Of a stretch of DNA of 64,000 bases, positions 1 to 64,000 are shown piece after piece. Below the pieces are notes generated by a model. It was not told where the DNA came from and ran no database searches. It was given only the letters and a program-made list of their open reading frames with translations. Location of the stretch: IMG/VR virus record IMGVR_UViG_3300017970_000189; one strand, given 5' to 3'. The position numbers and the translations under genes are program-made. The stretch's first letter is position 1; the number at the start of each line of letters is the position of its first letter. The stretch is from an uncultured virus (IMG/VR IMGVR_UViG_3300017970_000189). Taxonomy: Duplodnaviria > Heunggongvirae > Uroviricota > Caudoviricetes.

Positions 1-218
1 GTCTGGTTGGCGATCCGCTTCGTCCGCTCGACGAGCTGGTCGAAGAGCGCGACGGCCGCTCTCGCATCCGCATACTCCTGCTGGGCCTGTCCCAGATAGG
101 GATGCGGGATGGGCCCGGCAAGACCGGCGTTGAAGTTGTCGCCGATGTTGCCCGAAAAGAGCGATCCACGGGAGCCCCCGCCCGAACTGCCGATCATCAC
201 CATGCCGAGGTTGTACAT
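1..218 (-). CDS. Putative virion protein, truncated at window edge (MYNLGMVMIG...PHPYLGQAQQEYADARAAVALFDQLVER...)
   Basis: Not in ORF track; translated by hand. ATG at 218 with GGAG RBS; open to position 1. Has LGQ motif and resembles 16378..16899 after the motif. Confidence 0.75.
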   Translation of the reverse strand, partial: MYNLGMVMIGSSGGGSRGSLFSGNIGDNFNAGLAGPIPHPYLGQAQQEYADARAAVALFDQLVERTKRIANQ

Positions 219-236
219 CTGCCTTTCTCCTAAAAA

Positions 237-590
237 CTATAAAACAAACAGTTTGCACGCGCCGTAAAGTCCGACCGATCCCGCTAACGTCGCAAGGACC
301 GTATAGTTTTCCCCCCTTAGCAACCACCAAATCCCAGCAAGAGCCACTCCCGTCACGAGCGCCGCTTCCGGGCGACTCGCCAGCACCGGATTCCCAGGCA
401 TGATGCAGCGCGGGCTGATCACCATGTAGACCGTGCTGGACAACAAGCCTCCCACCAGGAAATCCGTCACGATGCCGATTGAATCCATCGTCCTCTTGGA
501 GGGATGGAGCGAGGCGATCGCCGGCCTCCGGGTACGCGATAGACCAAGCTCATACCTGGCCGGAGCCCATTTCACAACCTTCGTCGCCAT
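237..590 (-). CDS. Small membrane protein, 2-3 hydrophobic segments
   Basis: Basic N-terminus followed by hydrophobic helices; tightly packed in the operon. Confidence 0.7.
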   Translation of the reverse strand: MATKVVKWAPARYELGLSRTRRPAIASLHPSKRTMDSIGIVTDFLVGGLLSSTVYMVISPRCIMPGNPVLASRPEAALVTGVALAGIWWLLRGENYTVLATLAGSVGLYGACKLFVL

Positions 591-593
591 CCC

Positions 594-1505
594 TTACCTC
601 AGGAAAACCAGATAGATCGCCGCTCCAACCGAAGCAGCAATCCCCAAAACCGGAACCAGAGAAAGCCCTGTGTCCAAAGGCTTTGCGCTCTCTTTGGAAG
701 GAAGCACAATCCCTTGTCCTATTCTATCCGGCACTTTTTCACCAGGCCCGACGTTCACACGATTCCTTGCCAAGCTTCCCCTTCCAACCAGAGGAACCCT
801 CCCCAACCAGACCCTGCCCATGCCGATTCCCATATCCCCAGGAAGCGTCATCGGGCCCATGCCTCCTCCGCCTCCTGCTCCAGTGGCGACTGAAATCAAG
901 CCGCCACCACCGCGGGTTGCAACCGATGGTTTGCCACTACCACCACCTGTAGCTACTGGAGGCGGTGGAGGTGGTGGAGGCGGTTTAGATGTACCGGTAG
1001 GTACATTTGGAAGGCATCCAGATGGAGTTTTAGTTGTTCCTTCGGGACACGTAGAGACGCTTATCGCAGAAGTAAGAGGTGGAGCTACAGGCGGAGGATT
1101 CCAAATCGGTGGACGGTCTGGCAACGTTGGAACATTCGGCCTGCATCCTGCAGGAGTCATCGTCATTCCTTCTCCACATCCCCCCGGAGGTGTAGGTACC
1201 GGCGGTGGGGGTGGAGGAGGAGGATTTTCTGGAGGATGTGTCAGATATCCAGTTGCTACACTTAATGGCGGAGGATTCATACCAGGCGTTAGAGGCCTTG
1301 GAGGACGAGACGGAGGGCGCTGCTCTGGAGCTGGCCCTTGAGTAACGAATGCCGGAGGTCCAGGAGGAGGACCAAATTCCCTAGGTGTAGGTTCAGGTGG
1401 TGGAGGCTGGTTCAGCTTCGCCTTGAACGCACTGATCTCGTTCTGGTAATCCTCCAGCATACCACTCATTTGGACAGGACGAAGATTGAGCACAGGATAT
1501 CTCAC
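594..1505 (-). CDS. Proline-rich protein with Cys-pair repeats and C-terminal membrane anchor
   Basis: GTG start overlaps the upstream stop (GTGA). Poly-Pro tracts, two C-x-EG-x4-P-x-GC-x-PNVPT repeats, C-terminal hydrophobic helix. Confidence 0.7.
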   Translation of the reverse strand: MRYPVLNLRPVQMSGMLEDYQNEISAFKAKLNQPPPPEPTPREFGPPPGPPAFVTQGPAPEQRPPSRPPRPLTPGMNPPPLSVATGYLTHPPENPPPPPPPPVPTPPGGCGEGMTMTPAGCRPNVPTLPDRPPIWNPPPVAPPLTSAISVSTCPEGTTKTPSGCLPNVPTGTSKPPPPPPPPPVATGGGSGKPSVATRGGGGLISVATGAGGGGGMGPMTLPGDMGIGMGRVWLGRVPLVGRGSLARNRVNVGPGEKVPDRIGQGIVLPSKESAKPLDTGLSLVPVLGIAASVGAAIYLVFLR

Positions 1506-1957
1506 AGCTTGATGACTCCGGTTGCAAATAGCGCGACCAAGCCGGCTACGCCGGCTCCTCCGGCAACGATGGCGGCCGTCGGCACCGTGGACGACTTCTT
1601 CTCGGGCGCAGGCGCAGGAGCGGTCGGCACGGGAGCTCCAGGAGTTGAAGGAGTCGTCAAAGCAGACCCTGGTTTCTTCTCTACAGGAGGAGCCACAGGC
1701 AGCCCGGTGCAGGGATTGAGCCTGCCGCCCGCAATCCAGGCATCGTAAGCGATTCCTTGTTCGCACCCGGACCAGTTGCCATTGGCATCCAGCGTTCCCT
1801 GCTTGGCGATCACGGTCTGGTTCCCGCGGCTATCCGTATAGAGCCAGATCCCATTTTCCCACTCCGGAACTCCGTGCTTGGGCCAATTGGGAATGAGCTT
1901 ATCGCCCAGCGCAAACGCCCGAGGCGGAAGCACGCCGAAGACATCGATCGCGCGCAT
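1502..1957 (-). CDS. Putative virion membrane protein with C-terminal TM
   Basis: ALGD motif, Pro-rich linker, hydrophobic C-terminus. Confidence 0.75.
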   Translation of the reverse strand: MRAIDVFGVLPPRAFALGDKLIPNWPKHGVPEWENGIWLYTDSRGNQTVIAKQGTLDANGNWSGCEQGIAYDAWIAGGRLNPCTGLPVAPPVEKKPGSALTTPSTPGAPVPTAPAPAPEKKSSTVPTAAIVAGGAGVAGLVALFATGVIKL

Positions 1958-2590
1958 CTAGCCACGCTCCTTATCGAGAGCCGCATAAGCTCCCATGGAT
2001 GCCAGGATCGCAGAAATGCTATAGCCAGCCGTCTTCATCAAATTTTCGCCGTCCTTCACCATGAAGGCCGTGGCGGCAAAAGCCACAGCGCTCGCCGCCC
2101 AGAACGGGATCCCGACCTTCGTGGCATCGATGGCTCTCACCCGTTCCTCGGAAATAATCTGCCGAACGAGAGGCTCCGCATCGTTCACGATGGCCTGCGC
2201 CGTCTGGACCGCTATCTGAATCACCTCCGCAGGCGCCGAAGACGGCGGCTGTGGAGGTGGAACCTGCTGCATCTTCGAAAGCGTCCAGAAAGCGCCCCCA
2301 CCGGCCGCCGCAGCAGCAGCGGCATACCCGATGAACTTCGGGACCGTTGCATCGTCGCGGACCAGATACTGCGTCGCCGCAAACGCGATCGCGGCCAGCG
2401 AAAAGAACGGGATTCCTCCGATCATGGCTCCCGCCAGGCGGTTTCTTTCCTCGATGATGACCTGCCTGGTCACGGGCTCCGCATCGCTCACGATCTTCTT
2501 TGCGATGGTATCCGTGATACCACCAGTAAAGCTCGTGATCTGTCCGAGCCCACGCCGGGGAGAGCCCATGACGGGGGAATAGGCGATCAC
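1958..2590 (-). CDS. Multi-pass membrane protein made of two internal repeats
   Basis: GTG start via GTGA overlap; RRGLGQ motif; two copies of IV-x-DAEP-x2-RQ-x-I-x-EER...GIPF...AFAAT. Confidence 0.8.
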   Translation of the reverse strand: MIAYSPVMGSPRRGLGQITSFTGGITDTIAKKIVSDAEPVTRQVIIEERNRLAGAMIGGIPFFSLAAIAFAATQYLVRDDATVPKFIGYAAAAAAAGGGAFWTLSKMQQVPPPQPPSSAPAEVIQIAVQTAQAIVNDAEPLVRQIISEERVRAIDATKVGIPFWAASAVAFAATAFMVKDGENLMKTAGYSISAILASMGAYAALDKERG

Positions 2591-3204
2591 TCGGTATTTC
2601 TCCTGATCAAGTCCCACATCGCCTTTTCCCAGTCTTCATCATAAGCGCTGTCGAGCACCTCTTTCGCCCAATAGTCCATGCTTTCGATCTCGTATTTTCC
2701 CACGCTCTTTGCGTGCCGGGTCATGTCCCGAAAATCGTAAACTCCCGGACCCCTCCAACCGGATTCCTCCGCAAGCTCATACTTCATGATCCGTTCGCGT
2801 TCCTGCCAGGTCATCTCGGAAGCATCCTCGATTCCCTTCCAGGCCAGGAAAGCCTTCTCATAGTCGTCCTCGTTCTTCACCTCGACGAACGGATTTTCCT
2901 CAAAGGCGTATCTCTTCTCTTTCTTCTTCTCGAGATACTTGAGCGCATCCGCAAATTCCCAAAGCTGAGCGATGGATTCATTGAATCGGGTTTCTCCAAC
3001 CTCCTCCTGATCCAGCCACTTGCTTTTTGGACCTTTCTTGAGCAAAGCCAGCCCATAGCTCGCCCGCTCGAGCGACGGAAACTGGACGTACCAATGGATT
3101 GGGGAACCGGTATACCGAGGAGTCCACTCTCTCGGATCGCCTTCCCCTACATCCACCGGATCCTTGTCCACGAACGTTGCCTCCCCCACGTAAACCAGGG
3201 CCAT
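2587..3204 (-). CDS. Hypothetical protein (acidic, aromatic-rich)
   Basis: 205 aa ORF, GAGG RBS, protein-like composition. Confidence 0.75.
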   Translation of the reverse strand: MALVYVGEATFVDKDPVDVGEGDPREWTPRYTGSPIHWYVQFPSLERASYGLALLKKGPKSKWLDQEEVGETRFNESIAQLWEFADALKYLEKKKEKRYAFEENPFVEVKNEDDYEKAFLAWKGIEDASEMTWQERERIMKYELAEESGWRGPGVYDFRDMTRHAKSVGKYEIESMDYWAKEVLDSAYDEDWEKAMWDLIRRNTE

Positions 3205-3209
3205 GACCT

Positions 3210-3620
3210 CTACCAGAGCTTCCTGAAGATCTTGGAAAAGAGCGTCGCCTTGGACCCGGACATCCCCTGGATGGGCGCCGGCGCCGGAACCCCGGAGGCG
3301 GCCTGCCTCTTGTCCTCCGCCTGGGCCATGGCCGCCACCTTGGCCCGCGCTTCCGCTTCTCTCTCAGAGCGTTTCGCCTGATATTCCGCCACCATAGCCT
3401 TCCGCTGCTCGACCAGAGACCGGGTGGTGACCGGAGCAGGCTTTCCCACCCATGACTCCACCACCGACGTCGGATCCTTGGTTTCCATGTCGTTCAGGAA
3501 GACATGGACACCTTTCTGATCAAGACCGACGTTCTCGACCTCGAAGCCGTTCTTGATCAGGTCATAGTAGAGGCCGGCCACGTCCTCCACCTTCTTGTCC
3601 GGAAGCATGATCGTTCTCAT
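3210..3620 (-). CDS. Hypothetical protein downstream of the fibre genes (possible fibre chaperone)
   Basis: ATG 3620 with AGGAGAGG RBS; function inferred only from position. Confidence 0.7.
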   Translation of the reverse strand: MRTIMLPDKKVEDVAGLYYDLIKNGFEVENVGLDQKGVHVFLNDMETKDPTSVVESWVGKPAPVTTRSLVEQRKAMVAEYQAKRSEREAEARAKVAAMAQAEDKRQAASGVPAPAPIQGMSGSKATLFSKIFRKLW

Positions 3621-3630
3621 GAATCCTCTC

Positions 3631-5196
3631 CTATGTGTGAATCGCCGCAATCGTTGCCGGAAGCGCCGCAGATGCCTGAAGCGCCATGATGGAAGGCGCT
3701 CCGGGACCAGAAAAATAGGCCATCTGAACCCCGTGGGTTCCCGCCGGCACGTTCGGAATCACGATCGACCCGAAAAGGTGGCAGGTGAACAGCTTGTCCT
3801 GCAAGTGTCCGATATTGAGAGAAAGCGCGGTCAGGAACTGAGGAGTTCCCCCATCGAGGATGAATCCCAGGGAAACTTCCGGAAGCGAGTTAAATGGCGT
3901 GGCGGAAAAATCCGCGCTCACGATAATCAAGACATTGCCTGGAGTAGTCACGGTGAAGACAAGCAGCGTGCTCGGCACGGCCGTCAGAGCTCCGGTGGCT
4001 CCAAAGGGAGCGTCGGTCTTGGAGAGACCGTCCAGCACGAGAGCGGGAGCGCCCGGAGGCAGGCTTCCCAGGGCCTGGTGAACCACCGCGAGCGAAAGCG
4101 GGATGTTCGGATTGGCCGAGATCGTCGCCGAGAGGCCCAGTCCCGCTCCCGCACAGAATTCCCCGGCCATGATCCCCCGGAGCATGAGCTGGACCTGATG
4201 CGAGCCCTCGCTCAGCATCATCGGCCACATCGCCGTTGCACCGTCCAGGAATCCCTCGACTCCTCCCACGAAGGTCTGCCAGAGATTAGCCTGGATGGGC
4301 ACGATCGTCCCGTCGATGCTGAGAGCAAGCGCGTTGTTCGTGGCGTCCCCGCATCCGAAGCAGGCATTGATCACGAACATCACGTTTCCGGTCGCCCCCT
4401 GGCTGAATGCAAGGAGCGTCCCCGGGATGGGAATGAACGAGCCCGGACCTGCCGTGAAATCGCCATCCGTTTTCGTCACAAAATCGATGGTAGCGCCGAC
4501 GCCGGGCGTGCCCGCCGGACCTTGAGGTCCAGGCGGACCCTGAGGCCCGACGACGGAAGGGGTGATCGGTGTCTGAGGAATCGTATTTACCGGCCCGAGG
4601 GGACCGGAGAGACCGGCCCCTCCGGAGATTCCGGGCGCAATGAATCCTCCTTGCCCGAACATCCCCGATGCCGGTCCGAAACCAGGGAAGCCGGCACCGA
4701 TGGCTTGGGTGGGCATCGCTCCCGGAACTCCCTGAGGAGGAGGCGGAGGCGGAAGATTCTCCTTCTCCACTTCCTCCACGCAACGCTGGGCCATGAAGGG
4801 AAGAATTCCCCACAGTTCACCCAGGGTGATCTTGTCGTCGAGCTGGATCAGCGTTCCATCCGGCATCTGAAGCGGTCCCGGAGGAGGTGCGCACGCTGGC
4901 GATGCTGGAGCTGGAGATGGAGGCGCCTGACCCAGACGCGGCTCCGCAGGAAGCATCGGAAGATGGATCTCGGGTCCCGCAAGCTGCCGTTCCGTGGCAC
5001 GCGGTGAATTCGGCGGAATCTCCGCAATCAAAGAAGAATTTTCGACGACCGCATCGCCCATCGACGGCTCGATTTTGTAGAGATACTTCCTCGTCCACCC
5101 ATCCGCTTCCACTCTCGAAATAACCACTCCTTCCGGAGGGGTCATCGCCGGAGGCGGCGCTCCCAGAGGAAGCTCTTTCGGTTCCGGACCAGCCAT
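3631..5196 (-). CDS. Putative fibre/spike protein, paralogue 3
   Basis: Short collagen-like G-P-x run followed by two beta-rich C-terminal repeats; clear paralogy with the next two genes. Confidence 0.75.
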   Translation of the reverse strand: MAGPEPKELPLGAPPPAMTPPEGVVISRVEADGWTRKYLYKIEPSMGDAVVENSSLIAEIPPNSPRATERQLAGPEIHLPMLPAEPRLGQAPPSPAPASPACAPPPGPLQMPDGTLIQLDDKITLGELWGILPFMAQRCVEEVEKENLPPPPPPQGVPGAMPTQAIGAGFPGFGPASGMFGQGGFIAPGISGGAGLSGPLGPVNTIPQTPITPSVVGPQGPPGPQGPAGTPGVGATIDFVTKTDGDFTAGPGSFIPIPGTLLAFSQGATGNVMFVINACFGCGDATNNALALSIDGTIVPIQANLWQTFVGGVEGFLDGATAMWPMMLSEGSHQVQLMLRGIMAGEFCAGAGLGLSATISANPNIPLSLAVVHQALGSLPPGAPALVLDGLSKTDAPFGATGALTAVPSTLLVFTVTTPGNVLIIVSADFSATPFNSLPEVSLGFILDGGTPQFLTALSLNIGHLQDKLFTCHLFGSIVIPNVPAGTHGVQMAYFSGPGAPSIMALQASAALPATIAAIHT

Positions 5197-5204
5197 AAAT
5201 CCCT

Positions 5205-6950
5205 CTAAGTGTGCAGGATCGAAATATTCGCCGGCAGCGTGGGCGAAGCCTGGAGCGTCATGATTCCCGGAACAGGACCGGAGACATAGGCCATCTGGAC
5301 GGTGTGAGGACCCGCCGGGACATTGGGCAATACGATCATTCCTTCCAGATGGAGGGCGCTCACATTGTCTCCACCGCCGCCGTTCTCCAAAGAAATCGTC
5401 GCGAGCGTCAACGGCGTTCCGCCGTCAAAAATAATGCCCAAGTCGATGGAAGGCAGGATCGTAGGCGGACTGGCGGCGAAATCCGCGCTCACCGTCACCA
5501 TGACATTTCCTGGGGTCGTTACGGTGAAGGCGATCGAAGCATTCGGGACCGCCGTCAAGGCGCCGGTTGCTGCGAACGGGCCATCCGTCTTCTGATAGCC
5601 TTCATTGACCAGGACCGGCGTGGTCGCCGGAATCGCTCCAGGCACCTGATAGATCAAGGCCAAGGAAAGCGGGACATTCGGGTTTGCTGAAACGGTTGCA
5701 GGAATCCCCTGCCCGCTTCCTGAGCAGAACTCCCCCGCCATGATGCCCCGGAGCATGAGCTGAGCCTGGTGAGCGCCCGAAGGAAGAACGATGGGCCACA
5801 TCGCGCTCGAACCATCCAGGAAACCGAGCACGCCGGAAGACATCGTCGGCCAGAGCGTCGCCTGGAGAGGGTAAATCGTGCCGTCGATGCTGAGCGCAAG
5901 GGCATTGTTGACCGAATTGTCGCACCCAAAGCAGGCATTGATCGCGAACAGGACCGCGCCAGGAGCTCCTTGAGTGAACGAAAGCAGCGTCCCCGGGATC
6001 GGGACGAACGCTCCGGGTCCCGCGGTGAAATCTCCGTCGACCTTGGTCACGTAGAGAAGGCCCGTTCCGGCTCCCTGAGGACCCTGAGGTCCGGCAGGGC
6101 CCGCAGGCCCCTGAACCACGGAAGGACCCAAAGGACTGGGCTGGATCGGATTCTGAGGATTCACCTGTCCCAAGGGACCGAAGACGTTTCCTCCGCTCCC
6201 CGGGAACCCGCCGCCTCCGAAGACGCCGGTCGAGGCACCGAAGCCCGGGAAGCCCGCATTGATCGGAGAAGTCGGTATCCCGGGAAGCCCCGTAGGCGTT
6301 TTCGGAGGCTTGATCTTGACCTGCGACACGCACTGTTTGGTCAAGTAGGGAAGGATCTGCCAGAGCTCCGAAAGCTTAAGCTTGTCGGTGAGCTGGACAA
6401 TCCGGCCATCCGGCAACTGCAAGGGTGCCGGAGTCGGACAAGTGGGCGCAACCGCCCCAGCGGGAGGCAGACTGGTCACGGGAGCCTGGACTCCGGGTCC
6501 TTGCGCAAGCCTTGGCGACTGGGACGGAGGAGGCGTCGTCGAAAGGATCGGCGAATTCACCATCGGCCCGGAAAGACGCCTTCCTGAAGAACTTTCCATA
6601 GCACTGGAAAACGGATTTGAACCTACCCGCCCCGGAGCACGCAAAGTTCCAAGCGCAGGGCCTTGGGTCACCGGAGCAGCGACTTGCGGGACCTGAGGAA
6701 CAGACATAGGAGCCATCTCCGCGGGCACTTCGCGATAGGAAGAGCGGGGAGCTGGCGGAATCTCGGCGATCAGAAGCGAATTCTCGACGATCCGGTCGCC
6801 CATCGTCCTCTTGGCCTGGTAATGGTACTTCCGCGTCCAGCCATCACCTTCCACGCGAGAAATGACCACCCCTTCCGGTGGCGTCACCGGAGGCGGAAGC
6901 ATCCCCAGCGGAAGCTCCTTCGGCTCAGGATTGCCCATATAGTCGCTCAA
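5205..6950 (-). CDS. Putative fibre/spike protein, paralogue 2
   Basis: Shares PKELPLG...GWTRKY N-terminus, GPAGPAGPQGPQG and duplicated beta domain. Confidence 0.75.
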   Translation of the reverse strand: MSDYMGNPEPKELPLGMLPPPVTPPEGVVISRVEGDGWTRKYHYQAKRTMGDRIVENSLLIAEIPPAPRSSYREVPAEMAPMSVPQVPQVAAPVTQGPALGTLRAPGRVGSNPFSSAMESSSGRRLSGPMVNSPILSTTPPPSQSPRLAQGPGVQAPVTSLPPAGAVAPTCPTPAPLQLPDGRIVQLTDKLKLSELWQILPYLTKQCVSQVKIKPPKTPTGLPGIPTSPINAGFPGFGASTGVFGGGGFPGSGGNVFGPLGQVNPQNPIQPSPLGPSVVQGPAGPAGPQGPQGAGTGLLYVTKVDGDFTAGPGAFVPIPGTLLSFTQGAPGAVLFAINACFGCDNSVNNALALSIDGTIYPLQATLWPTMSSGVLGFLDGSSAMWPIVLPSGAHQAQLMLRGIMAGEFCSGSGQGIPATVSANPNVPLSLALIYQVPGAIPATTPVLVNEGYQKTDGPFAATGALTAVPNASIAFTVTTPGNVMVTVSADFAASPPTILPSIDLGIIFDGGTPLTLATISLENGGGGDNVSALHLEGMIVLPNVPAGPHTVQMAYVSGPVPGIMTLQASPTLPANISILHT

Positions 6951-6962
6951 GTTCTCCTCGCC

Positions 6963-8792
6963 TTATGTGTGAATCGCGGAAACGGTCGCAGGCGTCGAAG
7001 GCGACCCTTGAAGGACCAAGAACGCTGGCGCGGCCAACGCGCAGGTATAGGCCATCTGGACGCTATGCGGACCCGCCGCAATACCTTGGAAGGTCACTGT
7101 TGCGGTCAGGAACCAACTGAACAGCTTGTCGGAACCTCCGCCGATCACCATCGCAAGAGAAGCCAGCGCGAGAGGCGTTCCGCCATCCAGAATCACTCCA
7201 AGTTCAAGCGACGGAACCGAGTTGAACGGTGTCGCGACGAAATACGCGCTCAAATAAACCGTCACATTCCCCGGAGTGGTCACCGTGAAGGGCAGTAAGG
7301 TGCTCGGAACCGGCGTGAGCGGGCCGGTAGCAGCAAAAGGCGCATCCGTCTTCGTCACGCCATCCACCACGAGAACCGGTGCAAAGGGCGTCGTCACTCC
7401 CAAGGCCTGATGGACCACCGCAAGCGAAAGCGGGATGTTGGGATTTGCCGAAATCGTCGCCTGCTGTCCGAGCCCTGCTCCCGAGCAGGACGCACCAGCC
7501 CCGATCCCCTGGAGCATGAGCTGAACCGTATGCGTTCCTTCAGCCAGGAACATCGGCCACACGGCGCTCGCGCCGTCCAGGAATCCTTCGACTCCGGCAA
7601 TGAACGTATGCCAGAGATTCGACTGAAGCGGATAGATCGTCCCATCCACGCTGATCGCAAGCGCGTTGTTCGTGGAAAAAGCGCATCCGAAGCAGGCGTT
7701 GATCACGAAAATGGCGTTTCCGGCCATCCCCTGGGTAAACGAGAGCTGCGTTCCGGGAATCGGGATGTACGACCCGGGGCCAGCCGTAAAATCTCCATCC
7801 GTCTTCGTCACGAAATCGATGGCGGCTCCCGCTCCGGGCGGTCCTTGAGGTCCAGTCGGTCCGACAGGACCTACCGGCCCGACTTGAGACGGACCCAGCG
7901 GGGTCTGAGTGACCGGCCCTACCGGTCCAAAGATGCCGGTCCCATTGGAGACTCCTCCGCCGACGAATCCTCCCTGTTCGAAGGCACCCGAGGCCGGCCC
8001 GAAGCCCGGGAAACCGGCGCCAGGCGGCGAGGTCGGAATTACCCCCGGCAATCCTTGAGCAGGAGGAGGAGCGGGCTGCTGAGCCTCTACCTGGGTGATG
8101 CACTGCTTGGTCATGTAAGGCAGGATCTGCCACAGATCCGACAGCGCCACCTCATCATCCAATTGGATGACCTTTCCATCCGGCAACTGCATGGGAGCCG
8201 AAGGCGTCGGGCAACCGGGTGTCACCTGGATCGGTCCCGTGGGAGCTGCCGGTGCCGGAGGCGCCGCAGGGGCTTGAGCCAGCCTCGGCGACCGGGGAGG
8301 CGCCGGAGGCGCCACGAGCGCCACTCCCGCTCCCGGTCCCGCTCCCGAAAGCTGCGGCTTCGGCCGGGAGATGAGCGACGCTTCCGCGTTCGCCACGCCC
8401 GTGAAGGGACTCGAGACGACGCGACCGGGGACGCGCAAGGATCCGGTGATTCCAGGCACCGGCATCCCCTGATTGGGAACCGCGCCCAAAGAGGCTTCCG
8501 CGGGAGGCGCGACCGGAGGAGCCTGCTCGACCCGGTTCTGAACAATAGGCGCCGCCGACTCGAGCGGAAGATCCCGATATCCCAATTTTGGAGAGCCCGG
8601 AGGAATTTCGGAAATCAGGACCGAATTCTCTACATTCCTGCCCCCCAGCGTCCTTCTCGACTGATAGAGATACTTCCTCGTCCAGCCATCCCCCTCCAGC
8701 CTGGAAATGATCACGCCTTCCGGGGGCGTGATCGCGGGCGGAGGGGCCCCCAGGGGGAGTTCCTGCGGTCCGGACACTCTATAATCGGTCAT
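6963..8792 (-). CDS. Putative fibre/spike protein, paralogue 1
   Basis: Same architecture; GPVGPVGPTGPQGPPG. Confidence 0.75.
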   Translation of the reverse strand: MTDYRVSGPQELPLGAPPPAITPPEGVIISRLEGDGWTRKYLYQSRRTLGGRNVENSVLISEIPPGSPKLGYRDLPLESAAPIVQNRVEQAPPVAPPAEASLGAVPNQGMPVPGITGSLRVPGRVVSSPFTGVANAEASLISRPKPQLSGAGPGAGVALVAPPAPPRSPRLAQAPAAPPAPAAPTGPIQVTPGCPTPSAPMQLPDGKVIQLDDEVALSDLWQILPYMTKQCITQVEAQQPAPPPAQGLPGVIPTSPPGAGFPGFGPASGAFEQGGFVGGGVSNGTGIFGPVGPVTQTPLGPSQVGPVGPVGPTGPQGPPGAGAAIDFVTKTDGDFTAGPGSYIPIPGTQLSFTQGMAGNAIFVINACFGCAFSTNNALAISVDGTIYPLQSNLWHTFIAGVEGFLDGASAVWPMFLAEGTHTVQLMLQGIGAGASCSGAGLGQQATISANPNIPLSLAVVHQALGVTTPFAPVLVVDGVTKTDAPFAATGPLTPVPSTLLPFTVTTPGNVTVYLSAYFVATPFNSVPSLELGVILDGGTPLALASLAMVIGGGSDKLFSWFLTATVTFQGIAAGPHSVQMAYTCALAAPAFLVLQGSPSTPATVSAIHT

Positions 8793-8802
8793 GCTGGTTC
8801 TC

Positions 8803-9327
8803 TTATAGCCATTCAGCCGTAAAAGCCGCGAGCGCGAGCGTGTTCACCTGGCGACGCTCCTCACATTCCACAAAATTCCGGTCATCGTTCGCCGCACGAT
8901 GTTGCGTGGATTCAATGAACAGCCCCACATGCCGGTTGAACAGGTCGTGCCAGGTCCGCACCGGAAAATGATCGAATTTTGCCGTATACAGCTCCGTCTG
9001 ATTTTTCACGTTTGCAACCAGGAGATCGCCAATCCTGTTGATCCTATCCACGTTTCCCCTCACCACCGCCTCAACGAGCTCGATCTCGAGCACGGCATGC
9101 TCCTCCATGAGCCCAGGCTTCGAAGACCGCAGCACCGCGATCTCCCAATCCCGGCATCCGGAAAAGAGACATTCCCGGATCGACTTCAAGCCGGCGGGGT
9201 CTCCATCTCCCCACGAAAGATCCAGATACCGGGCGGCACCCCGGGAATGCTTCGGCCACCACTGCGTCTTCATCGACGCATCGGATTTCCCGGAAATCAG
9301 CTTGGTCGCCAGATATTCCTTACTCAT
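8803..9327 (-). CDS. Hypothetical helical protein
   Basis: 174 aa ORF overlapping the upstream stop. Confidence 0.7.
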   Translation of the reverse strand: MSKEYLATKLISGKSDASMKTQWWPKHSRGAARYLDLSWGDGDPAGLKSIRECLFSGCRDWEIAVLRSSKPGLMEEHAVLEIELVEAVVRGNVDRINRIGDLLVANVKNQTELYTAKFDHFPVRTWHDLFNRHVGLFIESTQHRAANDDRNFVECEERRQVNTLALAAFTAEWL

Positions 9328-10558
9328 CCCCGGTGCCCTCCGAAACTACCTGACCGGAGCTATCGAAGATGATGTAGCCTCCATCCTTTCCGGCTTCCGT
9401 AAACCCCGCATCTTCCATCGCATGGTCGACCGGATCCCCGGTGCAGCCGAAAGGACCGGCTCTCCTCAACTTCCCTTCCGTGAGAGGACCCGTGTACTCC
9501 ACCCAGTAGCTCTCCTCGTGTCCCGAGTTCGTGTTGAGCGGACCATATTTCGTATTCCTGGCCTCCGCCTCGGGATGGAACACCCCGATGTTGATGCTGC
9601 CGTCGCAATCCTCCTCGGTGGTGAAATCCCATCCGTTCGAAGGAACGACTTCATCGCCCTTCCATCCCTCCACGCGGACCCTGAAGCGCTCCTTGGCCAG
9701 GAAAACCGCCCCTTCCTCGCGGCCGACCTTCGGCCTGACCCATCCCCAGTGATGGCGCTCCACCCTGGATAGGGGAGAAACGATCACGCGCTCGAGCACC
9801 TGCCTCTTGAAGGAGTCCTTCTCGGCATCCTTCTTCAGCTTCATGGCGATCAGTTCGCAACCCTCCCCTCCCAGGCAGAACCTCTGAAAACGCCCGGAAA
9901 GCGTCCGGATACCGGCCAGGGACGGCTTGTACGGATCCTCCGGAGTGGCGCTGAACTTCGCGATCAACGGCCTTCCCAGAAGGAGAGCTAGACCCGCCAC
10001 GTACATCGGCACGCCCAGCCAGGTGATCCCGAAGACGACATCCGCGATCGCGCCGATCGCCGAAAGCGTGAATGCCGTCTTCGCCGAATCCAGTCTCGCA
10101 TCCCGCGCTGCCGAGACGCATTTCTCCAGATCGATCATCTCGAAAACGGCATGGGCTGGAACGGTCACCGTGGTCGCTCCAGCATTGATCTGGCGCTGGA
10201 TCTCGTGAACCCACGTTCCAACGTCGGACAAAGCCGTCTGCCATCGATCCGTCGGGCAATAGGAATGGAACTCGATCGGATAGTCCTGAGAGAACGAGAC
10301 CAGCGCCTCGACCACCGCGATCATGAGCTTCCCTTCCTCTGCCGTGATCAACACCGGACGTTGGCTAGCGGAAGAAGAAGAAGCTCCAGGAGAAGTCTGT
10401 CCCATCTCGATCAGCTCTTCCGCTCCGAGGCTCACCCTTCTTCTTGGGGTGCTTCGGCGCGAAAGCAGACTCTGAGCTCCGGCCAGACCGAAATCCGGCC
10501 TGAGACGAACCGCTCCCAGCATCCCGCTGGGTCTCGGACGCATGCCCAGTTGCATCAT
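9320..10558 (-). CDS. Membrane protein with Arg-rich leader and several LG motifs
   Basis: Start moved to ATG-ATG at 10558 (uncertain). Central hydrophobic hairpin; SLGAEELIEMGQ shared with 61983..62663. Confidence 0.7.
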   Translation of the reverse strand: MMQLGMRPRPSGMLGAVRLRPDFGLAGAQSLLSRRSTPRRRVSLGAEELIEMGQTSPGASSSSASQRPVLITAEEGKLMIAVVEALVSFSQDYPIEFHSYCPTDRWQTALSDVGTWVHEIQRQINAGATTVTVPAHAVFEMIDLEKCVSAARDARLDSAKTAFTLSAIGAIADVVFGITWLGVPMYVAGLALLLGRPLIAKFSATPEDPYKPSLAGIRTLSGRFQRFCLGGEGCELIAMKLKKDAEKDSFKRQVLERVIVSPLSRVERHHWGWVRPKVGREEGAVFLAKERFRVRVEGWKGDEVVPSNGWDFTTEEDCDGSINIGVFHPEAEARNTKYGPLNTNSGHEESYWVEYTGPLTEGKLRRAGPFGCTGDPVDHAMEDAGFTEAGKDGGYIIFDSSGQVVSEGTGDE

Positions 10559-10640
10559 TCCCGAATCCGAGGATCGGAACGAAAAAACAGTCTTTCCCCG
10601 GAGAGACGCGCGAACGCCTCTCCGGGGACCTTCGCGCGAT

Positions 10641-10949
10641 CTACCTGTAGCGCTTCTGGCGATGCACGCCGTGCGCACGATAGGTCGTGGAGACCGGGAA
10701 CTCGAACGGCCAGCCGCCGCCGTTGCCCTCATAGGGCGGCCGACGGCCGCTGCGATCCTTGGGGCGCCAGGGATAGTCGTCCAAGGCATACACCACCTCG
10801 GCCACCTTGGTCGTGACGCCGCCCGGCAGCGGCTGAGGCGCCTGCAGGAAGCCTCCGCCGAACTGCATGGAGGGGGTGTCCGACTTGCCGTCGTGGCCGG
10901 TCATGTAGCCGCCCCCGAAGGACCCGTACTGCCCTGAGAAGACGCTCAT
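10641..10949 (-). CDS. Small Gly/Pro/aromatic-rich protein
   Basis: GGAGG RBS; basic C-terminus. Confidence 0.7.
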   Translation of the reverse strand: MSVFSGQYGSFGGGYMTGHDGKSDTPSMQFGGGFLQAPQPLPGGVTTKVAEVVYALDDYPWRPKDRSGRRPPYEGNGGGWPFEFPVSTTYRAHGVHRQKRYR

Positions 10950-10967
10950 GTGAGCCTCCCAAAAAAA

Positions 10968-12002
10968 CTAAAACCAAGCATTACCGAAATAGTTCTCACC
11001 GTTGTCCACCAGGTCCCCGGGAGCGACACACGGCGATCCCGGAGAGGACCGGAAATATCCCGGCGGGCAAGGGCCATCCGGGTGGTACCAAACATCATGC
11101 CCTTCTGCCGCCCGTCCATGCGGAGTCGCTCCCAGATTCCGAACCGGATAGGACCGTCCCAAGGTCGGTCGCCCAAGACCCATCCCTTGATTCATGGCCC
11201 GACGGCCAAGAACGCCGTCGATCGGATAGACGTTCTGGACCACCGTCATTCCTTCCCCCGGATAGGCGCAAGTCGGCCCATATCCTCCCGGTCCGCAGGG
11301 AATGCTATTTCCATAATTCGGTCCGCTCCTAGGCGAAGGAACTCCCGGCACTAGACCATGCCCGCCGCCAAAACCGCCTCCGCCGGGCGCACCGGCCACC
11401 ACTCCAACGGCATCGATCTGTTCGGTGATGACGCTCGTCGGGAACGGGCAGCTCGGATCGTATCGGGGATCGCAATCCGGCCAGCGGAGCCGTTCGTTTC
11501 CATATTTCGCCCAATGGACACCTTGAGGTGCCGGCCCTGGAGGTTCCACAGATCCCATTTCGCTCGTCACCATCGTCATCTTGGGAGGACAATTTCCCTG
11601 TTTGGGATCGCAGTAGATGTACCCTCCGGTGCCGTTATCCCAAAATGCCGGGCCCCCGTTATATGGAGTCATCCGGCCGCTCGGGGTCGCCTGTCCCAAG
11701 AGACGCACCTGGCCAAGACGCGGCCCACCCAGCTCCTCCAGGCTTTCCGGCGGACAAGTCCAGATGTTCGTCACCTCGACCTCATCTTTCGTCCCGCGGT
11801 AGAGGATCGTTCCGGTACCCTCCCGAACGATGATCCAACCTTCATCCTGAAATTTCTTCTCCGTTCGATCAAAGAGCGTCTCCCCGTCCGCCTTGTGCGA
11901 CAGCGTTCCGATCAGGACGCATCCTGGACGAAACTGCCCAAGACTCGGCTTTCGCGGAGCATGGCCGAGCTCGAACGGAGTCGCCGTAAACAAAGTCCTC
12001 AT
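10968..12002 (-). CDS. Gly/Pro/Cys-rich putative virion polyprotein with multiple LGQ/LGR motifs
   Basis: PSLGQ, PRLGQ, RLLGQ, GLGR, TLGR and NLGA separate small Cys-paired modules. Confidence 0.75.
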   Translation of the reverse strand: MRTLFTATPFELGHAPRKPSLGQFRPGCVLIGTLSHKADGETLFDRTEKKFQDEGWIIVREGTGTILYRGTKDEVEVTNIWTCPPESLEELGGPRLGQVRLLGQATPSGRMTPYNGGPAFWDNGTGGYIYCDPKQGNCPPKMTMVTSEMGSVEPPGPAPQGVHWAKYGNERLRWPDCDPRYDPSCPFPTSVITEQIDAVGVVAGAPGGGGFGGGHGLVPGVPSPRSGPNYGNSIPCGPGGYGPTCAYPGEGMTVVQNVYPIDGVLGRRAMNQGMGLGRPTLGRSYPVRNLGATPHGRAAEGHDVWYHPDGPCPPGYFRSSPGSPCVAPGDLVDNGENYFGNAWF

Positions 12003-12004
12003 CG

Positions 12005-12379
12005 TTACACGCAGCTCTTCGAAGCCTCGGAATGGATCTTATTCACCTGCCCACTCAGACCGCGAATCCTGGCCAGCATTTCTCCCGCCGCCTTTTTGGA
12101 AATATGCTTTCCAGGCTTGAGTTCCTTGATCAACCCCAGGACACCGTTCTTAAACGACTGGAAGCCTTTCTTCCCTTCCGGGATCAAGGTCTCAGCTTCC
12201 GGAATCGTCTCTCTCACTGTCGTCAGACCTGTGGAAATCCCGGAGGCGTCCCCCTTCATGAGCGAATTCCCGGCATAAGCAAGACCGCAATTCAAGGTCA
12301 TGAGAGTCCCCCCGATGCGCAGGCATCTCCCGGGAAGACCCTCACTTTTCTTCAAGATGATCTTGCCTTTAGCCTTCAT
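12005..12379 (-). CDS. Small basic protein
   Basis: Lys-rich 124 aa ORF adjoining the upstream stop. Confidence 0.7.
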   Translation of the reverse strand: MKAKGKIILKKSEGLPGRCLRIGGTLMTLNCGLAYAGNSLMKGDASGISTGLTTVRETIPEAETLIPEGKKGFQSFKNGVLGLIKELKPGKHISKKAAGEMLARIRGLSGQVNKIHSEASKSCV

Positions 12380-12823
12380 CTACTTCTTCTTTCCCTTCAG
12401 ATGGCAGAATCCCTGGCTGACCAACCACTTCCGATCCGCTTCCGCAGTCCGCGAAGTGGATGGAGAGGTGTTCTCCGTGATATTCCGGAGCTGGAGAAGC
12501 TTGTGCTGGACCACCAGACAGTCGTTGTGCTCGCGTTTCAACTCCTTCTTGATCGCCCCATGACGGGTCTGAACCGGATCCTCATGATGCCACCCGGCGA
12601 TGAACTTCCCCTTCGCCGGGAATTTCGCCCACCGCCTCGAAGCAGGCACCTTTCCGGGAAGCCCGACATCCCGGATGCAGCCGCCCGGAACATGAGCTGT
12701 CTTGACGTGCTCCCCGTCCTTCCGGGTATATCCCTTTCGAGTGTAGCCCTCGCGGAAGATCTGGCCGGCCGGGCACTTCCTACCCAGTTCCACCAGATTC
12801 TTGGCTCCCATCTTCACGCGCAT
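12380..12823 (-). CDS. Basic protein resembling giant-virus DUF5771-type proteins
   Basis: CPxGQIxRxGYTRK...VPxxCIxDxGLPGK...RHxAI...KLxxLRNxxxNxxP...DRxW; resemblance recalled from memory. Confidence 0.55.
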   Translation of the reverse strand: MRVKMGAKNLVELGRKCPAGQIFREGYTRKGYTRKDGEHVKTAHVPGGCIRDVGLPGKVPASRRWAKFPAKGKFIAGWHHEDPVQTRHGAIKKELKREHNDCLVVQHKLLQLRNITENTSPSTSRTAEADRKWLVSQGFCHLKGKKK

Positions 12824-12835
12824 CGTCCAGTCCTC

Positions 12836-13096
12836 CTACCGGCTCTTCTTTCTGCCCTTGAGCAGATTTCCATCCCCGATCTCGACCACGGCATCCGGAT
12901 GTCTCCGGAGCCCGACCGCCAGATACTTGAGCGGGCAGGTCACCATCTCGACTTCCGGATCTCCCTTCAGCTTCCGCGTGCTCACCCTGCCGGATAGGCC
13001 GACCACGGCGCAGCGATCGTCGCCGACCTTCTTCTTGACGGTCTTCCCCTGGATGAAGCAACCGCCCACCGAGACTTCATGCACGCGGATTTTCAT
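12836..13096 (-). CDS. Small basic protein
   Basis: GAGGG RBS; Lys/Arg/Val-rich. Confidence 0.7.
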   Translation of the reverse strand: MKIRVHEVSVGGCFIQGKTVKKKVGDDRCAVVGLSGRVSTRKLKGDPEVEMVTCPLKYLAVGLRRHPDAVVEIGDGNLLKGRKKSR

Positions 13097-13105
13097 AGGT
13101 CCCTC

Positions 13106-13543
13106 TTAAGCATTCATCTCGGACAGGTCATGAAGCGCCTTGACGCCCATGGCAGCCGCAAGAACCCACCAGAACGTCACCCAGGTCGTCCCTGGGCATT
13201 TCGCCATCGCCTCGCTCAAAGAAAGGCCGCCACCATAGACATCCACCAACCTTCCTTCATCATTCCTTTTGTGGCCGACGACCTCATTCTTTGGAGAAGT
13301 GTTCCAACGTAGGCAAACGTTCCGCTGTCTCCCTAACCCGTAAGCAAGGTAGCCGCCGGCAACGGCTGCTATAAAAGATGTTCCGAAGGCTATCACCGGG
13401 CTGCGCCAGAAGCTCTCCGCTGCAGAAATTGGCGCAGCAGTATCTCCCAAACTTGGCCGCACCGCCTGATAAGGAAGCGCTGGAGGAACATAGGGAGCAG
13501 GGCTCCATCTCTGAGCGCCATTCCCATTTCCTGGTGTCAACAT
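13106..13543 (-). CDS. Two-TM membrane protein, paralogue of 13561..13884
   Basis: TTG start with GGAGG RBS; RPSLGD motif; two hydrophobic helices. Confidence 0.7.
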   Translation of the reverse strand: MLTPGNGNGAQRWSPAPYVPPALPYQAVRPSLGDTAAPISAAESFWRSPVIAFGTSFIAAVAGGYLAYGLGRQRNVCLRWNTSPKNEVVGHKRNDEGRLVDVYGGGLSLSEAMAKCPGTTWVTFWWVLAAAMGVKALHDLSEMNA

Positions 13544-13560
13544 ATCTTATCCTCCGCTTT

Positions 13561-13884
13561 TTACCTGCCGCCAAGCCTGTTAATATCCACTATCGCCTTT
13601 AGAAAAAATACCGCAGTAAACGACCAGAAAACATTGCTCCAAGCACTCTTAGCCTGACTGAAGTAATATGCCAGCATCCCCATCGATGTCCCAGCCGCAA
13701 CGTCGGTCACGAGTGCGACAAAAGGACTGTCAATGATGGAGAGCTTCCCCGAAGCACTTGTTTGTCCCAACTCTGAATGAATCCAGGATTGGCCCAACCC
13801 CGGATTCACGATCCGAGGAGAGGCATAGAGCGGAGTCCAGCGGGGAGTGGTCATCCCCACCACCGGCACGACGATAGGCTGCAT
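13561..13884 (-). CDS. Two-TM membrane protein
   Basis: GGAGG RBS before ATG 13884; PGLGQ and SELGQ motifs. Confidence 0.75.
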   Translation of the reverse strand: MQPIVVPVVGMTTPRWTPLYASPRIVNPGLGQSWIHSELGQTSASGKLSIIDSPFVALVTDVAAGTSMGMLAYYFSQAKSAWSNVFWSFTAVFFLKAIVDINRLGGR

Positions 13885-13895
13885 AATTCCTCCGA

Positions 13896-14234
13896 TCAAT
13901 GACCGCCCCGGGTCCTCGGCTTCTCTCCGGTCTTGATGCCCTTTTGTCTCGCGATCTTTTCCCCGAGCTCCCAGACCTTGTAGTTCAGGCAGTCGGTCAG
14001 CGAATCCGCCGGAACCTGCTCCAGACCGCCCAATTTTTCCGGACCCTTGAAGAAAAACTTCCCTTTATGCTTCACCACGGTCACTTCAGCGTTCACCGCG
14101 CCGCCAAGCTTGGCCACCAGGACATCTGGAGCATTGGCCGGCTTCGAACACGCCGTCCGGGTCGTCTTGATCTTGATCGGCCCCTCCGGTCGGATGAGCG
14201 CGCTCCACTTGCACTTGCACATCTTCATCTTCAT
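13896..14234 (-). CDS. Small basic, Cys-containing protein
   Basis: ATGA overlap with the upstream gene; Lys-rich. Confidence 0.7.
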   Translation of the reverse strand: MKMKMCKCKWSALIRPEGPIKIKTTRTACSKPANAPDVLVAKLGGAVNAEVTVVKHKGKFFFKGPEKLGGLEQVPADSLTDCLNYKVWELGEKIARQKGIKTGEKPRTRGGH

Positions 14235-14539
14235 CGTGGGCCCCCGATGATCTCGACCGTGTCCTCGTAATTCTTCCTGGCCAAGTCGAATCCCTGCTTC
14301 GCCTCCTCATATGCCCGGTTTGCCCTGGCCTCTCCGATCGCTGCGGCCAGATCCTGGTACGAATCGTGGACCTTCTGGACGTAGGTCTTCGCCTTTTCCA
14401 GCTCCTTTGCCGCTTCATTGATCGCTTCGCTCGAGCGGACACCCAGGAAAGGGACCGGATTACCGAGACTCTTCTTGGGAGAGGGCCGATTCACGAAGCC
14501 CCACCCAAAAGCCCGGGTATCCACCACCGGAAAACGCAT
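14231..14539 (-). CDS. Small coiled-coil protein with LG leader
   Basis: MRFPVVD...KSLGNPVPFLGV followed by an amphipathic helical region. Confidence 0.7.
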   Translation of the reverse strand: MRFPVVDTRAFGWGFVNRPSPKKSLGNPVPFLGVRSSEAINEAAKELEKAKTYVQKVHDSYQDLAAAIGEARANRAYEEAKQGFDLARKNYEDTVEIIGGPR

Positions 14540-14546
14540 CACGCAC

Positions 14547-15053
14547 CTACAAACTGACCGCCAGAATCGTTCCCACGACCGCCGCTCCCAGGACCACATA
14601 GGCCCACGGGTCCGGCATATTCTGAGCCTTGATCGAACAGGCCAGGATCTTGTCCATGAGATCCAGGTCGTCCGAACTGACCGGGAAGGTATTCCCTTCC
14701 TTGGCCGTAGACAAAAAGTTGTCCAGCCTGCTCTTCAGATCCGCCAACTTCGTGAAAGAATCCTGAGTGATCCCCGGGCACCCCTTCGACTTGAAGAGAA
14801 ACTCAGCAGCCGGCTGCGCCGCGATGATCGCGTCTCTCAGCGTACCGGCATCGGCGATCGAAAGCGGCGCATGGCCCGCTGGAGCCGCGGGCGCCTGCTT
14901 CAGGCTCTTCCGGGACGGTTCCCCCATCTTCGCATAGACCGTGGGCCGGGGGGACGAATGGCTGCCATCGGTCCCCATGAAGTTGAGGGAGCGCGCTTCC
15001 GGCACCGGAACCGCGCGACTGTACCCTCGGCTCGAATTCCTGGTCTGCTCCAT
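14547..15053 (-). CDS. Protein with C-terminal TM anchor
   Basis: ATG 15053 with purine-rich RBS; hydrophobic C-terminus. Confidence 0.7.
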   Translation of the reverse strand: MEQTRNSSRGYSRAVPVPEARSLNFMGTDGSHSSPRPTVYAKMGEPSRKSLKQAPAAPAGHAPLSIADAGTLRDAIIAAQPAAEFLFKSKGCPGITQDSFTKLADLKSRLDNFLSTAKEGNTFPVSSDDLDLMDKILACSIKAQNMPDPWAYVVLGAAVVGTILAVSL

Positions 15054-15206
15054 GTTCTCTTCCCCCAGCTTCCGAGTTGGAGCTGGGGCCGGCCTTTCAT
15101 TCAGCTTTCTGGGATCGGATATCCTGCTTGTAGATGCGGACCGCATCTCTACGGGCAGTCCTCAACCCAAGCTATGGTTATGCCGCTCGCCGCAGTTCAT
15201 CTATCC

Positions 15207-15623
15207 TCACAGGATCTGTTTGACCATTCCGATCACGTTGGCCGCCGTCGCGGCCAGTCCCAAAAACTGTCCGATCCTGGCTATCGGTCCTTCTGCCGAT
15301 TCCAGTGCCGCCTGTTTCTGCGCGACCTTGGACGAAGCCATCGCGAGCACCCCTTCCAGCCGAGAAATGGCCTCGACATCGCCGGCCGCCAGGACCACAG
15401 GCTTTCCGGCCCGGCCGGCCGCATCGGCGGCTTCGTAGACCCTTCCGGTCGCGCCGCTCGAAAGGATCGTCCGGGCTTCCAGAGATCCGATCTCGATCCC
15501 GCAATCCGATGCAAGGAACGGCTCCCTTTCTCCAAAGAGAGCAAGCTCGCGTCCGGCCAGATGCACCTGTTTGGCCTTTTCAGCCAGCACGCGCGCCATC
15601 TCGGGACTGAAGGAAACGTTCAT
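15207..15623 (-). CDS. Hypothetical Ala-rich protein with amphipathic C-terminus
   Basis: AAGGTGG RBS; 138 aa. Confidence 0.7.
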   Translation of the reverse strand: MNVSFSPEMARVLAEKAKQVHLAGRELALFGEREPFLASDCGIEIGSLEARTILSSGATGRVYEAADAAGRAGKPVVLAAGDVEAISRLEGVLAMASSKVAQKQAALESAEGPIARIGQFLGLAATAANVIGMVKQIL

Positions 15624-15631
15624 AATCCACC

Positions 15632-16102
15632 TTAGACCGGCGGCTTTTCCGAAACCCCCAGGATCCTCGTTCCGACCGGGAACACCGCATCGAACTCGGC
15701 CACGTACTCACGTCCATCACGCCCCAGCCCCTTGACCGCGATCACATGGACTTCCTCTCCGGCACCCAGGAAGGCATGCTGCTGCTGCTGAGGAGCCTGA
15801 GGCTGTGCCTGCGGATACTGCTGAGCCGGCACCTGCTGAGGCGCCTGAGGCTGCTGCCCGGCCAGCGCCACCGGCTGCGCGCCGCGCGGGGTGTTCGCCG
15901 CCCCGATCTGCGCCTGCCCAGAAGGAGGAGGAGCCTGATGCTCCTGGATCCCCTGCGGCTGCTGGGTGAAGGCCGGAGCCATCGGCACCGTCCCCTGCCC
16001 CTGAAGCGAGCCCCCGCTGAGCTGGGGTCTCTGTCCCACGAGGCTCACCTGCTTCGCCCCCTGCGGGTTGAAGCTGTTGCCTCCGAAGTTTCCGTTCGCC
16101 AT
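15632..16102 (-). CDS. Gln/Pro/Gly-rich protein with short beta-rich C-terminal domain
   Basis: GGAGG RBS at ATG 16102; low-complexity region ends at AFLGA. Confidence 0.75.
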   Translation of the reverse strand: MANGNFGGNSFNPQGAKQVSLVGQRPQLSGGSLQGQGTVPMAPAFTQQPQGIQEHQAPPPSGQAQIGAANTPRGAQPVALAGQQPQAPQQVPAQQYPQAQPQAPQQQQHAFLGAGEEVHVIAVKGLGRDGREYVAEFDAVFPVGTRILGVSEKPPV

Positions 16103-16239
16103 TTTGTTGCCTCCGCTTTCCTTTCCAAATACGACCCGACCCGAGGTCCGGGGGCCCCGCCCGCGGTGGACATCTCCGCAGGCCGAGTCCGTCAGCCGAG
16201 GTCCCGGCCACCAGGCCGGGGCCCCCATGCCCCAGGGAA

Positions 16240-16353
16240 CTACTTCCTCTTCCCCGCCAGCGACGGGCGCCAGCATCCGCTCTTTCCCGAACGGCGCCGC
16301 GATCCCTTCTTGCAGTGCCCCTTGGAGTGCGCCTTTACTTTGACCAGTGCCAT
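16240..16353 (-). CDS. 37 aa highly basic peptide (MALVKVKAHSKGHCKKGSRRRSGKSGCWRPSLAGKRK)
   Basis: Below ORF-track cut-off; translated by hand. GAGGGGAG RBS; fills the intergenic gap. Confidence 0.6.
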   Translation of the reverse strand: MALVKVKAHSKGHCKKGSRRRSGKSGCWRPSLAGKRK

Positions 16354-16377
16354 GGCTCTCCCCTCAAAAATGGGTTG

Positions 16378-16899
16378 TCAATCCCCCTTCAACACGAAGG
16401 GGACGACCAGGAGACTGAGAACACTCACAATCCCCAGGCCGATCCCCGTCGGAGTAAACAAGCCTCCCACCTTTACTTGACCCGGCTGGTTCGGATTCCG
16501 GATCGGAGGAAACGAAGCTTCCGCCTTCTCCACCTTCGCCTGAAGCTGATCATTGATCTGTTCCAGGCTCTGCACCCGCTGCATCCCTACCGGCGTGCTG
16601 TTGGCGACCGATGGATTCTTCAGGTCCTCGCCCACCATCTGGCGCCGCTCGGCCGGTGTTCCCGGAATCGACGCATCCGAAATCCAGGAGAGAAGGTCGT
16701 TCCGCGTCGGTGTATCGCTGATCTCCGAAATCCGATTGAGAAGATCGTCATATTTCGCTACCGCTGCCGATGCCCGCGCAATGTAGCTCGAGTTGTCCTG
16801 CTGCCCAAGCGCAGGAGCCGGACCCGTTGGCAGTGCGCTAAACACCGATCCCGCCATCGGAACCACCCTCAGCCTCGGACCTTGCATCCAGTTCATCAT
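16378..16899 (-). CDS. Helical protein with C-terminal TM anchor
   Basis: PALGQQ motif, helical body, hydrophobic C-terminus. Confidence 0.8.
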   Translation of the reverse strand: MMNWMQGPRLRVVPMAGSVFSALPTGPAPALGQQDNSSYIARASAAVAKYDDLLNRISEISDTPTRNDLLSWISDASIPGTPAERRQMVGEDLKNPSVANSTPVGMQRVQSLEQINDQLQAKVEKAEASFPPIRNPNQPGQVKVGGLFTPTGIGLGIVSVLSLLVVPFVLKGD

Positions 16900-16902
16900 G
16901 TC

Positions 16903-17337
16903 TCAGCTCAGTTGCGTGTAGGCGTAAATCAGAGCTGCCACACCCGCCAAACCCAGCACTACCGCCATCGCGGGGAATCCCGATTCCGGCGGCGTGTAGG
17001 GCATGGGAGTTCCGGAAGACGTCGCGGTCGGAAGAGGAGTCTTCCCCTTCACCGCAAGCTGAAGCTTCGTGTACAGGTCGTAAAGGCACTGTCCTCCAGT
17101 CGCCATGCCCACGAGTCCACCCTTATTGAGAAGATTCTGGCAATTCTGGTACTCCGTCTGGTACGGACCCAGCGCCTGCGGAGGCACTTCGCTCAGCATG
17201 CTCTCGATCCCTTGAGACAGATCTCCCGGACTGCTCGGAGCTTGACCCAGATTTCCGAGCGCCGGATAGACCGGTGGCGGAGAAAAATTCCCAAATGCCA
17301 GGTGCCCGAACGGGGCGACCGTGAACATGGTTTTCAT
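16903..17337 (-). CDS. Protein with C-terminal TM anchor
   Basis: AAAGGA RBS at ATG 17337; PALGNLGQA; C-terminal TM. Confidence 0.8.
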   Translation of the reverse strand: MKTMFTVAPFGHLAFGNFSPPPVYPALGNLGQAPSSPGDLSQGIESMLSEVPPQALGPYQTEYQNCQNLLNKGGLVGMATGGQCLYDLYTKLQLAVKGKTPLPTATSSGTPMPYTPPESGFPAMAVVLGLAGVAALIYAYTQLS

Positions 17338-17347
17338 GAATCCTTTC

Positions 17348-17794
17348 CTAGACGACAAATGCCGCCACCAGCGTCGCCAGAGCCACTCCAGCGGCGGCAA
17401 TCGGGAATTTTCCACCTTCAGCAGCAGCCGGAGCTTGAGCCGCTGGCGAAGGTGCGCCACTGGGCACAGGCTGACCACCGGCCGGAACTTCAGGCTGACT
17501 TCCCGCAGCCGCAGTTACTTCCTCCACGTCTTCCCTGGACAGAACCGTTCCTTCGGACACGTATCCCACTCCTCCGCCCGCCTGAGCGGACCTCGGCAAC
17601 ACCACCTTCTTGGACCTCGGAACCAGGCCTCCCCACCCATCCCCCCACTCCATTCCTCTGGGAGGATAAGATTGGGCATAGGTCACCGGACCCAGTCCAT
17701 CCCATCCCCCTCCGAACTCCATACCGCTGGGAGGAGGATAGGCGGTATAGGCCACCTGGCCTAACCTGACCTGATTTCCTATCCTAAAAATCAT
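17348..17794 (-). CDS. Protein with C-terminal TM anchor
   Basis: QVRLGQV; repeated YPPxxGMExGxGWxGL; ATGA overlap. Confidence 0.75.
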   Translation of the reverse strand: MIFRIGNQVRLGQVAYTAYPPPSGMEFGGGWDGLGPVTYAQSYPPRGMEWGDGWGGLVPRSKKVVLPRSAQAGGGVGYVSEGTVLSREDVEEVTAAAGSQPEVPAGGQPVPSGAPSPAAQAPAAAEGGKFPIAAAGVALATLVAAFVV

Positions 17795-18171
17795 TTTTTC
17801 TTCCTCGTCCTACCGCCGCTGAACATCCCATCGATATCGCTCTTGGTGAAAGCCACCAAGGCGACGCCTCCCAAGACGATGAGTCCGGATCCCACGATCG
17901 TCCAAATCGGAATCTGGCGTCCGGCGATGGTGACGGTCCCTCCAGGGGAGGAGGGCGCCGGAACCACGGGAACCGGAGTCGGCGCGACGACCGGCACTGG
18001 TTGTCCGCTCCCCTGAGGCAAGGGCGTCGGCCCTCCTGCCGCCCCAGATCCAAAGGGCAGAGGCGAAGGAGCCGCCGGAGGAGGAGGAGTGATCGGTTGG
18101 ATCACCGCATCCTGCCCCAGAATGCTCGCGCGCCCGAGCTTCGAGCTGTACGACCCGTGATACGTAATCAT
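17791..18171 (-). CDS. Pro-rich protein with C-terminal TM anchor
   Basis: SILGQD; TM followed by a basic tail. Confidence 0.75.
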   Translation of the reverse strand: MITYHGSYSSKLGRASILGQDAVIQPITPPPPAAPSPLPFGSGAAGGPTPLPQGSGQPVPVVAPTPVPVVPAPSSPGGTVTIAGRQIPIWTIVGSGLIVLGGVALVAFTKSDIDGMFSGGRTRKKK

Positions 18172-18182
18172 CTTCCGATCCC

Positions 18183-19598
18183 CTAACCTTCACGGTGAAT
18201 GATATGGGGCGCAGCCACCATCTGAACCGGACCGCTCGGCATCACCACTCCCATCGGCTGAGTCTGAGGATGAATCGGCGTCACCACAACCGGCTTCGAC
18301 TTCTGGGTGAGAGGCAACTCCACCGACCCAGGGCGTAAGCCACGGGAGCCCAGATCAGGCGACTGTACCTTGGGAGGCGGCGGAATCTGCCTGACCGGTG
18401 CCGTAACCGGGATCTGGGGAGAAGCTTGCGGAGCCTGTCTCGAAGAGGGCAGAACCACCTGGATCGTCTGGCCCATCGGGCTCCCCGCCGGCTGGAAAGA
18501 TCCGGGGCCTTGCATGACCGGAGCCGTCGGTACCACCGCCGGCGCCGGAGCGAACCGACTTGCGGGAGCCGGAACGGCGGAAGGACCCTGGGCGACGGGA
18601 GTCACGGAAACCGGCACCTGCGCCTGCGCCTGGGTCGGCACCATCACCGGAATGGAAGGCGGCATGACCCCCCGTTCCGGATTCTGGATCGGCGCAGGAA
18701 CCGAAGTCTGAGCTTGAACAGGAACCGCTACCGGAAGTGCTCCCCCCTCGGAATTCTGGATCGGCACCGGGACCGAAGTCTGGACCTGGATGGGCGTCTG
18801 AACCGCCACCGGGAGCGGAATTTGAGCTGGAGTCTCTACCGGCGCCGCTGGCACGACCAGCGGAGGCGGGGGGACCTTGGGTGAAGGCTTCTTTGAGATC
18901 ATCGTCAAAGCCTTGTCGACCTTTGGCTCCTTGACCGCAAGATTTTCCCCCGGAGGAGGAAGCGACAAGTGCTTCATCGAAGCCACGGCCGCCTGGAGAT
19001 CGTCCACGAAACTCCCGCTCAAGCCGCTCTCGATCCTTTCCTGGATGCGCTTGAGCGCATCGATCGCCGGCTTCGCATCCTCGACGAACTTCTTGGTGTC
19101 GTCGGAGACCTTCTTCAGCTCTCCATTGGATGTCTCGGCGGAATTCGTGATCTTGGACGTCGCGTCCCGGAGATCCTTGATGGTCCCCTTGATCTGATCG
19201 AGAAGGCCGGAATTAAGCTCCTCTTCCATCCGCTTCCCGATCCTCTGCCAGATTTCCAGCGCCGGCTCGATGTTTTTCTTGACTGCGGTGTTCAGAAGAT
19301 CGACGGTCTGCTCGATCGATTCCTGTCCACGGAAACCCACTTCCCGTGAAGGGACAAGAAAAATGTAAACAAACGCTAAAATCCAAATCAACGCTGCGAT
19401 CGGGATCGTGATCGCCCCGTTGAACGTCTGAAGACGCATGCTGGCCGTGTGAGGGACGAGGCAGAAGAACGTCACGCCCCCGATGATCGAGAATGCGGTC
19501 ATGACCGCCAGCCACGAACGCATCTTCGACGTGGTGCGGTTGTACCACTGGCGGATCGACTCGGGCTTTTCTGCCACAGGCTTCTGCTCGGTGCTCAT
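18183..19598 (-). CDS. Two N-terminal TMs, coiled coil and long Pro/Val/Gln-rich tail
   Basis: GGAG RBS; clear three-part composition. Confidence 0.8.
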   Translation of the reverse strand: MSTEQKPVAEKPESIRQWYNRTTSKMRSWLAVMTAFSIIGGVTFFCLVPHTASMRLQTFNGAITIPIAALIWILAFVYIFLVPSREVGFRGQESIEQTVDLLNTAVKKNIEPALEIWQRIGKRMEEELNSGLLDQIKGTIKDLRDATSKITNSAETSNGELKKVSDDTKKFVEDAKPAIDALKRIQERIESGLSGSFVDDLQAAVASMKHLSLPPPGENLAVKEPKVDKALTMISKKPSPKVPPPPLVVPAAPVETPAQIPLPVAVQTPIQVQTSVPVPIQNSEGGALPVAVPVQAQTSVPAPIQNPERGVMPPSIPVMVPTQAQAQVPVSVTPVAQGPSAVPAPASRFAPAPAVVPTAPVMQGPGSFQPAGSPMGQTIQVVLPSSRQAPQASPQIPVTAPVRQIPPPPKVQSPDLGSRGLRPGSVELPLTQKSKPVVVTPIHPQTQPMGVVMPSGPVQMVAAPHIIHREG

Positions 19599-19622
19599 GC
19601 GCGCTCTCCCACAATTCCTCCC

Positions 19623-20129
19623 TCAGAACTTGATGAGCGTGCCACCCACGCCCCAGGCAATCTTTCTCAGAAAATTCGGACCCTGCAGATGGGACTCATC
19701 AAAATCCCATCCCGCCCAAGGGCCTATCGTCACCTCGTACACGCTCACCAGCCTCTTCCCCAGATAAATATCCGCCATCTGGTCGCCGGCCCCAATCTGG
19801 AGCTCCCACCACCGGAGCTCTGGAACCTTGAACCGGAACGCCTCGACCTGCACTGTTGGGCTGATCTTCCCCTTCGGTTCGATCTCTCCGACCACGCCCG
19901 CGTGGATGTTCGGGAACCCGAGGATGGAATTCACCTCCGGCGTCTCCGGCTGGTAGACCCCATTCGCATCCACCTTCCCGGGAGCCGCCGTGGAATCATG
20001 GATCCCGTGCTCCCAGCCCCAATCGAATTCGAACGGCTTGTCATCCACGCCGCCGAAGTCGAGGGCCTTCATGACGCTGCATCCAGAGAGAGACGCCGCC
20101 AGGACGAACGCCAAAAACGTCCTCAGCAT
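19623..20129 (-). CDS. Lipoprotein with beta-strand-rich body ending in Phe
   Basis: MLRTFLAFVLAASLSG-C lipobox; alternating hydrophobic strands; ends WGVGGTLIKF. Confidence 0.7.
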   Translation of the reverse strand: MLRTFLAFVLAASLSGCSVMKALDFGGVDDKPFEFDWGWEHGIHDSTAAPGKVDANGVYQPETPEVNSILGFPNIHAGVVGEIEPKGKISPTVQVEAFRFKVPELRWWELQIGAGDQMADIYLGKRLVSVYEVTIGPWAGWDFDESHLQGPNFLRKIAWGVGGTLIKF

Positions 20130-20190
20130 CCGCTCTTGCAATGCGCCGTCGCGCGCAAGACCCACTTTCCCGTGCCCAGGAAATTCATGC

Positions 20191-20517
20191 TTATCCTTCG
20201 ATCAGGGTATAGGCGAGAATCCCCACGTTGAGGGCCGTGAAGAGGCCCGCTACGATCAGTGGGGTCGAACCCTTCTTCTTCAGGTTCAGGCTGCAATAGG
20301 CAGCCGCTCCTCCACCCAGGACTCCGGCGCCGGAGGCGACCAAAGCCAGGGTCTTGGTCGGGATCTTTCCGCCCTTTGCCGTACCCGGAGCCCGGGGAGC
20401 CGCAGGAGCCGCTCCTGGAGCGGGCGCGGGCGGAGCCGCGGCCGGCGGCGCCGTCGGAGCCTGGGCCATGTAGGCCCTCACTTGTGGCCGCATCACGGCC
20501 GGCTGAAATCCCAGCAT
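20191..20517 (-). CDS. Small two-TM membrane protein
   Basis: GAGGAGG RBS; RAYMAQA motif, Pro/Ala linker, two hydrophobic helices. Confidence 0.75.
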   Translation of the reverse strand: MLGFQPAVMRPQVRAYMAQAPTAPPAAAPPAPAPGAAPAAPRAPGTAKGGKIPTKTLALVASGAGVLGGGAAAYCSLNLKKKGSTPLIVAGLFTALNVGILAYTLIEG

Positions 20518-20528
20518 CTTGACCTCCT

Positions 20529-20864
20529 CTACAGGGCTACTTGAACCCCGGCGTTCTTCGCCAAATCCACCAACTGCGTGATCCAGTCCGCCAAGGACCA
20601 TTTCTGCTTCTCGGCCTTGTAAGCCTGGGCCACGAAGTACACTCTCCTAAGCGCAAAACCGATCGTCTCGAGATCGCTCTGATTCAGGCTCCCTTTTTCG
20701 AGCCTGAGCAGGATCTCGTTCACGACCTTAACCAGAAGTTCCCGGAAGGTCAGGTCGTCCGACCCGAGCGGATCCGGGAAAAACTGGCTTACCACCAACT
20801 TAAAAAAGAGCGTCAAGGCCCCGACATCCTTGCCGGTGGCCTTCCCTTGGATAAAAGCCATCAC
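20529..20864 (-). CDS. Hypothetical helical protein
   Basis: Overlaps the upstream stop; 111 aa. Confidence 0.7.
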   Translation of the reverse strand: MMAFIQGKATGKDVGALTLFFKLVVSQFFPDPLGSDDLTFRELLVKVVNEILLRLEKGSLNQSDLETIGFALRRVYFVAQAYKAEKQKWSLADWITQLVDLAKNAGVQVAL

Positions 20865-21349
20865 GCTGCCGGCGGCGGCGCCGGCGGCGTCGGAGCCGGC
20901 GCCGGGATCGTAGGGTTTCCGGCACCCGTGCCGGCCTCCACGGTCCCCAGCGCGCGCTGCAAGCTCACTTTTCCGTTTCTCCAGACGATCTTGAGGACGA
21001 TCTCCCCGGCCATCACGATCGAACCGAGGATGGGAAGATTCTCCACATCCGCGATCGCCATGTGCTTCCAGGAGGCATAAGCCCCGATGGCCGACCCCAC
21101 GAGCGCCGTCAGGACTCCCTGGGCGACATCGAAGTCCTCATGGCTGCCGTCAGAGGCCTTCTGTTGGGAAGCCCATCCGAAGATCGCCGACAGCAGTCCC
21201 GCGATCGCCCCCTTGGCGATGCCCCAACCCACCGACCCGGTTCCCGTGACGGCTGCCGGAACCGCCTGAAAGGAACAGAGGACGCAGAGCAAGCTCAGCA
21301 TTAAAAAGATGAACGATGCCGCCCTTGCGGGAATCTTGCCACCTCTCAT
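20861..21349 (-). CDS. Multi-pass membrane protein (holin-like)
   Basis: AAGGAG RBS; about four hydrophobic segments. Holin role is inference. Confidence 0.6.
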   Translation of the reverse strand: MRGGKIPARAASFIFLMLSLLCVLCSFQAVPAAVTGTGSVGWGIAKGAIAGLLSAIFGWASQQKASDGSHEDFDVAQGVLTALVGSAIGAYASWKHMAIADVENLPILGSIVMAGEIVLKIVWRNGKVSLQRALGTVEAGTGAGNPTIPAPAPTPPAPPPAA

Positions 21350-21463
21350 CTTGTCTCCTTCGCCCTTCCGGGCTTTTCCAAAATTTTTACGCCCGTGTCC
21401 GAGCGGCACAAGCCGCTACTCCCGCGCGAGAACCGCCCGGTTGGACACAGGCGGTTGTTCTTA

Positions 21464-21907
21464 TCACGCCAACTTGATGAATTCCTTGATGGATTCGGCT
21501 GCTGCCTTAAACCGGCTAGGCGCTTCCGAAACCACCTTGATATCCTCCGCAACCTTCCCGGCCAATCCCACCTTTCCCAAAAGATCGGCCGTCTTGAACG
21601 GCTTCTCGACGAAATCGACGATCTTGTACTTCCGGAGCGACTCGAAGGTTTCCGCCTTCGGATAGGCGCCGGAAAGGACGATGACGGGCGCGTAATGCCC
21701 ACCCCTCCGGAACTGATCCAAAAATACCTCTCCGTTCTCATTGCCCAGCTTCAAGTCCAGAAGCACGATGTCCGCTCCCGGTGCCTTCTCCAGGCCTTGC
21801 TTCACGGTATCCGCCTCCATGACCTCATGGCCGTTGTTCACCAAAACCACGCTGAGAGCCTTCCGAAGTGCAGCATCGTCCTCGACCAACAGAACTTTTC
21901 TCTTCAT
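21464..21907 (-). CDS. Single-domain response-regulator receiver (CheY-like)
   Basis: VLLVEDD, DIVLLDLKL (phosphoacceptor Asp), PVIVLSG, FVEKPF; GGAGG RBS. Confidence 0.92.
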   Translation of the reverse strand: MKRKVLLVEDDAALRKALSVVLVNNGHEVMEADTVKQGLEKAPGADIVLLDLKLGNENGEVFLDQFRRGGHYAPVIVLSGAYPKAETFESLRKYKIVDFVEKPFKTADLLGKVGLAGKVAEDIKVVSEAPSRFKAAAESIKEFIKLA

Positions 21908-21918
21908 ACTGCCCTCCG

Positions 21919-22188
21919 TCAATGGATCTTCGTCAGGCCGTAGGTCACGGCTCCGCCGATCACCGCGGCCAGGATGATCTTCAGAACATCCCACCATTTC
22001 TTGTCCGAGCTCGAGCCCTTATCCTTCAGTTCATGGATCTCACGCCATGCCTGCTTAAGGCTTGAATCCAGCGTTATCAGCTTCTCCCTCGTTTCATTCA
22101 GCTTCTTTCCGAGCTCCTCCAGAACCGGAACGATCGACTTCAGTTGACCGGAGATCTCTCCGATCTTGATTTCCAGGTCGCCCGCCAT
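21919..22188 (-). CDS. Coiled coil plus C-terminal TM (XhlA/holin-like)
   Basis: Heptad pattern followed by WWDVLKIILAAVIGGAVTY. Confidence 0.65.
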   Translation of the reverse strand: MAGDLEIKIGEISGQLKSIVPVLEELGKKLNETREKLITLDSSLKQAWREIHELKDKGSSSDKKWWDVLKIILAAVIGGAVTYGLTKIH

Positions 22189-22252
22189 AGCGCAATCTCC
22201 TCTTACTCGCCTACCCCGGTCGCTATGGCCATCTCAAATTTTCAATCGCTAC

Positions 22253-22960
22253 TTATGCGAGGAGGCTCCACAGAACCACCCCGACCACCGCGAGAACTCC
22301 CACGCCGGCCACGATCTCAATTCCGCTCACGGTCTTCTCGAAAGGCTCCTTGACCGGAACCGCAGCCGCTTCGGCACTGACCACCAGTTTCTCGGCTTTT
22401 TCCACGAGAGCCTGGGCATCCCGGACGTGCCGCTGCGTGTGCTGTTCCGCCAGGGCCTCGTGCCCCGGCTGGATGGCCTGAAGATCCTGACCTTGAACGA
22501 AATTGACGATCTGGCCGGCTTTCGTCCGAAGAGCATCGACCGAAGCCTGCTGATCGGACGACAAATAATGGGAGAGCGCCCCCGCTTTTAGCCGCGCGGC
22601 AAGGGCATCCAGTTGCTGGGCATCCATCAGAATGACCGACCGCACCTCCTGGGGCGTGAACGTGGACCCGATATCCGAGATTTCCTGATACGCCGTGGGA
22701 TCCGCCCTCAGCGACGACCCTGACACGTCATCCGATTCCACCTGGAGCGCATCGAGCTCATAGTCAATCTTCTGGATCGCCTGATCGATGATCGACCGGA
22801 TGTCCGCGACCTTGGAATCGCTGACGCTGACCGGAGCCGCCGGAGGCATCGGGGAAGCAGGCGTCTGGGCCTGTCCCAGGAACATATGACGCCTTCCCCA
22901 GCTCCCGCCGCCCCGGAAGGGATCGACCGCCATGGGACTGAGCACCGGAGAGACGATCAT
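22253..22960 (-). CDS. Helical protein with C-terminal TM anchor
   Basis: ATGA overlap; HMFLGQA motif; C-terminal TM. Confidence 0.8.
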   Translation of the reverse strand: MIVSPVLSPMAVDPFRGGGSWGRRHMFLGQAQTPASPMPPAAPVSVSDSKVADIRSIIDQAIQKIDYELDALQVESDDVSGSSLRADPTAYQEISDIGSTFTPQEVRSVILMDAQQLDALAARLKAGALSHYLSSDQQASVDALRTKAGQIVNFVQGQDLQAIQPGHEALAEQHTQRHVRDAQALVEKAEKLVVSAEAAAVPVKEPFEKTVSGIEIVAGVGVLAVVGVVLWSLLA

Positions 22961-24264
22961 CCCGTCGCTCCCGCAGGATGCAGCCTGTGCTTCTCGTGGT
23001 GATGATGGGACTGAGACGAACCCGACAGATATCCGAAGAGGGCCGGGATCCCGAAGAAAGCCACTCCGACCACCGCAGCGCCCACGATCAAGGTCGTCCA
23101 AGGGAATTCGAATCCGAAGATTACGGAGAAGAAGCTGTTCGCGGCCTTAATCTTCGCAATCCGATCCGCCTTTTCAGAAGGGCTGAGCCTCGGATCCCCC
23201 TGGATGTTCTGCACGGCGACATTGAGAAGATTGTTGTTGGTCGTGATATGGTTCCAGAGCCACCAGGCGGACAGGATGGCGACGATGGCCGTGATGATGA
23301 TGCCCAGGATGAGCATCGGTCCGACGCCCAATCTCAGATTCGCCCCGGACATGTCCAATTTCTTGAAGCTGACTCCGAGATCCTCGAAGGTGCCTTCCAG
23401 CCTGAGACCCTCGTCCCAAAGATCCTTCTGGTTCATCTGCGAATATTCGATCACGAGATCAGGATCTAGGGGATTGGTCCCTAACGTGCGGCTGTAAATC
23501 ACTCCCGGATTCGCCGGATCCGTGCCCAAGACCTCGTACCGGATCGTGATGGGAGGATACCTCCTGTCCGGATCCGCATTGGTCTGGTCCCCGTTGGACA
23601 GTTCCCACGCCACCCGGTCGCGGAGGAGAAGGAACTTCCGGCTGATGTCCTGGGCCTTGGGCTCGACCTTGGTCGCATCCTGAAGCACGGTCGCCGCCTG
23701 GTCTGCCGCCTTGGCATTCGTCGGATCCAGGGTTTTGAAGTAGGGAGACGCTGCATTAAGCGCCGCCGTCATGAGATCGACAGACTGGGCGAAAGCTCCC
23801 TGGAACGGCGTGCCGTCTCCTTTGCGGAGGCCGATCGCCGTCAGCGTGCTCAGGTACTGATAGCCGTTCAGGAACTGGATCCTCTCCTTGTATCCCCAGG
23901 CCCGGTAATCGGCCACCTCGTCCGTGCTCAAGGTGTTGAGCGCCGCTTCCAGGCTGGGCTCCGTGCCAAGGCTGGGTTCCGTTCCGGTATTCTGGCCCAT
24001 CCGATAATGATGAGCAGGGAGCGCCCTCTGAACCGGCACAGCGATACCCATGGGAACGGAAGCCCGAGCCGGAGGCGCTACCGGTGCCGCGACCGGCGGC
24101 GCAGGAGGAGCCGGCGGCGGTGCCGCCGCTTTCGGCGCAGGCTGATTCGGCCGGATCGACTGAGTCTGTCCCAATCTCGGAGCTCCAGGCGCGACGATAG
24201 GATGAGCCAGAGCCCGGTTCAGGGCTGAGATTCCCAGTTGCTGGCCGAAGGGCACGAAATTCAT
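22957..24264 (-). CDS. Membrane protein, first gene of the leftward structural operon
   Basis: AAGG RBS; PRLGQ and YRMGQ motifs; GTEPSL tandem repeat; two TMs. Confidence 0.8.
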   Translation of the reverse strand: MNFVPFGQQLGISALNRALAHPIVAPGAPRLGQTQSIRPNQPAPKAAAPPPAPPAPPVAAPVAPPARASVPMGIAVPVQRALPAHHYRMGQNTGTEPSLGTEPSLEAALNTLSTDEVADYRAWGYKERIQFLNGYQYLSTLTAIGLRKGDGTPFQGAFAQSVDLMTAALNAASPYFKTLDPTNAKAADQAATVLQDATKVEPKAQDISRKFLLLRDRVAWELSNGDQTNADPDRRYPPITIRYEVLGTDPANPGVIYSRTLGTNPLDPDLVIEYSQMNQKDLWDEGLRLEGTFEDLGVSFKKLDMSGANLRLGVGPMLILGIIITAIVAILSAWWLWNHITTNNNLLNVAVQNIQGDPRLSPSEKADRIAKIKAANSFFSVIFGFEFPWTTLIVGAAVVGVAFFGIPALFGYLSGSSQSHHHHEKHRLHPAGATG

Positions 24265-24362
24265 CCTTCGACACTCCGGAGCCGACAGCTCCGTGCCCCC
24301 ACAAAGGAATGAACCATGGAATCCCTTCCAATAAAGGAAGATATTGTGGGGGAGGTGACTAG

Positions 24363-24391
24363 ATTATACGTTGCGGCCCCGACAAATCCAA
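24363..24391 (-). promoter_or_regulatory. sigma70-type promoter for the structural operon
   Basis: TTGGAT-N17-TATAAT on the minus strand in an AT-rich gap. Confidence 0.7.
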
Positions 24392-24430
24392 TGAAATAAT
24401 GCGGATTTGGCGGGTCAGCCGATAGGCGAC

Positions 24431-25234
24431 TCAGGTTCTTTCAGGAAACCGCGGATCGTAGGCCAGGGATTCCGGCACCAACTCCAGCTTCCAGGGCATG
24501 TTTCTGGCTGGCACCGCTCTCCGGAAGGTCTCCGGGGCCTTCGGGTTGGGATGAAGATTCTCCATCTGCCAGGTCCAGCGCATCCAGACTCGGTCCATCC
24601 AGTCCGCCTTGGTCTCAGCGGCATGGCTGAAGGCGGAGAGCTTGCGCCTCATCTTCTCCTCGCTTCTCACATAGGAGAGGTGGTGGCACATGATGACCTC
24701 GTGGGGGAATACGGTCCAGCGACCGCTCCCGACCATGTAACACCGGCCTTCATTGAAGAAGATCTCCCCGGGAGCGGTGCTTGCGATGGCCGGCAGCGCG
24801 AGGGTCGGATTCTCGATCGCCGTCTCGCGATCCTTCCAGTAAATCACCTGGGAGAGCAGGAAGGCCGTCGATTTCTTCTCCCTGGAAATGATGTCCTTGA
24901 CCGCGTAAAGCTCCTTCCGGTTGAACATCTCATCATCGTCCACGATCAGGCACCAATCGCACCCGAGCGCATGAAGCATGGCGAGCCCGTCGTTTCGCTC
25001 CTCCGCTTCGGTCACCCAATAGCGGGAGCTGATGACGAACTTTTTGTCCGGATCCGGAAGCGACGCGATCAACTTGAGCGTCTCCGCGGGCAATGCGCGC
25101 GTGCCTTCACCCTTCCAAGGCTCCAGCCCGATCAGAAACACGATCTTGTCCATGAGGGGGTAGATCCGGTGGACCGATTCCGAGAGGAACCCGGAATCCT
25201 CATAGACGCAGTATTGAGCGCCGATCTTATTCAT
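24431..25234 (-). CDS. GT-A fold (family 2-like) glycosyltransferase
   Basis: TEAEERN...DWCLIVDDDE (DxD)...HHLSYVR...RRKL; TGATG overlap. Confidence 0.75.
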   Translation of the reverse strand: MNKIGAQYCVYEDSGFLSESVHRIYPLMDKIVFLIGLEPWKGEGTRALPAETLKLIASLPDPDKKFVISSRYWVTEAEERNDGLAMLHALGCDWCLIVDDDEMFNRKELYAVKDIISREKKSTAFLLSQVIYWKDRETAIENPTLALPAIASTAPGEIFFNEGRCYMVGSGRWTVFPHEVIMCHHLSYVRSEEKMRRKLSAFSHAAETKADWMDRVWMRWTWQMENLHPNPKAPETFRRAVPARNMPWKLELVPESLAYDPRFPERT

Positions 25235-26061
25235 CAGAATCCGTACGAGTTTTGAGGTTCGGCTCCGACTTCCATGAGCAGCCGGTTCCTGAGCTCCTGA
25301 AGCTCCCATTCCTGCCGGCTGTATTGTTTCAGCGGTCGTACCCTATCTCCGTAAGCCAGGATCCAGCACTTATGTCCGAACTCCATCTTCCACTTCATTA
25401 AAGCAAGATCATCCTTCATTTTTTCGCAAACGGCCAACACCGAATTCTTGGGATCCTCCTGGGTCTTCGGCATGAATGGCCGCTGATAGGGATCCTCAAT
25501 TCCTCCCGTCTCGATCACCGGAGTTCCCACACGATTCCCCGTCGCTCGAAAGGAGTATTCCTCTCCTTCGATCAAGCTTTTGAGAGCCAGCACATGATCC
25601 GTTTCCGGGATTACATGGCGGTCGCGCGTCACGACGCACCACCCCTGGATCGGACGGCCATCGGAAAGTTCCACCACCGTCGTATACCGCCGGACGATAT
25701 AGAGATGCTTCGTCAAGTTTCCGAGCGCCGCGATCATCCCGATATGACAGTAGAGTGCAAACCGTTCCTCATCGCATTCCGATGCCAGCAGCTTCATGGC
25801 CCTGCGTTCCGGCTCGAGGACTAGGCCAGCCGCGCGAGCCGTCCAGAAATCGAGATTCCGGTCGGGCCCCCACAGGTGCTTCCCGACAGGACCGATAGGA
25901 GCGCCTCCGTCATTTTGAAAATTCTGTGGATTTAGCTGGAGATAAATGCCGGGATCGAAGTTGCTTCCGGTGTAAGGAGAGACCGAGCTCGTCGTGATAT
26001 TCGCTCCAAGCATCCCGGTCGCTGTGGAAGCGTTGCTGCTGTTATAAAGATTCACCCGCAT
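25234..26061 (-). CDS. Hypothetical protein, partner of the GG-tailed protein
   Basis: WC...P-x-x-D-x-VLALK-x-LIE-x-EE-x-x-F-x3-N segment looks like a conserved domain. Confidence 0.7.
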   Translation of the reverse strand: MRVNLYNSSNASTATGMLGANITTSSVSPYTGSNFDPGIYLQLNPQNFQNDGGAPIGPVGKHLWGPDRNLDFWTARAAGLVLEPERRAMKLLASECDEERFALYCHIGMIAALGNLTKHLYIVRRYTTVVELSDGRPIQGWCVVTRDRHVIPETDHVLALKSLIEGEEYSFRATGNRVGTPVIETGGIEDPYQRPFMPKTQEDPKNSVLAVCEKMKDDLALMKWKMEFGHKCWILAYGDRVRPLKQYSRQEWELQELRNRLLMEVGAEPQNSYGF

Positions 26062-26064
26062 CCT

Positions 26065-26493
26065 CTAACCCCCTCCGACCGGGGCGACCGACTTCACCTT
26101 CTGGGGTTTCTCCTTCTCCTCGAATTCCCCGCTTTTAAGCACCTTCCAAGAATTGTCCTCCTGGCTCTCCATGACCACGCGCCCAGCTTCGATTTCTTTA
26201 TCTATGCAGGCCTTGATGATCCAGATCACGCTCTCCCTTTTTCCCTTGAGCACGATCTCCCCTTTCTTCTCCATGATCTTGCCCAGGACGCTCTGATCTT
26301 CCAGAGGTTTCCGGTTCCCCTTCTTATCGGCCGTATGGACGGTCATTTCTTCTTTTTTCCCACGCTCGATCAGGATGTCGATGAGGCCACGTTCGCCCGG
26401 AGTCGTCTTCGAGAACTCGATCCGGATCTCTTCGCCTTCGAATGTCGCCTGAACGTGGCCGCTGGGCCCCAGTGCCGCGAAATCCAGGTTCAT
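26065..26493 (-). CDS. Small protein ending in VAPVGGG (ubiquitin-like C-terminus)
   Basis: AGGAGGGAG RBS; C-terminal glycines directly before the stop. Confidence 0.65.
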   Translation of the reverse strand: MNLDFAALGPSGHVQATFEGEEIRIEFSKTTPGERGLIDILIERGKKEEMTVHTADKKGNRKPLEDQSVLGKIMEKKGEIVLKGKRESVIWIIKACIDKEIEAGRVVMESQEDNSWKVLKSGEFEEKEKPQKVKSVAPVGGG

Positions 26494-26505
26494 GATCTCT
26501 CCCTC

Positions 26506-26850
26506 CTAAATCGTATTGTTATCCGGCTGTTCTGCTCCCGGTACCGGTTGCACTGGCGCAGGGGCATATACTTGAATTGGATTCGGCTGTTGCTGTCCAA
26601 AAATTCCTGTCTGCGCCGGATCGGCCATCGCCATCTCCCGGGCCGAACCCGGTTCGGGCTTCTTCAGCGCGTTCGTCGGCCAGATCGTATCGACAAAAGC
26701 CAGATCCAAAAGCGCCCGCATCCGCATCCGGATATGAACGCGCTCGTTGAGATCCTTTTTCTCGATGAATTCCTTGGTCAATTCTGCCATGAGCCCAGGG
26801 AGCTGGGCAAGCATCGCCTCCAGCTCCTTCCCATGCCCATTCGCTTCCAT
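26506..26850 (-). CDS. Hypothetical protein
   Basis: AAGGT RBS; helical region then Gln/Pro-rich tail. Confidence 0.65.
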   Translation of the reverse strand: MEANGHGKELEAMLAQLPGLMAELTKEFIEKKDLNERVHIRMRMRALLDLAFVDTIWPTNALKKPEPGSAREMAMADPAQTGIFGQQQPNPIQVYAPAPVQPVPGAEQPDNNTI

Positions 26851-26854
26851 CACC

Positions 26855-27106
26855 TTACCTTCCTCTCGACTCCAGCACCGATTGCATGCCGTCCACGAGC
26901 GCCTTCGTCTGGCGCGACTGCCCCGCGACCGCCGTCTGATCGGCGAAGAACTGCTTGAAGATCGTCTCCGCCATCTCGAGTACGGAGTCCGATCCCCAAT
27001 TCTTCTCATGAGCGATCGTCTCGGCTTCCCGGAGACATTTCCTGTAGATCGAGGTATAGAACTCGATGTTAAGATCGACTTGATCCTTTTTTACCGGCGC
27101 CGTCAT
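26855..27106 (-). CDS. Hypothetical protein
   Basis: ATGA overlap; 83 aa. Confidence 0.7.
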   Translation of the reverse strand: MTAPVKKDQVDLNIEFYTSIYRKCLREAETIAHEKNWGSDSVLEMAETIFKQFFADQTAVAGQSRQTKALVDGMQSVLESRGR

Positions 27107-27333
27107 TCATCCACCTTCGGTTCCACGTACTCCAGGCTGCATCCCAGGGCCGGCTCCATCATCTTCCTGGCCTTGTAACTGGGATATTTCTCCCCCTCCA
27201 CGATCCGGCAGACATAATCGAAGGGAAGTCCAGAAGCCCCGGCAAGATCCTCTACGGTCAAGCCGATCGCCTTCATCCGGTACCGAATCAGGCGAGCCAT
27301 CGCATCCTTCCAGTCCTGATAGGAGACTACCAT
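27103..27333 (-). CDS. XRE/Cro-family HTH regulator
   Basis: GLTVEDLAGASGL...YVCRIVEGEKYPS...ALGC. Confidence 0.85.
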   Translation of the reverse strand: MVVSYQDWKDAMARLIRYRMKAIGLTVEDLAGASGLPFDYVCRIVEGEKYPSYKARKMMEPALGCSLEYVEPKVDE

Positions 27334-27334
27334 C

Positions 27335-27661
27335 TCAGCTCTGCTTCGCCTCCCTCAATTCCCAAGCCCCGCAGGCTGCGGGACCACTGGGGCGGTCGTG
27401 AAACCACCCTCGAAGCTCCCGAGTAGGACCGACGGTTTTCCACTCCTTTGAGAACTTTACAGGATCGCCCATCCGACACAAAGCGCAAAGGATAGCGCAA
27501 TATTTCTCGTGCAGCTCCTTCATCGGAACACTCAGGATCTCGACCTTGCACTCGAGATCATGAACATAACCCAGTAGAGCCTCGATGGCATCCCGATGCT
27601 CACCGCAATTCCCAGGACCTTCCACCAACTTCGCGTAGGCCGCAAGCTGTTCGCTGTTCAT
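27335..27661 (-). CDS. Hypothetical protein with Cys/His motifs
   Basis: CALC...WFH...C; start uncertain. Confidence 0.6.
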   Translation of the reverse strand: MNSEQLAAYAKLVEGPGNCGEHRDAIEALLGYVHDLECKVEILSVPMKELHEKYCAILCALCRMGDPVKFSKEWKTVGPTRELRGWFHDRPSGPAACGAWELREAKQS

Positions 27662-27766
27662 GGCATCTCTATTTATCCGAAGGAGGAAGATCGTGCCCCG
27701 GGCAAGGGCAGTCGTATCGGACACACTGGCCCTGACAATAGGAGCAATAACAAACAAACCATTCCA

Positions 27767-28267
27767 TCATTTCACCGGATCCGCATCGATGAAATCGTAC
27801 TTCAGGAGCCTCCGCTCTCCATCAGGAAAAACCCGGTAGATCTCCCGATACCGGATCGATACGGCATCTCCTTCCTTCAGTTTCTCCCACAGCTTATGCG
27901 CGGTCGATTGCTTTCCCAGGCTTTCGATCAGGAATTTTCCATGTTGGCACTGGAAGACCACGGCGAACTGATCCTGGACGGTGACGGTATTCGAGGTTTG
28001 AGTGGATGGAACCTCGATCCTCTTGTCATGCACACCCCAAGGATCGTCCCACATGCTCTTCGAGATCGTTCCCTTGTACCCGGGCGCATGGCTCGTCGTG
28101 GTCGTAGACGATCCCATCCGGAAGACCGTCTCCAGCACCTTCCCCTTTTCCTCAAGATCCGGTCCCGTTTCATCATGCGGACTGGGGACCATGGGCATGG
28201 GTTTGTAAGGCGTTTTTCCGGCATCGCACGAAGAAAGAATGAGCGCCAGGATCGCCAGTTTTCTCAC
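27767..28267 (-). CDS. Lipoprotein
   Basis: MRKLAILALILSS-C lipobox; beta-rich C-terminal part. Confidence 0.7.
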   Translation of the reverse strand: MRKLAILALILSSCDAGKTPYKPMPMVPSPHDETGPDLEEKGKVLETVFRMGSSTTTTSHAPGYKGTISKSMWDDPWGVHDKRIEVPSTQTSNTVTVQDQFAVVFQCQHGKFLIESLGKQSTAHKLWEKLKEGDAVSIRYREIYRVFPDGERRLLKYDFIDADPVK

Positions 28268-29127
28268 TCCATCACCTCAAGTTTCATTTTAATTCCGCTT
28301 TCGGAATCGACGGTCACCGGCCGGATCTCGATCTTCTCGAGCAGTTTTCGCTCATCATCGTTCGCATTCTTCTCCCAGAGTGCAATGATCGCCTTCGCCT
28401 TCTCTTCATCCGCGTAGATACAGAGGCCCCAGCCGTCGGCCAGGATCTCCGGCGTCCCCTTCTTCACGATCGCAAATCCCCCGAAAGACTTCGACATCGC
28501 CGGGATCGCCGCCTCGAGCACCTTCTTGCACGCGGGCAGGATTCTGGCCAGCAGGACCTCCCGATTCGCATGCCTCTGGCCCTCGTCCGTATCCCTCTGC
28601 ATGAGATCCCTGAACCTAAGAAGTTGCAGGCCATCCTCGAGAATTTCGCACCACTCCTCGGACTCTGCCTTCCGCTTCTCATGGGGAATCTTGAGCCACA
28701 GAGGTTTTAGCTTCTCCTTCGTCGCCTGACAGCAGATCCCGATCTTCTCGATAGGGTTCAGCGTCTCCCATTCCCTCACCCGCTTCTCCAGATCCCCGGT
28801 CCATTCGAGTGAATACTCTTCGAACCCCCCATGCTTCGAAGAAGCCCGCATGAGGTTCAGGATCTCATGCGCGTCGGCGTGACCGCTGTCACGAAATATT
28901 TCCATGAAAATATCTTGTACGGCCGACGTCTGGCCGCAGCACCCCCCGACGTAAAACTGCCCCTCCCTCATGCAGAGGTCGCACCACTCCTCGTCGGTCA
29001 GGGGGAATCTCAGGCCGCGGATCTGGCTCTCGACCTTGACCTCCTTGATGTTCGGAGCCTCTCCCTCCCAGCGGGTCTCGTACATCACCTCAAGCCCGCG
29101 TTTCTCCAGCTCTGCCAGGATGTCCAT
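28264..29127 (-). CDS. Hypothetical protein
   Basis: Long acidic ORF; start uncertain. Confidence 0.7.
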   Translation of the reverse strand: MDILAELEKRGLEVMYETRWEGEAPNIKEVKVESQIRGLRFPLTDEEWCDLCMREGQFYVGGCCGQTSAVQDIFMEIFRDSGHADAHEILNLMRASSKHGGFEEYSLEWTGDLEKRVREWETLNPIEKIGICCQATKEKLKPLWLKIPHEKRKAESEEWCEILEDGLQLLRFRDLMQRDTDEGQRHANREVLLARILPACKKVLEAAIPAMSKSFGGFAIVKKGTPEILADGWGLCIYADEEKAKAIIALWEKNANDDERKLLEKIEIRPVTVDSESGIKMKLEVME

Positions 29128-29144
29128 GCTCGTCCCACGTACCA

Positions 29145-29408
29145 TCAAAGGGCCAGCGTAACGGGTTCTTTTCTCATCTCCACCCAGAGCCACTCTTCGC
29201 TCATCGGATGGACTTGGAATTCCATCCCGGCTTCCTTCGCCAAGGCGATCGCCGATTCGAGCTTCCCGCTGTCCAGCGTCTTCACTAGTTCCAAACTGAT
29301 GCTGAGCAAGAAGGTGGTATCCGAAATCGGATCTACCCTCACGACCAAATGTTCAGGAACAGCTTCGAAGATCGCCAAAAACCTCGATTTGATCTCGTCG
29401 ATTTGCAT
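29145..29408 (-). CDS. Hypothetical protein
   Basis: GGAGGGAGG RBS; downstream of a promoter. Confidence 0.7.
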   Translation of the reverse strand: MQIDEIKSRFLAIFEAVPEHLVVRVDPISDTTFLLSISLELVKTLDSGKLESAIALAKEAGMEFQVHPMSEEWLWVEMRKEPVTLAL

Positions 29409-29496
29409 GATTCCTCCCTCCATGGTGATATTCCTTCGAGACCCCACGACAGACCCGGATCTCCGTGACGCCAAGCAGGGATCTCGTCACGACCAA

Positions 29497-29525
29497 AGTG
29501 TATGTCAGCTACTTTACCCAGTCAA
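29497..29525 (-). promoter_or_regulatory. sigma70-type promoter
   Basis: TTGACT-N17-TACACT. Confidence 0.75.
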
Positions 29526-29567
29526 GCAAAAAAGGCCAAAACGAATGATACTTCGCCGGCTGAATTG

Positions 29568-30089
29568 CTAGGCCGATTTGACCGAGAATTGGTAGCCGGG
29601 AACGTCCTTGAGATCGATCGCCTGGAGGGCCCGGATGAGCGTCTGGAACCGCTCGGGACTATACTCCTCCGCCATCATGTTTTCCGTGGGCTTGATCTCA
29701 AGAAGAACCGTGCCACGGTCCGTCAGATACGCGCGATTTGGACCATCCTGGAACAGGACCTCCATCCCCCCTCGTTCCAGCACGATCCTCCTGGCCTCCT
29801 CGGCCACATACTGGCGCGAGCCCTCGTCGAAGAGACATTCCGGATGCTCGCTCCAGTAGAGGATCCAGCAGGACACGCACCAGTATCTCCCCTCGTGCGG
29901 GCCCCCGCGGAACGGATTCCCCGCCGGTTCGATCAGGATGGAAGAGTTGTTCTGCCCGGGATTATCGCAGGAATGCACCTTCCCGACCGGGAAGAGGCCC
30001 TTGCATCCCATGCACATCGACAGGATCGGCGAGCCGCAGAGCGGGCAGCCCTTGCTGGCCGCCGCAAGATTCGTGTGGTTGATTGCCAT
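29568..30089 (-). CDS. Cys-rich (Zn-finger-like) hypothetical protein
   Basis: CPLC, CMGC, HSC, CVSC. Confidence 0.7.
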   Translation of the reverse strand: MAINHTNLAAASKGCPLCGSPILSMCMGCKGLFPVGKVHSCDNPGQNNSSILIEPAGNPFRGGPHEGRYWCVSCWILYWSEHPECLFDEGSRQYVAEEARRIVLERGGMEVLFQDGPNRAYLTDRGTVLLEIKPTENMMAEEYSPERFQTLIRALQAIDLKDVPGYQFSVKSA

Positions 30090-30719
30090 TTAGAGCCCCT
30101 GATCCATGACGTGAACGGCCTCGTCCGACAGCATTCGCCGGGTGGTCTCATAGTCCCGGCGGCGCAGAATTTCCGCATGGACCCTCCCCAGGGTCCTACA
30201 ATCTTCTAACGCCCGATGGGCATCTCCGGAGGGCACCTTGAAAAAGGTCGCCGCTTCCGACAGCTTCGGCCATTTCGGTCCGCCATCCAACCTGCTGCCC
30301 AGCGCCCCGGCGCGGTTCATGACCTTCATGGCCGCGTTCATGACGCACTCCCCCCAGCGTTGCGACCGGATCCCCCAGGGAGGCTGCTCCAGGAACCACT
30401 GGTCGAATTCGTTGTTGAAGGCATGAAACGTGGCGCCCCAAAAACGATCGAGAAACAGATTGAAGTTTCTGGCCACCACTTCGGAAGGCGGCGCTTTCTG
30501 CACCATCTCCGAAGTGATCCCGTTGATCCGGAGCGACTCCGGATCCGCCGCCCGCATCGCCTCTTGCCCCGGATTGGCCAGGCATTCGAAATGATCGATT
30601 TCCCGGTAATGCTCGTCCAGGACGATGGCGGCCACTTCGAGGATCCGTGCCTGAGGTGACTTCCTACCGCTGGTCTCTACGTCGATTTCGACCCACATCT
30701 CTTTTTCCGCTCTCTCCAC
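30090..30719 (-). CDS. DEDDh 3'-5' exonuclease (DnaQ-like)
   Basis: IDVETSG (ExoI), AFNNEFD (ExoII), AHRALED (ExoIII); alternative ATG at 30698. Confidence 0.92.
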   Translation of the reverse strand: MERAEKEMWVEIDVETSGRKSPQARILEVAAIVLDEHYREIDHFECLANPGQEAMRAADPESLRINGITSEMVQKAPPSEVVARNFNLFLDRFWGATFHAFNNEFDQWFLEQPPWGIRSQRWGECVMNAAMKVMNRAGALGSRLDGGPKWPKLSEAATFFKVPSGDAHRALEDCRTLGRVHAEILRRRDYETTRRMLSDEAVHVMDQGL

Positions 30720-30889
30720 TTTTTAGTCATTGAAATGGTACCCTCTTTGCGTTAGGATTACAAGTGCGGACCGGGGAATCTACGCAGGTTCTTGGAATGC
30801 CGAGGACCTCCGCTGTTTCCCCCTCTCTCCAGGGCCAGGCCGCCTTTGAAAGGGTAAAACCTCGAAGCGGTGGCCTGGCTCCTTTTATA

Positions 30890-31651
30890 TCAGGACCGCT
30901 CTGAGCACTTCGCGCTTCCAGCCGGCACCTGTGCCCATTCCATCCCATCCAGCTTGGGCAAGCCTTCCAGCTTTCCGTCCACCATGCCCTGCTTCAGGAA
31001 GAAGCTGATCCCGGAGCCCACACATTGATCCCGCAGCTTGCGCACCCAGTCCCAGTTCATCTCCCGGGCCTTGGATCCCGACTCGCATCCCACGATGACC
31101 CAATCGATCTCCTCGAGCCAGGGAGAAAGATCGATTTCCTCAAGAAGAGGTTCGACCGACAGGAAACGGACCGTGGCCGGCACTTTCGCGAGCTTGGGGA
31201 TCCTTATCCGGGCCCATTTCTGCCTCTCGACCGTCGTTCCGGCCCAGACATTGTCCGGCCACTCCTTTCCCCAAGGAGCCATCCCGGGCATCTGTTCCGG
31301 CCGCTTGGTGAGCAGCAGCCAGTTCAGATTCGGCGTCTTTCTGATCAAATCCCATAGCCGCGCGCGGGGGGCATCCAGATCGTCTCGAACCTCGAAGACG
31401 TCCGCCATGCTGGAGCAGAATACCCGATGGCGCTCACCCGCCGCTTGGCCCTTCCGATCCCACTTGAGAGGCTCATTCCAGTGTTTGTCTCCGAAAAACC
31501 GCCGGGGAGCTTCCTTTCCCCAGACGTCGAAGGCCCAGCGATGGGCCAGTTCGCGCGCGTAGCAGTGATCGCACGCTTCGGAAACCTCGACGCAACCCCA
31601 CCATGGAGAGTAGCTATGCTTCGTCCACTGGATGCGGCTCTCTTCGCCCAC
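30890..31651 (-). CDS. Phage Gp37/Gp68 (DUF5131) family protein
   Basis: IQWT..PWWGCVEVSEACDHCYA, VFCSSMADVF, LLTKRP, RFLSVEPLL, WVIVGCESG, FFLKQ. Confidence 0.92.
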   Translation of the reverse strand: MGEESRIQWTKHSYSPWWGCVEVSEACDHCYARELAHRWAFDVWGKEAPRRFFGDKHWNEPLKWDRKGQAAGERHRVFCSSMADVFEVRDDLDAPRARLWDLIRKTPNLNWLLLTKRPEQMPGMAPWGKEWPDNVWAGTTVERQKWARIRIPKLAKVPATVRFLSVEPLLEEIDLSPWLEEIDWVIVGCESGSKAREMNWDWVRKLRDQCVGSGISFFLKQGMVDGKLEGLPKLDGMEWAQVPAGSAKCSERS

Positions 31652-31686
31652 GGCACTATCCTACGCGCAAGATATGTCGGAATGGG

Positions 31687-31902
31687 TCACACTTGAATCT
31701 CAGCCACGCGCCTGACGTTCATCGCCTTCAGCCCTTTCAGATCCTTCTTGATCTGGAATTCCACCTGTTCTCCAGGGGAAAGCGTCCGGAATCCTTCGGT
31801 CTTGATTGCGGTCTGGTGGACAAAGATGTCCTCCGAGAGCCCTTCCAGACGGATGAATCCGTATCCTTTCAAGTCGTCGAACTGCTTCACGCTGCCCTGC
31901 AT
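31687..31902 (-). CDS. cspA: Cold-shock protein (CSD)
   Basis: GSVKQF..KGYGFI...DIFVH...GFRTL..GEQVEF. Confidence 0.92.
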   Translation of the reverse strand: MQGSVKQFDDLKGYGFIRLEGLSEDIFVHQTAIKTEGFRTLSPGEQVEFQIKKDLKGLKAMNVRRVAEIQV

Positions 31903-31925
31903 GCCCTGCCTCCAATCGATCCAAT

Positions 31926-32111
31926 CTATTCCGGTGGATCCTTTTTCTCGCGCAACTGGCTGGTCGCGATCCTCAGCATATCCTCCAGTTCCTTGTTCTT
32001 CTCCTTCAGGCTCTCCAGCTCCTTCTTCAGGGATTCGATCTCCTTACTTTTCTCCGCGATTTCCCTCCGGAGATCGGCAATGACCATGCCGGTCAGCTTC
32101 GGTTCTTCCAC
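31926..32111 (-). CDS. Small coiled-coil protein
   Basis: Strong heptad pattern. Confidence 0.65.
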   Translation of the reverse strand: MEEPKLTGMVIADLRREIAEKSKEIESLKKELESLKEKNKELEDMLRIATSQLREKKDPPE

Positions 32112-32187
32112 GAGAAACCTCGAATAGGAGATGAAGTTTCACAGCAGGCTCCTGACAAAACACCATTATGCCCGGCATTTTCTGCTT

Positions 32188-34002
32188 TTACCCGGTCAAT
32201 TGGAAGAGTCCTTCATGCGCCCTGACCATATTCCCATCTACAACGGCCAGGTCGTTCCTTCTCAAGGTGCTCAAGTAATTGCTGAAAGTCCCTCCGCTCG
32301 ATTCATATCCGGTCTCCTTTCCGAGATCCTCCTTGCTGAGAGGCTCCGGATAGACCTGAACGAGCGCATCCAGCAGCTTCCGTTCCCCGGCAATCAACTT
32401 GTCCCTCCACATCGACAGCAGCTCTTCCGAATTCATCGGACCTTCCGGAGCGCGGCCCCCGAAGATCTCGAGGCCCTTTCCAGTGATCGTCACCTTGTCC
32501 GATTTCTCTTCGATCAGGCCGCCCTTTTTGAGGCGGTTGTAATAATTGCTGAAAGTCCCCCCGCTCATCGTATAGCCGGAAAGCTGCGCGATCTGCGCCT
32601 TGGTCCGCGATCCCGGATTGAATTTGGCCAGGACTTCTAGCATCCTCCGCTCGCCCGCCACCAGCGGCTTTTCTTCCGCATCCTCTTCGGTAGCCTTGGG
32701 TACCCGGGGCCGCTCCAGGAGAGGTTTCAGCCGGTTCTTCGCCAGTTCCCTTGTCTGCTGCTGCGGTGCCTGAGCCTGCGTTCGAAGCGCACTCCCCAAG
32801 GCAATCGCCATCGTGCGCTGATTTGAGGTGAGCGGCGCCTGCGCCGTCGTTCGAAGCACCCCCACGGTACTCCGGAGCGCCCGAGAAGCTTCCTCTACCG
32901 GCTTCCCGAATCCATCCAGCCTTTCCAGGATCTTTTCCGCCCGCCCGATCGCTTTCTCCACCCTCCTGAGCTCCGCTTCCTTGAGGACGGGTACTTCCAC
33001 CTTCCGGATCTCCGTCTTTACCACCGGAGCCGCCTGAACCGTCAGTGCGGCTGCTATGGGCTTGGCTGACAGCTTCGCCTTTAACGACCGGATCTCTGCA
33101 CGCAGCTCCGCCTCCGTCCGCGCCTTTGTTTCCGCTTCCTTGGGGAGATCCGCCAGCTTCGGCAAGAGCGCCCTCATTTTTTCCGGCAACGGCGGGGGTG
33201 CCGCCGCCGAGGGTGATCCGGGCTCCGGATGAGTCGTCACGACAGGACCGACTTTCACCAAGGTCCGGTCGGTCGAGATTGCCGGCCCGAAACAGTAAAA
33301 CTCGCCGGGTTTGAGGTGTTTGAGGCTCTCTTCGAAATCATGCCGGTCCTTGGATCGCACCGAGAAGAGATCCGACGCACGATCAAGGTCGATATCCTCG
33401 ACCGTGTTCCCCACGCACCGGTTGAGCAGTTCAGCCGACGCATTTTTCGACACCTTGCCCAGACGCTGGGTGAAATAGACCGCGCAGATCCCGTGCTTCC
33501 GGCCGTCACAGGCAACATCCACCATAGGTCCAAGCGCCACGCTTTTGTCCTTCTGGGGCGCGAACCGATGAGCCTCATCCACCATCAAGACCAGATCCTG
33601 CCACAGTTTTTTGGGGGCGTTCATGAGCGCCGTGAGGAAGAGCTTAACCCACTCGTGGCGATCAGGATCCTTCAGTCCATATAGGCTGAAGATCGCACTC
33701 GCGTGGTTTTCGAGCAGCCTCTGGCAGACGATCTCGGCCGACCTGATGTCCGTCGGCGTCTCCCCGCCCTGGCCCACCAGAACGTACCCGAACTTCTCCC
33801 TCAGGCTCGGGAATTCTTCGTCACGATCAATGATCCAGGTAGGAACTTTTCCGAAGAACTGCTCTCCCAGACGGCGGAGCGTGCGGCTTTTTCCACCGCC
33901 GCTGGCCGCCTGGACGAGTCCCCGCGTGCGCAGGAAGACCTTGAGATCGATATGAACCGGATTTCCTTTTTGATCTTTACCGAGAATGATCTGCTTCGAC
34001 AT
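32188..34002 (-). CDS. HerA/FtsK-superfamily ATPase with C-terminal winged-HTH repeats
   Basis: AASGGGKS Walker A, MVDEAH Walker B, GRKHG...TQR; two C-terminal AGERxxL...SGGTFSNY repeats. Confidence 0.88.
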   Translation of the reverse strand: MSKQIILGKDQKGNPVHIDLKVFLRTRGLVQAASGGGKSRTLRRLGEQFFGKVPTWIIDRDEEFPSLREKFGYVLVGQGGETPTDIRSAEIVCQRLLENHASAIFSLYGLKDPDRHEWVKLFLTALMNAPKKLWQDLVLMVDEAHRFAPQKDKSVALGPMVDVACDGRKHGICAVYFTQRLGKVSKNASAELLNRCVGNTVEDIDLDRASDLFSVRSKDRHDFEESLKHLKPGEFYCFGPAISTDRTLVKVGPVVTTHPEPGSPSAAAPPPLPEKMRALLPKLADLPKEAETKARTEAELRAEIRSLKAKLSAKPIAAALTVQAAPVVKTEIRKVEVPVLKEAELRRVEKAIGRAEKILERLDGFGKPVEEASRALRSTVGVLRTTAQAPLTSNQRTMAIALGSALRTQAQAPQQQTRELAKNRLKPLLERPRVPKATEEDAEEKPLVAGERRMLEVLAKFNPGSRTKAQIAQLSGYTMSGGTFSNYYNRLKKGGLIEEKSDKVTITGKGLEIFGGRAPEGPMNSEELLSMWRDKLIAGERKLLDALVQVYPEPLSKEDLGKETGYESSGGTFSNYLSTLRRNDLAVVDGNMVRAHEGLFQLTG

Positions 34003-34034
34003 CCCTCTCCTCTGGCCAAACTACCCCGAGTGTA

Positions 34035-34424
34035 CTACAAGACCACCTTGCCGTCCATAGACCAGTAGGACCTCGCCGCTTCCGAAGTGAATCGCGCCGT
34101 CGCCAGGCGCTCCTTCCCGCCCTTCTCCTTCAGCGTGACGCTGAAGCCATGCCCAAACTTTCTGTAATTGACTTTGACGACCTCGGTGATGTCAAGCTCG
34201 CCAACCAGACCGCACTCCCGCGCCCAATCTTCCGCCTTCAAGCGGAGATCCTCGTTGAGGAGCGACCCTGCCACCACCGGTTCCCTCGTTTCTGCTATTA
34301 CGGCCACCGGTTCCTCCTTAACTTTCCTCTCCCTCTTCTTCCTGGGCTTCTTCTCTGCCTGAACCTCTCCACCCACATCCGGCACTAGAAGAGGCACTTC
34401 CTCTTCCTTCTTCTTCCGTCCCAT
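34035..34424 (-). CDS. Hypothetical protein
   Basis: AAGGA RBS; 129 aa. Confidence 0.7.
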   Translation of the reverse strand: MGRKKKEEEVPLLVPDVGGEVQAEKKPRKKRERKVKEEPVAVIAETREPVVAGSLLNEDLRLKAEDWARECGLVGELDITEVVKVNYRKFGHGFSVTLKEKGGKERLATARFTSEAARSYWSMDGKVVL

Positions 34425-34442
34425 GATCTTCCTTTTCGCAGG

Positions 34443-34847
34443 TCACCGCGGGCATTCCCTGAGCGCGGGCCGGTATTTCGGGAAATCCCCCACCACGACG
34501 ACTTCCCGAATTGAACACTTCTGACAGCTCCAGTGGTCCTTCCCGCATTCCCGGCATCCGATCAACGACAGCTTCACCTTCATCCGCTTCGATTCGCAAT
34601 AACCGCATTGACTGGAGGCGAGAACCGACTCCCCTTCTCCTGTCGATTTGTAAACTTCCGCTTCTCCGACCTTCTTCCGTTCCACGTACCCCAGCTTGAC
34701 CAGGCCCGTCAGGAAATGCCGCGCAAACTTGGGAGCCATCTCATGACCCCACATCAGCTTGGTGAACCGCGGGAGCTCCATCTCCTCCTTCTTCAGGATC
34801 CCGATGGCCTTCACCCGCTTCTCTGTGACCACCATTCCGTTCTTCAT
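34443..34847 (-). CDS. Winged-helix plus Zn-finger protein
   Basis: LVKLGYVE...YKSTGEG followed by three CxxC. Confidence 0.7.
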   Translation of the reverse strand: MKNGMVVTEKRVKAIGILKKEEMELPRFTKLMWGHEMAPKFARHFLTGLVKLGYVERKKVGEAEVYKSTGEGESVLASSQCGYCESKRMKVKLSLIGCRECGKDHWSCQKCSIREVVVVGDFPKYRPALRECPR

Positions 34848-34996
34848 TTTTTATCCGGCTTGATCTCCCGCTTCACACTCGCGCACACTTCCCCCTTGTC
34901 CCGATAATGACGTGCATACTCCCCATCCACCCGGTCCACCTCCCGGCCGCACCTGGGACACGACACCTTCGCTTCCTTTGCTTCCCTCGCCTCCAT
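34844..34996 (-). CDS. 50 aa Zn-finger-like protein (CPRC...H...C)
   Basis: Translated by hand; AAGGAGAGG RBS; ATGA overlap with the next gene. Confidence 0.65.
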   Translation of the reverse strand: MEAREAKEAKVSCPRCGREVDRVDGEYARHYRDKGEVCASVKREIKPDKK

Positions 34997-35017
34997 GGCC
35001 CCTCTCCTTACTCGACA

Positions 35018-35218
35018 TCAACAACTTTCCCCATCCACCCGCTGGTTCTTGAACTTCTCCTCGGCGACGTCTTCCAGCTTGAGGGCGCAAGGATCGCACT
35101 CCATGACATGAGCTTCCAGCCACGCGAACATGGATGACCGAATATTGGGCGGGGTCGACCAGTATTCCTTGGCTGCCGCCTGAACCCTCTCGCAGATTTG
35201 TCCGTTTTGGGAATTCAT
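35018..35218 (-). CDS. Small zf-HC2-like protein
   Basis: C...HVMECDPC. Confidence 0.55.
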   Translation of the reverse strand: MNSQNGQICERVQAAAKEYWSTPPNIRSSMFAWLEAHVMECDPCALKLEDVAEEKFKNQRVDGESC

Positions 35219-35277
35219 AATCCTAATGCGGCATTTTGCCGCCCGTCTTAAGGGACGAAGAAACCTCCACGATCCGC

Positions 35278-35571
35278 TCATTCCTTATGAAGTCCTGCGT
35301 CCGTAGCTCCAGCCTTTGCCAGCAACTCCTCGTATGTTTTCACGGCATGGGCCAAATAGCCTCCACCCAGAAGGTAAGGCCACCGCTCGCTCTTCATGAG
35401 CTTTACCGCCTCCTCGACAACTTTCTCTTTGGCCTCGACGAGAGCTTTTGCGCTGTTCATCGCAGCGGTCAGCTCGGCCTCGCTTTCATCGCAGACGTGC
35501 TTGATGTCCTTGAAGATAGCCCTGGAGCATCTATGGCAGATCGCGATGAAGTTCGTGTTTTCGAACGTCAT
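35278..35571 (-). CDS. Hypothetical protein
   Basis: CHRC..HVC; ATGA overlap. Confidence 0.65.
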   Translation of the reverse strand: MTFENTNFIAICHRCSRAIFKDIKHVCDESEAELTAAMNSAKALVEAKEKVVEEAVKLMKSERWPYLLGGGYLAHAVKTYEELLAKAGATDAGLHKE

Positions 35572-35771
35572 GACCTTTGAATCCTAAGTTTGACTCGAAC
35601 TGGACGACAAGGGTTTCCGGGAACATTCCACCCAGACTCGGCTGCGTCCGTTTTCGTTTCGTAGATGAATGGACAGCCGCCTTCGCTCATGGCATCCGTT
35701 ACCCACGACCCATCTAGCCTCTGCAACATCCACCAGTCCAACTTCACCGGCCGCTTCCATCTACGCTTCAT
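35568..35771 (-). CDS. Hypothetical protein
   Basis: Tight packing with neighbours. Confidence 0.55.
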   Translation of the reverse strand: MKRRWKRPVKLDWWMLQRLDGSWVTDAMSEGGCPFIYETKTDAAESGWNVPGNPCRPVRVKLRIQRS

Positions 35772-35773
35772 GT

Positions 35774-35932
35774 TCAGACCCTACTTCCGACTCTGAGCCT
35801 GCTTCTCCGGCTCCGCTTCTGGAATTTATCCACCATGGCGGCGTAACAATGCCCACAGAGAACCCCGATGATTGCCAATCTTTTCTTGCATCGGCATTCC
35901 CGGGCTGGTGGGGGATCCGGGATCTTGCACAT
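35774..35932 (-). CDS. 52 aa basic Cys-rich protein
   Basis: Translated by hand; GAGGAG RBS; CRC...LCGHC. Confidence 0.55.
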   Translation of the reverse strand: MCKIPDPPPARECRCKKRLAIIGVLCGHCYAAMVDKFQKRSRRSRLRVGSRV

Positions 35933-35938
35933 ATCTCC

Positions 35939-36175
35939 TCAGAGATCGCTGAACCGCCGAAGATCCACCTTTTCGCCCCTCTTCCGGTGCTCGAGAGCAT
36001 CCACGAAGGCCTGGAGCTGAGCATGTTTCGAAGTCCTCATTTCCTCCAGGATCTCCGACACCGATGGAACGTAAAGCGGCTTCATGAGTCCGACGACGTC
36101 CAGGATCGAGACTTCCGGAGGTTCGACCTTCTTCTTGGACTTCCTAAAGTCCGTTACTTTAGCCCTTTTGGCCAC
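35939..36175 (-). CDS. Hypothetical protein
   Basis: GTG with GAGGAGG RBS. Confidence 0.55.
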   Translation of the reverse strand: MAKRAKVTDFRKSKKKVEPPEVSILDVVGLMKPLYVPSVSEILEEMRTSKHAQLQAFVDALEHRKRGEKVDLRRFSDL

Positions 36176-36336
36176 AGCGTGCCCTCCTTCGCCCTCCTCT
36201 CGATGTCCGCCACGATCTCCTCGTCCCGCTTCTTCTTCTCCGGACTCCTGGTATCCGGATCCAACCACATCTGGTACTTCTCGCTCCAGTGCATACCCGG
36301 ACGCGGAGAATGATTCCGGTCGCGTCTATTCTCCAT
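36154..36336 (-). CDS. Hypothetical protein, possibly leaderless
   Basis: ATG lies about 7 nt downstream of the -10 box. Confidence 0.5.
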   Translation of the reverse strand: MENRRDRNHSPRPGMHWSEKYQMWLDPDTRSPEKKKRDEEIVADIERRAKEGTLWPKGLK

Positions 36337-36343
36337 GAGGTGA

Positions 36344-36373
36344 AGTGTACCGTGTCCACTAGTAGAAAGTCAA
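36344..36373 (-). promoter_or_regulatory. sigma70-type promoter
   Basis: TTGACT-N18-TACACT. Confidence 0.7.
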
Positions 36374-36386
36374 TCTCGGTTTAACT

Positions 36387-36899
36387 TTAGCTGCCGACCG
36401 TGCGGAGGAGGAACATCCCCAGCATTCCGAGTCCCAGGAATGCCATCCAGAATATCGGACTATCGAATGGTGATTCCTTCTTCCACTTCAACTCCGGTTT
36501 CCTGACCTCAATCCTCGTCGCCGGGGACTTCGCCTGCATTGTCAGGCTGATGCTTTCCGTCCTCAAGGTCTCCGGAGCCACCTCGATCTCATAAGCGGTA
36601 TTCGGACACAACCAAAGAGATGACGGTGAAATCTCACCTGAGACGAAAAGCCCCCCTTCCTGGTCGTAAACTTCCACCCAAAGCGTCTGCCCCCAGACCC
36701 CGGTCCCCACCTCCCTCGCGCGGATCCAGAAGATGTGCTTGCCCAGGCCATACGGCGGCTTGGCGATCGCGCTCAACACGAACACTGTATCGTCGGTCCG
36801 GCTAAACAGCGAGACGATGAAAGATTGAGCTCCCCCTTCCAGCTTCTTGGGGCTGTCCACCGCAATCCCCTTGCCTCTCTCGGTTTTGCCGCGTATCAT
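36387..36899 (-). CDS. Beta-rich protein with C-terminal TM
   Basis: AAAGGA RBS; hydrophobic C-terminus. Confidence 0.65.
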   Translation of the reverse strand: MIRGKTERGKGIAVDSPKKLEGGAQSFIVSLFSRTDDTVFVLSAIAKPPYGLGKHIFWIRAREVGTGVWGQTLWVEVYDQEGGLFVSGEISPSSLWLCPNTAYEIEVAPETLRTESISLTMQAKSPATRIEVRKPELKWKKESPFDSPIFWMAFLGLGMLGMFLLRTVGS

Positions 36900-36969
36900 G
36901 AAAATGTCCTTTTCCTCCCTCTCTCGCAGCAGAGGCGCCCGACCGCACTGGTCGGGCGCCTCTGCTGAC

Positions 36970-37227
36970 TTAAGGATTCTTGAATTCCACCGGCTTCTGC
37001 GCCGCTGGAGCCTGCTTCGGTTCCACGTCCCCATGATCCAGCCAGCGGAATTCTGTGTGCCCGAACTCGTCATTGATCACATATTTCGCGTGCAACGCCT
37101 TGATCGCCTCCACCTGGCACTGGATCACCCCCTCCTTCGTGCCGACCAGCCTTCCGCAAAAGAACGCGATGATCGCCATCGCGATCGCCACCGATCCCAG
37201 GATGATGTACCGACCCTTCCCTTCCAT
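36970..37227 (-). CDS. Small protein with N-terminal TM
   Basis: GAGGAGG RBS. Confidence 0.7.
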   Translation of the reverse strand: MEGKGRYIILGSVAIAMAIIAFFCGRLVGTKEGVIQCQVEAIKALHAKYVINDEFGHTEFRWLDHGDVEPKQAPAAQKPVEFKNP

Positions 37228-37270
37228 GAAATCCTCCTCGAAATTCCTCCCCGTCCCGCCCGTACAACAT

Positions 37271-37936
37271 CTATCCAATGATGTCCCCGGTATTCTGTTC
37301 CACATGGTCTCCGTGAGGGGTCGGCCGCATGATCACCTCAAAGCTCTGATCCTTGCTCTCCACCCGGTAGTACCAGTAGACCCCATCCCGGACGAGTTCG
37401 ATCTTTTCCAGCTCCGCCAGGACGCACATCTCCCGGCTGCCCATCCGATCGACCATCACCTCCCATTTGGACAGCGGACTTGGGCGCCCTTTTTCCTTGT
37501 GCCTCGCCTCGTTCCTCCTCCAGGCGACTGCGAGCACCGCCACCACGTCATCGGGGCTTGCATCCCCCTTCTTCTTTTTCCACCATCCGGCCGGCTTCGC
37601 GCGGAGCTGTTTCCAGCACTCAAGCTTCCAATATTCAGCACTCAGGATCGATCCCAGCTCCATCCCCATGTCCCAGACTTCCGTCAGCGTCCCCTTCTCG
37701 AGAGGAAGCTTGTCCACCACGAACCGGATCGCTCCAGTAACCCAAAGCGTCTGCTTGAATTCGTTCTCCATGTCTCCGGGAACCGAACGATAGACCTTCA
37801 TCGCTTGATCAAATAGATATCCCCGGAGCTCTCCACCGATGTTCCTGGACGAAAACCGCTCGCGCAGTTCGTTGAAATGAGTCCCGGCCCATTCGTAGCC
37901 CGCGAAATATTCAGGAGTCTCAGTCGGGTCCATCAC
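37271..37936 (-). CDS. Hypothetical protein
   Basis: 221 aa; overlaps the upstream stop. Confidence 0.7.
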   Translation of the reverse strand: MMDPTETPEYFAGYEWAGTHFNELRERFSSRNIGGELRGYLFDQAMKVYRSVPGDMENEFKQTLWVTGAIRFVVDKLPLEKGTLTEVWDMGMELGSILSAEYWKLECWKQLRAKPAGWWKKKKGDASPDDVVAVLAVAWRRNEARHKEKGRPSPLSKWEVMVDRMGSREMCVLAELEKIELVRDGVYWYYRVESKDQSFEVIMRPTPHGDHVEQNTGDIIG

Positions 37937-38187
37937 TCAAAATCCTCCTCGTCCGGTTCTTCGTCGGTCCCCTCGTCCGCGGACACTTCCTCATCCAGAT
38001 CCTGCACACCCAGATATTTCTGGTGCAGCTCCTCAAGCTGCGTGGCCATCTTCGGCTTCAGCTTTTTCCCCTCTCCGAAAGCATCCATCACCTCTTCCAG
38101 AAATTCCGCTTCCTCGGAGGTCACATCCTTGGGCATCTGGTCGAGTTCCCTCGCCATCTGCCTGTGCGACTTCTTTTTCTCCTCCAT
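37933..38187 (-). CDS. Small acidic protein
   Basis: GGAGAGGGG RBS; Asp/Glu-rich tail. Confidence 0.7.
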   Translation of the reverse strand: MEEKKKSHRQMARELDQMPKDVTSEEAEFLEEVMDAFGEGKKLKPKMATQLEELHQKYLGVQDLDEEVSADEGTDEEPDEEDFE

Positions 38188-38218
38188 GATCCCCTCTCCT
38201 CTGTTCCCACCGTCTACC

Positions 38219-38410
38219 CTACTCTCCAACCGTCCAGACCGGCTCCCCCTGCGTCTTGCTGCAAGGCTGGCAGAAATTCCCCTCCTGCACCACCTCCCAA
38301 CCCACGCTGCCGCCCATGTAGGACTTGTGGCGCTTCTTCATGACCAGGCGGACCGGCCGCGCATCAGGCGGTTTCTGCGCCCCGTTGCACTTCACACACC
38401 GAAAACTCAT
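38219..38410 (-). CDS. Zn-ribbon protein
   Basis: CVKC...CQPC. Confidence 0.7.
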   Translation of the reverse strand: MSFRCVKCNGAQKPPDARPVRLVMKKRHKSYMGGSVGWEVVQEGNFCQPCSKTQGEPVWTVGE

Positions 38411-38437
38411 CCTTCCATCCCTTAAATAGATTCCAAA

Positions 38438-38893
38438 TCACTTTTCCCACTCTTCCCGAAACGCCCATTCCTTGCCAAACCCTTCGTTCAGTTTTTCCTG
38501 GAGATCCTGGGGAAACTTCCGGCTCAGGCCCGCGCATAGCATGGCGATGGTCCGCTCTTCCGATTTCGTATCGCCGACAAACGGGGCGACGCTCCCTAGG
38601 ATGGACAGGACATAATTACACCCTTGCACGAGGTAACTGTACAGAAACATCGTCCGCTGCGCGGGGTTCATCCGATCCCACAATGCCTGGACGTGCGGCC
38701 GGAGCTTCGAAAGTTCCTTCTTCATCTCGATCTCTCCGAACTCCTTCATCCGGTAGAAATCGAGGCCAAAGTCCACAAGATCCTGCGGGCGAAAAAAATT
38801 TCGGTCGATATAGTAGGCGCACTTGTACATCCGCTCGATCTCTTCCTTGATCGGAGTCCTGTTGTCCGGCCAGATTTTCTTGTGGATGGTCAT
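38438..38893 (-). CDS. Hypothetical protein
   Basis: ATGA overlap; 151 aa. Confidence 0.7.
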   Translation of the reverse strand: MTIHKKIWPDNRTPIKEEIERMYKCAYYIDRNFFRPQDLVDFGLDFYRMKEFGEIEMKKELSKLRPHVQALWDRMNPAQRTMFLYSYLVQGCNYVLSILGSVAPFVGDTKSEERTIAMLCAGLSRKFPQDLQEKLNEGFGKEWAFREEWEK

Positions 38894-39318
38894 TTCGCCC
38901 TGATTTTCTTCCTGAATTTCCGTACGCAGGTCGCTACTCCCTTCGGAGCGTCATAAATATCGCTGTCCCGAAACCCGAGCGTGACGTGCATGTCCTTCGG
39001 ATCAAACCCGCGCCGTCGCCGGAAGGCTTGTGCATCCGGCCAGGATACCACGATGAAATAGACCGCGTTCTCCCCTTCCTCCTGCTTCCCGAGACATTCG
39101 TACTTCGGAATGCCCGATACTTTGATACCCGTCAGCCTCTTCTCAAAGACCTCCTCATCCCACCCCTTCTTCTCCCGAAACTCTTCTCCTTCCGGAGGAG
39201 TCAGGAGCGTGATGTGGTATTCCCCGCGTGACTGGAGACCTCTTTCCGGAAGCCTCACGCCGGGATCCGCCACGGGAATCACGACGGCTCCGTTCAGAAT
39301 TTCCGTCCGGGTCTTCAT
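38890..39318 (-). CDS. 2H phosphoesterase
   Basis: Two HxT motifs (YHITL, MHVTLGF) about 75 aa apart. Confidence 0.85.
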   Translation of the reverse strand: MKTRTEILNGAVVIPVADPGVRLPERGLQSRGEYHITLLTPPEGEEFREKKGWDEEVFEKRLTGIKVSGIPKYECLGKQEEGENAVYFIVVSWPDAQAFRRRRGFDPKDMHVTLGFRDSDIYDAPKGVATCVRKFRKKIRAK

Positions 39319-39379
39319 CGGCTACCCGTCCGCGAGATCCACTCCTCGATCTGGACGCCTTCGGCCTCAAGCATCCTCA

Positions 39380-39874
39380 TCAGAAAAGCACTCCCTGTTC
39401 CGGCTCCCATTCCATGAGTTCTTGATAGCTGAATTTGTTCCCGTGCTCGAGGCACTCCTTCACATTCACCATCGGCCCCGAAAACCCCAGAAGTTCACTT
39501 CCCCACTTGAGCAGCACATACTGAGGAACGTGTTCCTGAAGGACGACGAACCGGCGGCCAAAGTCGGTAATCGTCCACATGCCACTCGTCCGCTTGTCCC
39601 GGTCGGAATTTTTGGCTTCCTCGACCAATCCCCAGGCGGATAATACCCCAAATTCTCCCCGGGCGCCTTCCTTGTCAAATTGCTTGACGTGAAAATATTT
39701 TTTATCCGGCATCGCCTGGTGCAGCTTATAGAGCCGGATCAACCCTCGAGCCATCGCCCGGGACAGCCGGCGCTGATATACCTTCAGAAACCTTCCGCAC
39801 TCCCCGCAGCGATGACCCTTGTCCCGATCGGCAACCTCATGCCAAGGAAGCCCGTTGAACTCTCCCGATGTCAT
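39380..39874 (-). CDS. Zn-finger/winged-helix hypothetical protein
   Basis: CGECG; WGLVE...GMWTITDFG; ends QGVLF. Confidence 0.7.
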   Translation of the reverse strand: MTSGEFNGLPWHEVADRDKGHRCGECGRFLKVYQRRLSRAMARGLIRLYKLHQAMPDKKYFHVKQFDKEGARGEFGVLSAWGLVEEAKNSDRDKRTSGMWTITDFGRRFVVLQEHVPQYVLLKWGSELLGFSGPMVNVKECLEHGNKFSYQELMEWEPEQGVLF

Positions 39875-39877
39875 GAT

Positions 39878-40204
39878 TCACTCACGAGACCCTTCCAATC
39901 TCTTCATGTTTTTCACAAGCCTTTGAGCGACTGCGTAAATATCATCCTTTTTGCCTGGAAGCCGTTTCCCCACCATAACCATAATCACGGCGTCGTCCTT
40001 CACCTGGTACAGGATCCGGTATCGACCTCTCCATGCTTGAATGCTTCTATACCCCTCAAGCGTATCTTGAAGAGCCTTCCCCTTGGATAGTGGATTTTTA
40101 GCCAGACCTTCGAAGGTCTCGAAGATCTCTCTCACAATTTTTTTATCTTTGACGGCCTCAAGACACCGATGAGCCTGGGAGGAAACCTGGGTTTTGAAAA
40201 TCAA
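39878..40204 (-). CDS. relE: RelE/ParE-family toxin
   Basis: LAKNP..GKAL...LEGYRS....RYRILY; directly downstream of the antitoxin. Confidence 0.88.
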   Translation of the reverse strand: MIFKTQVSSQAHRCLEAVKDKKIVREIFETFEGLAKNPLSKGKALQDTLEGYRSIQAWRGRYRILYQVKDDAVIMVMVGKRLPGKKDDIYAVAQRLVKNMKRLEGSRE

Positions 40205-40467
40205 AGACCCAGCCTCCTCTTCGACTCCGCAGTCGAGATCACCCGGCCATTCTCAATGTCCTTTACAGCCTTCCTGAACCCCTCCATGAACTTCTCATCC
40301 GAAAGAATTTCTAGAGTTTCCAGAAGGGATTCATAAAGATCTTCGGAAACGATCCTGGCCACAGGCTTTCCTCGACGCGCAATCTGCACACCTCCCCTCA
40401 AGACGCTGACCTCATCGACCAATTTAGGAAGGTGAGCTCTCGCTTCAGTCACGCTCATGGTCTTCAT
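40201..40467 (-). CDS. Phd/YefM-family antitoxin
   Basis: SVTEARAHL..LVDEV...IARRGKPVARIVS...YESLLETLEILS. Confidence 0.93.
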   Translation of the reverse strand: MKTMSVTEARAHLPKLVDEVSVLRGGVQIARRGKPVARIVSEDLYESLLETLEILSDEKFMEGFRKAVKDIENGRVISTAESKRRLGL

Positions 40468-40477
40468 GTACTCCTCC

Positions 40478-40516
40478 TGTACCTGTATCTGTACATGAAG
40501 ATGTACCTATAGTCAA
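40478..40516 (-). promoter_or_regulatory. TA operon promoter with palindromic operator
   Basis: TTGACT-N17-TACAGA; inverted repeat GTACAT-N4-ATGTAC (40491-40506) and further TGTAC copies. Confidence 0.75.
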
Positions 40517-40521
40517 GAGCT

Positions 40522-43311
40522 TCATGCGCTCTCGACCTCTTCCTTCTCCTCTTCAGGCTCTTCCTTCGGAAACTCGATGACCTGCTTCTTCGATCCCTTT
40601 TGAAGATACCGTTCCGCCAGCTTCCGGATATGGTCAGAACTCACCTTGTTTTCGACCACAGGCTTGTCCGGATCTCGGATACCCTCGATCTGAGCGGTCT
40701 TCAATCCCAACGTCTCCGCGATCACCGGATCCGACCCTCTCTCCGCGACCAGGAAGATCGCTGTCACCGGCTCCTTCTGCCCGTCCCGAAACACCCGGCC
40801 GATGCATTGATCGAGCACTCCCGGGGTCCAATCCAACTCCGCAAAAACCACCGTACGGCAAATACTCTGAAGACCATCCACCCCAACCCCTGAACGAAGC
40901 GACATGAGAAGAACCTTGGTCTCCCCCTTCATGAACCGATCGAGCGCCTCCTGCTTCTTCGTCGCCGACTCGGTTCCCGTGTACATCGCCGGTGCGAGTT
41001 CCGTGAGCCTCGAAAGCAGGATGTCGTACACGGCCCGGTGCCACGCAAAGACCACCACCGGCTCGTCATCGCCATCCACGATCAGGCGGATGAAATCGGC
41101 AATATAGGGCGCCTTCGCAACCCCCGTCGCTTGTCTCATCACCTGATTGAATTCCTCAGTCGCCTTCATCTTGTCCCATCCCGCCGTCTTTTCGTTCGAA
41201 AGGATGATCTTGGCAAGCTGAGAAGCCGAATCGGCGACCTGATTGAGCGCGCTTTCGTCGCTGTCGATATACTGCGGGATCTTGGTGAGAGGAGGAAGTT
41301 CCCGACCCACTTCCTTCCTCGTCCGGCGGAGCATGATGTGCTCGGCCCGAAGATAGGATCCCAGCGCCTTCGGATCCCTTACCGCCGGAGCCCTCCCATC
41401 GTAACTCCTCTCCCCGTAGCACCACTCCCGCAAGAACTCCTGCCAGGTGCCCAGCGCATCCTCCTGGAGCACGTTCACCACGTTCCAGATCTCGCCCCCC
41501 ATGTTGTAGATCGGAGTTCCGGAGGCCCCCAGCCTGAACCTCATCTGCCGCGAGATATGTTCCGCCGCCTTGTATTTATTCGATTCCGCTCTCCTCAATT
41601 CTTGGCATTCATCAAAGATAACGCTCCGCCCATAAGCCGCCAAAGTCTCCGCCCAACCGTTCAGTTTGTGATAATTGACGATGATGACATCAGGACCTTT
41701 CCCTTTGATCCTGGGAAGCTCATAAGGCGTCCCCTTCGTGATGATGTGAGTCGTCAGCAACGGCATGAAGCGCCAAGTCATGCTCTGCCACTGCATCGGC
41801 ATCGTTCCCGTCAGTGTCACCACGATCGCCGGCAGCGTCCGCTTGTCGGTGAGCGCGGCCAGGGCCGAAACGGTATTGTGAGTGACGATATACCCATCTG
41901 TCACATAAAGTTGTCTTTTTGATGAAGTCGAGATACAGACCGTCTCCTTCAATCCCATAGACGTTGCCGAATGGATCGGCCTATAAAGCCTCTGTGGCTC
42001 CCACCGAATTGCTTTGCTTTTGACCGTGAACGGATTGAAGGGAGTCCGAACAAAAACGTTGTAAGACAACCTTCCTTTCTTCTTCTCTCCCTTATATTTG
42101 TAAGTTGGAATGCGTGATGTCAGAGTGGTCACTCCACCCAATCCCATCACCAGTTCCCGAATCCCGTCCTTCAGCCTCTCGGATGAAGTCGAGTACGAAG
42201 TCACCCCATGCTTCTTTTCGCATGTTCCATCCGTATCCATCAGCCCCTGTAAAAGCTGAAGGCGCTCTCCTTTGGAGGCCCTGAAATAGACCTCAGGAAT
42301 GAACTTCTCATGAGATTCGAGGCCGGCAAGCCCAAGTAACCGAATGGTTTCGAGAAGAGGGTTCGGGCCGGACTCTGCAGTTCGGCTGATCCTCCAATCA
42401 CAACCACGATCATGAACAAGCTCAACTCCCACTGGTAGCCTGAGCCTGACCCCCTCTATAAAATCTTGATCGCTCTTTGAAATAAGGACCGCATGTTCTT
42501 TGAAAGTGCCATCCCCAAGAAGCGCCCCAAGGAGATAAGGGTCCAGCGGCAATTTCCCTTGCGCCTTGAATTCCACGGCAGCGGTCAAAGGAAGGAAATA
42601 CATATGCCGAGCTTCCTTCTTCCTTCCCATGTACTTGACCAGCTTTTCCCGGAATTCTTTTAGAGGAAGAATTCTCGACGTACCCCGATTCTTGTCATTC
42701 GTGTCCTGAACATGCCAGAGGTGCTCGTCACAACATTCCGTGGAGAATCCATCCGCCATCTCCACCTTAAAGACTTCCTTTGCCCCCCGAGGATGGATTC
42801 CTGTTATTTCAGAAATTCCCCCATCAGGATCGATGATCTCATCCCCTTTCTTAAGATCTCCAATCTTTCTCCACCCGGAAGGGGTCAACACTTTTGCATC
42901 GAGAGGTTGCGCCTTCCCCGTTCCGAGCTCGTCGGCCAGCAACAAGAATCCGCGCTCAAGCAAAATACTCGCCGCCAGTTTCTGATAATCCCGCGGCGGG
43001 AGACCCATCTTGAATTCCCGCCCGGTATAGTTCTGGTCGATGAGCTGATCGAGCGTCGCCATCGTCTCGATGTGGCGTTCGCTTCCCCGGTTCAGGATCC
43101 TCCGGTCTCCCGGAGAAACATCCATCGGATAGCGCCCGAGAAACCAGACGATCTCCCGACAGACCTCATCCGTGTTCTGAAGTCTCACCACGCCGTGCTC
43201 CGCCGCCCAGATGCGGGCAAAGATTCTCTTCGCCCGAAGAAGCAGGTGAGGTTCCCCCTCGATGTGCCACTTCCCGTCCAGAAGCCAGACTTTCCCGAAA
43301 ATCCGCGCCAT
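40522..43311 (-). CDS. SNF2-family helicase interrupted by an intein
   Basis: LLADELGTGK/T, IFDECQ, ASGTP, MLRRT, GVGVDGL, QCIGRVFR. Confidence 0.93.
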   Translation of the reverse strand: MARIFGKVWLLDGKWHIEGEPHLLLRAKRIFARIWAAEHGVVRLQNTDEVCREIVWFLGRYPMDVSPGDRRILNRGSERHIETMATLDQLIDQNYTGREFKMGLPPRDYQKLAASILLERGFLLLADELGTGKAQPLDAKVLTPSGWRKIGDLKKGDEIIDPDGGISEITGIHPRGAKEVFKVEMADGFSTECCDEHLWHVQDTNDKNRGTSRILPLKEFREKLVKYMGRKKEARHMYFLPLTAAVEFKAQGKLPLDPYLLGALLGDGTFKEHAVLISKSDQDFIEGVRLRLPVGVELVHDRGCDWRISRTAESGPNPLLETIRLLGLAGLESHEKFIPEVYFRASKGERLQLLQGLMDTDGTCEKKHGVTSYSTSSERLKDGIRELVMGLGGVTTLTSRIPTYKYKGEKKKGRLSYNVFVRTPFNPFTVKSKAIRWEPQRLYRPIHSATSMGLKETVCISTSSKRQLYVTDGYIVTHNTVSALAALTDKRTLPAIVVTLTGTMPMQWQSMTWRFMPLLTTHIITKGTPYELPRIKGKGPDVIIVNYHKLNGWAETLAAYGRSVIFDECQELRRAESNKYKAAEHISRQMRFRLGASGTPIYNMGGEIWNVVNVLQEDALGTWQEFLREWCYGERSYDGRAPAVRDPKALGSYLRAEHIMLRRTRKEVGRELPPLTKIPQYIDSDESALNQVADSASQLAKIILSNEKTAGWDKMKATEEFNQVMRQATGVAKAPYIADFIRLIVDGDDEPVVVFAWHRAVYDILLSRLTELAPAMYTGTESATKKQEALDRFMKGETKVLLMSLRSGVGVDGLQSICRTVVFAELDWTPGVLDQCIGRVFRDGQKEPVTAIFLVAERGSDPVIAETLGLKTAQIEGIRDPDKPVVENKVSSDHIRKLAERYLQKGSKKQVIEFPKEEPEEEKEEVESA
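41875..42912 (-). mobile_element. Class 3 intein (about 346 aa) with LAGLIDADG homing endonuclease
   Basis: Starts AQPLDA, ends VTHN/T; EHLW, TVCI and VTHN give the WCT signature; LLGALLGDG and LLQGLMDTDG. Confidence 0.92.
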
Positions 43312-43314
43312 CGA

Positions 43315-43677
43315 CTAGGATTTCTGAATGTTCGGAATAACCCGGAGAAGACAGGAAAGATGCGCCTTAAATCCCACTTGTTGAGGACCCCCCTCAATAT
43401 TGCAGTTGACCAAGGATTTCATGTCGACGTAGGGCTCCAACGATCCAGAGGCGAACCATTCGTGAAGCGGAGCCTTCTGTCGAGGGTCATGATGGATCTC
43501 GGCTTTCACCCACTTGATCTTTCCTGAGCAGATCGTGCAGGTGTAGTCGCACCGGTCCATGGTTTTAAGGGCTGCATCGATCTCAGAGCTCGTAGGGAAA
43601 GCTCCGCAGTGCCCACAATTGGTGTAGGTCACGGAAACACCGTCAAGAACCGTAATTTCACTCGTCACGGAGACCAT
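43315..43677 (-). CDS. Cys-rich hypothetical protein
   Basis: CGHC, CTIC, HLSC; AGGAGG RBS. Confidence 0.7.
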   Translation of the reverse strand: MVSVTSEITVLDGVSVTYTNCGHCGAFPTSSEIDAALKTMDRCDYTCTICSGKIKWVKAEIHHDPRQKAPLHEWFASGSLEPYVDMKSLVNCNIEGGPQQVGFKAHLSCLLRVIPNIQKS

Positions 43678-43687
43678 TCTTCCTCCT

Positions 43688-44062
43688 CTAAAGAAAATTC
43701 TCCCAGAGCGCCACGACGCTCAGCCTCTTTCCCAAAAGCTCCTTAGGCAGCTTCCCGAGCGCATAGCGTCCCGTCACCAGCATGAGCTCCTTCACGCCCG
43801 GACAGGCCGCGTATCCCAGAAGCTGCCTCGCCACCTCCGATGGACTTCCCTTCGTCTTCACCTCGAGCCCAATCCCCCCAGCCACCAGGAAGTCGATCAC
43901 TTCCTTCTCGCTGATTCTTTTCTCCCGTTCGAAGGGAATGTTTTTTTCATGAAGGACCTGGGCGATTCCTTCCTGGAGCTGCTTTTCTGTGGAGTAGATA
44001 AATTTATGAGACTTGATTACCTCCACGATCAAGGGAGCCTCGACGACCTCTCCAGTATCCAC
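43688..44062 (-). CDS. PD-(D/E)XK nuclease-like protein
   Basis: E..LQ...FERE...IDFLV...IGLEVK...Q...Y. Confidence 0.8.
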   Translation of the reverse strand: MDTGEVVEAPLIVEVIKSHKFIYSTEKQLQEGIAQVLHEKNIPFEREKRISEKEVIDFLVAGGIGLEVKTKGSPSEVARQLLGYAACPGVKELMLVTGRYALGKLPKELLGKRLSVVALWENFL

Positions 44063-44063
44063 C

Positions 44064-44333
44064 TCAGGTCGTCGAGACGATCTCCATCGAATCCAGCTTG
44101 GCGTAATCCTTAGCCCCGTCTCCTTCTCGGACAACTTTGTAATCATTCGCATCGAGGTTGTAATGCTCGATCCGCCAGATCCCACAATGATCCGACTTGC
44201 ACTTGCACTTGCTCAGCACGACCAGAGTGCCGGGCTTTAGTGCCCTCTCCAGCGCTTCCCTATCCTCGATGACATTCAACCTGCCCTGGGCTTTCCTCCC
44301 CAGCCAGGCGACTAGACGTAACATCGTTTTCAT
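44064..44333 (-). CDS. Hypothetical protein
   Basis: TGATG overlap. Confidence 0.6.
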   Translation of the reverse strand: MKTMLRLVAWLGRKAQGRLNVIEDREALERALKPGTLVVLSKCKCKSDHCGIWRIEHYNLDANDYKVVREGDGAKDYAKLDSMEIVSTT

Positions 44334-44518
44334 CAGATGCTCCCCCAGTTCATCCCAGCCCAGGCGTTGCAGCGAACCAACCAAATGGGCAGGAACGGCC
44401 GCGCGAAGATCCACTTCCTCATTTCCGGCTGAAGATAAATCCGGAGGGCCTGCTTAGCTGAAGCCCAGGACGCCATGTTCCCTCGGGGATACTTACACCG
44501 GATCTCGATCGGCATCAT
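44333..44518 (-). CDS. Hypothetical protein
   Basis: Overlap-coupled on both sides. Confidence 0.5.
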   Translation of the reverse strand: MMPIEIRCKYPRGNMASWASAKQALRIYLQPEMRKWIFARPFLPIWLVRCNAWAGMNWGSI

Positions 44519-44970
44519 GCCTTCACCATCGCCGGCGCCTTGGGACACGCTCCGAAGGGATCAATCCCCGGCGGGCCCCCGGACATGCTCTTCCCCATCC
44601 AGCAGCCGCATCCGTACGAACACTCGCTCGTCAAAAATATCCCGATCTTCTCCCTCAATTCGAAGCCGTTGTACTTATGCGTTCCCATGTCGCCAAAGGC
44701 GCGAGGTTCACGCGGCTCCTCATGCTTCCTCACGATTTTTCCTCTGAATCTATCGAGAGCCTTGCAACGCCCGAAGCACATGCACGGACTGTGCCTCAGG
44801 CTCTCTTCCTCCACCCAATGATTTCTCTCCCGGCCATCCACGAGCAGCGCCGCGATCTTGACTTTCTTCTTCATCTCGAGAATCCGGCACGGAATCTCCG
44901 CCGTAAAGCAATAGCCGCGCGTGCTCTTCCGCTTCCAGATCATCGGATGCTTCTTTTCGTCGTACTCCAT
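44515..44970 (-). CDS. Hypothetical Cys-containing protein
   Basis: GGAGAGG RBS and TGATG overlap. Confidence 0.65.
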   Translation of the reverse strand: MEYDEKKHPMIWKRKSTRGYCFTAEIPCRILEMKKKVKIAALLVDGRERNHWVEEESLRHSPCMCFGRCKALDRFRGKIVRKHEEPREPRAFGDMGTHKYNGFELREKIGIFLTSECSYGCGCWMGKSMSGGPPGIDPFGACPKAPAMVKA

Positions 44971-46226
44971 CAGAGTCCTCTCCAAAAATTGACAGGCTCG
45001 AGGCAGCCGCAGCGGACTCTCACCACATGAGGGTCTCCGGGAACTACGTCAACCTTCATTTCGAACGGGCCGGAGATGAACTCCTTGTTTTGATCAAATG
45101 GGTCGTCCTTGCAGGTGGGCTTTACGCACTTGCTCATCTTCCACCATTCGCCCGTTTTTGGATACGCCGGATAGTCGAACTCTCCATCCGAAAGGCCGAT
45201 GAAGAAGGAATTCCCCTCGGTGTCCCAGACCTCAACCCTGATCTCATGCTCAAGAACCTTCGAGATCCTTCCCAGGAGCCCCACAGCGGGAGATGTGCGA
45301 CGCCTGACGCGCACCCAGGCGCCCGGCGTGTATTTCTCCACGAGCGACGGCTTCCAAGGTCTGACAACTCCACTCGGATGGGGAATTCCACACGGGCATC
45401 TGTCCTGCCCATGCCCATCATTGATCCAGGAGTGAACGTGGCCGCTTCCTTTCTCGGCCTTCTCTACCAGGAGCCAGCCCTCCCAATACTCCCTGATCCT
45501 TTGGGTGATATCCGCCCGGAACTTTTCGAAAAACTTCATCGCCTCTTCGGTCAAAAATGCCGGCTTGAGGTCCTCTGGAATATATCCCCAGATCACTGCG
45601 AGGACTTGGAACCAATCCTTGGTTTGGATGAAATTTGCAAAGGCCGTTGTGAATTCCCGGGCTACATAATCTTCTGGGTCCCGCATCCATTCCAAGTACA
45701 TCCCGGTAAACGTCTCAGGATCACCCTTAGCCTTGAGATGAATTCCCCATTCCTTAAGGAGTCCCTTGATAAACGTCCCCTGAATATGATGAAAAATTTC
45801 AAGCGTCGGCTGTGTCGCTTCGGCTTTCACCGCCGGCCGCTTCTTGACCTTCCTTCCTCTCCAAATATCCACAAACTCATCCAGCGTCAGATCTCCGTCC
45901 ACCATCCGGAGAAGGTCCTTCCGGTAGACCTCAAACTCCACCCCCTCTTCGGGAGGATGGACCGGCGTATACCAAGGCGTGAACCCGGCATTCACCGTCA
46001 CCGTCTGCCTGACATCTGCACGCCCTTCGCACCGCCTGGCGAACTCATCGCAGGAGACCGGATCGATCCGCCTGAAAATCCGGTTTCTTCTTTCTTCCGC
46101 ACGGTCTCTGAGAAATTTGGTCAGTACAGCAACCACAATACCCGCAAGAAAAAGCCACGGGAGCCCGTAGCTCAGCACTGTCATGCCGTCCGAACAGCCA
46201 TGCAAGAGCGCGTTCCATTTATCCAC
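44970..46226 (-). CDS. Chimeric membrane-anchored protein with segments homologous to 63684..64000 and 58305..60551
   Basis: GTG with GGAGG RBS; N-terminal TM; two within-window homologies aligned by eye. Confidence 0.8.
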   Translation of the reverse strand: MDKWNALLHGCSDGMTVLSYGLPWLFLAGIVVAVLTKFLRDRAEERRNRIFRRIDPVSCDEFARRCEGRADVRQTVTVNAGFTPWYTPVHPPEEGVEFEVYRKDLLRMVDGDLTLDEFVDIWRGRKVKKRPAVKAEATQPTLEIFHHIQGTFIKGLLKEWGIHLKAKGDPETFTGMYLEWMRDPEDYVAREFTTAFANFIQTKDWFQVLAVIWGYIPEDLKPAFLTEEAMKFFEKFRADITQRIREYWEGWLLVEKAEKGSGHVHSWINDGHGQDRCPCGIPHPSGVVRPWKPSLVEKYTPGAWVRVRRRTSPAVGLLGRISKVLEHEIRVEVWDTEGNSFFIGLSDGEFDYPAYPKTGEWWKMSKCVKPTCKDDPFDQNKEFISGPFEMKVDVVPGDPHVVRVRCGCLEPVNFWRGL

Positions 46227-46238
46227 TTCAACCTCCCT

Positions 46239-46772
46239 CTACCCGATGCCGCCAACTTTTTCCACCGCCACCTTCCGTTCCTTTTCCCCCTTCTCCTCTA
46301 CCTTCTCGAACTCCATCTTCGCCCCCGGAAACGACTTCATCAGCTTGAGCGTCGTGCGTCCGGACAGCGGATCCGCCCCGAGCTCGATCAGATTTTTCAT
46401 CGTGATCCCGCTTTTCGGTCCCACCATGACCACCCCGATCTCCGGAACCTCCCATGAAAGCGTGAGCCCCGTCGCATCCCACTCCTTGCCCATCATCGTC
46501 CAGGCAAGCCCGAACTCCCCGGCAAAGATCTCCCTCGATTCCTCCAGACACAGCATCAGCCACTTCACTTTCGCCTTGCAGAACCGCGTCGCCTTCGCCC
46601 CGCATTTGCAAAGCTCCTGCGGCTCAAGAAGCACCTCGCAGGATTCCGCTCCCTCCGCAAATTTGATCATCCAGCCCATCGTCTGGCAACGCTCTCCGGC
46701 CCTGAAGAAATTTCCGATCTGCCGCGCTCCGTCAAGAAGCCGTTCGGACGTCGGCCGCTCGATAACGGTCAC
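46239..46772 (-). CDS. Hypothetical protein
   Basis: GTGA overlap with AAGGAG RBS. Confidence 0.7.
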   Translation of the reverse strand: MTVIERPTSERLLDGARQIGNFFRAGERCQTMGWMIKFAEGAESCEVLLEPQELCKCGAKATRFCKAKVKWLMLCLEESREIFAGEFGLAWTMMGKEWDATGLTLSWEVPEIGVVMVGPKSGITMKNLIELGADPLSGRTTLKLMKSFPGAKMEFEKVEEKGEKERKVAVEKVGGIG

Positions 46773-47524
46773 CGAAGCTCCTTGAGAATTTTCATCCGAA
46801 CCTTATCAATTCCTTGTTTAATTTCAGTCTCCGAAAATCGAAGAACCTTAAATCCGACGGCCCTTAAGACCTTTGATTGAAGACTGTCTTTTTTCTTACT
46901 TTTACTATGCCAGTAATTTCCATCCACATAAATCGCAAGCTTCTCAGGCCTAAGAAGAAAATCTGGAAATGTAAATCCTCTCAATGGATTTGAATTAGTG
47001 ACAAACCTAATATTTTCTTTCTTAAGTATATTTTTGACGCTCAACTCAATACTGGTTGGACCACGATGCCGGAACATACAACGTCTTGAGCAAAAAAACT
47101 TCCCGTGTTTTCTCGAATCATATGGCAATTTACACCGCTTACAAATTCTCCTATATTTTTTCTTTGTAAGCTCCTTCTGACACTGAACAGAACAAAATCG
47201 ACACTTGTTATATCGTTTCTTCGATCGCGTAACCCAGACAATCTTTCTGCAGTTTTCACAAGTGTATCTACATGGCCTATTTTTATTAATAGAGCGTGCT
47301 TTATCTTGACAACGCCTGCTACAATATCTGCCACGCCCTCTTGCATAATTTGCCTTACCTACGGACATTCTTTTAGTGCAAATTTTACAAGACTTAATTA
47401 CCCTACCTCTCCCTGATCTACTCCTTCTGTAGCAAAGATCACAACAAAAATAATGACGGCTCTTATTCGGATTTCTTTTTTCGAAGAACTTTCGACCACA
47501 ATAAGCACACGTCTTAGACTTCAT
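46769..47524 (-). CDS. Low-GC endonuclease: Cys repeats plus DUF559/Vsr-like domain
   Basis: Four CxxC...FCSxxC-type repeats; PTSIE...PDF...IYVDGNYWH...D...GFKVLRF; markedly AT-rich. Confidence 0.88.
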   Translation of the reverse strand: MKSKTCAYCGRKFFEKRNPNKSRHYFCCDLCYRRSRSGRGRVIKSCKICTKRMSVGKANYARGRGRYCSRRCQDKARSINKNRPCRYTCENCRKIVWVTRSKKRYNKCRFCSVQCQKELTKKKYRRICKRCKLPYDSRKHGKFFCSRRCMFRHRGPTSIELSVKNILKKENIRFVTNSNPLRGFTFPDFLLRPEKLAIYVDGNYWHSKSKKKDSLQSKVLRAVGFKVLRFSETEIKQGIDKVRMKILKELR

Positions 47525-48348
47525 TCAACTTCCTTATAAATTCCTTCCTGGCATGGCCCGTGATAAGGACAAAACTTCGGTGAACAATGCCATCCTTCAG
47601 ATCTTGCCGGATAAACCTCGTAGTAAATAGACTTCCAAATCTGAGCTGCCAGATCTGCAAACCACTTACGGTGAAGCGGTCCGACCTCAGTCGGCGCATA
47701 TTCGACATGAGGATTTCCTTCCTCCCTCACCAGGAAGATCTTCTGGGACCTCACGACCTCCTCTCCGATCATCGGATAAACCCAGAAACTATAAGAAGCC
47801 GCCTGGAGCCACCCTTTCTTCGCTCGGTCCGACACCTTCTTCGTCGTCTTCCAGTCCGAAAGAAGTCCGGTGTCGTCCAGAAGATCGATGTATCCCAGCA
47901 TCGAAAATGGCCCCACGTCGCTCTTGAATTCGAGATCCACCCGATACTCCACAACCGGACCGCTTTCCACGATCATCGGCCGAAGCTTCGGCATCACCTC
48001 TTCCCTGGCCAACCTCACGAGAGGCCGGCATTCCGCCCGCACCTTCTCCTCCGGATCCTCCACATTCCATTGCCAGCCGATGAAGGACTCCTTTTCCTCT
48101 TCCTCCCTCACCTTCTGCTCCCAGACCGGCTCGTACATATCGTCCAAGGTCTTCCAGTCTGGATAAGTCCCCTGCTTCGCCCATTCCTTTAGTGCATGCT
48201 CGATAATCTCGTGAACCACGCGCCCAGAATGGACCACGCCACTCGATGTCTCCGGAATCTTATCCACGTATCGGTAGCGGAAACTCAGGGGACACAAAAG
48301 ATACTTCTCGATCTTCGTGACCGAGAGGTTTCTCATGGGCGCAGCCAC
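47521..48348 (-). CDS. RecB/AddB-family PD-(D/E)XK exonuclease with probable Fe-S cluster
   Basis: LSVT...CP...G..VH; GYID...DWKT; Q...Y; C-terminal CSPKFCPYHGPC. Confidence 0.88.
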   Translation of the reverse strand: MAAPMRNLSVTKIEKYLLCPLSFRYRYVDKIPETSSGVVHSGRVVHEIIEHALKEWAKQGTYPDWKTLDDMYEPVWEQKVREEEEKESFIGWQWNVEDPEEKVRAECRPLVRLAREEVMPKLRPMIVESGPVVEYRVDLEFKSDVGPFSMLGYIDLLDDTGLLSDWKTTKKVSDRAKKGWLQAASYSFWVYPMIGEEVVRSQKIFLVREEGNPHVEYAPTEVGPLHRKWFADLAAQIWKSIYYEVYPARSEGWHCSPKFCPYHGPCQEGIYKEVE

Positions 48349-48362
48349 TTCCCCACCCTCCC

Positions 48363-49619
48363 CTAGAACATCGGCTCCTCGGCTGGCGCGGCCGCAGGCT
48401 GTTCCGCCTGCTGCTGAGGAGGCTCCTCATACTGCGGCTCCGGCTTCGGATAGAGATACTCGCCCGTCACCGGATCCGAAATCACCCCGTTCTCCAGCTT
48501 CAGATCCTGCTTGGCCACCCTGTGCAGGATCGGTCCCAGCTCCTCGATCAGCTCCTTCGGGAGATCGTTGAGCCGCTGGTAGCCGGTCAACTGCTGAAGA
48601 ACCCCCAGGGCTACATTACGGTCGTTCGTCTGGACCGCCTGTTTCAGGACGATCTCGAACCGCTGCTGAAGGACGTCGATCGCCGCCTGCCGAGGTGCTT
48701 GCCCCGGCGGGCTCTGCGTCTGATGCGCCACCCCCGGCACCGGCCCTGAGGCCGGGCGCGAGGGCGGCGCCTGACGTTGTTGCGGCGGCGGGGGAGGTGC
48801 CGCCGGACGCTGAGCCTGCTGCGCTGGGGCCGGCGGCCGCTGCGGCGGCCGTGGCGGAGGAGCAGGTGCTTGACCTTGTGAGGGAGACGCTGGGAAAGGA
48901 GCCTCTCCGGCAAACCCACCCATTGCAGGCCGTCCCCCTGGAACCGGGGGCCGCTGAGCGGGCGCAGTCGTCCGGGCTGGCGCTCCCGCAGGCGCTCCAC
49001 CCCCGCCATTCGGGCCCGGGGGTCGGTTCTGCGGCGCACGGGCCGCACCTCCTCCGGGAGGCGCACCCTGCGGACGCCCGGGAGGCCCTCCCTGAGGACG
49101 CCCGGGAGGCCGGCTCCCTCCGCCTCCTCCCTCGTTCTGCTGTTTAAGCAGAACTTGGATGATCTTACGCTTGAACTCCGAGGGCATCAGGGCCTGCTGG
49201 ACGTTCCTGGCCGCCTTCGAGACCGTCTTGTTGTAGAAGAACTCGTCCGGAACGATATCCCCGTTCTTCAGCTTCTGCTTGATCCACCCACGCGCGGAAC
49301 CCACGTTCGTATCCAGGAGGGTTTCGCAGTTGGCATCCCGGTCGATCTTGATGCGCTTCCCGATGATGTTGACTGTGATGTACTCCGGATCGATCGGGCA
49401 TCGCTTGACATCGGGAAGCTCGAGGCGAATGGCTTCCCCCTGGCTCGCCATTTCCCTCACAGCCCACTTCGTGCCCGCATAGGACAGTTCGGGCTGGCCG
49501 CGGGAGTTCTTGTAGATGAACTTCTCGGCAGGAACACCGCGGAGTTCGCCGAGGATCTGCTCCTCATCCTCGCGGTCCATCAGCTCGAAATCGGTCGAGT
49601 CCTGCTTTTCTTCCGTCAT
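48363..49619 (-). CDS. Possible single-strand annealing/recombination protein with long Pro-rich linker
   Basis: LSYAG...SKAARN core; lies between SSB and exonuclease; acidic EEPMF tail. Function inferred. Confidence 0.5.
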   Translation of the reverse strand: MTEEKQDSTDFELMDREDEEQILGELRGVPAEKFIYKNSRGQPELSYAGTKWAVREMASQGEAIRLELPDVKRCPIDPEYITVNIIGKRIKIDRDANCETLLDTNVGSARGWIKQKLKNGDIVPDEFFYNKTVSKAARNVQQALMPSEFKRKIIQVLLKQQNEGGGGGSRPPGRPQGGPPGRPQGAPPGGGAARAPQNRPPGPNGGGGAPAGAPARTTAPAQRPPVPGGRPAMGGFAGEAPFPASPSQGQAPAPPPRPPQRPPAPAQQAQRPAAPPPPPQQRQAPPSRPASGPVPGVAHQTQSPPGQAPRQAAIDVLQQRFEIVLKQAVQTNDRNVALGVLQQLTGYQRLNDLPKELIEELGPILHRVAKQDLKLENGVISDPVTGEYLYPKPEPQYEEPPQQQAEQPAAAPAEEPMF

Positions 49620-49665
49620 GCTCTCTCCTTCTGTTTCCCACGGACTTCGACCCAACTTCAGTCAA

Positions 49666-49694
49666 AGTATACCGTGTTCACTTATCTAGGTCTA
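49666..49694 (-). promoter_or_regulatory. Probable sigma70-type promoter
   Basis: TAGACC-N17-TATACT; spacer end GTGAACACGG nearly matches GTGGACACGG of the 36344 promoter. Confidence 0.55.
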
Positions 49695-49937
49695 CAAATT
49701 CAGATCCGTCTTGGCCTGCTTCACAACCTCCGCGGGCGCAATCGCCAGATCCGGCATCCACAGACCCTCGAGAAAAAGGTGTTTCACCTTCCCCTCCACG
49801 GGAAACTGCGAACTCCCATCCACTACAGAGATCGGATACTTCGTCAGAACCTCGTTTTTCTCAAGGTCCCGGAAAATCCAGTTGCAGAGAAAGCATTTCT
49901 CCTTTCTGAGTGCAAGCTCATCCTTCAGCGCCACCAT
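49692..49937 (-). CDS. Small Cys-containing protein
   Basis: GAGGAG RBS; CFLC. Confidence 0.65.
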   Translation of the reverse strand: MVALKDELALRKEKCFLCNWIFRDLEKNEVLTKYPISVVDGSSQFPVEGKVKHLFLEGLWMPDLAIAPAEVVKQAKTDLNL

Positions 49938-49972
49938 CTGCTCCTCTCCAGGGTGCTCCTTAGGCCCTCAGC

Positions 49973-50383
49973 CTAGAACGGAACGTCCTCCGTATCCGGC
50001 GTCACGAGCGGCTCCTGGGACTGATTCCCATCCTGAGAGCCCCCTCCTCCACGGGTGTTCAGGAACTGCACGCGCTCGGCCACGATCTTCACCTTGGACA
50101 TCTTCTTCCCGGTCTGCTTGTCGTCCCACCGGTCCTGCGTCAGCTTCCCCTCGACCAGGATCAGGCTGCCCTTCTTGCAGAACTGGGCGACAAGCTCGGC
50201 CGTCCGGGACCAGGCCGTAATATCGAAAAAGTGGACATTCTCCACCTTCTGACCCCCTTTGTCGGTGTACTTCTCGTTCACGGCGATACCGATGTCGCAC
50301 ACCGCCGCTCCGCTCGGCGTGTACCTGAGCTCCGGATCCCGCGTCAGGTTCCCCATCACGATGGTCTTGTTAAAACTCGCCAT
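49973..50383 (-). CDS. ssb: Single-stranded DNA-binding protein
   Basis: FNKTIVMGNLTRDPELRYTPSG...KKGSLILVEGKL...EDVPF. Confidence 0.97.
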   Translation of the reverse strand: MASFNKTIVMGNLTRDPELRYTPSGAAVCDIGIAVNEKYTDKGGQKVENVHFFDITAWSRTAELVAQFCKKGSLILVEGKLTQDRWDDKQTGKKMSKVKIVAERVQFLNTRGGGGSQDGNQSQEPLVTPDTEDVPF

Positions 50384-50572
50384 AGCTTCTCCTCTCCTTC
50401 CAATTCACCTCAAACCAAAATCACACGCACTGTTCGCTCGAGGCTGTTTAGATATGATCCGGAGGAGTGGATAACCGCCATGACCAACTCTCTTCCGGCA
50501 TCACGATCTCCCAACCTCGGACTCGTGAGCCACTCGGGCTTCTATCCCCTTATACTCTTTAGGTGTGTCAGA

Positions 50573-51226
50573 TTAGGACACACTCTCCTTTTTCTTCTGT
50601 CTTTTTTGTTCACCTAAACTCAGCACACGGAATTTCGCCCTGCTCTCATGGAAGGCCTTCCACCGGTCCTCTAGGTTTGGATCCGCAATTTCCCTCTTCC
50701 CCTCTATCCACGGCCCCAGCGGGAGATCATGCTTTTCCAATCCTTCGACTTCCATGAACTCCATGAGAATACTTTCAAAATCTTCCCCCACGTACTCCAC
50801 CACCGCCTGCTCCCTGGTCATTCTCTCTCCGCTCACCGGGCATTCGATCTCTTCGTCCCACAAAAACACCTTCTCCTTCGCCTCCCAAATCTGCCGCTCC
50901 ACCGCCCTCCTGAGCGCCTTCCTGAAATCCCCCAGCTCCGATGGCTCCGTCACGCACTTGAGATAACTAAAATCCGTCTCCGTCCCATCCACCCGGATCA
51001 CCTCGAAGCACCGATTCCCATATTCCGAGGTCGTCACCCGGAACGCCTTCACCCCAGGTCCGATCTTCCTCTCCCCCTCTGGATGCCGCTTCACCAGTTC
51101 CAGCAGAAAAACATGCTCCGGAGGGTCAAGTTCTACGCCCAAAGTCGCCGCATGAAGCATCCCCTTGATCCTGGCCAGGAGCTCCTTTTTCGTTTTGAAG
51201 ACCTCCTTGCCGATCCGGATTTCCAT
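50573..51226 (-). CDS. DUF3223 (DCL-family) protein
   Basis: HP....KIGPG..AF.V......RCF.VIR.DG...DFSY.KC. Confidence 0.85.
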   Translation of the reverse strand: MEIRIGKEVFKTKKELLARIKGMLHAATLGVELDPPEHVFLLELVKRHPEGERKIGPGVKAFRVTTSEYGNRCFEVIRVDGTETDFSYLKCVTEPSELGDFRKALRRAVERQIWEAKEKVFLWDEEIECPVSGERMTREQAVVEYVGEDFESILMEFMEVEGLEKHDLPLGPWIEGKREIADPNLEDRWKAFHESRAKFRVLSLGEQKRQKKKESVS

Positions 51227-51228
51227 CT

Positions 51229-52914
51229 CTAACCTACTTGCTCCGGGTTCGGCACTTCTTCAGGAACCGGATAGTCATAAAAATCCTTCGCCCAATTCAC
51301 CCGGTTTTCCCAGCAAATATTCACGTCTGTCTCCGTCCGGGTCACCGCCACATAAGCCAGCCGGTGCTCCGTCTCAAAGTCCTCCCAGCACCGTCCGCTC
51401 ATCTCCGTGAACACCACCGTCTGCTCCGCCTGTCGCCCCTTCGCCCCGTGAATCGTCGTGATCCTCGGAATCTTCCTTTCGTCCTCACCCTCGTATTCCA
51501 GCGCATACCCGTTCGCGCTCAATCGATCGTAGTACCTAAAATCGTTCGTATAGTTCAGGACCTGATAGTTTCTCTCCGCAATCACGCGAGCCCCTTCCCC
51601 GGTCAGAATCTTCGCCTGCACCAGATCCTGCAAGCTCACCGCCCCTTTCACCTTCTCCTCCAACCTGCTTTTTGCCCCCCTCACCAGCAGGTCGACCTTG
51701 ATTTTCGTTCCCTCATCGACAATATGGGATTTCATCCCATCCTCGATAAGGACCGCTGCCTGGGACCCGCTAATGGTCTTTCCTGCGGAAAGATCCTGAA
51801 TAGCCTCCCAGATCCGAATCCTTTTCGTGAACGACAAAGGATCTAGCCCTCTCTCATTTCTAAATGGAAGCCCGGCATCGATATAAGCCTGCGCCACATT
51901 CTGACACCCCAGGACATGCCGGTGCAGGATCATGATATCCCCAGGCATCGGCTCAAACGTCCCGGTCACCAGAATCCTCCCCTCCCGTCCACTCACCCCA
52001 ATGATCTCCTTGGGATGTCGATGAGCCACACGATTGATAATCTGCGTAGAGAAGTTCACGATGTTTTGCCCAAAACGCTTCGTTTGGCGAAGCTGGATTT
52101 GGATAGACGCACGCTTCGCTCTCTCGAGGAAAAGCTCAGCGCTCGCGCCGCTCCACTTGTAGATAGCCTGGTCGTCGTCCCCCAACCACCAGATCTCTTC
52201 TGCCTTGGAAAGTACGCGGTCGATTAGGAGGTGATGGATCCCAGAAAGATCTTGGCATTCGTCTAACAGCACGTATCGGATGTCATCGAAGGCAGGCATC
52301 TCCCGGACCCCGTACTCCAGCATATCCGTGAAGTCGATCAGGCCGTCCGCCAGTTTGAACTTCTCGTATTTCTCCACGAAGTTCTGGTAGATGTTGAGCC
52401 CCATGTTCTGGACTCCCAGCATCATAAGTCCTTCGTTGTTCGGCATCACCCGGGCCTTGTCGAGATCGTCGACCGACTGGGCCTTCGTTCGGGTCATTTG
52501 GTACGCTGCGAGCGCGGTATCCCATTCCGTACGACCTTGGTTCTTCATCTGGGCGTAAACCTCGGCTAGGTCTTCCCAATCGTAGACCGAATAGGTCCCG
52601 TCCATACTGAAGACCTTGGCGAACTGTTTCATGTCGCCGGTATTGATCAACCGAACGTCCGCCCGGTTCTTATGGAGCCCCCTCCAACAGAGACTGTGAA
52701 CCGTCCGGAAGTAGGGAAACATCTGGATCATCCGTGTATCATCTTCAGTTTCAAAGACCTTCACCGCAGCAGCCTTCGCCGCGGCTTTCGTGAAGGCTAA
52801 GAAGGCGATCCTCGTCGGATCGACTCCAGATTCCATCCAATTGCGTACCAATGTGATAGCACTTGACGTCTTCCCAGTACCAGGAGGGCCCCATACTACT
52901 CGTTCCAAAGGCAT
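51229..52914 (-). CDS. Superfamily 1 (UvrD/REP-like) helicase
   Basis: GPPGTGKT, FTKAAA, TVHS, DFTDML, LDECQD, GDDDQAIY, TIHGAKG, YVAVTR. Confidence 0.95.
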   Translation of the reverse strand: MPLERVVWGPPGTGKTSSAITLVRNWMESGVDPTRIAFLAFTKAAAKAAAVKVFETEDDTRMIQMFPYFRTVHSLCWRGLHKNRADVRLINTGDMKQFAKVFSMDGTYSVYDWEDLAEVYAQMKNQGRTEWDTALAAYQMTRTKAQSVDDLDKARVMPNNEGLMMLGVQNMGLNIYQNFVEKYEKFKLADGLIDFTDMLEYGVREMPAFDDIRYVLLDECQDLSGIHHLLIDRVLSKAEEIWWLGDDDQAIYKWSGASAELFLERAKRASIQIQLRQTKRFGQNIVNFSTQIINRVAHRHPKEIIGVSGREGRILVTGTFEPMPGDIMILHRHVLGCQNVAQAYIDAGLPFRNERGLDPLSFTKRIRIWEAIQDLSAGKTISGSQAAVLIEDGMKSHIVDEGTKIKVDLLVRGAKSRLEEKVKGAVSLQDLVQAKILTGEGARVIAERNYQVLNYTNDFRYYDRLSANGYALEYEGEDERKIPRITTIHGAKGRQAEQTVVFTEMSGRCWEDFETEHRLAYVAVTRTETDVNICWENRVNWAKDFYDYPVPEEVPNPEQVG

Positions 52915-52934
52915 ACGTTCTCACTTTTAAGAAT

Positions 52935-53136
52935 CATGTATGCGCGCGCATACGCGAGACGTAACGTTACAAGGTAACAAGTCCTTATGCGCGCCGGATA
53001 AGTGTAACACCGTTACGGCGTGTGTTACGTTACTGTGACGGATTCCTCCTATGATGTAACGTTGTAACGCTGTAACGGCTTATATACGATTTTACCATTG
53101 ACGAATTATGTCCTCGCGTATGCGCGCGCATACGTG
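52935..53136. repeat. Probable replication origin: 24 bp inverted repeats enclosing about 10 GTAAC/GTTAC pentamers
   Basis: CATGTATGCGCGCGCATACGCGAG (52935-52958) versus CTCGCGTATGCGCGCGCATACGTG (53113-53136); lies between primase and helicase; GC skew flips here. Confidence 0.75.
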
Positions 53137-53150
53137 TTTTGGTTAAATCC

Positions 53151-55031
53151 TTACGAATCTGCATCTGGAGCGTTTCCTACGGGAAAAAGGTCCTCAGTGG
53201 GGTCCTCAGGTACGACTACCGGGGTGGGTTTATGGTCGGAAGGGGTAACGGCTGGGGTGGTTGGGGAGGGGGTCCCGTGACCGTTCCCGTTACCGTTTGT
53301 TCCTCCACCCTGGATGATGGACTTCATCCAGAGACGTTGGACGCCGCCGCCCCTGCTGAAGCGTTTTGTATCGCTCTTCCAGCCCATGTCCTTGAGCTTC
53401 TCCCGAAGGTGATTTTTAGTGATTTTGGCATCGGTTTCGCCCATGAACTCGTGAAACGTGGCGAACTTGAAGAACTGGTGCTCGTCGTCGAACCCGGGGT
53501 ACTTCTTGAGGAGCCCGACATCCGGGTCCTTCTTGGCTTCCGCGAGGAATTCTTCGAGGGCGAGTTCGATGGCTCCGGCCGGCCGGGAGTCCTCTGGAGC
53601 CTCCTTTTCTTCGTAAAGATTGTTCTTCTTGGCCTCGTCGATCATGGTCATCCACTCCGAATCGTGAAGGTCCGAGGTAAGGGGTAGGCCATGTTGGTCA
53701 AGGACTTCCTGACGGAAGTCCTTGAATTTTGAGAAGCGGGAGTTGTCCAGGGTGATGATGTATTCCTTGGCCTCCCTTTCGAGAGTAACGGTCCAACGGG
53801 ATGGCTGGGACTTGAACTGGATGAGATGGAGGAACTTGAAGTCGACGGGTTGTTCGTCTCGGCGATGGCCTTTTTTCCTGGGAAGGCGGGTATTGATGCT
53901 CTTCAAAAGTTTTTCGTAGCTGGCCCGGATCGGGCCTTCCGGGTGCTTGTCGTGGATGAGTTCTTCGATATGCTTCCTGCCGGTAAGACCCTTGAGATTC
54001 AGATTTTTGTAGGTATCCGCGACGTCCTTGAGCCTTTTTTTCGTGTCGCCTTTGTTGAGTTCAGAGGCAATTTCGACGACTTTTCTCGTGCAGCTTTCCT
54101 TGACCCCGGTCCGGATGAACCAGCCGGCGACGGACATGGCCATATTGTGGCGATCGCCTTCGATCCAGATCTGGGAGACGAGTTTGCCGAGTTCTTGGAT
54201 GGTTTCCTCGGGGAGTTCGATCGTGGGGGTGGGGAGGGGATCTGGAGTACCTTCCGGGGAGGCAGCCTGTTGGAGGAAGGTCTCGGAAGGGGTGGCATCG
54301 GCCTTGGGGGTAGCTGGCGAAGAGGGAGTCGGGGAGGCGGAGGGTGAGACGGGAGCTCCGACCAAGCGGCGTTCTTCCTCGATCGGGAGGAAGTCGAAAT
54401 CATCCAGGTTGTAGCGGAATTCGGGATGCCACCAGGAGATTTCGACGGTTCGTACGGGATCGTAATTGAAATTTGTGGTCCAGGGGATGCGGAGGACGCG
54501 GGCGAGATCGATGGACTGGGTATCGGCGCCGAAGAATTTGGCGAGGGCCCGGTTGATGGCCTTGAGGTGCCAGAGATCGTTGCCGGTGACGAGCTCCTTG
54601 GTGAGCCAGAAGACTTGGATACCGCCTCCCGAGCGGACGATGATGGAAGGTTTCCGGGGGAATTCGAGGAGGGCTTTCCGGGCGATTTCCTCGGGGACGG
54701 TTTTGCCTTTGTGGCCCTGGTCGGCAAAGTCGAATTCGGCCCAGATGCAGCCTGAGGAGAGGGCGAGGGCTTCGGTGCCGCGGGAGTTTGAGGCCCATTT
54801 TTCCCGGCGGAGGCAGACGCCCATGTAGACGTTGTTCGAGCGGTTGTGATTGGTAGCGGAGGAGAGGAAGCTGTCGATGGAGTCCGGGTAGGAGAAGGGG
54901 TACGCGACCTTGAAGCCCTCTTTGCGCAGTTTCGAGCCGATGATGGTGAGTTCTGCTACGCCCTTCTCATCGCCCCAAATCGCCTGAAGGAACTCCTTAG
55001 CCGATATTTGAGGAACGGCCGGGGGAGCCAT
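53151..55031 (-). CDS. RepB-like (AEP superfamily) primase with PriCT-like region
   Basis: NVYMGV, WAEFD, IIVRSGGGIQVFW, DLARVLRIPWTTN, EGDRH. Confidence 0.82.
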   Translation of the reverse strand: MAPPAVPQISAKEFLQAIWGDEKGVAELTIIGSKLRKEGFKVAYPFSYPDSIDSFLSSATNHNRSNNVYMGVCLRREKWASNSRGTEALALSSGCIWAEFDFADQGHKGKTVPEEIARKALLEFPRKPSIIVRSGGGIQVFWLTKELVTGNDLWHLKAINRALAKFFGADTQSIDLARVLRIPWTTNFNYDPVRTVEISWWHPEFRYNLDDFDFLPIEEERRLVGAPVSPSASPTPSSPATPKADATPSETFLQQAASPEGTPDPLPTPTIELPEETIQELGKLVSQIWIEGDRHNMAMSVAGWFIRTGVKESCTRKVVEIASELNKGDTKKRLKDVADTYKNLNLKGLTGRKHIEELIHDKHPEGPIRASYEKLLKSINTRLPRKKGHRRDEQPVDFKFLHLIQFKSQPSRWTVTLEREAKEYIITLDNSRFSKFKDFRQEVLDQHGLPLTSDLHDSEWMTMIDEAKKNNLYEEKEAPEDSRPAGAIELALEEFLAEAKKDPDVGLLKKYPGFDDEHQFFKFATFHEFMGETDAKITKNHLREKLKDMGWKSDTKRFSRGGGVQRLWMKSIIQGGGTNGNGNGHGTPSPTTPAVTPSDHKPTPVVVPEDPTEDLFPVGNAPDADS

Positions 55032-55096
55032 CCGGATCCTCTCTCACACTCCAAGACTTCAGAATTCGTTTAACGACGCATCTCGAGGTCCCTTGG

Positions 55097-55257
55097 GAAT
55101 CCGGGAACCACGAAAGCCATGCCGCCGCGCGCGTTCGGTCGCTTGATCCAGACGTGCTCGGTCTGCGCACTGAACACGGAGGAAGAAGGCGAGGCGGAAC
55201 GACGGCACGGCTTTCGGGATTCGCGGACCATTTCGCTCTCTCCGGTTCAGTGCGCAG
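55097..55257 (-). ncRNA. Candidate structured 5' leader of the primase gene
   Basis: Two interleaved complementary pairs (13 bp perfect; 17 bp with two G-U pairs on the minus strand). Confidence 0.45.
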
Positions 55258-55262
55258 GTCAA

Positions 55263-55290
55263 AGTGTATCCCTGAGGAAAAAAGAGTCAA
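55263..55290 (-). promoter_or_regulatory. sigma70-type promoter for the replication operon
   Basis: TTGACT-N16-TACACT. Confidence 0.7.
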
Positions 55291-55431
55291 GGCGATTCGT
55301 TCATATTCTCTTAAAAATTTGATCGCTTTTTGTGTGTCAGCGAATTAGGAGTCACTAGGAATTGTGTTCGACGGTTTTGAGTGGTGGAGAGAGGGGCTGG
55401 ATTCGGTGGGTGAGTATGATAGAATCGCGGC

Positions 55432-55986
55432 ATGCCGATCGTGCTCTACACGAACGAAAAGCTTGAGGTGGGGAGCGTTGTGGACACGAGGAAATTTTGT
55501 GGGCTGAACGCGGAGGCGTTGAGAGGGGGAACGCGGGAGGAGCAGGAGGTGGAGGGTTTTCTGGAGGAAGTGAGGGAGGAACATTTTCCGGAAGCGCCGG
55601 ATCGGCTGTGTTCGGTGGTGGGGATTCCGATCCCGAGGATGACGGGGCGCGTGAGGGAGGGGGATGTTGCCAGCGGAAAATGGTTTGCATTCACCGAGAT
55701 CGAGACTCCCGAGCCTCCAGGGTGGGGAGAGTATTGTTACCACATTGTGGGCGAGCGGGGCTCGAAGCGTGTTTCGGTGGATGAGGGGTGGGTGGGGAAA
55801 CTGGTGGAAGATTGGAATGGGCTTCGGGGAAGTTTCGAGAGGTGGAAACTGGCGAGTGACTACTGGGCGGGGAAGATATTTAGGGAATATTCGGTTCTCA
55901 TTCAAGGGCCGATCAGGGTGGTGAGCGAGTGCGGAAGAGCGCACGGGGGACGCAGATTGAAGCCGATGATTTGGGAGGCGGACTGA
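55432..55986 (+). CDS. Hypothetical protein
   Basis: 184 aa; E..LE.VR.EHFP..P.R..S pattern and DYWAG. Confidence 0.7.
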   Translation: MPIVLYTNEKLEVGSVVDTRKFCGLNAEALRGGTREEQEVEGFLEEVREEHFPEAPDRLCSVVGIPIPRMTGRVREGDVASGKWFAFTEIETPEPPGWGEYCYHIVGERGSKRVSVDEGWVGKLVEDWNGLRGSFERWKLASDYWAGKIFREYSVLIQGPIRVVSECGRAHGGRRLKPMIWEAD

Positions 55987-55987
55987 G

Positions 55988-56344
55988 ATGAGATATCGGG
56001 TGGTGAATTTGCTGGGGCAACCGCTGCAAACGACTCCGTACAGCCAGGCCCAGCGTCAGCATCTGCCGTGCCCGGATCTTCCTGCCGAAGGGGCGCCGCC
56101 GGAGAGTTGCGCGCAGGTTTCGGACGGTGGGATCATCTGCGAGGACGGGACGTATTATCCGTCGTATTGTGCGGCGCCGAGGGTGACGGAGCCGAGCCTG
56201 GCGCCTTATGTTCAGAGCCAGGGGTTTTATGTTCCGCAGCCGCCGGCGAAGGCGAGTCTGGAAGCGGAGACAGGGACGGCATTTCCGTGGCTTGCGGTAG
56301 GGATTTCCGCGGCGAGCATCGTGGGATCGATCCTCTTCAGCTAG
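55988..56344 (+). CDS. Cys-rich protein with LGQ leader and C-terminal TM
   Basis: MRYRVVNLLGQ; four Cys; C-terminal hydrophobic helix. Confidence 0.75.
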   Translation: MRYRVVNLLGQPLQTTPYSQAQRQHLPCPDLPAEGAPPESCAQVSDGGIICEDGTYYPSYCAAPRVTEPSLAPYVQSQGFYVPQPPAKASLEAETGTAFPWLAVGISAASIVGSILFS

Positions 56345-56542
56345 AGCAAAGCAGCGGCGGAAAAGCCTCCAGGAAGCGCGAAATCGATCCGAGACGAGTC
56401 CCAGGTCGTCTTAGCCCGGGGAAATGCGTTAAATCCAAACCGAAAACTGAGAGATGGGTTAGGTGTGCGCGCCTGGCGTCCGGTGAAGCAGACGCCTGAG
56501 AGAGGTGGATCGGGCAGCATGTCCTATAGGACGGGAGGGAGG

Positions 56543-56971
56543 ATGGCAAAAGAACCCTTCGAAAGAGATCTTTCACCCAAAGTGAAGCTCTTCTACGGCT
56601 ACAAGGATGGCCGGTGTGAGCTTAAGATCATGACTCCCATAGGACTAAGTGTGCCTGTCACAGTTCCTTCAGAAGCGATCCCCACGATCAAGAAGGTTTT
56701 TGATGAGGCGTACCTATGGGACATGAAGGCGGAGGAGGAGCGGAAGGATGGGAAAGGAGATCTGGAGCGGGTGATCGAGGTGAGGGCGAAGGTGGTGTAC
56801 GGTTTCCCGGATGGGCATGTGGTGATTTCGGTGAGGCCGGTGAAGGTGGCTCCGTGGTTGTCGGTGGAGATCACGCGGGAGGAGTTGATTGAGGGGAAGA
56901 AGGCGATGGACGAGGTCAATCTATGGAACCTGATGCCTGTGGAAGTGAGGGAAATGCAGGGTGCGGCGTAG
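56543..56971 (+). CDS. Protein made of two internal repeats
   Basis: GGAGG RBS; two ER...K..YG..DG...KK..DE..LW units. Confidence 0.75.
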   Translation: MAKEPFERDLSPKVKLFYGYKDGRCELKIMTPIGLSVPVTVPSEAIPTIKKVFDEAYLWDMKAEEERKDGKGDLERVIEVRAKVVYGFPDGHVVISVRPVKVAPWLSVEITREELIEGKKAMDEVNLWNLMPVEVREMQGAA

Positions 56972-57228
56972 GTTGGAGGGGTTTTCATGAGGTCCTATAG
57001 GTGTGATGGGGCTAAAAGGAGAGCGGAATTGAAGGTTTCCTATGGACACCTATAGGAGAGATGGTGAACGTAAAAAAAGGGGCGGGACCTATAGATGGGC
57101 GGGTGCTAGGAGGCGAGTAGGCGTGTCCTATAGGTCCGCTAGGAGATTGAGCGAATTTCGCAGGAAAACGGTCTTTTTTGGCGTGAGACTGATCTCCTAT
57201 GGAAGGGAGATTTGTAATGGAGGGGGCA

Positions 57229-57558
57229 ATGAATCTAAGTAGTCAGCCGAATCCAGGTGATCAGCCGAGTCCCGGCGTGTTGAACGCAGGCGGGTTAAAT
57301 CCAAGCGATCCGGAGGAACTGTTAAACCGACACTGCGAATGGCTTAAGACCATCGCTAACTATCTTTGTGTGGGGTGTAATAGGCCGAGGGAACGGAAGA
57401 CGCTGCGGATAATCGGGCTTTGGTTTCCGGCGAAGGAGTACAAAAAGTCGGGAGTGACGAGCTATTCGCTCTGCAACGAGTGTGAGAAGCTGACTAAAAA
57501 GGAGATTTACGACAGGGTGGAGGCTTGGGGGGTGGAAAGAGGATATTTCGAGCTGTGA
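57229..57558 (+). CDS. Zn-finger-like hypothetical protein
   Basis: GGAGG RBS; CVGC...LCNEC. Confidence 0.65.
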   Translation: MNLSSQPNPGDQPSPGVLNAGGLNPSDPEELLNRHCEWLKTIANYLCVGCNRPRERKTLRIIGLWFPAKEYKKSGVTSYSLCNECEKLTKKEIYDRVEAWGVERGYFEL

Positions 57559-57995
57559 ATACTCCCGAATACACGCCGTGGGTGGAGCACGTCTATGCAT
57601 CGCTCCGGTGGGCGGAAGGGTCGATCCGGAAGCTGCACGAACTCCTGGAGTCGGAGACGCTGGATGACGAGGTGCGGAGCCGGGCGGCGCGCGCGATCGG
57701 GTGGATCGATTCGGCCCGGAAGGAGGCGTTCTTTGCTTTTGAGAAGATGGGGAATTACGGCTCGAACCAGCGCCAGTCGAAGCTGGATGTTTCTTCTATA
57801 GGAGAGGAGACAAAAATAAAGATGCTGAGGTTGAACGCGACGTACCTGGAGGCTTCGGTGGAATCTGTGGAGGGGAATGCGAGCTACGATTCCCTAAGGA
57901 GCACCATGCTTTACCTGGTGGAGACGATGAGGCGGGAAGCGGATGAGATCGAGAGGGAGCGGAAGAGGAGTCTGGAAGGGCCGCCTGGGGCATAA
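57555..57995 (+). CDS. Helical hypothetical protein
   Basis: GTGA overlap. Confidence 0.65.
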   Translation: MNTPEYTPWVEHVYASLRWAEGSIRKLHELLESETLDDEVRSRAARAIGWIDSARKEAFFAFEKMGNYGSNQRQSKLDVSSIGEETKIKMLRLNATYLEASVESVEGNASYDSLRSTMLYLVETMRREADEIERERKRSLEGPPGA

Positions 57996-58164
57996 GAGGA
58001 TCTATAGGAGGGGGAAGAAAAAAGGAAAAGCGGCGCAGCGGGATCTATAGGAGAGCGCGGGCGCGGCGGCGCACGCACGGGAAGGATGGAGTCCTCCGCG
58101 GGATGCGGTCCTTCGGGTGTGGGAGGGGTCCGGGAGCGCGAGAAGAATTTTTTGCATTTTCTGC

Positions 58165-58193
58165 TTGACTTGGCACGATTGCGCGGTTATAAA
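58165..58193 (+). promoter_or_regulatory. Near-consensus sigma70-type promoter for the rightward late operon
   Basis: TTGACT-N17-TATAAA with an upstream AT tract. Confidence 0.8.
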
Positions 58194-58304
58194 TCACATC
58201 GACTCCTCCCCCGGAGTCTACCAGCGTAACGTAGTTTGTTGAGGTAGACGTTCTCAAGGCATCGCAGTTTTTTCCGTCGCAGTGGTTGTCGCCGGGAGAA
58301 AACG

Positions 58305-60551
58305 ATGCCAGGATCCAAGCGCCCTTTCACCGCCGAGCAGAAGGAGCGCATCCTCTATCAGGCCTCTCAGAATATCGGGATTTCTGAGATCGCGCGCGAA
58401 CTCAACGTCGAGCCTCGTCGCGTCAGCGGCTACATCCGGACCATGGTCAACGCCGGGAAGGTTCCGGATCTTCCTGCCTTCAGGTCGACCTCTCCGGAAG
58501 TCGTGGCGATGGGAAGCATCCAGGCTCCGGTCATGCCGGTTCCGCCTCAAGCAGCCGTAGCTGCCCCTCCGGTAGTGCCGCCAGTCGCGCCTCAAGCGGC
58601 GCCCGCGCCTCAACCGACGGCTCAAACCGTGCCTGCGCAACCGGTTTATGTAACGCCGCCCGCGGCAGCTCCCGTGGGCGACGGCTGGTACGGCGGCCGT
58701 CCGATCTATGGAAGCATTTCGGGATTCCAGAATCCTCTCCAGCAGGTGAAGACGGTCGTCGAGCGGAAGATTCCGAACGACGGGATCCTGGGCGAGCACT
58801 ACGGCGAGATGAGCCGCGAGCGCATCTGTGAAATTTACGGGGAAGGCCTCTACAAGGTGATCCGTTCGGAACCCGGCAAGCCTCCCGTCGAGCATGAAGT
58901 CCTGGCGAGCGCCGCTTATGGGCCGCCGAAGATACCGAAGAGGACGGTCTCCAGTTTAGAGGGACAGGGACGCTCTGGCTTCCAGCGTCCTTGGATGTCC
59001 CAGCAGCGTCCGTGGGACCGGGGAGGGGAGGAGGACGACGGGCGTCCGGCGCGTCCTTATGCCCCGCCGTCCTACTATAACCGCCCGGATCCCGGTGCCT
59101 ACGATTATCGCCATAACTCGATGGCGGATGCCGCGGCCGCCGCGACGACCGAAGCGATCAAGCAGATGGGAACGCTGCACGAAAAGACGATCGAGCAGCT
59201 CGAAAAATCGCGTTCGAACGGCCCGGACTCGTTCATGACGAACTTCCTGAAGGAGCAGCAGACGGCCTGGCAGCAGAAATATCAGGAAGATGAACGGCGC
59301 CGGGCAGAGGAGCGGAAGGACGAGGAAGCCAAGTGGGAGCGCCGGCAGCGCGAAATCGACGCGGACTACCGGCGCCGGCAGGACGAGGCCCGCGGGGCCC
59401 ACGAGCGCGAACTCGACCGCCTGAAGGCGGAGACCGCCGCGCGCGAAGCCGCCGCGAAGGAAGAGCGCAAGATGCTCATGGAGCTCGAGGACAAGAAGCT
59501 CCAGGTGATCCGCGATGAGCACAAGATGCGCCAGGAGGCCCTCCAGGAGGAGCTCAAGCGGAACCGCGAGGAGCTGAAGGAGATTCAGGAGAAGACCGAG
59601 AAGCGCATCTCGGAAGTCAACCAGACGACCGCAGCCCATATCGCCGAGTCGAACGAGCGCCTGGAGAAGGAGCTCGAGCGCGAGCGCGAAAACCTGGAGC
59701 GCGAGCACAAGCTCAAGGAAAAGGCGATGGACCAGCGCAACAACCTTGAGCAGCAGATCATTGAGATCAAGAAGGAGTCCCTCCAGAACCAGGGAGGCGA
59801 CCAGATCTTCCAGACCATCAATACCGTGATCAAGGAGTTCTCCAAGGGCCTAGAGAAGATCGTCGATCTGAAGAAGATCGAGGCGATGACTCCGGAGGCC
59901 CAGGCGGCCGCCGTGGCCCGCGGAGCGATCGACGGGAACGTGATGGGCGAGCCGAAGAGGGAGCCGGCCGAGGCTCCCAAGCCGCAGCAGCAGCAGAATA
60001 ATCAGGCGGCTCCTCCTCCGCCAAATGCCCAGGCGACCAAGGTTAATGGGAACGGTAACGGTGCATCCGCTGCTCCCAAGGGGGAACAGAAAAGCGAGGA
60101 GAGCCAGATGGAGCAGATCATCCAGGACATGCTGGACAAGCCCTTCTTCAAGCAGGTCCTCAAGGAGTGGTGCTTCCACATCAAGCGGGAGCAGGACCCC
60201 ACGACCTTCGCCAACATGTTCATGGAGTGGATGCGCGACCCCCTCGACCACGAAGGCCGCAAAGCCACCACCATGTTCGCGAATTTCATGAAGCCGCGCG
60301 AATGGTCGGACATGCTGAAGGTCATGAGTCCCAAGCTCGATAAGGACACGGTCAAGGTCTTCCAGAGCGAGGCGGCAACAGACTTCTACGATGGCTTCAA
60401 GGCCATGGTAGTGGAGCAGATCCGGGATTACTGGGAACAGTTCCTGGCCGCGAGGAAGGCTCAGCGCGCGGCCCAGACGGCGGCTGGAGAGGCTCCTGGG
60501 GCGGAAGCGCCCAGCGAGGCCGCCGCTCAGGAGGGCAACGGCAAGAAGTAA
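58305..60551 (+). CDS. Large protein: N-terminal HTH, Pro-rich region, long coiled coil, C-terminal helical domain (possible scaffold/assembly protein)
   Basis: ISEIARELNV...VSGYI HTH; long Glu/Arg/Lys heptad region; strong codon bias. Role inferred. Confidence 0.8.
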   Translation: MPGSKRPFTAEQKERILYQASQNIGISEIARELNVEPRRVSGYIRTMVNAGKVPDLPAFRSTSPEVVAMGSIQAPVMPVPPQAAVAAPPVVPPVAPQAAPAPQPTAQTVPAQPVYVTPPAAAPVGDGWYGGRPIYGSISGFQNPLQQVKTVVERKIPNDGILGEHYGEMSRERICEIYGEGLYKVIRSEPGKPPVEHEVLASAAYGPPKIPKRTVSSLEGQGRSGFQRPWMSQQRPWDRGGEEDDGRPARPYAPPSYYNRPDPGAYDYRHNSMADAAAAATTEAIKQMGTLHEKTIEQLEKSRSNGPDSFMTNFLKEQQTAWQQKYQEDERRRAEERKDEEAKWERRQREIDADYRRRQDEARGAHERELDRLKAETAAREAAAKEERKMLMELEDKKLQVIRDEHKMRQEALQEELKRNREELKEIQEKTEKRISEVNQTTAAHIAESNERLEKELERERENLEREHKLKEKAMDQRNNLEQQIIEIKKESLQNQGGDQIFQTINTVIKEFSKGLEKIVDLKKIEAMTPEAQAAAVARGAIDGNVMGEPKREPAEAPKPQQQQNNQAAPPPPNAQATKVNGNGNGASAAPKGEQKSEESQMEQIIQDMLDKPFFKQVLKEWCFHIKREQDPTTFANMFMEWMRDPLDHEGRKATTMFANFMKPREWSDMLKVMSPKLDKDTVKVFQSEAATDFYDGFKAMVVEQIRDYWEQFLAARKAQRAAQTAAGEAPGAEAPSEAAAQEGNGKK

Positions 60552-61348
60552 TGGACGGAAGATTGGACGGAAACAGAATCCGCGGCTACGCGCAGGCGAG
60601 CCGCCGGCAGATGGGGAGTGCCGCTCCGGCGAGCACTTCGGCGCTCAACGCTCCTTCTCCGGACACCGGAGAGGTGCGTCATACGGCGCTTCCGGACACT
60701 TTCGACGGCATTCGCTTTGAGATCGGCAGGATGGTCCGCTATGTGCAGGATGCGGCGTACGATCAGGTCGTCCGGCGTCACACGAGCGACATCTGCTCCC
60801 AGTATCGGGCGATGGTGGTTTCGATGAATGGTCCGGCTCCCTCGAGCGAGGACGCCATGTGCGCCGAGGCGATCGATGCCTGGTGTCGGGACCACTTCGT
60901 CTACGTGAACGACCCTCCCAACGTCGAAGTCATCCAGACGCCGCGGCGCATGATCAAGCAGACCAAGATCCCGAAGGACGTGATCCGTTTCCTCTGCGAG
61001 CCGTTCTACGAGGCTCTCGAGGAGGCAGGAATTTCTTTCGACCGTAATGCCTATGTTCCTCCCGATCTCTACATCGGCGACTGTGACGAAGCGGCGTGCG
61101 CGATGCTCGGGATGTGCGCCTGCGTGGGATTGTCCGAAGGGGGCGGCAGGGTGGGCAGCAGCGAGGAAGGGGTCAGCTTGCGCCCGCTCCAGTACCGCTT
61201 CGGCGGGAACGACGGGACGCTCCACCACGTCTGGGGCTACATCGGCGTGAACGGAAACCTGGTGGATGCCGATCATACCGAGCCGGACTTCAAGCTGGGA
61301 GATCACTCCAGGTTCGAGGCCTTCGAGGCCGTGGAGGTCCCGGTATGA
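60551..61348 (+). CDS. Transglutaminase-like cysteine protease with intact Cys-His-Asp triad
   Basis: YVNDP..VE.IQTP.R, GDCDE, HHVW, VDAD. Confidence 0.85.
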   Translation: MDGRLDGNRIRGYAQASRRQMGSAAPASTSALNAPSPDTGEVRHTALPDTFDGIRFEIGRMVRYVQDAAYDQVVRRHTSDICSQYRAMVVSMNGPAPSSEDAMCAEAIDAWCRDHFVYVNDPPNVEVIQTPRRMIKQTKIPKDVIRFLCEPFYEALEEAGISFDRNAYVPPDLYIGDCDEAACAMLGMCACVGLSEGGGRVGSSEEGVSLRPLQYRFGGNDGTLHHVWGYIGVNGNLVDADHTEPDFKLGDHSRFEAFEAVEVPV

Positions 61349-61986
61349 GAGGCCTGGGAAGAGCCGACGTCCATCCCGAGATTGGCCGCGCAAGGGCGAC
61401 CTCGGAGATGGTCCGGTTCGACTACGGCCGGATGGCCGACCAGGTCCAGAATGCGCGGAAGGATGGGATGTTGATCGATTTCTCCCGCCTGATCTGCGCC
61501 CATTTCGGAAAAATCGTGGAAGAGATGTCCGCCCGGGAAGGACGGCCGATCTCGGCTCACAACAACAAGACGCTGTTCCTGGAAGCGATCGACATCTGGT
61601 GCCGGAAGCGCTTCTGCAACCACGGAAGGCAGGGAGCATCCTGGACGACGAGCCCGATCGATGTGATCAAGCATGCGATGGGGCCGTTCTACGGATCCAT
61701 GGAGCTCGAAGACCCTTCGCGCTACCGGATGAGCCGCCAGCCGATGCCTCCAGCCTATGTAGGGACCCACGAGGATGCGATAGCGACCGCGCTCGGACTC
61801 TGCGCGTGCCTCGAAATCCAGCCGCTCCAGTTCCGCCTGGGCATGAACGAAGGGGTTCCGGAACACATCTGGGGCCGGGCCCAGGCGGATGGGAAGTGGT
61901 ACGACGTGGATTTTTCGAGCCCCGAGTTCAAGCTGGGGGACCACCGGAAGTTCAGCGAGTACGAGGAAGTGGAGATCCCGCTATGA
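61345..61986 (+). CDS. Paralogue of the protease lacking the catalytic Cys
   Basis: ATGA overlap; YVGTHEDA replaces YIGDCDEA; EHIW and YDVD retained. Confidence 0.8.
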   Translation: MRGLGRADVHPEIGRARATSEMVRFDYGRMADQVQNARKDGMLIDFSRLICAHFGKIVEEMSAREGRPISAHNNKTLFLEAIDIWCRKRFCNHGRQGASWTTSPIDVIKHAMGPFYGSMELEDPSRYRMSRQPMPPAYVGTHEDAIATALGLCACLEIQPLQFRLGMNEGVPEHIWGRAQADGKWYDVDFSSPEFKLGDHRKFSEYEEVEIPL

Positions 61987-62663
61987 TCCCGCTTCCCATC
62001 GTCCGGTATCGCCTGGGGGCTGAGGAGCTGATCGAGCTCGGCCGCACGGGGCAGGCCTTGAAAGGGCATGCGCCGTTCCTGGCGAACCGGCCTCGGATGA
62101 GGCTGGGAGCGGCCGCGGGGAGAGATGTTGAATCCCTGGCGACAGAGAATGGGGCGGTCCTGACGGATGCCCTTTCGACCGATCTTCATCTCCTGGAAAA
62201 ACTTTCGCCGGTGTCGGTCGACATCATGTCGAAGAGCGATCTCGTGGCGTTCAGGGCGGTCGGGGACCTCCTCGACCACGTTCCCTCGATCGACATGCTT
62301 CTGGGACAGATCCTGCTCCTAGGGAATGCGTCCGTCAAATTCGGGCTTCCGCTCCCCGCCAAGGTGGCAAGCGGATTCGACAATATCTTGAGCGGAATCG
62401 CGGGCGTTCTCGCGGCGACCGGAAGCGGGGCCCAGAACCAGAGGGTGCTCGATCTGGCCCGAGAAGAGATCCTTTCCAAGGTGCCCGATCAGGATGGAAT
62501 GAAAGCCGTTTTGAACGCCGCAGGCGTCACAGGCGATGACCTTGTTCCGGTGAACAGGCTGTCCGGAATTGCGCCGGCGAACCCTCCCCCCGCGGGCGCG
62601 CAAGGATCGTCCGAGCTTGGAAGCGCGAGACGGGATGTCCTGCTCCTGCTTTCCAGAGGATGA
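61983..62663 (+). CDS. Putative virion protein with LG-motif leader
   Basis: ATGA overlap; RYRLGAEELIELG, RMRLGAA. Confidence 0.75.
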   Translation: MIPLPIVRYRLGAEELIELGRTGQALKGHAPFLANRPRMRLGAAAGRDVESLATENGAVLTDALSTDLHLLEKLSPVSVDIMSKSDLVAFRAVGDLLDHVPSIDMLLGQILLLGNASVKFGLPLPAKVASGFDNILSGIAGVLAATGSGAQNQRVLDLAREEILSKVPDQDGMKAVLNAAGVTGDDLVPVNRLSGIAPANPPPAGAQGSSELGSARRDVLLLLSRG

Positions 62664-62727
62664 CAGGTCCAGGGGAGATTGGCGGTCGGGTCTGTAGCCC
62701 GGCCGGCACTTTTGTAGGAGAAGAAAA

Positions 62728-63483
62728 ATGGCCAAGAAGCAGCCTTCGAAGGGCGCCGGCCGGAAGGCAGAGAGCGGGAACGTGATCGTCGATCTCGGAG
62801 AAGACATCGACAAGAAGATCCGTTCCGCCGTCGGGGATGCGAGGCGGAGCATGGAGCGGACCGAGATGGGCCGTCCAGGCGAGTTCCGTTCCGGCGGGTT
62901 CCGCCCCGGAGTGTTCGGACATCGCCCCGGCGGCTACCGTCCCGGCGGGTATCGTCCCGGGGGATATCGCCCCGGCATGTTCGGCGGCTACCGTCCGTGG
63001 TATGCCGACCGGACGGGCCGCGGCGGCTCGATGGGCATGGCGTTCATGACCGAGCCGGTAAAGCCCGTTCAGATGCTGGGCGGACTCGCGCTCGGCGTGG
63101 TGGGCAACCGCGCGCTCGTGCGCGTGACGCCGGATCTGATCGGGCATCCGTCGGAGGTGATCCACACGGGCATCGCCTTCGTGGTGGGCCTCGTGCCGGT
63201 CCTGGTGAGGCCGAATTCGATCACGGTCGGCGTGGCGATCCCCGGCGCCGTATATTTCGCCGGAGCGCTCGTCGATTTCGCGATGAACAAGGTCGGGATC
63301 AAGAAGCCCACGCTCTCCGGAGCGGAGGCTCCGGCGCAGGCTCAGCCCCAGGCATTGCGTGGAGGGGCGGATGCGGCCTTGGCCGCCCGCCAGAAGTTGG
63401 CGCATCTTCAGTCGCAGATTCAGCAGCCGGTGCAGCAGCAGCAGTACGCCGGCAACCCGCGCGCGGTCGCGTACGCGCAGTAG
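62728..63483 (+). CDS. Membrane protein with GGYRP repeats
   Basis: AGGAG RBS; GG[FY]RP repeats, hydrophobic helices, Gln-rich tail. Confidence 0.8.
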   Translation: MAKKQPSKGAGRKAESGNVIVDLGEDIDKKIRSAVGDARRSMERTEMGRPGEFRSGGFRPGVFGHRPGGYRPGGYRPGGYRPGMFGGYRPWYADRTGRGGSMGMAFMTEPVKPVQMLGGLALGVVGNRALVRVTPDLIGHPSEVIHTGIAFVVGLVPVLVRPNSITVGVAIPGAVYFAGALVDFAMNKVGIKKPTLSGAEAPAQAQPQALRGGADAALAARQKLAHLQSQIQQPVQQQQYAGNPRAVAYAQ

Positions 63484-63683
63484 CGCTTAGCCGCGCGGCG
63501 GGGGTGGCTGTCGCTTGGCCGTCCGGGGGAGGAGCTCTCAAAAAGAGGGCTTTGAGGACGGGGAGCGACGCCCCCCCTGTCCGTGCCAATGAAGTCTGAA
63601 GTTTGATGAAGTGATGAAGTGAGAGGCCCGCCCGGGGAAGTGTTTCCTCGGGACCGAACGGAAACAGAAAAGCGGAGAACCAT

Positions 63684-64000
63684 ATGTTCAGACCCCCCGA
63701 GTATGCAGCGCTGATCAACCCGATCGCCTGCAATGCGTTCGCCATGCGGTGCGAAGGCCGCGCCGACGTCAAGCAGACCGTGACGGTGGACACCGGGCTC
63801 ACCCCCGGCGGCACCCCGATCACGCTCAACAGCCTGGACTTCACGACGCAGAGCGCGGTCTGCGACGCGAAGATGTTCGTGCTCCCGTACGTGGAGCTCG
63901 TGACCCCGGTGTCCCCGGACTACCTGGGCCAGTTCCACACGGCGCTGCTCACCTTCTCGATCGACGGCGAAAAGGTGATCAACCAGAGCGCGATCCAGAA
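63684..64000 (+). CDS. Highly biased beta-rich protein, candidate jelly-roll major capsid protein (truncated)
   Basis: Not in ORF track. GGAG RBS; MFRPPEYAALINPIACNAFAMRCEGRADVKQTVTV...LLTFSIDGEKVI; almost all third positions G/C. Capsid identity is inference. Confidence 0.5.
   Translation, partial: MFRPPEYAALINPIACNAFAMRCEGRADVKQTVTVDTGLTPGGTPITLNSLDFTTQSAVCDAKMFVLPYVELVTPVSPDYLGQFHTALLTFSIDGEKVINQSAIQ

Follow-up and report, generated by a model that had tools for sequence, protein, structure and literature searches.

What kind of protein is encoded by the gene at 44970..46226, and how did it come to share sequence with two genes located elsewhere in the same genome? The gene lies in a stretch of 64,000 nucleotides (the window) from a huge uncultivated virus-like element found in peat. 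The initial annotation had described its product, P0001, as an early-region chimera that joins pieces of two late genes, for a candidate capsid and a scaffold, and that possibly serves as an assembly decoy. We observed that the in-frame mosaic, which shares sequence with two genes of a divergently transcribed block, is real and under selection, and that its parts differ in age.

The gene and its modules

The P0001 gene (418 aa, minus strand) begins with a GTG and has a 16-nt overlap with the next gene. A ribosome-binding-like GGGAGG can be read at 46232..46237 (minus strand), 5-6 nt upstream of the GTG, and the gene upstream has its stop codon at 46239-46241. The codon-position GC of the gene was 0.58/0.42/0.65, resembling that of the adjacent genes, and a homolog family with 8 relatives was found at 27-37% identity. 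The ribosome-binding site with its GTG, the coding GC pattern and the conserved homologs establish P0001 as a real gene.

Nuclease, SSB, helicase and primase genes are among the neighbours of P0001, and the structural block lies elsewhere. The label 'early region' follows solely from this position within the replication-gene block. In the one related locus with context (L001), the gene order matched that of the window: a PD-(D/E)XK nuclease and a 177-aa gene upstream, the P0001-family member, and a 156-aa Cys-rich gene downstream. The window has an additional endonuclease gene inserted. The homologs of the 156-aa neighbour in two relatives of 236-266 kb (G001 and G002) had appeared to contain a stop; the gene there is shorter with stops upstream, and recoding was ruled out.

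P0001 is made up of a series of modules, all given here on the minus strand. The N-terminal transmembrane segment noted initially was recovered as a single segment at residues 17-35 (46122..46178; best 19-mer, Kyte-Doolittle 2.17), and the AF2 model has a helix at residues 16-53. The flanking charges are -1 on the N side and +3 on the C side, and because of these charges (positive-inside rule) an N-out/C-in topology is predicted, with the short N-terminus outside and the bulk of the protein towards the cytoplasm. The next module is a 36-residue piece (residues 54-89; 45960..46067) that corresponds to the N-terminal part of a jelly-roll protein. It is followed by the signature helices (residues 96-131; 45834..45941), which carry FEVYRKDLLRMVDG and, further on, DEFVDIWRGRKVKKRP as invariant alignment columns, and which were modelled with pLDDT 92-95. 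These helices also occur alone in other TM proteins. Domain X (residues 134-252; 45471..45827) is all-helical (pLDDT 95-98) and is common to the C-terminus of the 58305..60551 product. A His/Cys knuckle, HVHSW..CPCG (residues 263-280; 45387..45440), was seen from alignment columns, with low model confidence.

The C-terminal part contains a KOW/SH3-like beta barrel (residues 291-356; 45159..45356), identified by fold comparison of the model. Residues 293-353 matched the NusG C-terminal domain with Z 9.1 and rmsd 1.3 A over 55 residues, and the barrel matched NusG/Spt5 KOW, NdhS and PsaE with Z 8.1-9.1, rmsd 1.3-3.4 A and 54-60 residues aligned. Thus the SH3/KOW-like segment named in the initial annotation is borne out at the fold level only, as no Pfam family, including the KOW motif (PF00467), matched P0001 at E<=0.01. 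Unlike NusG/Spt5 KOW, the barrel is joined to a sub-module with cysteines, GEWW...C..CGC..PVNFxRG (44973..45158), and the two form a unit that is repeated in P0097, P0124, P0126 and P0176, and that occurs as tandem repeats in other proteins of the clade. A small fold held in common shows no function.

We also searched P0001 against Pfam, PHROGs, NCBIfam and PADLOC and observed no match; tblastn against a phage collection matched nothing, and the ESM Atlas gave no usable match. PADLOC, run on P0001, the 58305..60551 product (P0002), the jelly-roll protein and five neighbours, returned 0 families, with a library made up of host systems in which phage exclusion proteins are poorly covered.

Origin and age of the two shared pieces

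When P0001 was searched by tblastn against the whole window (E < 0.1), it matched itself and two places only, 58305..60551 and 63684. Both alignments were significant. For the first, BLASTP aligned P0001 134-252 with P0002 596-714 (60090-60446, plus strand) at 47/119 identical residues with 0 gaps (E 8e-27), and the earlier figure of 42/98 for the stretch FIKGLL..IREYWE (P0001 residues 152-249) was exact. P0002 (plus strand) is a 748-aa protein with an HTH, a Pro/Ala-rich part and a coiled coil. Its only match was phrog_18562 (function unknown; E 0.004), with none in Pfam or in scaffold families, and its homolog in a second related locus (L002) matched HTH families. For this HTH and coiled-coil protein, 'scaffold' is a putative label.

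Domain X was found in a further 51 long 58305-like and 62 shorter proteins; its profile gave 0 PDB sequence matches, and Pfam gave none. The P0001 and P0002 copies are identical at 184/357 nt and at 43/119 third positions, with dS saturated, and within the P0001 family the domain is present in 9/10 members (P0001, P0004-P0010 and P0095, with P0011 lacking it). Domain X is thus an old module, unlike the 36-residue insert. In a quick tree, the end branch was 1.36 for P0001 and 0.14 for P0002. Quick trees scattered the family domains over 4-5 places, although constraining 10 family domains X together cost only 10.7 lnL (p-AU 0.25), so we make no claim for one origin or for several.

The second place is the jelly-roll gene (63684..64000, plus strand), of which the window end leaves the 5' part (105 aa). 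The full product is a single jelly roll of ~240 aa, in a family of 83 clusters, and it is the most conserved structural-type gene of the genome. The best fold match was HHIV-2 (Z 7.3, rmsd 3.4 A, 112 aligned), which was equalled by non-viral jelly rolls; the best Foldseek match was SPV1 (E 1.4e-3), and BFVD matches were mixed. We found no match for this protein in Pfam, PHROGs, NCBIfam or PADLOC, its family profile had 0 PDB sequence matches, and a scan of genome_contigs gave none. With such middling fold matches, 'capsid' is a putative label. The N-terminus is the best-conserved part of the family, with residues 2-25 mostly invariant over 63 sequences. Third-position identity was 19/28 in codons 1-28 vs 38/59 downstream, and the constraint on the N-terminus lies at the protein level rather than the RNA level. 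An RNA-level cause for the shared stretch was rejected, with both copies sense-oriented and the jelly-roll 5' codons showing ordinary third-position divergence.

BLASTP aligned P0001 54-89 with residues 11-46 of the jelly-roll protein at 23/36 identical positions (E 5e-16), and within this alignment the 21/31 count reported initially was exact. The donor-like stretch is 63714-63821 (plus strand), and it shares 82/108 nt (76%) and 24/36 third positions with the insert (dS 0.63). A 17-residue core, FARRCEGRADVRQTVTV (45993..46043, minus strand), matches the donor at 15/17 aa and 44/51 nt. The jelly-roll family profile found P0001 at E 1.2e-8, and 0/153 other non-jelly-roll proteins fell below E 0.4. 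The profile covers only positions 11-43, and the P0001 model lacks such a sandwich; P0001 carries a jelly-roll fragment, not the full domain (residues 1-180), and is no member of that family.

The insert was missing from 8/8 P0001 homologs, and it carries the variable jelly-roll residues of its own sub-lineage (ADVKQTVTV, vs NDLEQTLVV in L002). As judged from these comparisons, it is a lineage-specific capture, copied later than domain X. The idea of a single chimera of two late genes did not survive, since only the 36-residue piece is specific to this lineage; among relatives the domain X part of the fusion recurs and the insert does not. A word-based search for further chimeras with P0001 residues 48-100, which is a weak test, returned only P0001 itself (1 candidate).

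Junctions and selection

We also evaluated whether the fusion could be a chimeric contig built from unrelated reads. Independent contigs from three peat samples covered the junctions. A Logan contig of 29,959 bp (X1, possibly the source sample) spans 44900-46300 and is identical to the window there. Another study (X2) gave a 292-bp contig at 45948-46239, which has 14 differences and includes the TM, the entire insert and 12 nt beyond. A third study (X3) gave a 431-bp contig that covers 45998-46300, again without a difference. Two assemblies moreover contain the P0001 protein, one on a contig of 426,845 bp and the other on a contig of 242,051 bp. With this coverage an assembly artefact is hardly credible.

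The X2 strain variant also allowed us to look at selection. Between it and P0001, 23 codons are changed, with 15 synonymous and 8 non-synonymous, which indicates that P0001 is under purifying selection. The insert is kept in this strain, with 2 synonymous codons and 1 non-synonymous codon changed. The per-segment dN/dS proposed earlier could be obtained from one strain's short contigs and from the copy-vs-copy comparison. Against its donor, the insert has a dN/dS of 0.33 over its full length. For the core the value is 0.10, with 5 differences synonymous and 2 non-synonymous, the core having been selected after the alignment was seen and 36 codons being a small sample. Neutral drift on one branch would be expected to give ~10 core replacements, as against the 2 observed. 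These values argue that the core has been retained by selection.

We observed that 5/16 invariant or near-invariant jelly-roll positions are altered in the insert, three of the five being invariant (N12D, A18E and M21R), so that it cannot adopt the packing of the jelly roll. In the AF2 model the insert has pLDDT 41-63 and is partly helix instead of a beta hairpin. It is known from one lineage only, with no independent replicate, and it occupies what is a short, variable post-TM linker in the homologs. A complex prediction for P0001 50-262 with jelly-roll 1-185, run without controls, scored 0.00 and 0.00 and weighs neither for nor against an interaction; the jelly-roll partner was a cluster representative (P0013), 94% identical to the first 105 aa of the jelly-roll protein in the window.

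The P0001 family and its possible roles

The P0001 family comprises 10 members (P0001, P0004-P0011 and P0095). A single hydrophobic N-terminal anchor was present within the first 40 residues of 10/10 members (Kyte-Doolittle 1.64-2.49), with a positive C-side flank. The signature helix pair is invariant over 9 sequences at F98, E99, Y101, R102, K103, D104 and L105, and at W122, R123, G124, R125 and K126. In the C-terminal barrel, the GEWW and the PVNF(G/W)RG end, the invariant residues are R306, V307, S312, P313, A314, E360, W361, W362, P411, N413 and G417. P0001 has the anchor, helix pair, C-terminal end and neighbourhood of this TM + 'YRKDLxRM..DEFVxxWRGRK' + KOW/GEWW/PVNFGRG family. A FKTIN-like motif was seen in six homologs (P0006-P0011), and P0002 has the same at about residues 500-530.

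A profile search gave 256 matches, made up of long P0002-like proteins (C-terminal region only), stand-alone domain X, KOW-unit proteins and TM+signature proteins. In the two 236-266 kb relatives no family member was found: there was none in G002, and in G001 only the P0002 homolog matched. At the syntenic position in G001, a 160-aa homolog is followed by other genes. Scans of viral_contigs and genome_contigs found no family member, and the scan of metagenome_contigs found one 5.6-kb locus. The end of the window had no exact match in viral_contigs either. The family is thus one of unnamed, conserved but accessory membrane proteins with a single pass, encoded by a clade of virus-like elements of 236-427 kb.

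We tentatively read P0001 as a functional, lineage-specific variant of this family, a cytoplasm-facing membrane adaptor that displays modules common to two structural-block proteins; this is the best of the readings considered, though it falls short of probable. The family is a product of module shuffling, with the TM, the pair of signature helices, a middle that varies and the KOW-like/GEWW/PVNFGRG unit as its parts. The variable middle repeatedly consists of pieces that the C-terminal half of P0002 has as well, the 'FKTINxVIxEFSKGL' motif and/or domain X. Later, and only in this lineage, the 5' end of the jelly-roll gene supplied 36 codons that were inserted in frame directly after the TM. 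P0001 might then present, at the inner membrane face, surfaces of the P0002 C-terminus and of the jelly-roll N-terminal hairpin, and a partner that recognises them could be recruited, coupling P0002/jelly-roll assembly or P0002-bound DNA to the membrane. Several observations count against the adaptor: the low-confidence model of the insert, the altered conserved positions, the confinement to one lineage and the location among replication genes. The accessory status of the family also counts against it, because an essential assembly tether is expected to be core.

It is unlikely, if conceivable, that the family has a function unrelated to the jelly roll (e.g. as a membrane replication organiser, cf. 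phi29 p16.7) and that illegitimate recombination left the insert as a by-product, which the permissive linker next to the membrane tolerates. The insert does sit exactly at the variable linker, with low AF2 confidence; its flanks are relaxed relative to the core, three invariant positions now hold charged residues, and selection on the downstream domains would preserve the reading frame anyway. The nuclease, SSB, helicase and primase neighbours also suit such a role. However, a dS of about 0.55-0.63 predicts many more core replacements than 2 in a neutral tract, there has been no in-frame deletion, and the X2 strain retains the insert.

The decoy of the initial annotation, in which the tethered jelly-roll N-terminus and domain X would sequester or poison the assembly partners of related or incoming elements and so bring about superinfection exclusion or interference between viruses, we consider improbable. 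It would fit an accessory, patchy gene that is absent from G001 and G002, a membrane-anchored product encoded outside the structural block, a domain X that evolves fast (by its long end branch in the quick tree) and an insert that retains the residues by which its own jelly-roll gene differs from that of other sub-lineages. Against this, the element's own genome would be poisoned too unless timing separates the two, 5/16 conserved positions are altered, and known defence or exclusion families were unmatched (PADLOC). For a decoy, exclusion or nucleation function, PADLOC, Pfam, PHROG and NCBIfam gave no match. A shared recognition tag is also rather improbable: here a chaperone, protease, modifying enzyme or packaging factor would read the hairpin-like peptide, and P0001 would be handled like the jelly-roll protein (processed, modified or incorporated into particles). 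Such a tag would be in keeping with the protein-level constraint on the well-conserved jelly-roll N-terminus, with both cysteines and the RCEGR turn being kept in P0001, and with the short targeting peptides that otherwise unrelated proteins of T4 have in common (PMC3012670). The P0001 copy, however, lacks the 10 invariant residues with which the jelly-roll protein begins, its peptide is internal and membrane-adjacent rather than N-terminal, and we identified neither a protease nor a chaperone.

Mosaic phage proteins are common, and some known systems offer partial parallels. Scaffolding proteins of the P22 type have a coat-binding C-terminal domain, and P0002 resembles them in having a long coiled coil and a small helical C-terminal domain, and in adjoining structural genes. 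It differs from them in its HTH N-terminus and in lacking a scaffold-family match, and no relative of domain X has been solved. Satellite-encoded capsid or scaffold mimics (SaPI CpmB, P4 Sid) redirect or interfere with assembly; to our knowledge, none of the known assembly mimics is membrane-anchored. The capsid-targeting sequence of T4 is a short peptide on otherwise unrelated proteins that is believed to bring them into one assembly (PMC3012670). The likeness lies in a short peptide common to two otherwise unrelated proteins of one virus, but the T4 sequence is N-terminal and on soluble scaffolding-core cargo, whereas that of P0001 is internal, beside the TM helix, and derives from jelly-roll 11-46. 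The phi29 proteins p16.7 and p1, of small to medium size, are organisers of membrane-associated DNA replication that draw viral components to the membrane (PMC4974454). P0001 is like them in architecture only, being encoded beside replication genes with an N-terminal anchor and a putative cytoplasmic interaction domain. Unlike them, it is much larger and carries domain X, the KOW-like barrel and a structural-protein piece, it has no sequence or PHROG match, and neither its host nor its type of element is related to theirs.

In P0001, a piece of the most conserved structural-type protein has been grafted beside the anchor of an accessory protein and apparently then kept by selection. The insert and domain X stand out as two candidate surfaces for interaction within a clade of huge, functionally near-uncharted elements. 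The 17-residue peptide and domain X are handles with which to find binders of the invariant jelly-roll N-terminus, and to probe a possible role of the membrane in organising how these elements assemble or replicate. If both adaptor and decoy fail, P0001 would still be a dated example of exon-like module capture inside one genome.

A bolder and distinctly improbable reading is that P0001 is a tethered mimic of the jelly-roll hairpin and of the C-terminal domain of the coiled-coil protein, nucleating assembly at the cytoplasmic membrane or trapping competitors, and that the elements are possibly very large, membrane-associated, non-tailed bacterial viruses. Among the papers on such elements, judged by title and abstract, we found none relevant. 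In the 236-427 kb clade we could recognise no head, terminase or sheath genes of tailed phages, and PF05065, PF03237 and PF04984 had no match in G001 and G002. The most conserved structural protein of the clade is the single jelly roll, and a HerA/FtsK-like ATPase is carried. In G002, collagen-like fibre ORFs lie downstream of the jelly-roll gene.

The P0001 gene and its similarity to two plus-strand genes

We observed that P0001, the 418-aa product of the minus-strand ORF at 44970..46226, resembled the products of two genes located in a plus-strand block that begins near 55.4 kb and is transcribed divergently. Residues 134-252 aligned without gaps to residues 596-714 of P0002, the 748-aa product of 58305..60551 (+) (47/119 identical, E 8e-27), and the 42/98 identity reported for this C-terminal domain in the initial annotation was exact on recount. 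For residues 54-89 the match was to residues 11-46 encoded by the jelly-roll gene that begins at 63684 (+), with 23/36 identities (E 5e-16). No further copies of these pieces were found in the window by tblastn.

That the mosaic is an assembly artefact, an option raised in the initial annotation, is extremely improbable, since contigs from three sequencing runs or studies cover all or part of the stretch. The independent X1 contig (29,959 bp), which may come from the source sample itself, spans it with 0 differences, and X3, from a third study, covers 45998-46300, also with 0 differences. A 292-bp X2 contig (another study, 14 differences) includes the start codon, the transmembrane (TM) segment and the complete insert, and reaches 12 nt past it. 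Across the X2 contigs, the listed differences from the window affect 23 codons (15 synonymous, 8 non-synonymous). The same protein is also recorded on contigs of 426,845 and 242,051 bp. Both similarities were confirmed as real, and what the initial annotation had observed stood, while its interpretation was supported in part only.

The GTG start is preceded by GGGAGG at 5-6 nt, the stop of the upstream gene is 12 nt distant, and 16 nt of the ORF are shared with the next gene. The GC content by codon position (0.58/0.42/0.65) was like that of the neighbours. The gene lies in a long minus-strand block with replication-type genes: a primase-polymerase-like gene (53151-55031), a UvrD-type helicase, SSB, a PD-(D/E)XK nuclease and an SNF2 helicase interrupted by a LAGLIDADG intein. 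For this last product (40522-43311, -, 929 aa, LAGLIDADG domain at residues 351-406), the intein best accounts for the PHROG matches, at residues ~120-480, with families labelled 'terminase', 'primase' and 'helicase loader'. The only other 'terminase'-labelled match (phrog_2666, E 3.6e-8) came from a HerA/FtsK-like P-loop ATPase of 603 aa that also has a winged-helix region (32188-34002, -) and is kept in the related IMG/VR record G001 (L017 9056-10864, -). A 251-aa ORF (46769-47524, -) of very low GC (0.35/0.44/0.35 by codon position), Cys-rich in its N-terminal half and of Vsr/DUF559 endonuclease type at its C-terminus, separates the PD-(D/E)XK nuclease gene from a 177-aa gene; these two adjoin in the related locus L001, and the ORF has the appearance of a homing-type endonuclease inserted not long ago. 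The element also carries an adjoining pair of Phd/YefM antitoxin and ParE toxin genes (39878-40467, -).

Histories of domain X and the jelly-roll piece

The two similarities have different histories. Domain X, the helical region common to P0001 and P0002, is an old, widespread module. The P0001-family profile matched 256 proteins at E <= 0.001, including about seven full-length clusters, dozens of P0002-like proteins of 640-850 aa (C-terminal region only), many stand-alone domain X proteins, proteins with 1-4 KOW/GEWW units, and proteins having the TM segment and signature without domain X. The motif FKTINxVIxEFSKGL, directly before domain X in P0002, also occurs in several P0001 homologs; so the middle of the family recurrently consists of P0002-type modules. 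The P0001 and P0002 copies are 184/357 nt identical (third positions 43/119) with saturated dS. In quick trees the copies of the family were scattered, the nearest rows to P0001 being a stand-alone protein, P0096 and the P0002 of its own genome; a single origin of the family's domain X was not rejected (p-AU 0.25).

The 36-residue piece was missing from 8/8 homologs, which have a short linker at that place, and among the other non-jelly-roll proteins compared none matched the jelly-roll profile. It is 82/108 nt identical to the jelly-roll gene (third positions 24/36) and has the variable residues of its own sub-lineage's jelly-roll gene. By the Nei-Gojobori method, the whole piece had dS 0.63 and dN/dS 0.33; in its 17-residue core FA-RCEGRADV-QTVTV, a small sample picked post hoc, the values were 0.55 and 0.10 (5 synonymous, 2 non-synonymous differences). 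Since the jelly-roll copy is nearly invariant, neutral drift in the P0001 copy would be expected to give ~10 replacements in this small post hoc core. Because dS is not close to zero, recent gene conversion is not the explanation for this identity.

In the predicted jelly roll, the copied stretch takes in strands 17-26 and 29-36 and part of 7-12. In the AF2 model of P0001 the piece has low confidence, and it has lost 3 invariant and 2 nearly invariant jelly-roll residues, two of these being replaced by charged ones. It is therefore not a folded jelly-roll element in P0001, but at most a linear or hairpin epitope.

The P0001 family, its partners and its putative role

P0001 is assigned here only to its own unnamed family, with eight homologs at 27-37% identity and P0095. 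All members (10/10) have a single N-terminal hydrophobic segment, and they share an invariant helix pair (..FExYRKDLxRM..DEFVxxWRGRKVxKRP), a variable middle and a C-terminal barrel with GEWW...PVNFGRG. In L001, the sole related locus with context, the family member has the same neighbours as P0001. The AF2 model (mean pLDDT 81.6) comprises a long TM helix (residues 16-53), the signature helices (pLDDT 92-95), a wholly helical domain X (150-260, pLDDT 95-98) and, at 291-356, a beta barrel. The barrel can be superposed on the KOW domains of NusG/Spt5 and on further SH3-like barrels (Z 9.1, rmsd 1.3 A, 55 residues). Most of the protein would be cytoplasmic by the positive-inside rule, because the charges flanking the TM segment are -1 outside and +3 inside. 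Collagen-like Gly-X-Y stretches occur in the variable middle of P0005, P0008, P0010, P0011 and P0095, and the 740-aa P0176 has the KOW/GEWW/PVNFGRG unit ~4x in tandem.

The 63684 gene family comprises 83 clusters of about 230-250 aa, at up to 95% identity to the window's fragment, with residues 1-26 almost invariant. AF2 predicts a single jelly roll (residues 1-180) and then a disordered Pro/Ala/Gly tail. The best fold match was an HHIV-2 capsid protein (Z 7.3), followed by SPV1, P23-77, cement and decoration proteins, nucleoplasmin and others. These matches are middling and include non-viral jelly rolls. The product is a structural-type protein, but the 'capsid' label is unproven. P0002 has an HTH N-terminus (assigned from matches of its L002 homolog), Pro/Ala-rich linkers, a long charged coiled coil and domain X, and its designation as a scaffold is a guess.

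P0001 represents a real, unusual module capture in an uncharacterised protein family, for which a mechanism is only putative. Our tentative reading, held with less than even confidence, is a membrane adaptor that would present, at the inner membrane face, candidate interaction surfaces that it has in common with P0002 and, in this lineage, may also display a candidate surface of the jelly-roll N-terminus. In architecture P0001 is like phi29 p16.7/p1 (PMC4974454), and a short peptide common to different proteins is an idea like that of the T4 capsid-targeting sequence (PMC3012670). There is also a putative resemblance to the coat-binding domains of scaffolds and to mimics encoded by satellites. 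That P0001 acts as a decoy or dominant-negative mimic seems unlikely. Somewhat less unlikely, though still doubtful, is that the insert is a tolerated recombination by-product in a protein with an unrelated, p16.7-like role. It is about as improbable as the decoy that the piece is a shared recognition tag.

Related large elements

The jelly-roll gene lies at the contig end in both IMG/VR relatives, G001 (236 kb, CheckV completeness 90%) and G002 (266 kb, 92%), and elements of this clade measure 236-427 kb. The block from P0002 to the jelly-roll gene of G001 is syntenic with the window. The P0001-family profile found nothing in G002 and only the P0002 homolog in G001, whose syntenic site has a 160-aa homolog and then other genes. 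The family therefore appears accessory. Searches with PHROGs (107 large G001 ORFs and 63 ORFs in the first 80 kb of G002, with the region past the jelly-roll gene among what was covered) and with PF05065, PF03237 and PF04984 over both whole records found no recognisable tailed-phage head, portal, sheath or canonical terminase genes in the scanned parts.

What these two records carry instead are collagen-like fibre ORFs, glycosyltransferases, an integrase, many DNA methyltransferases and RNA ligases. The contig breaks fall within the jelly-roll gene in both (L002 10001-10505, L003 1-285), with its 3' part in one and its 5' part in the other, which points either to a genome end or to an assembly break that recurs there. 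Around a short homolog of the window's 156-aa gene (L006/L007), the translations of G001 and G002 are identical over ~230 residues in one frame, although the records differ elsewhere; this may be a recently exchanged segment.
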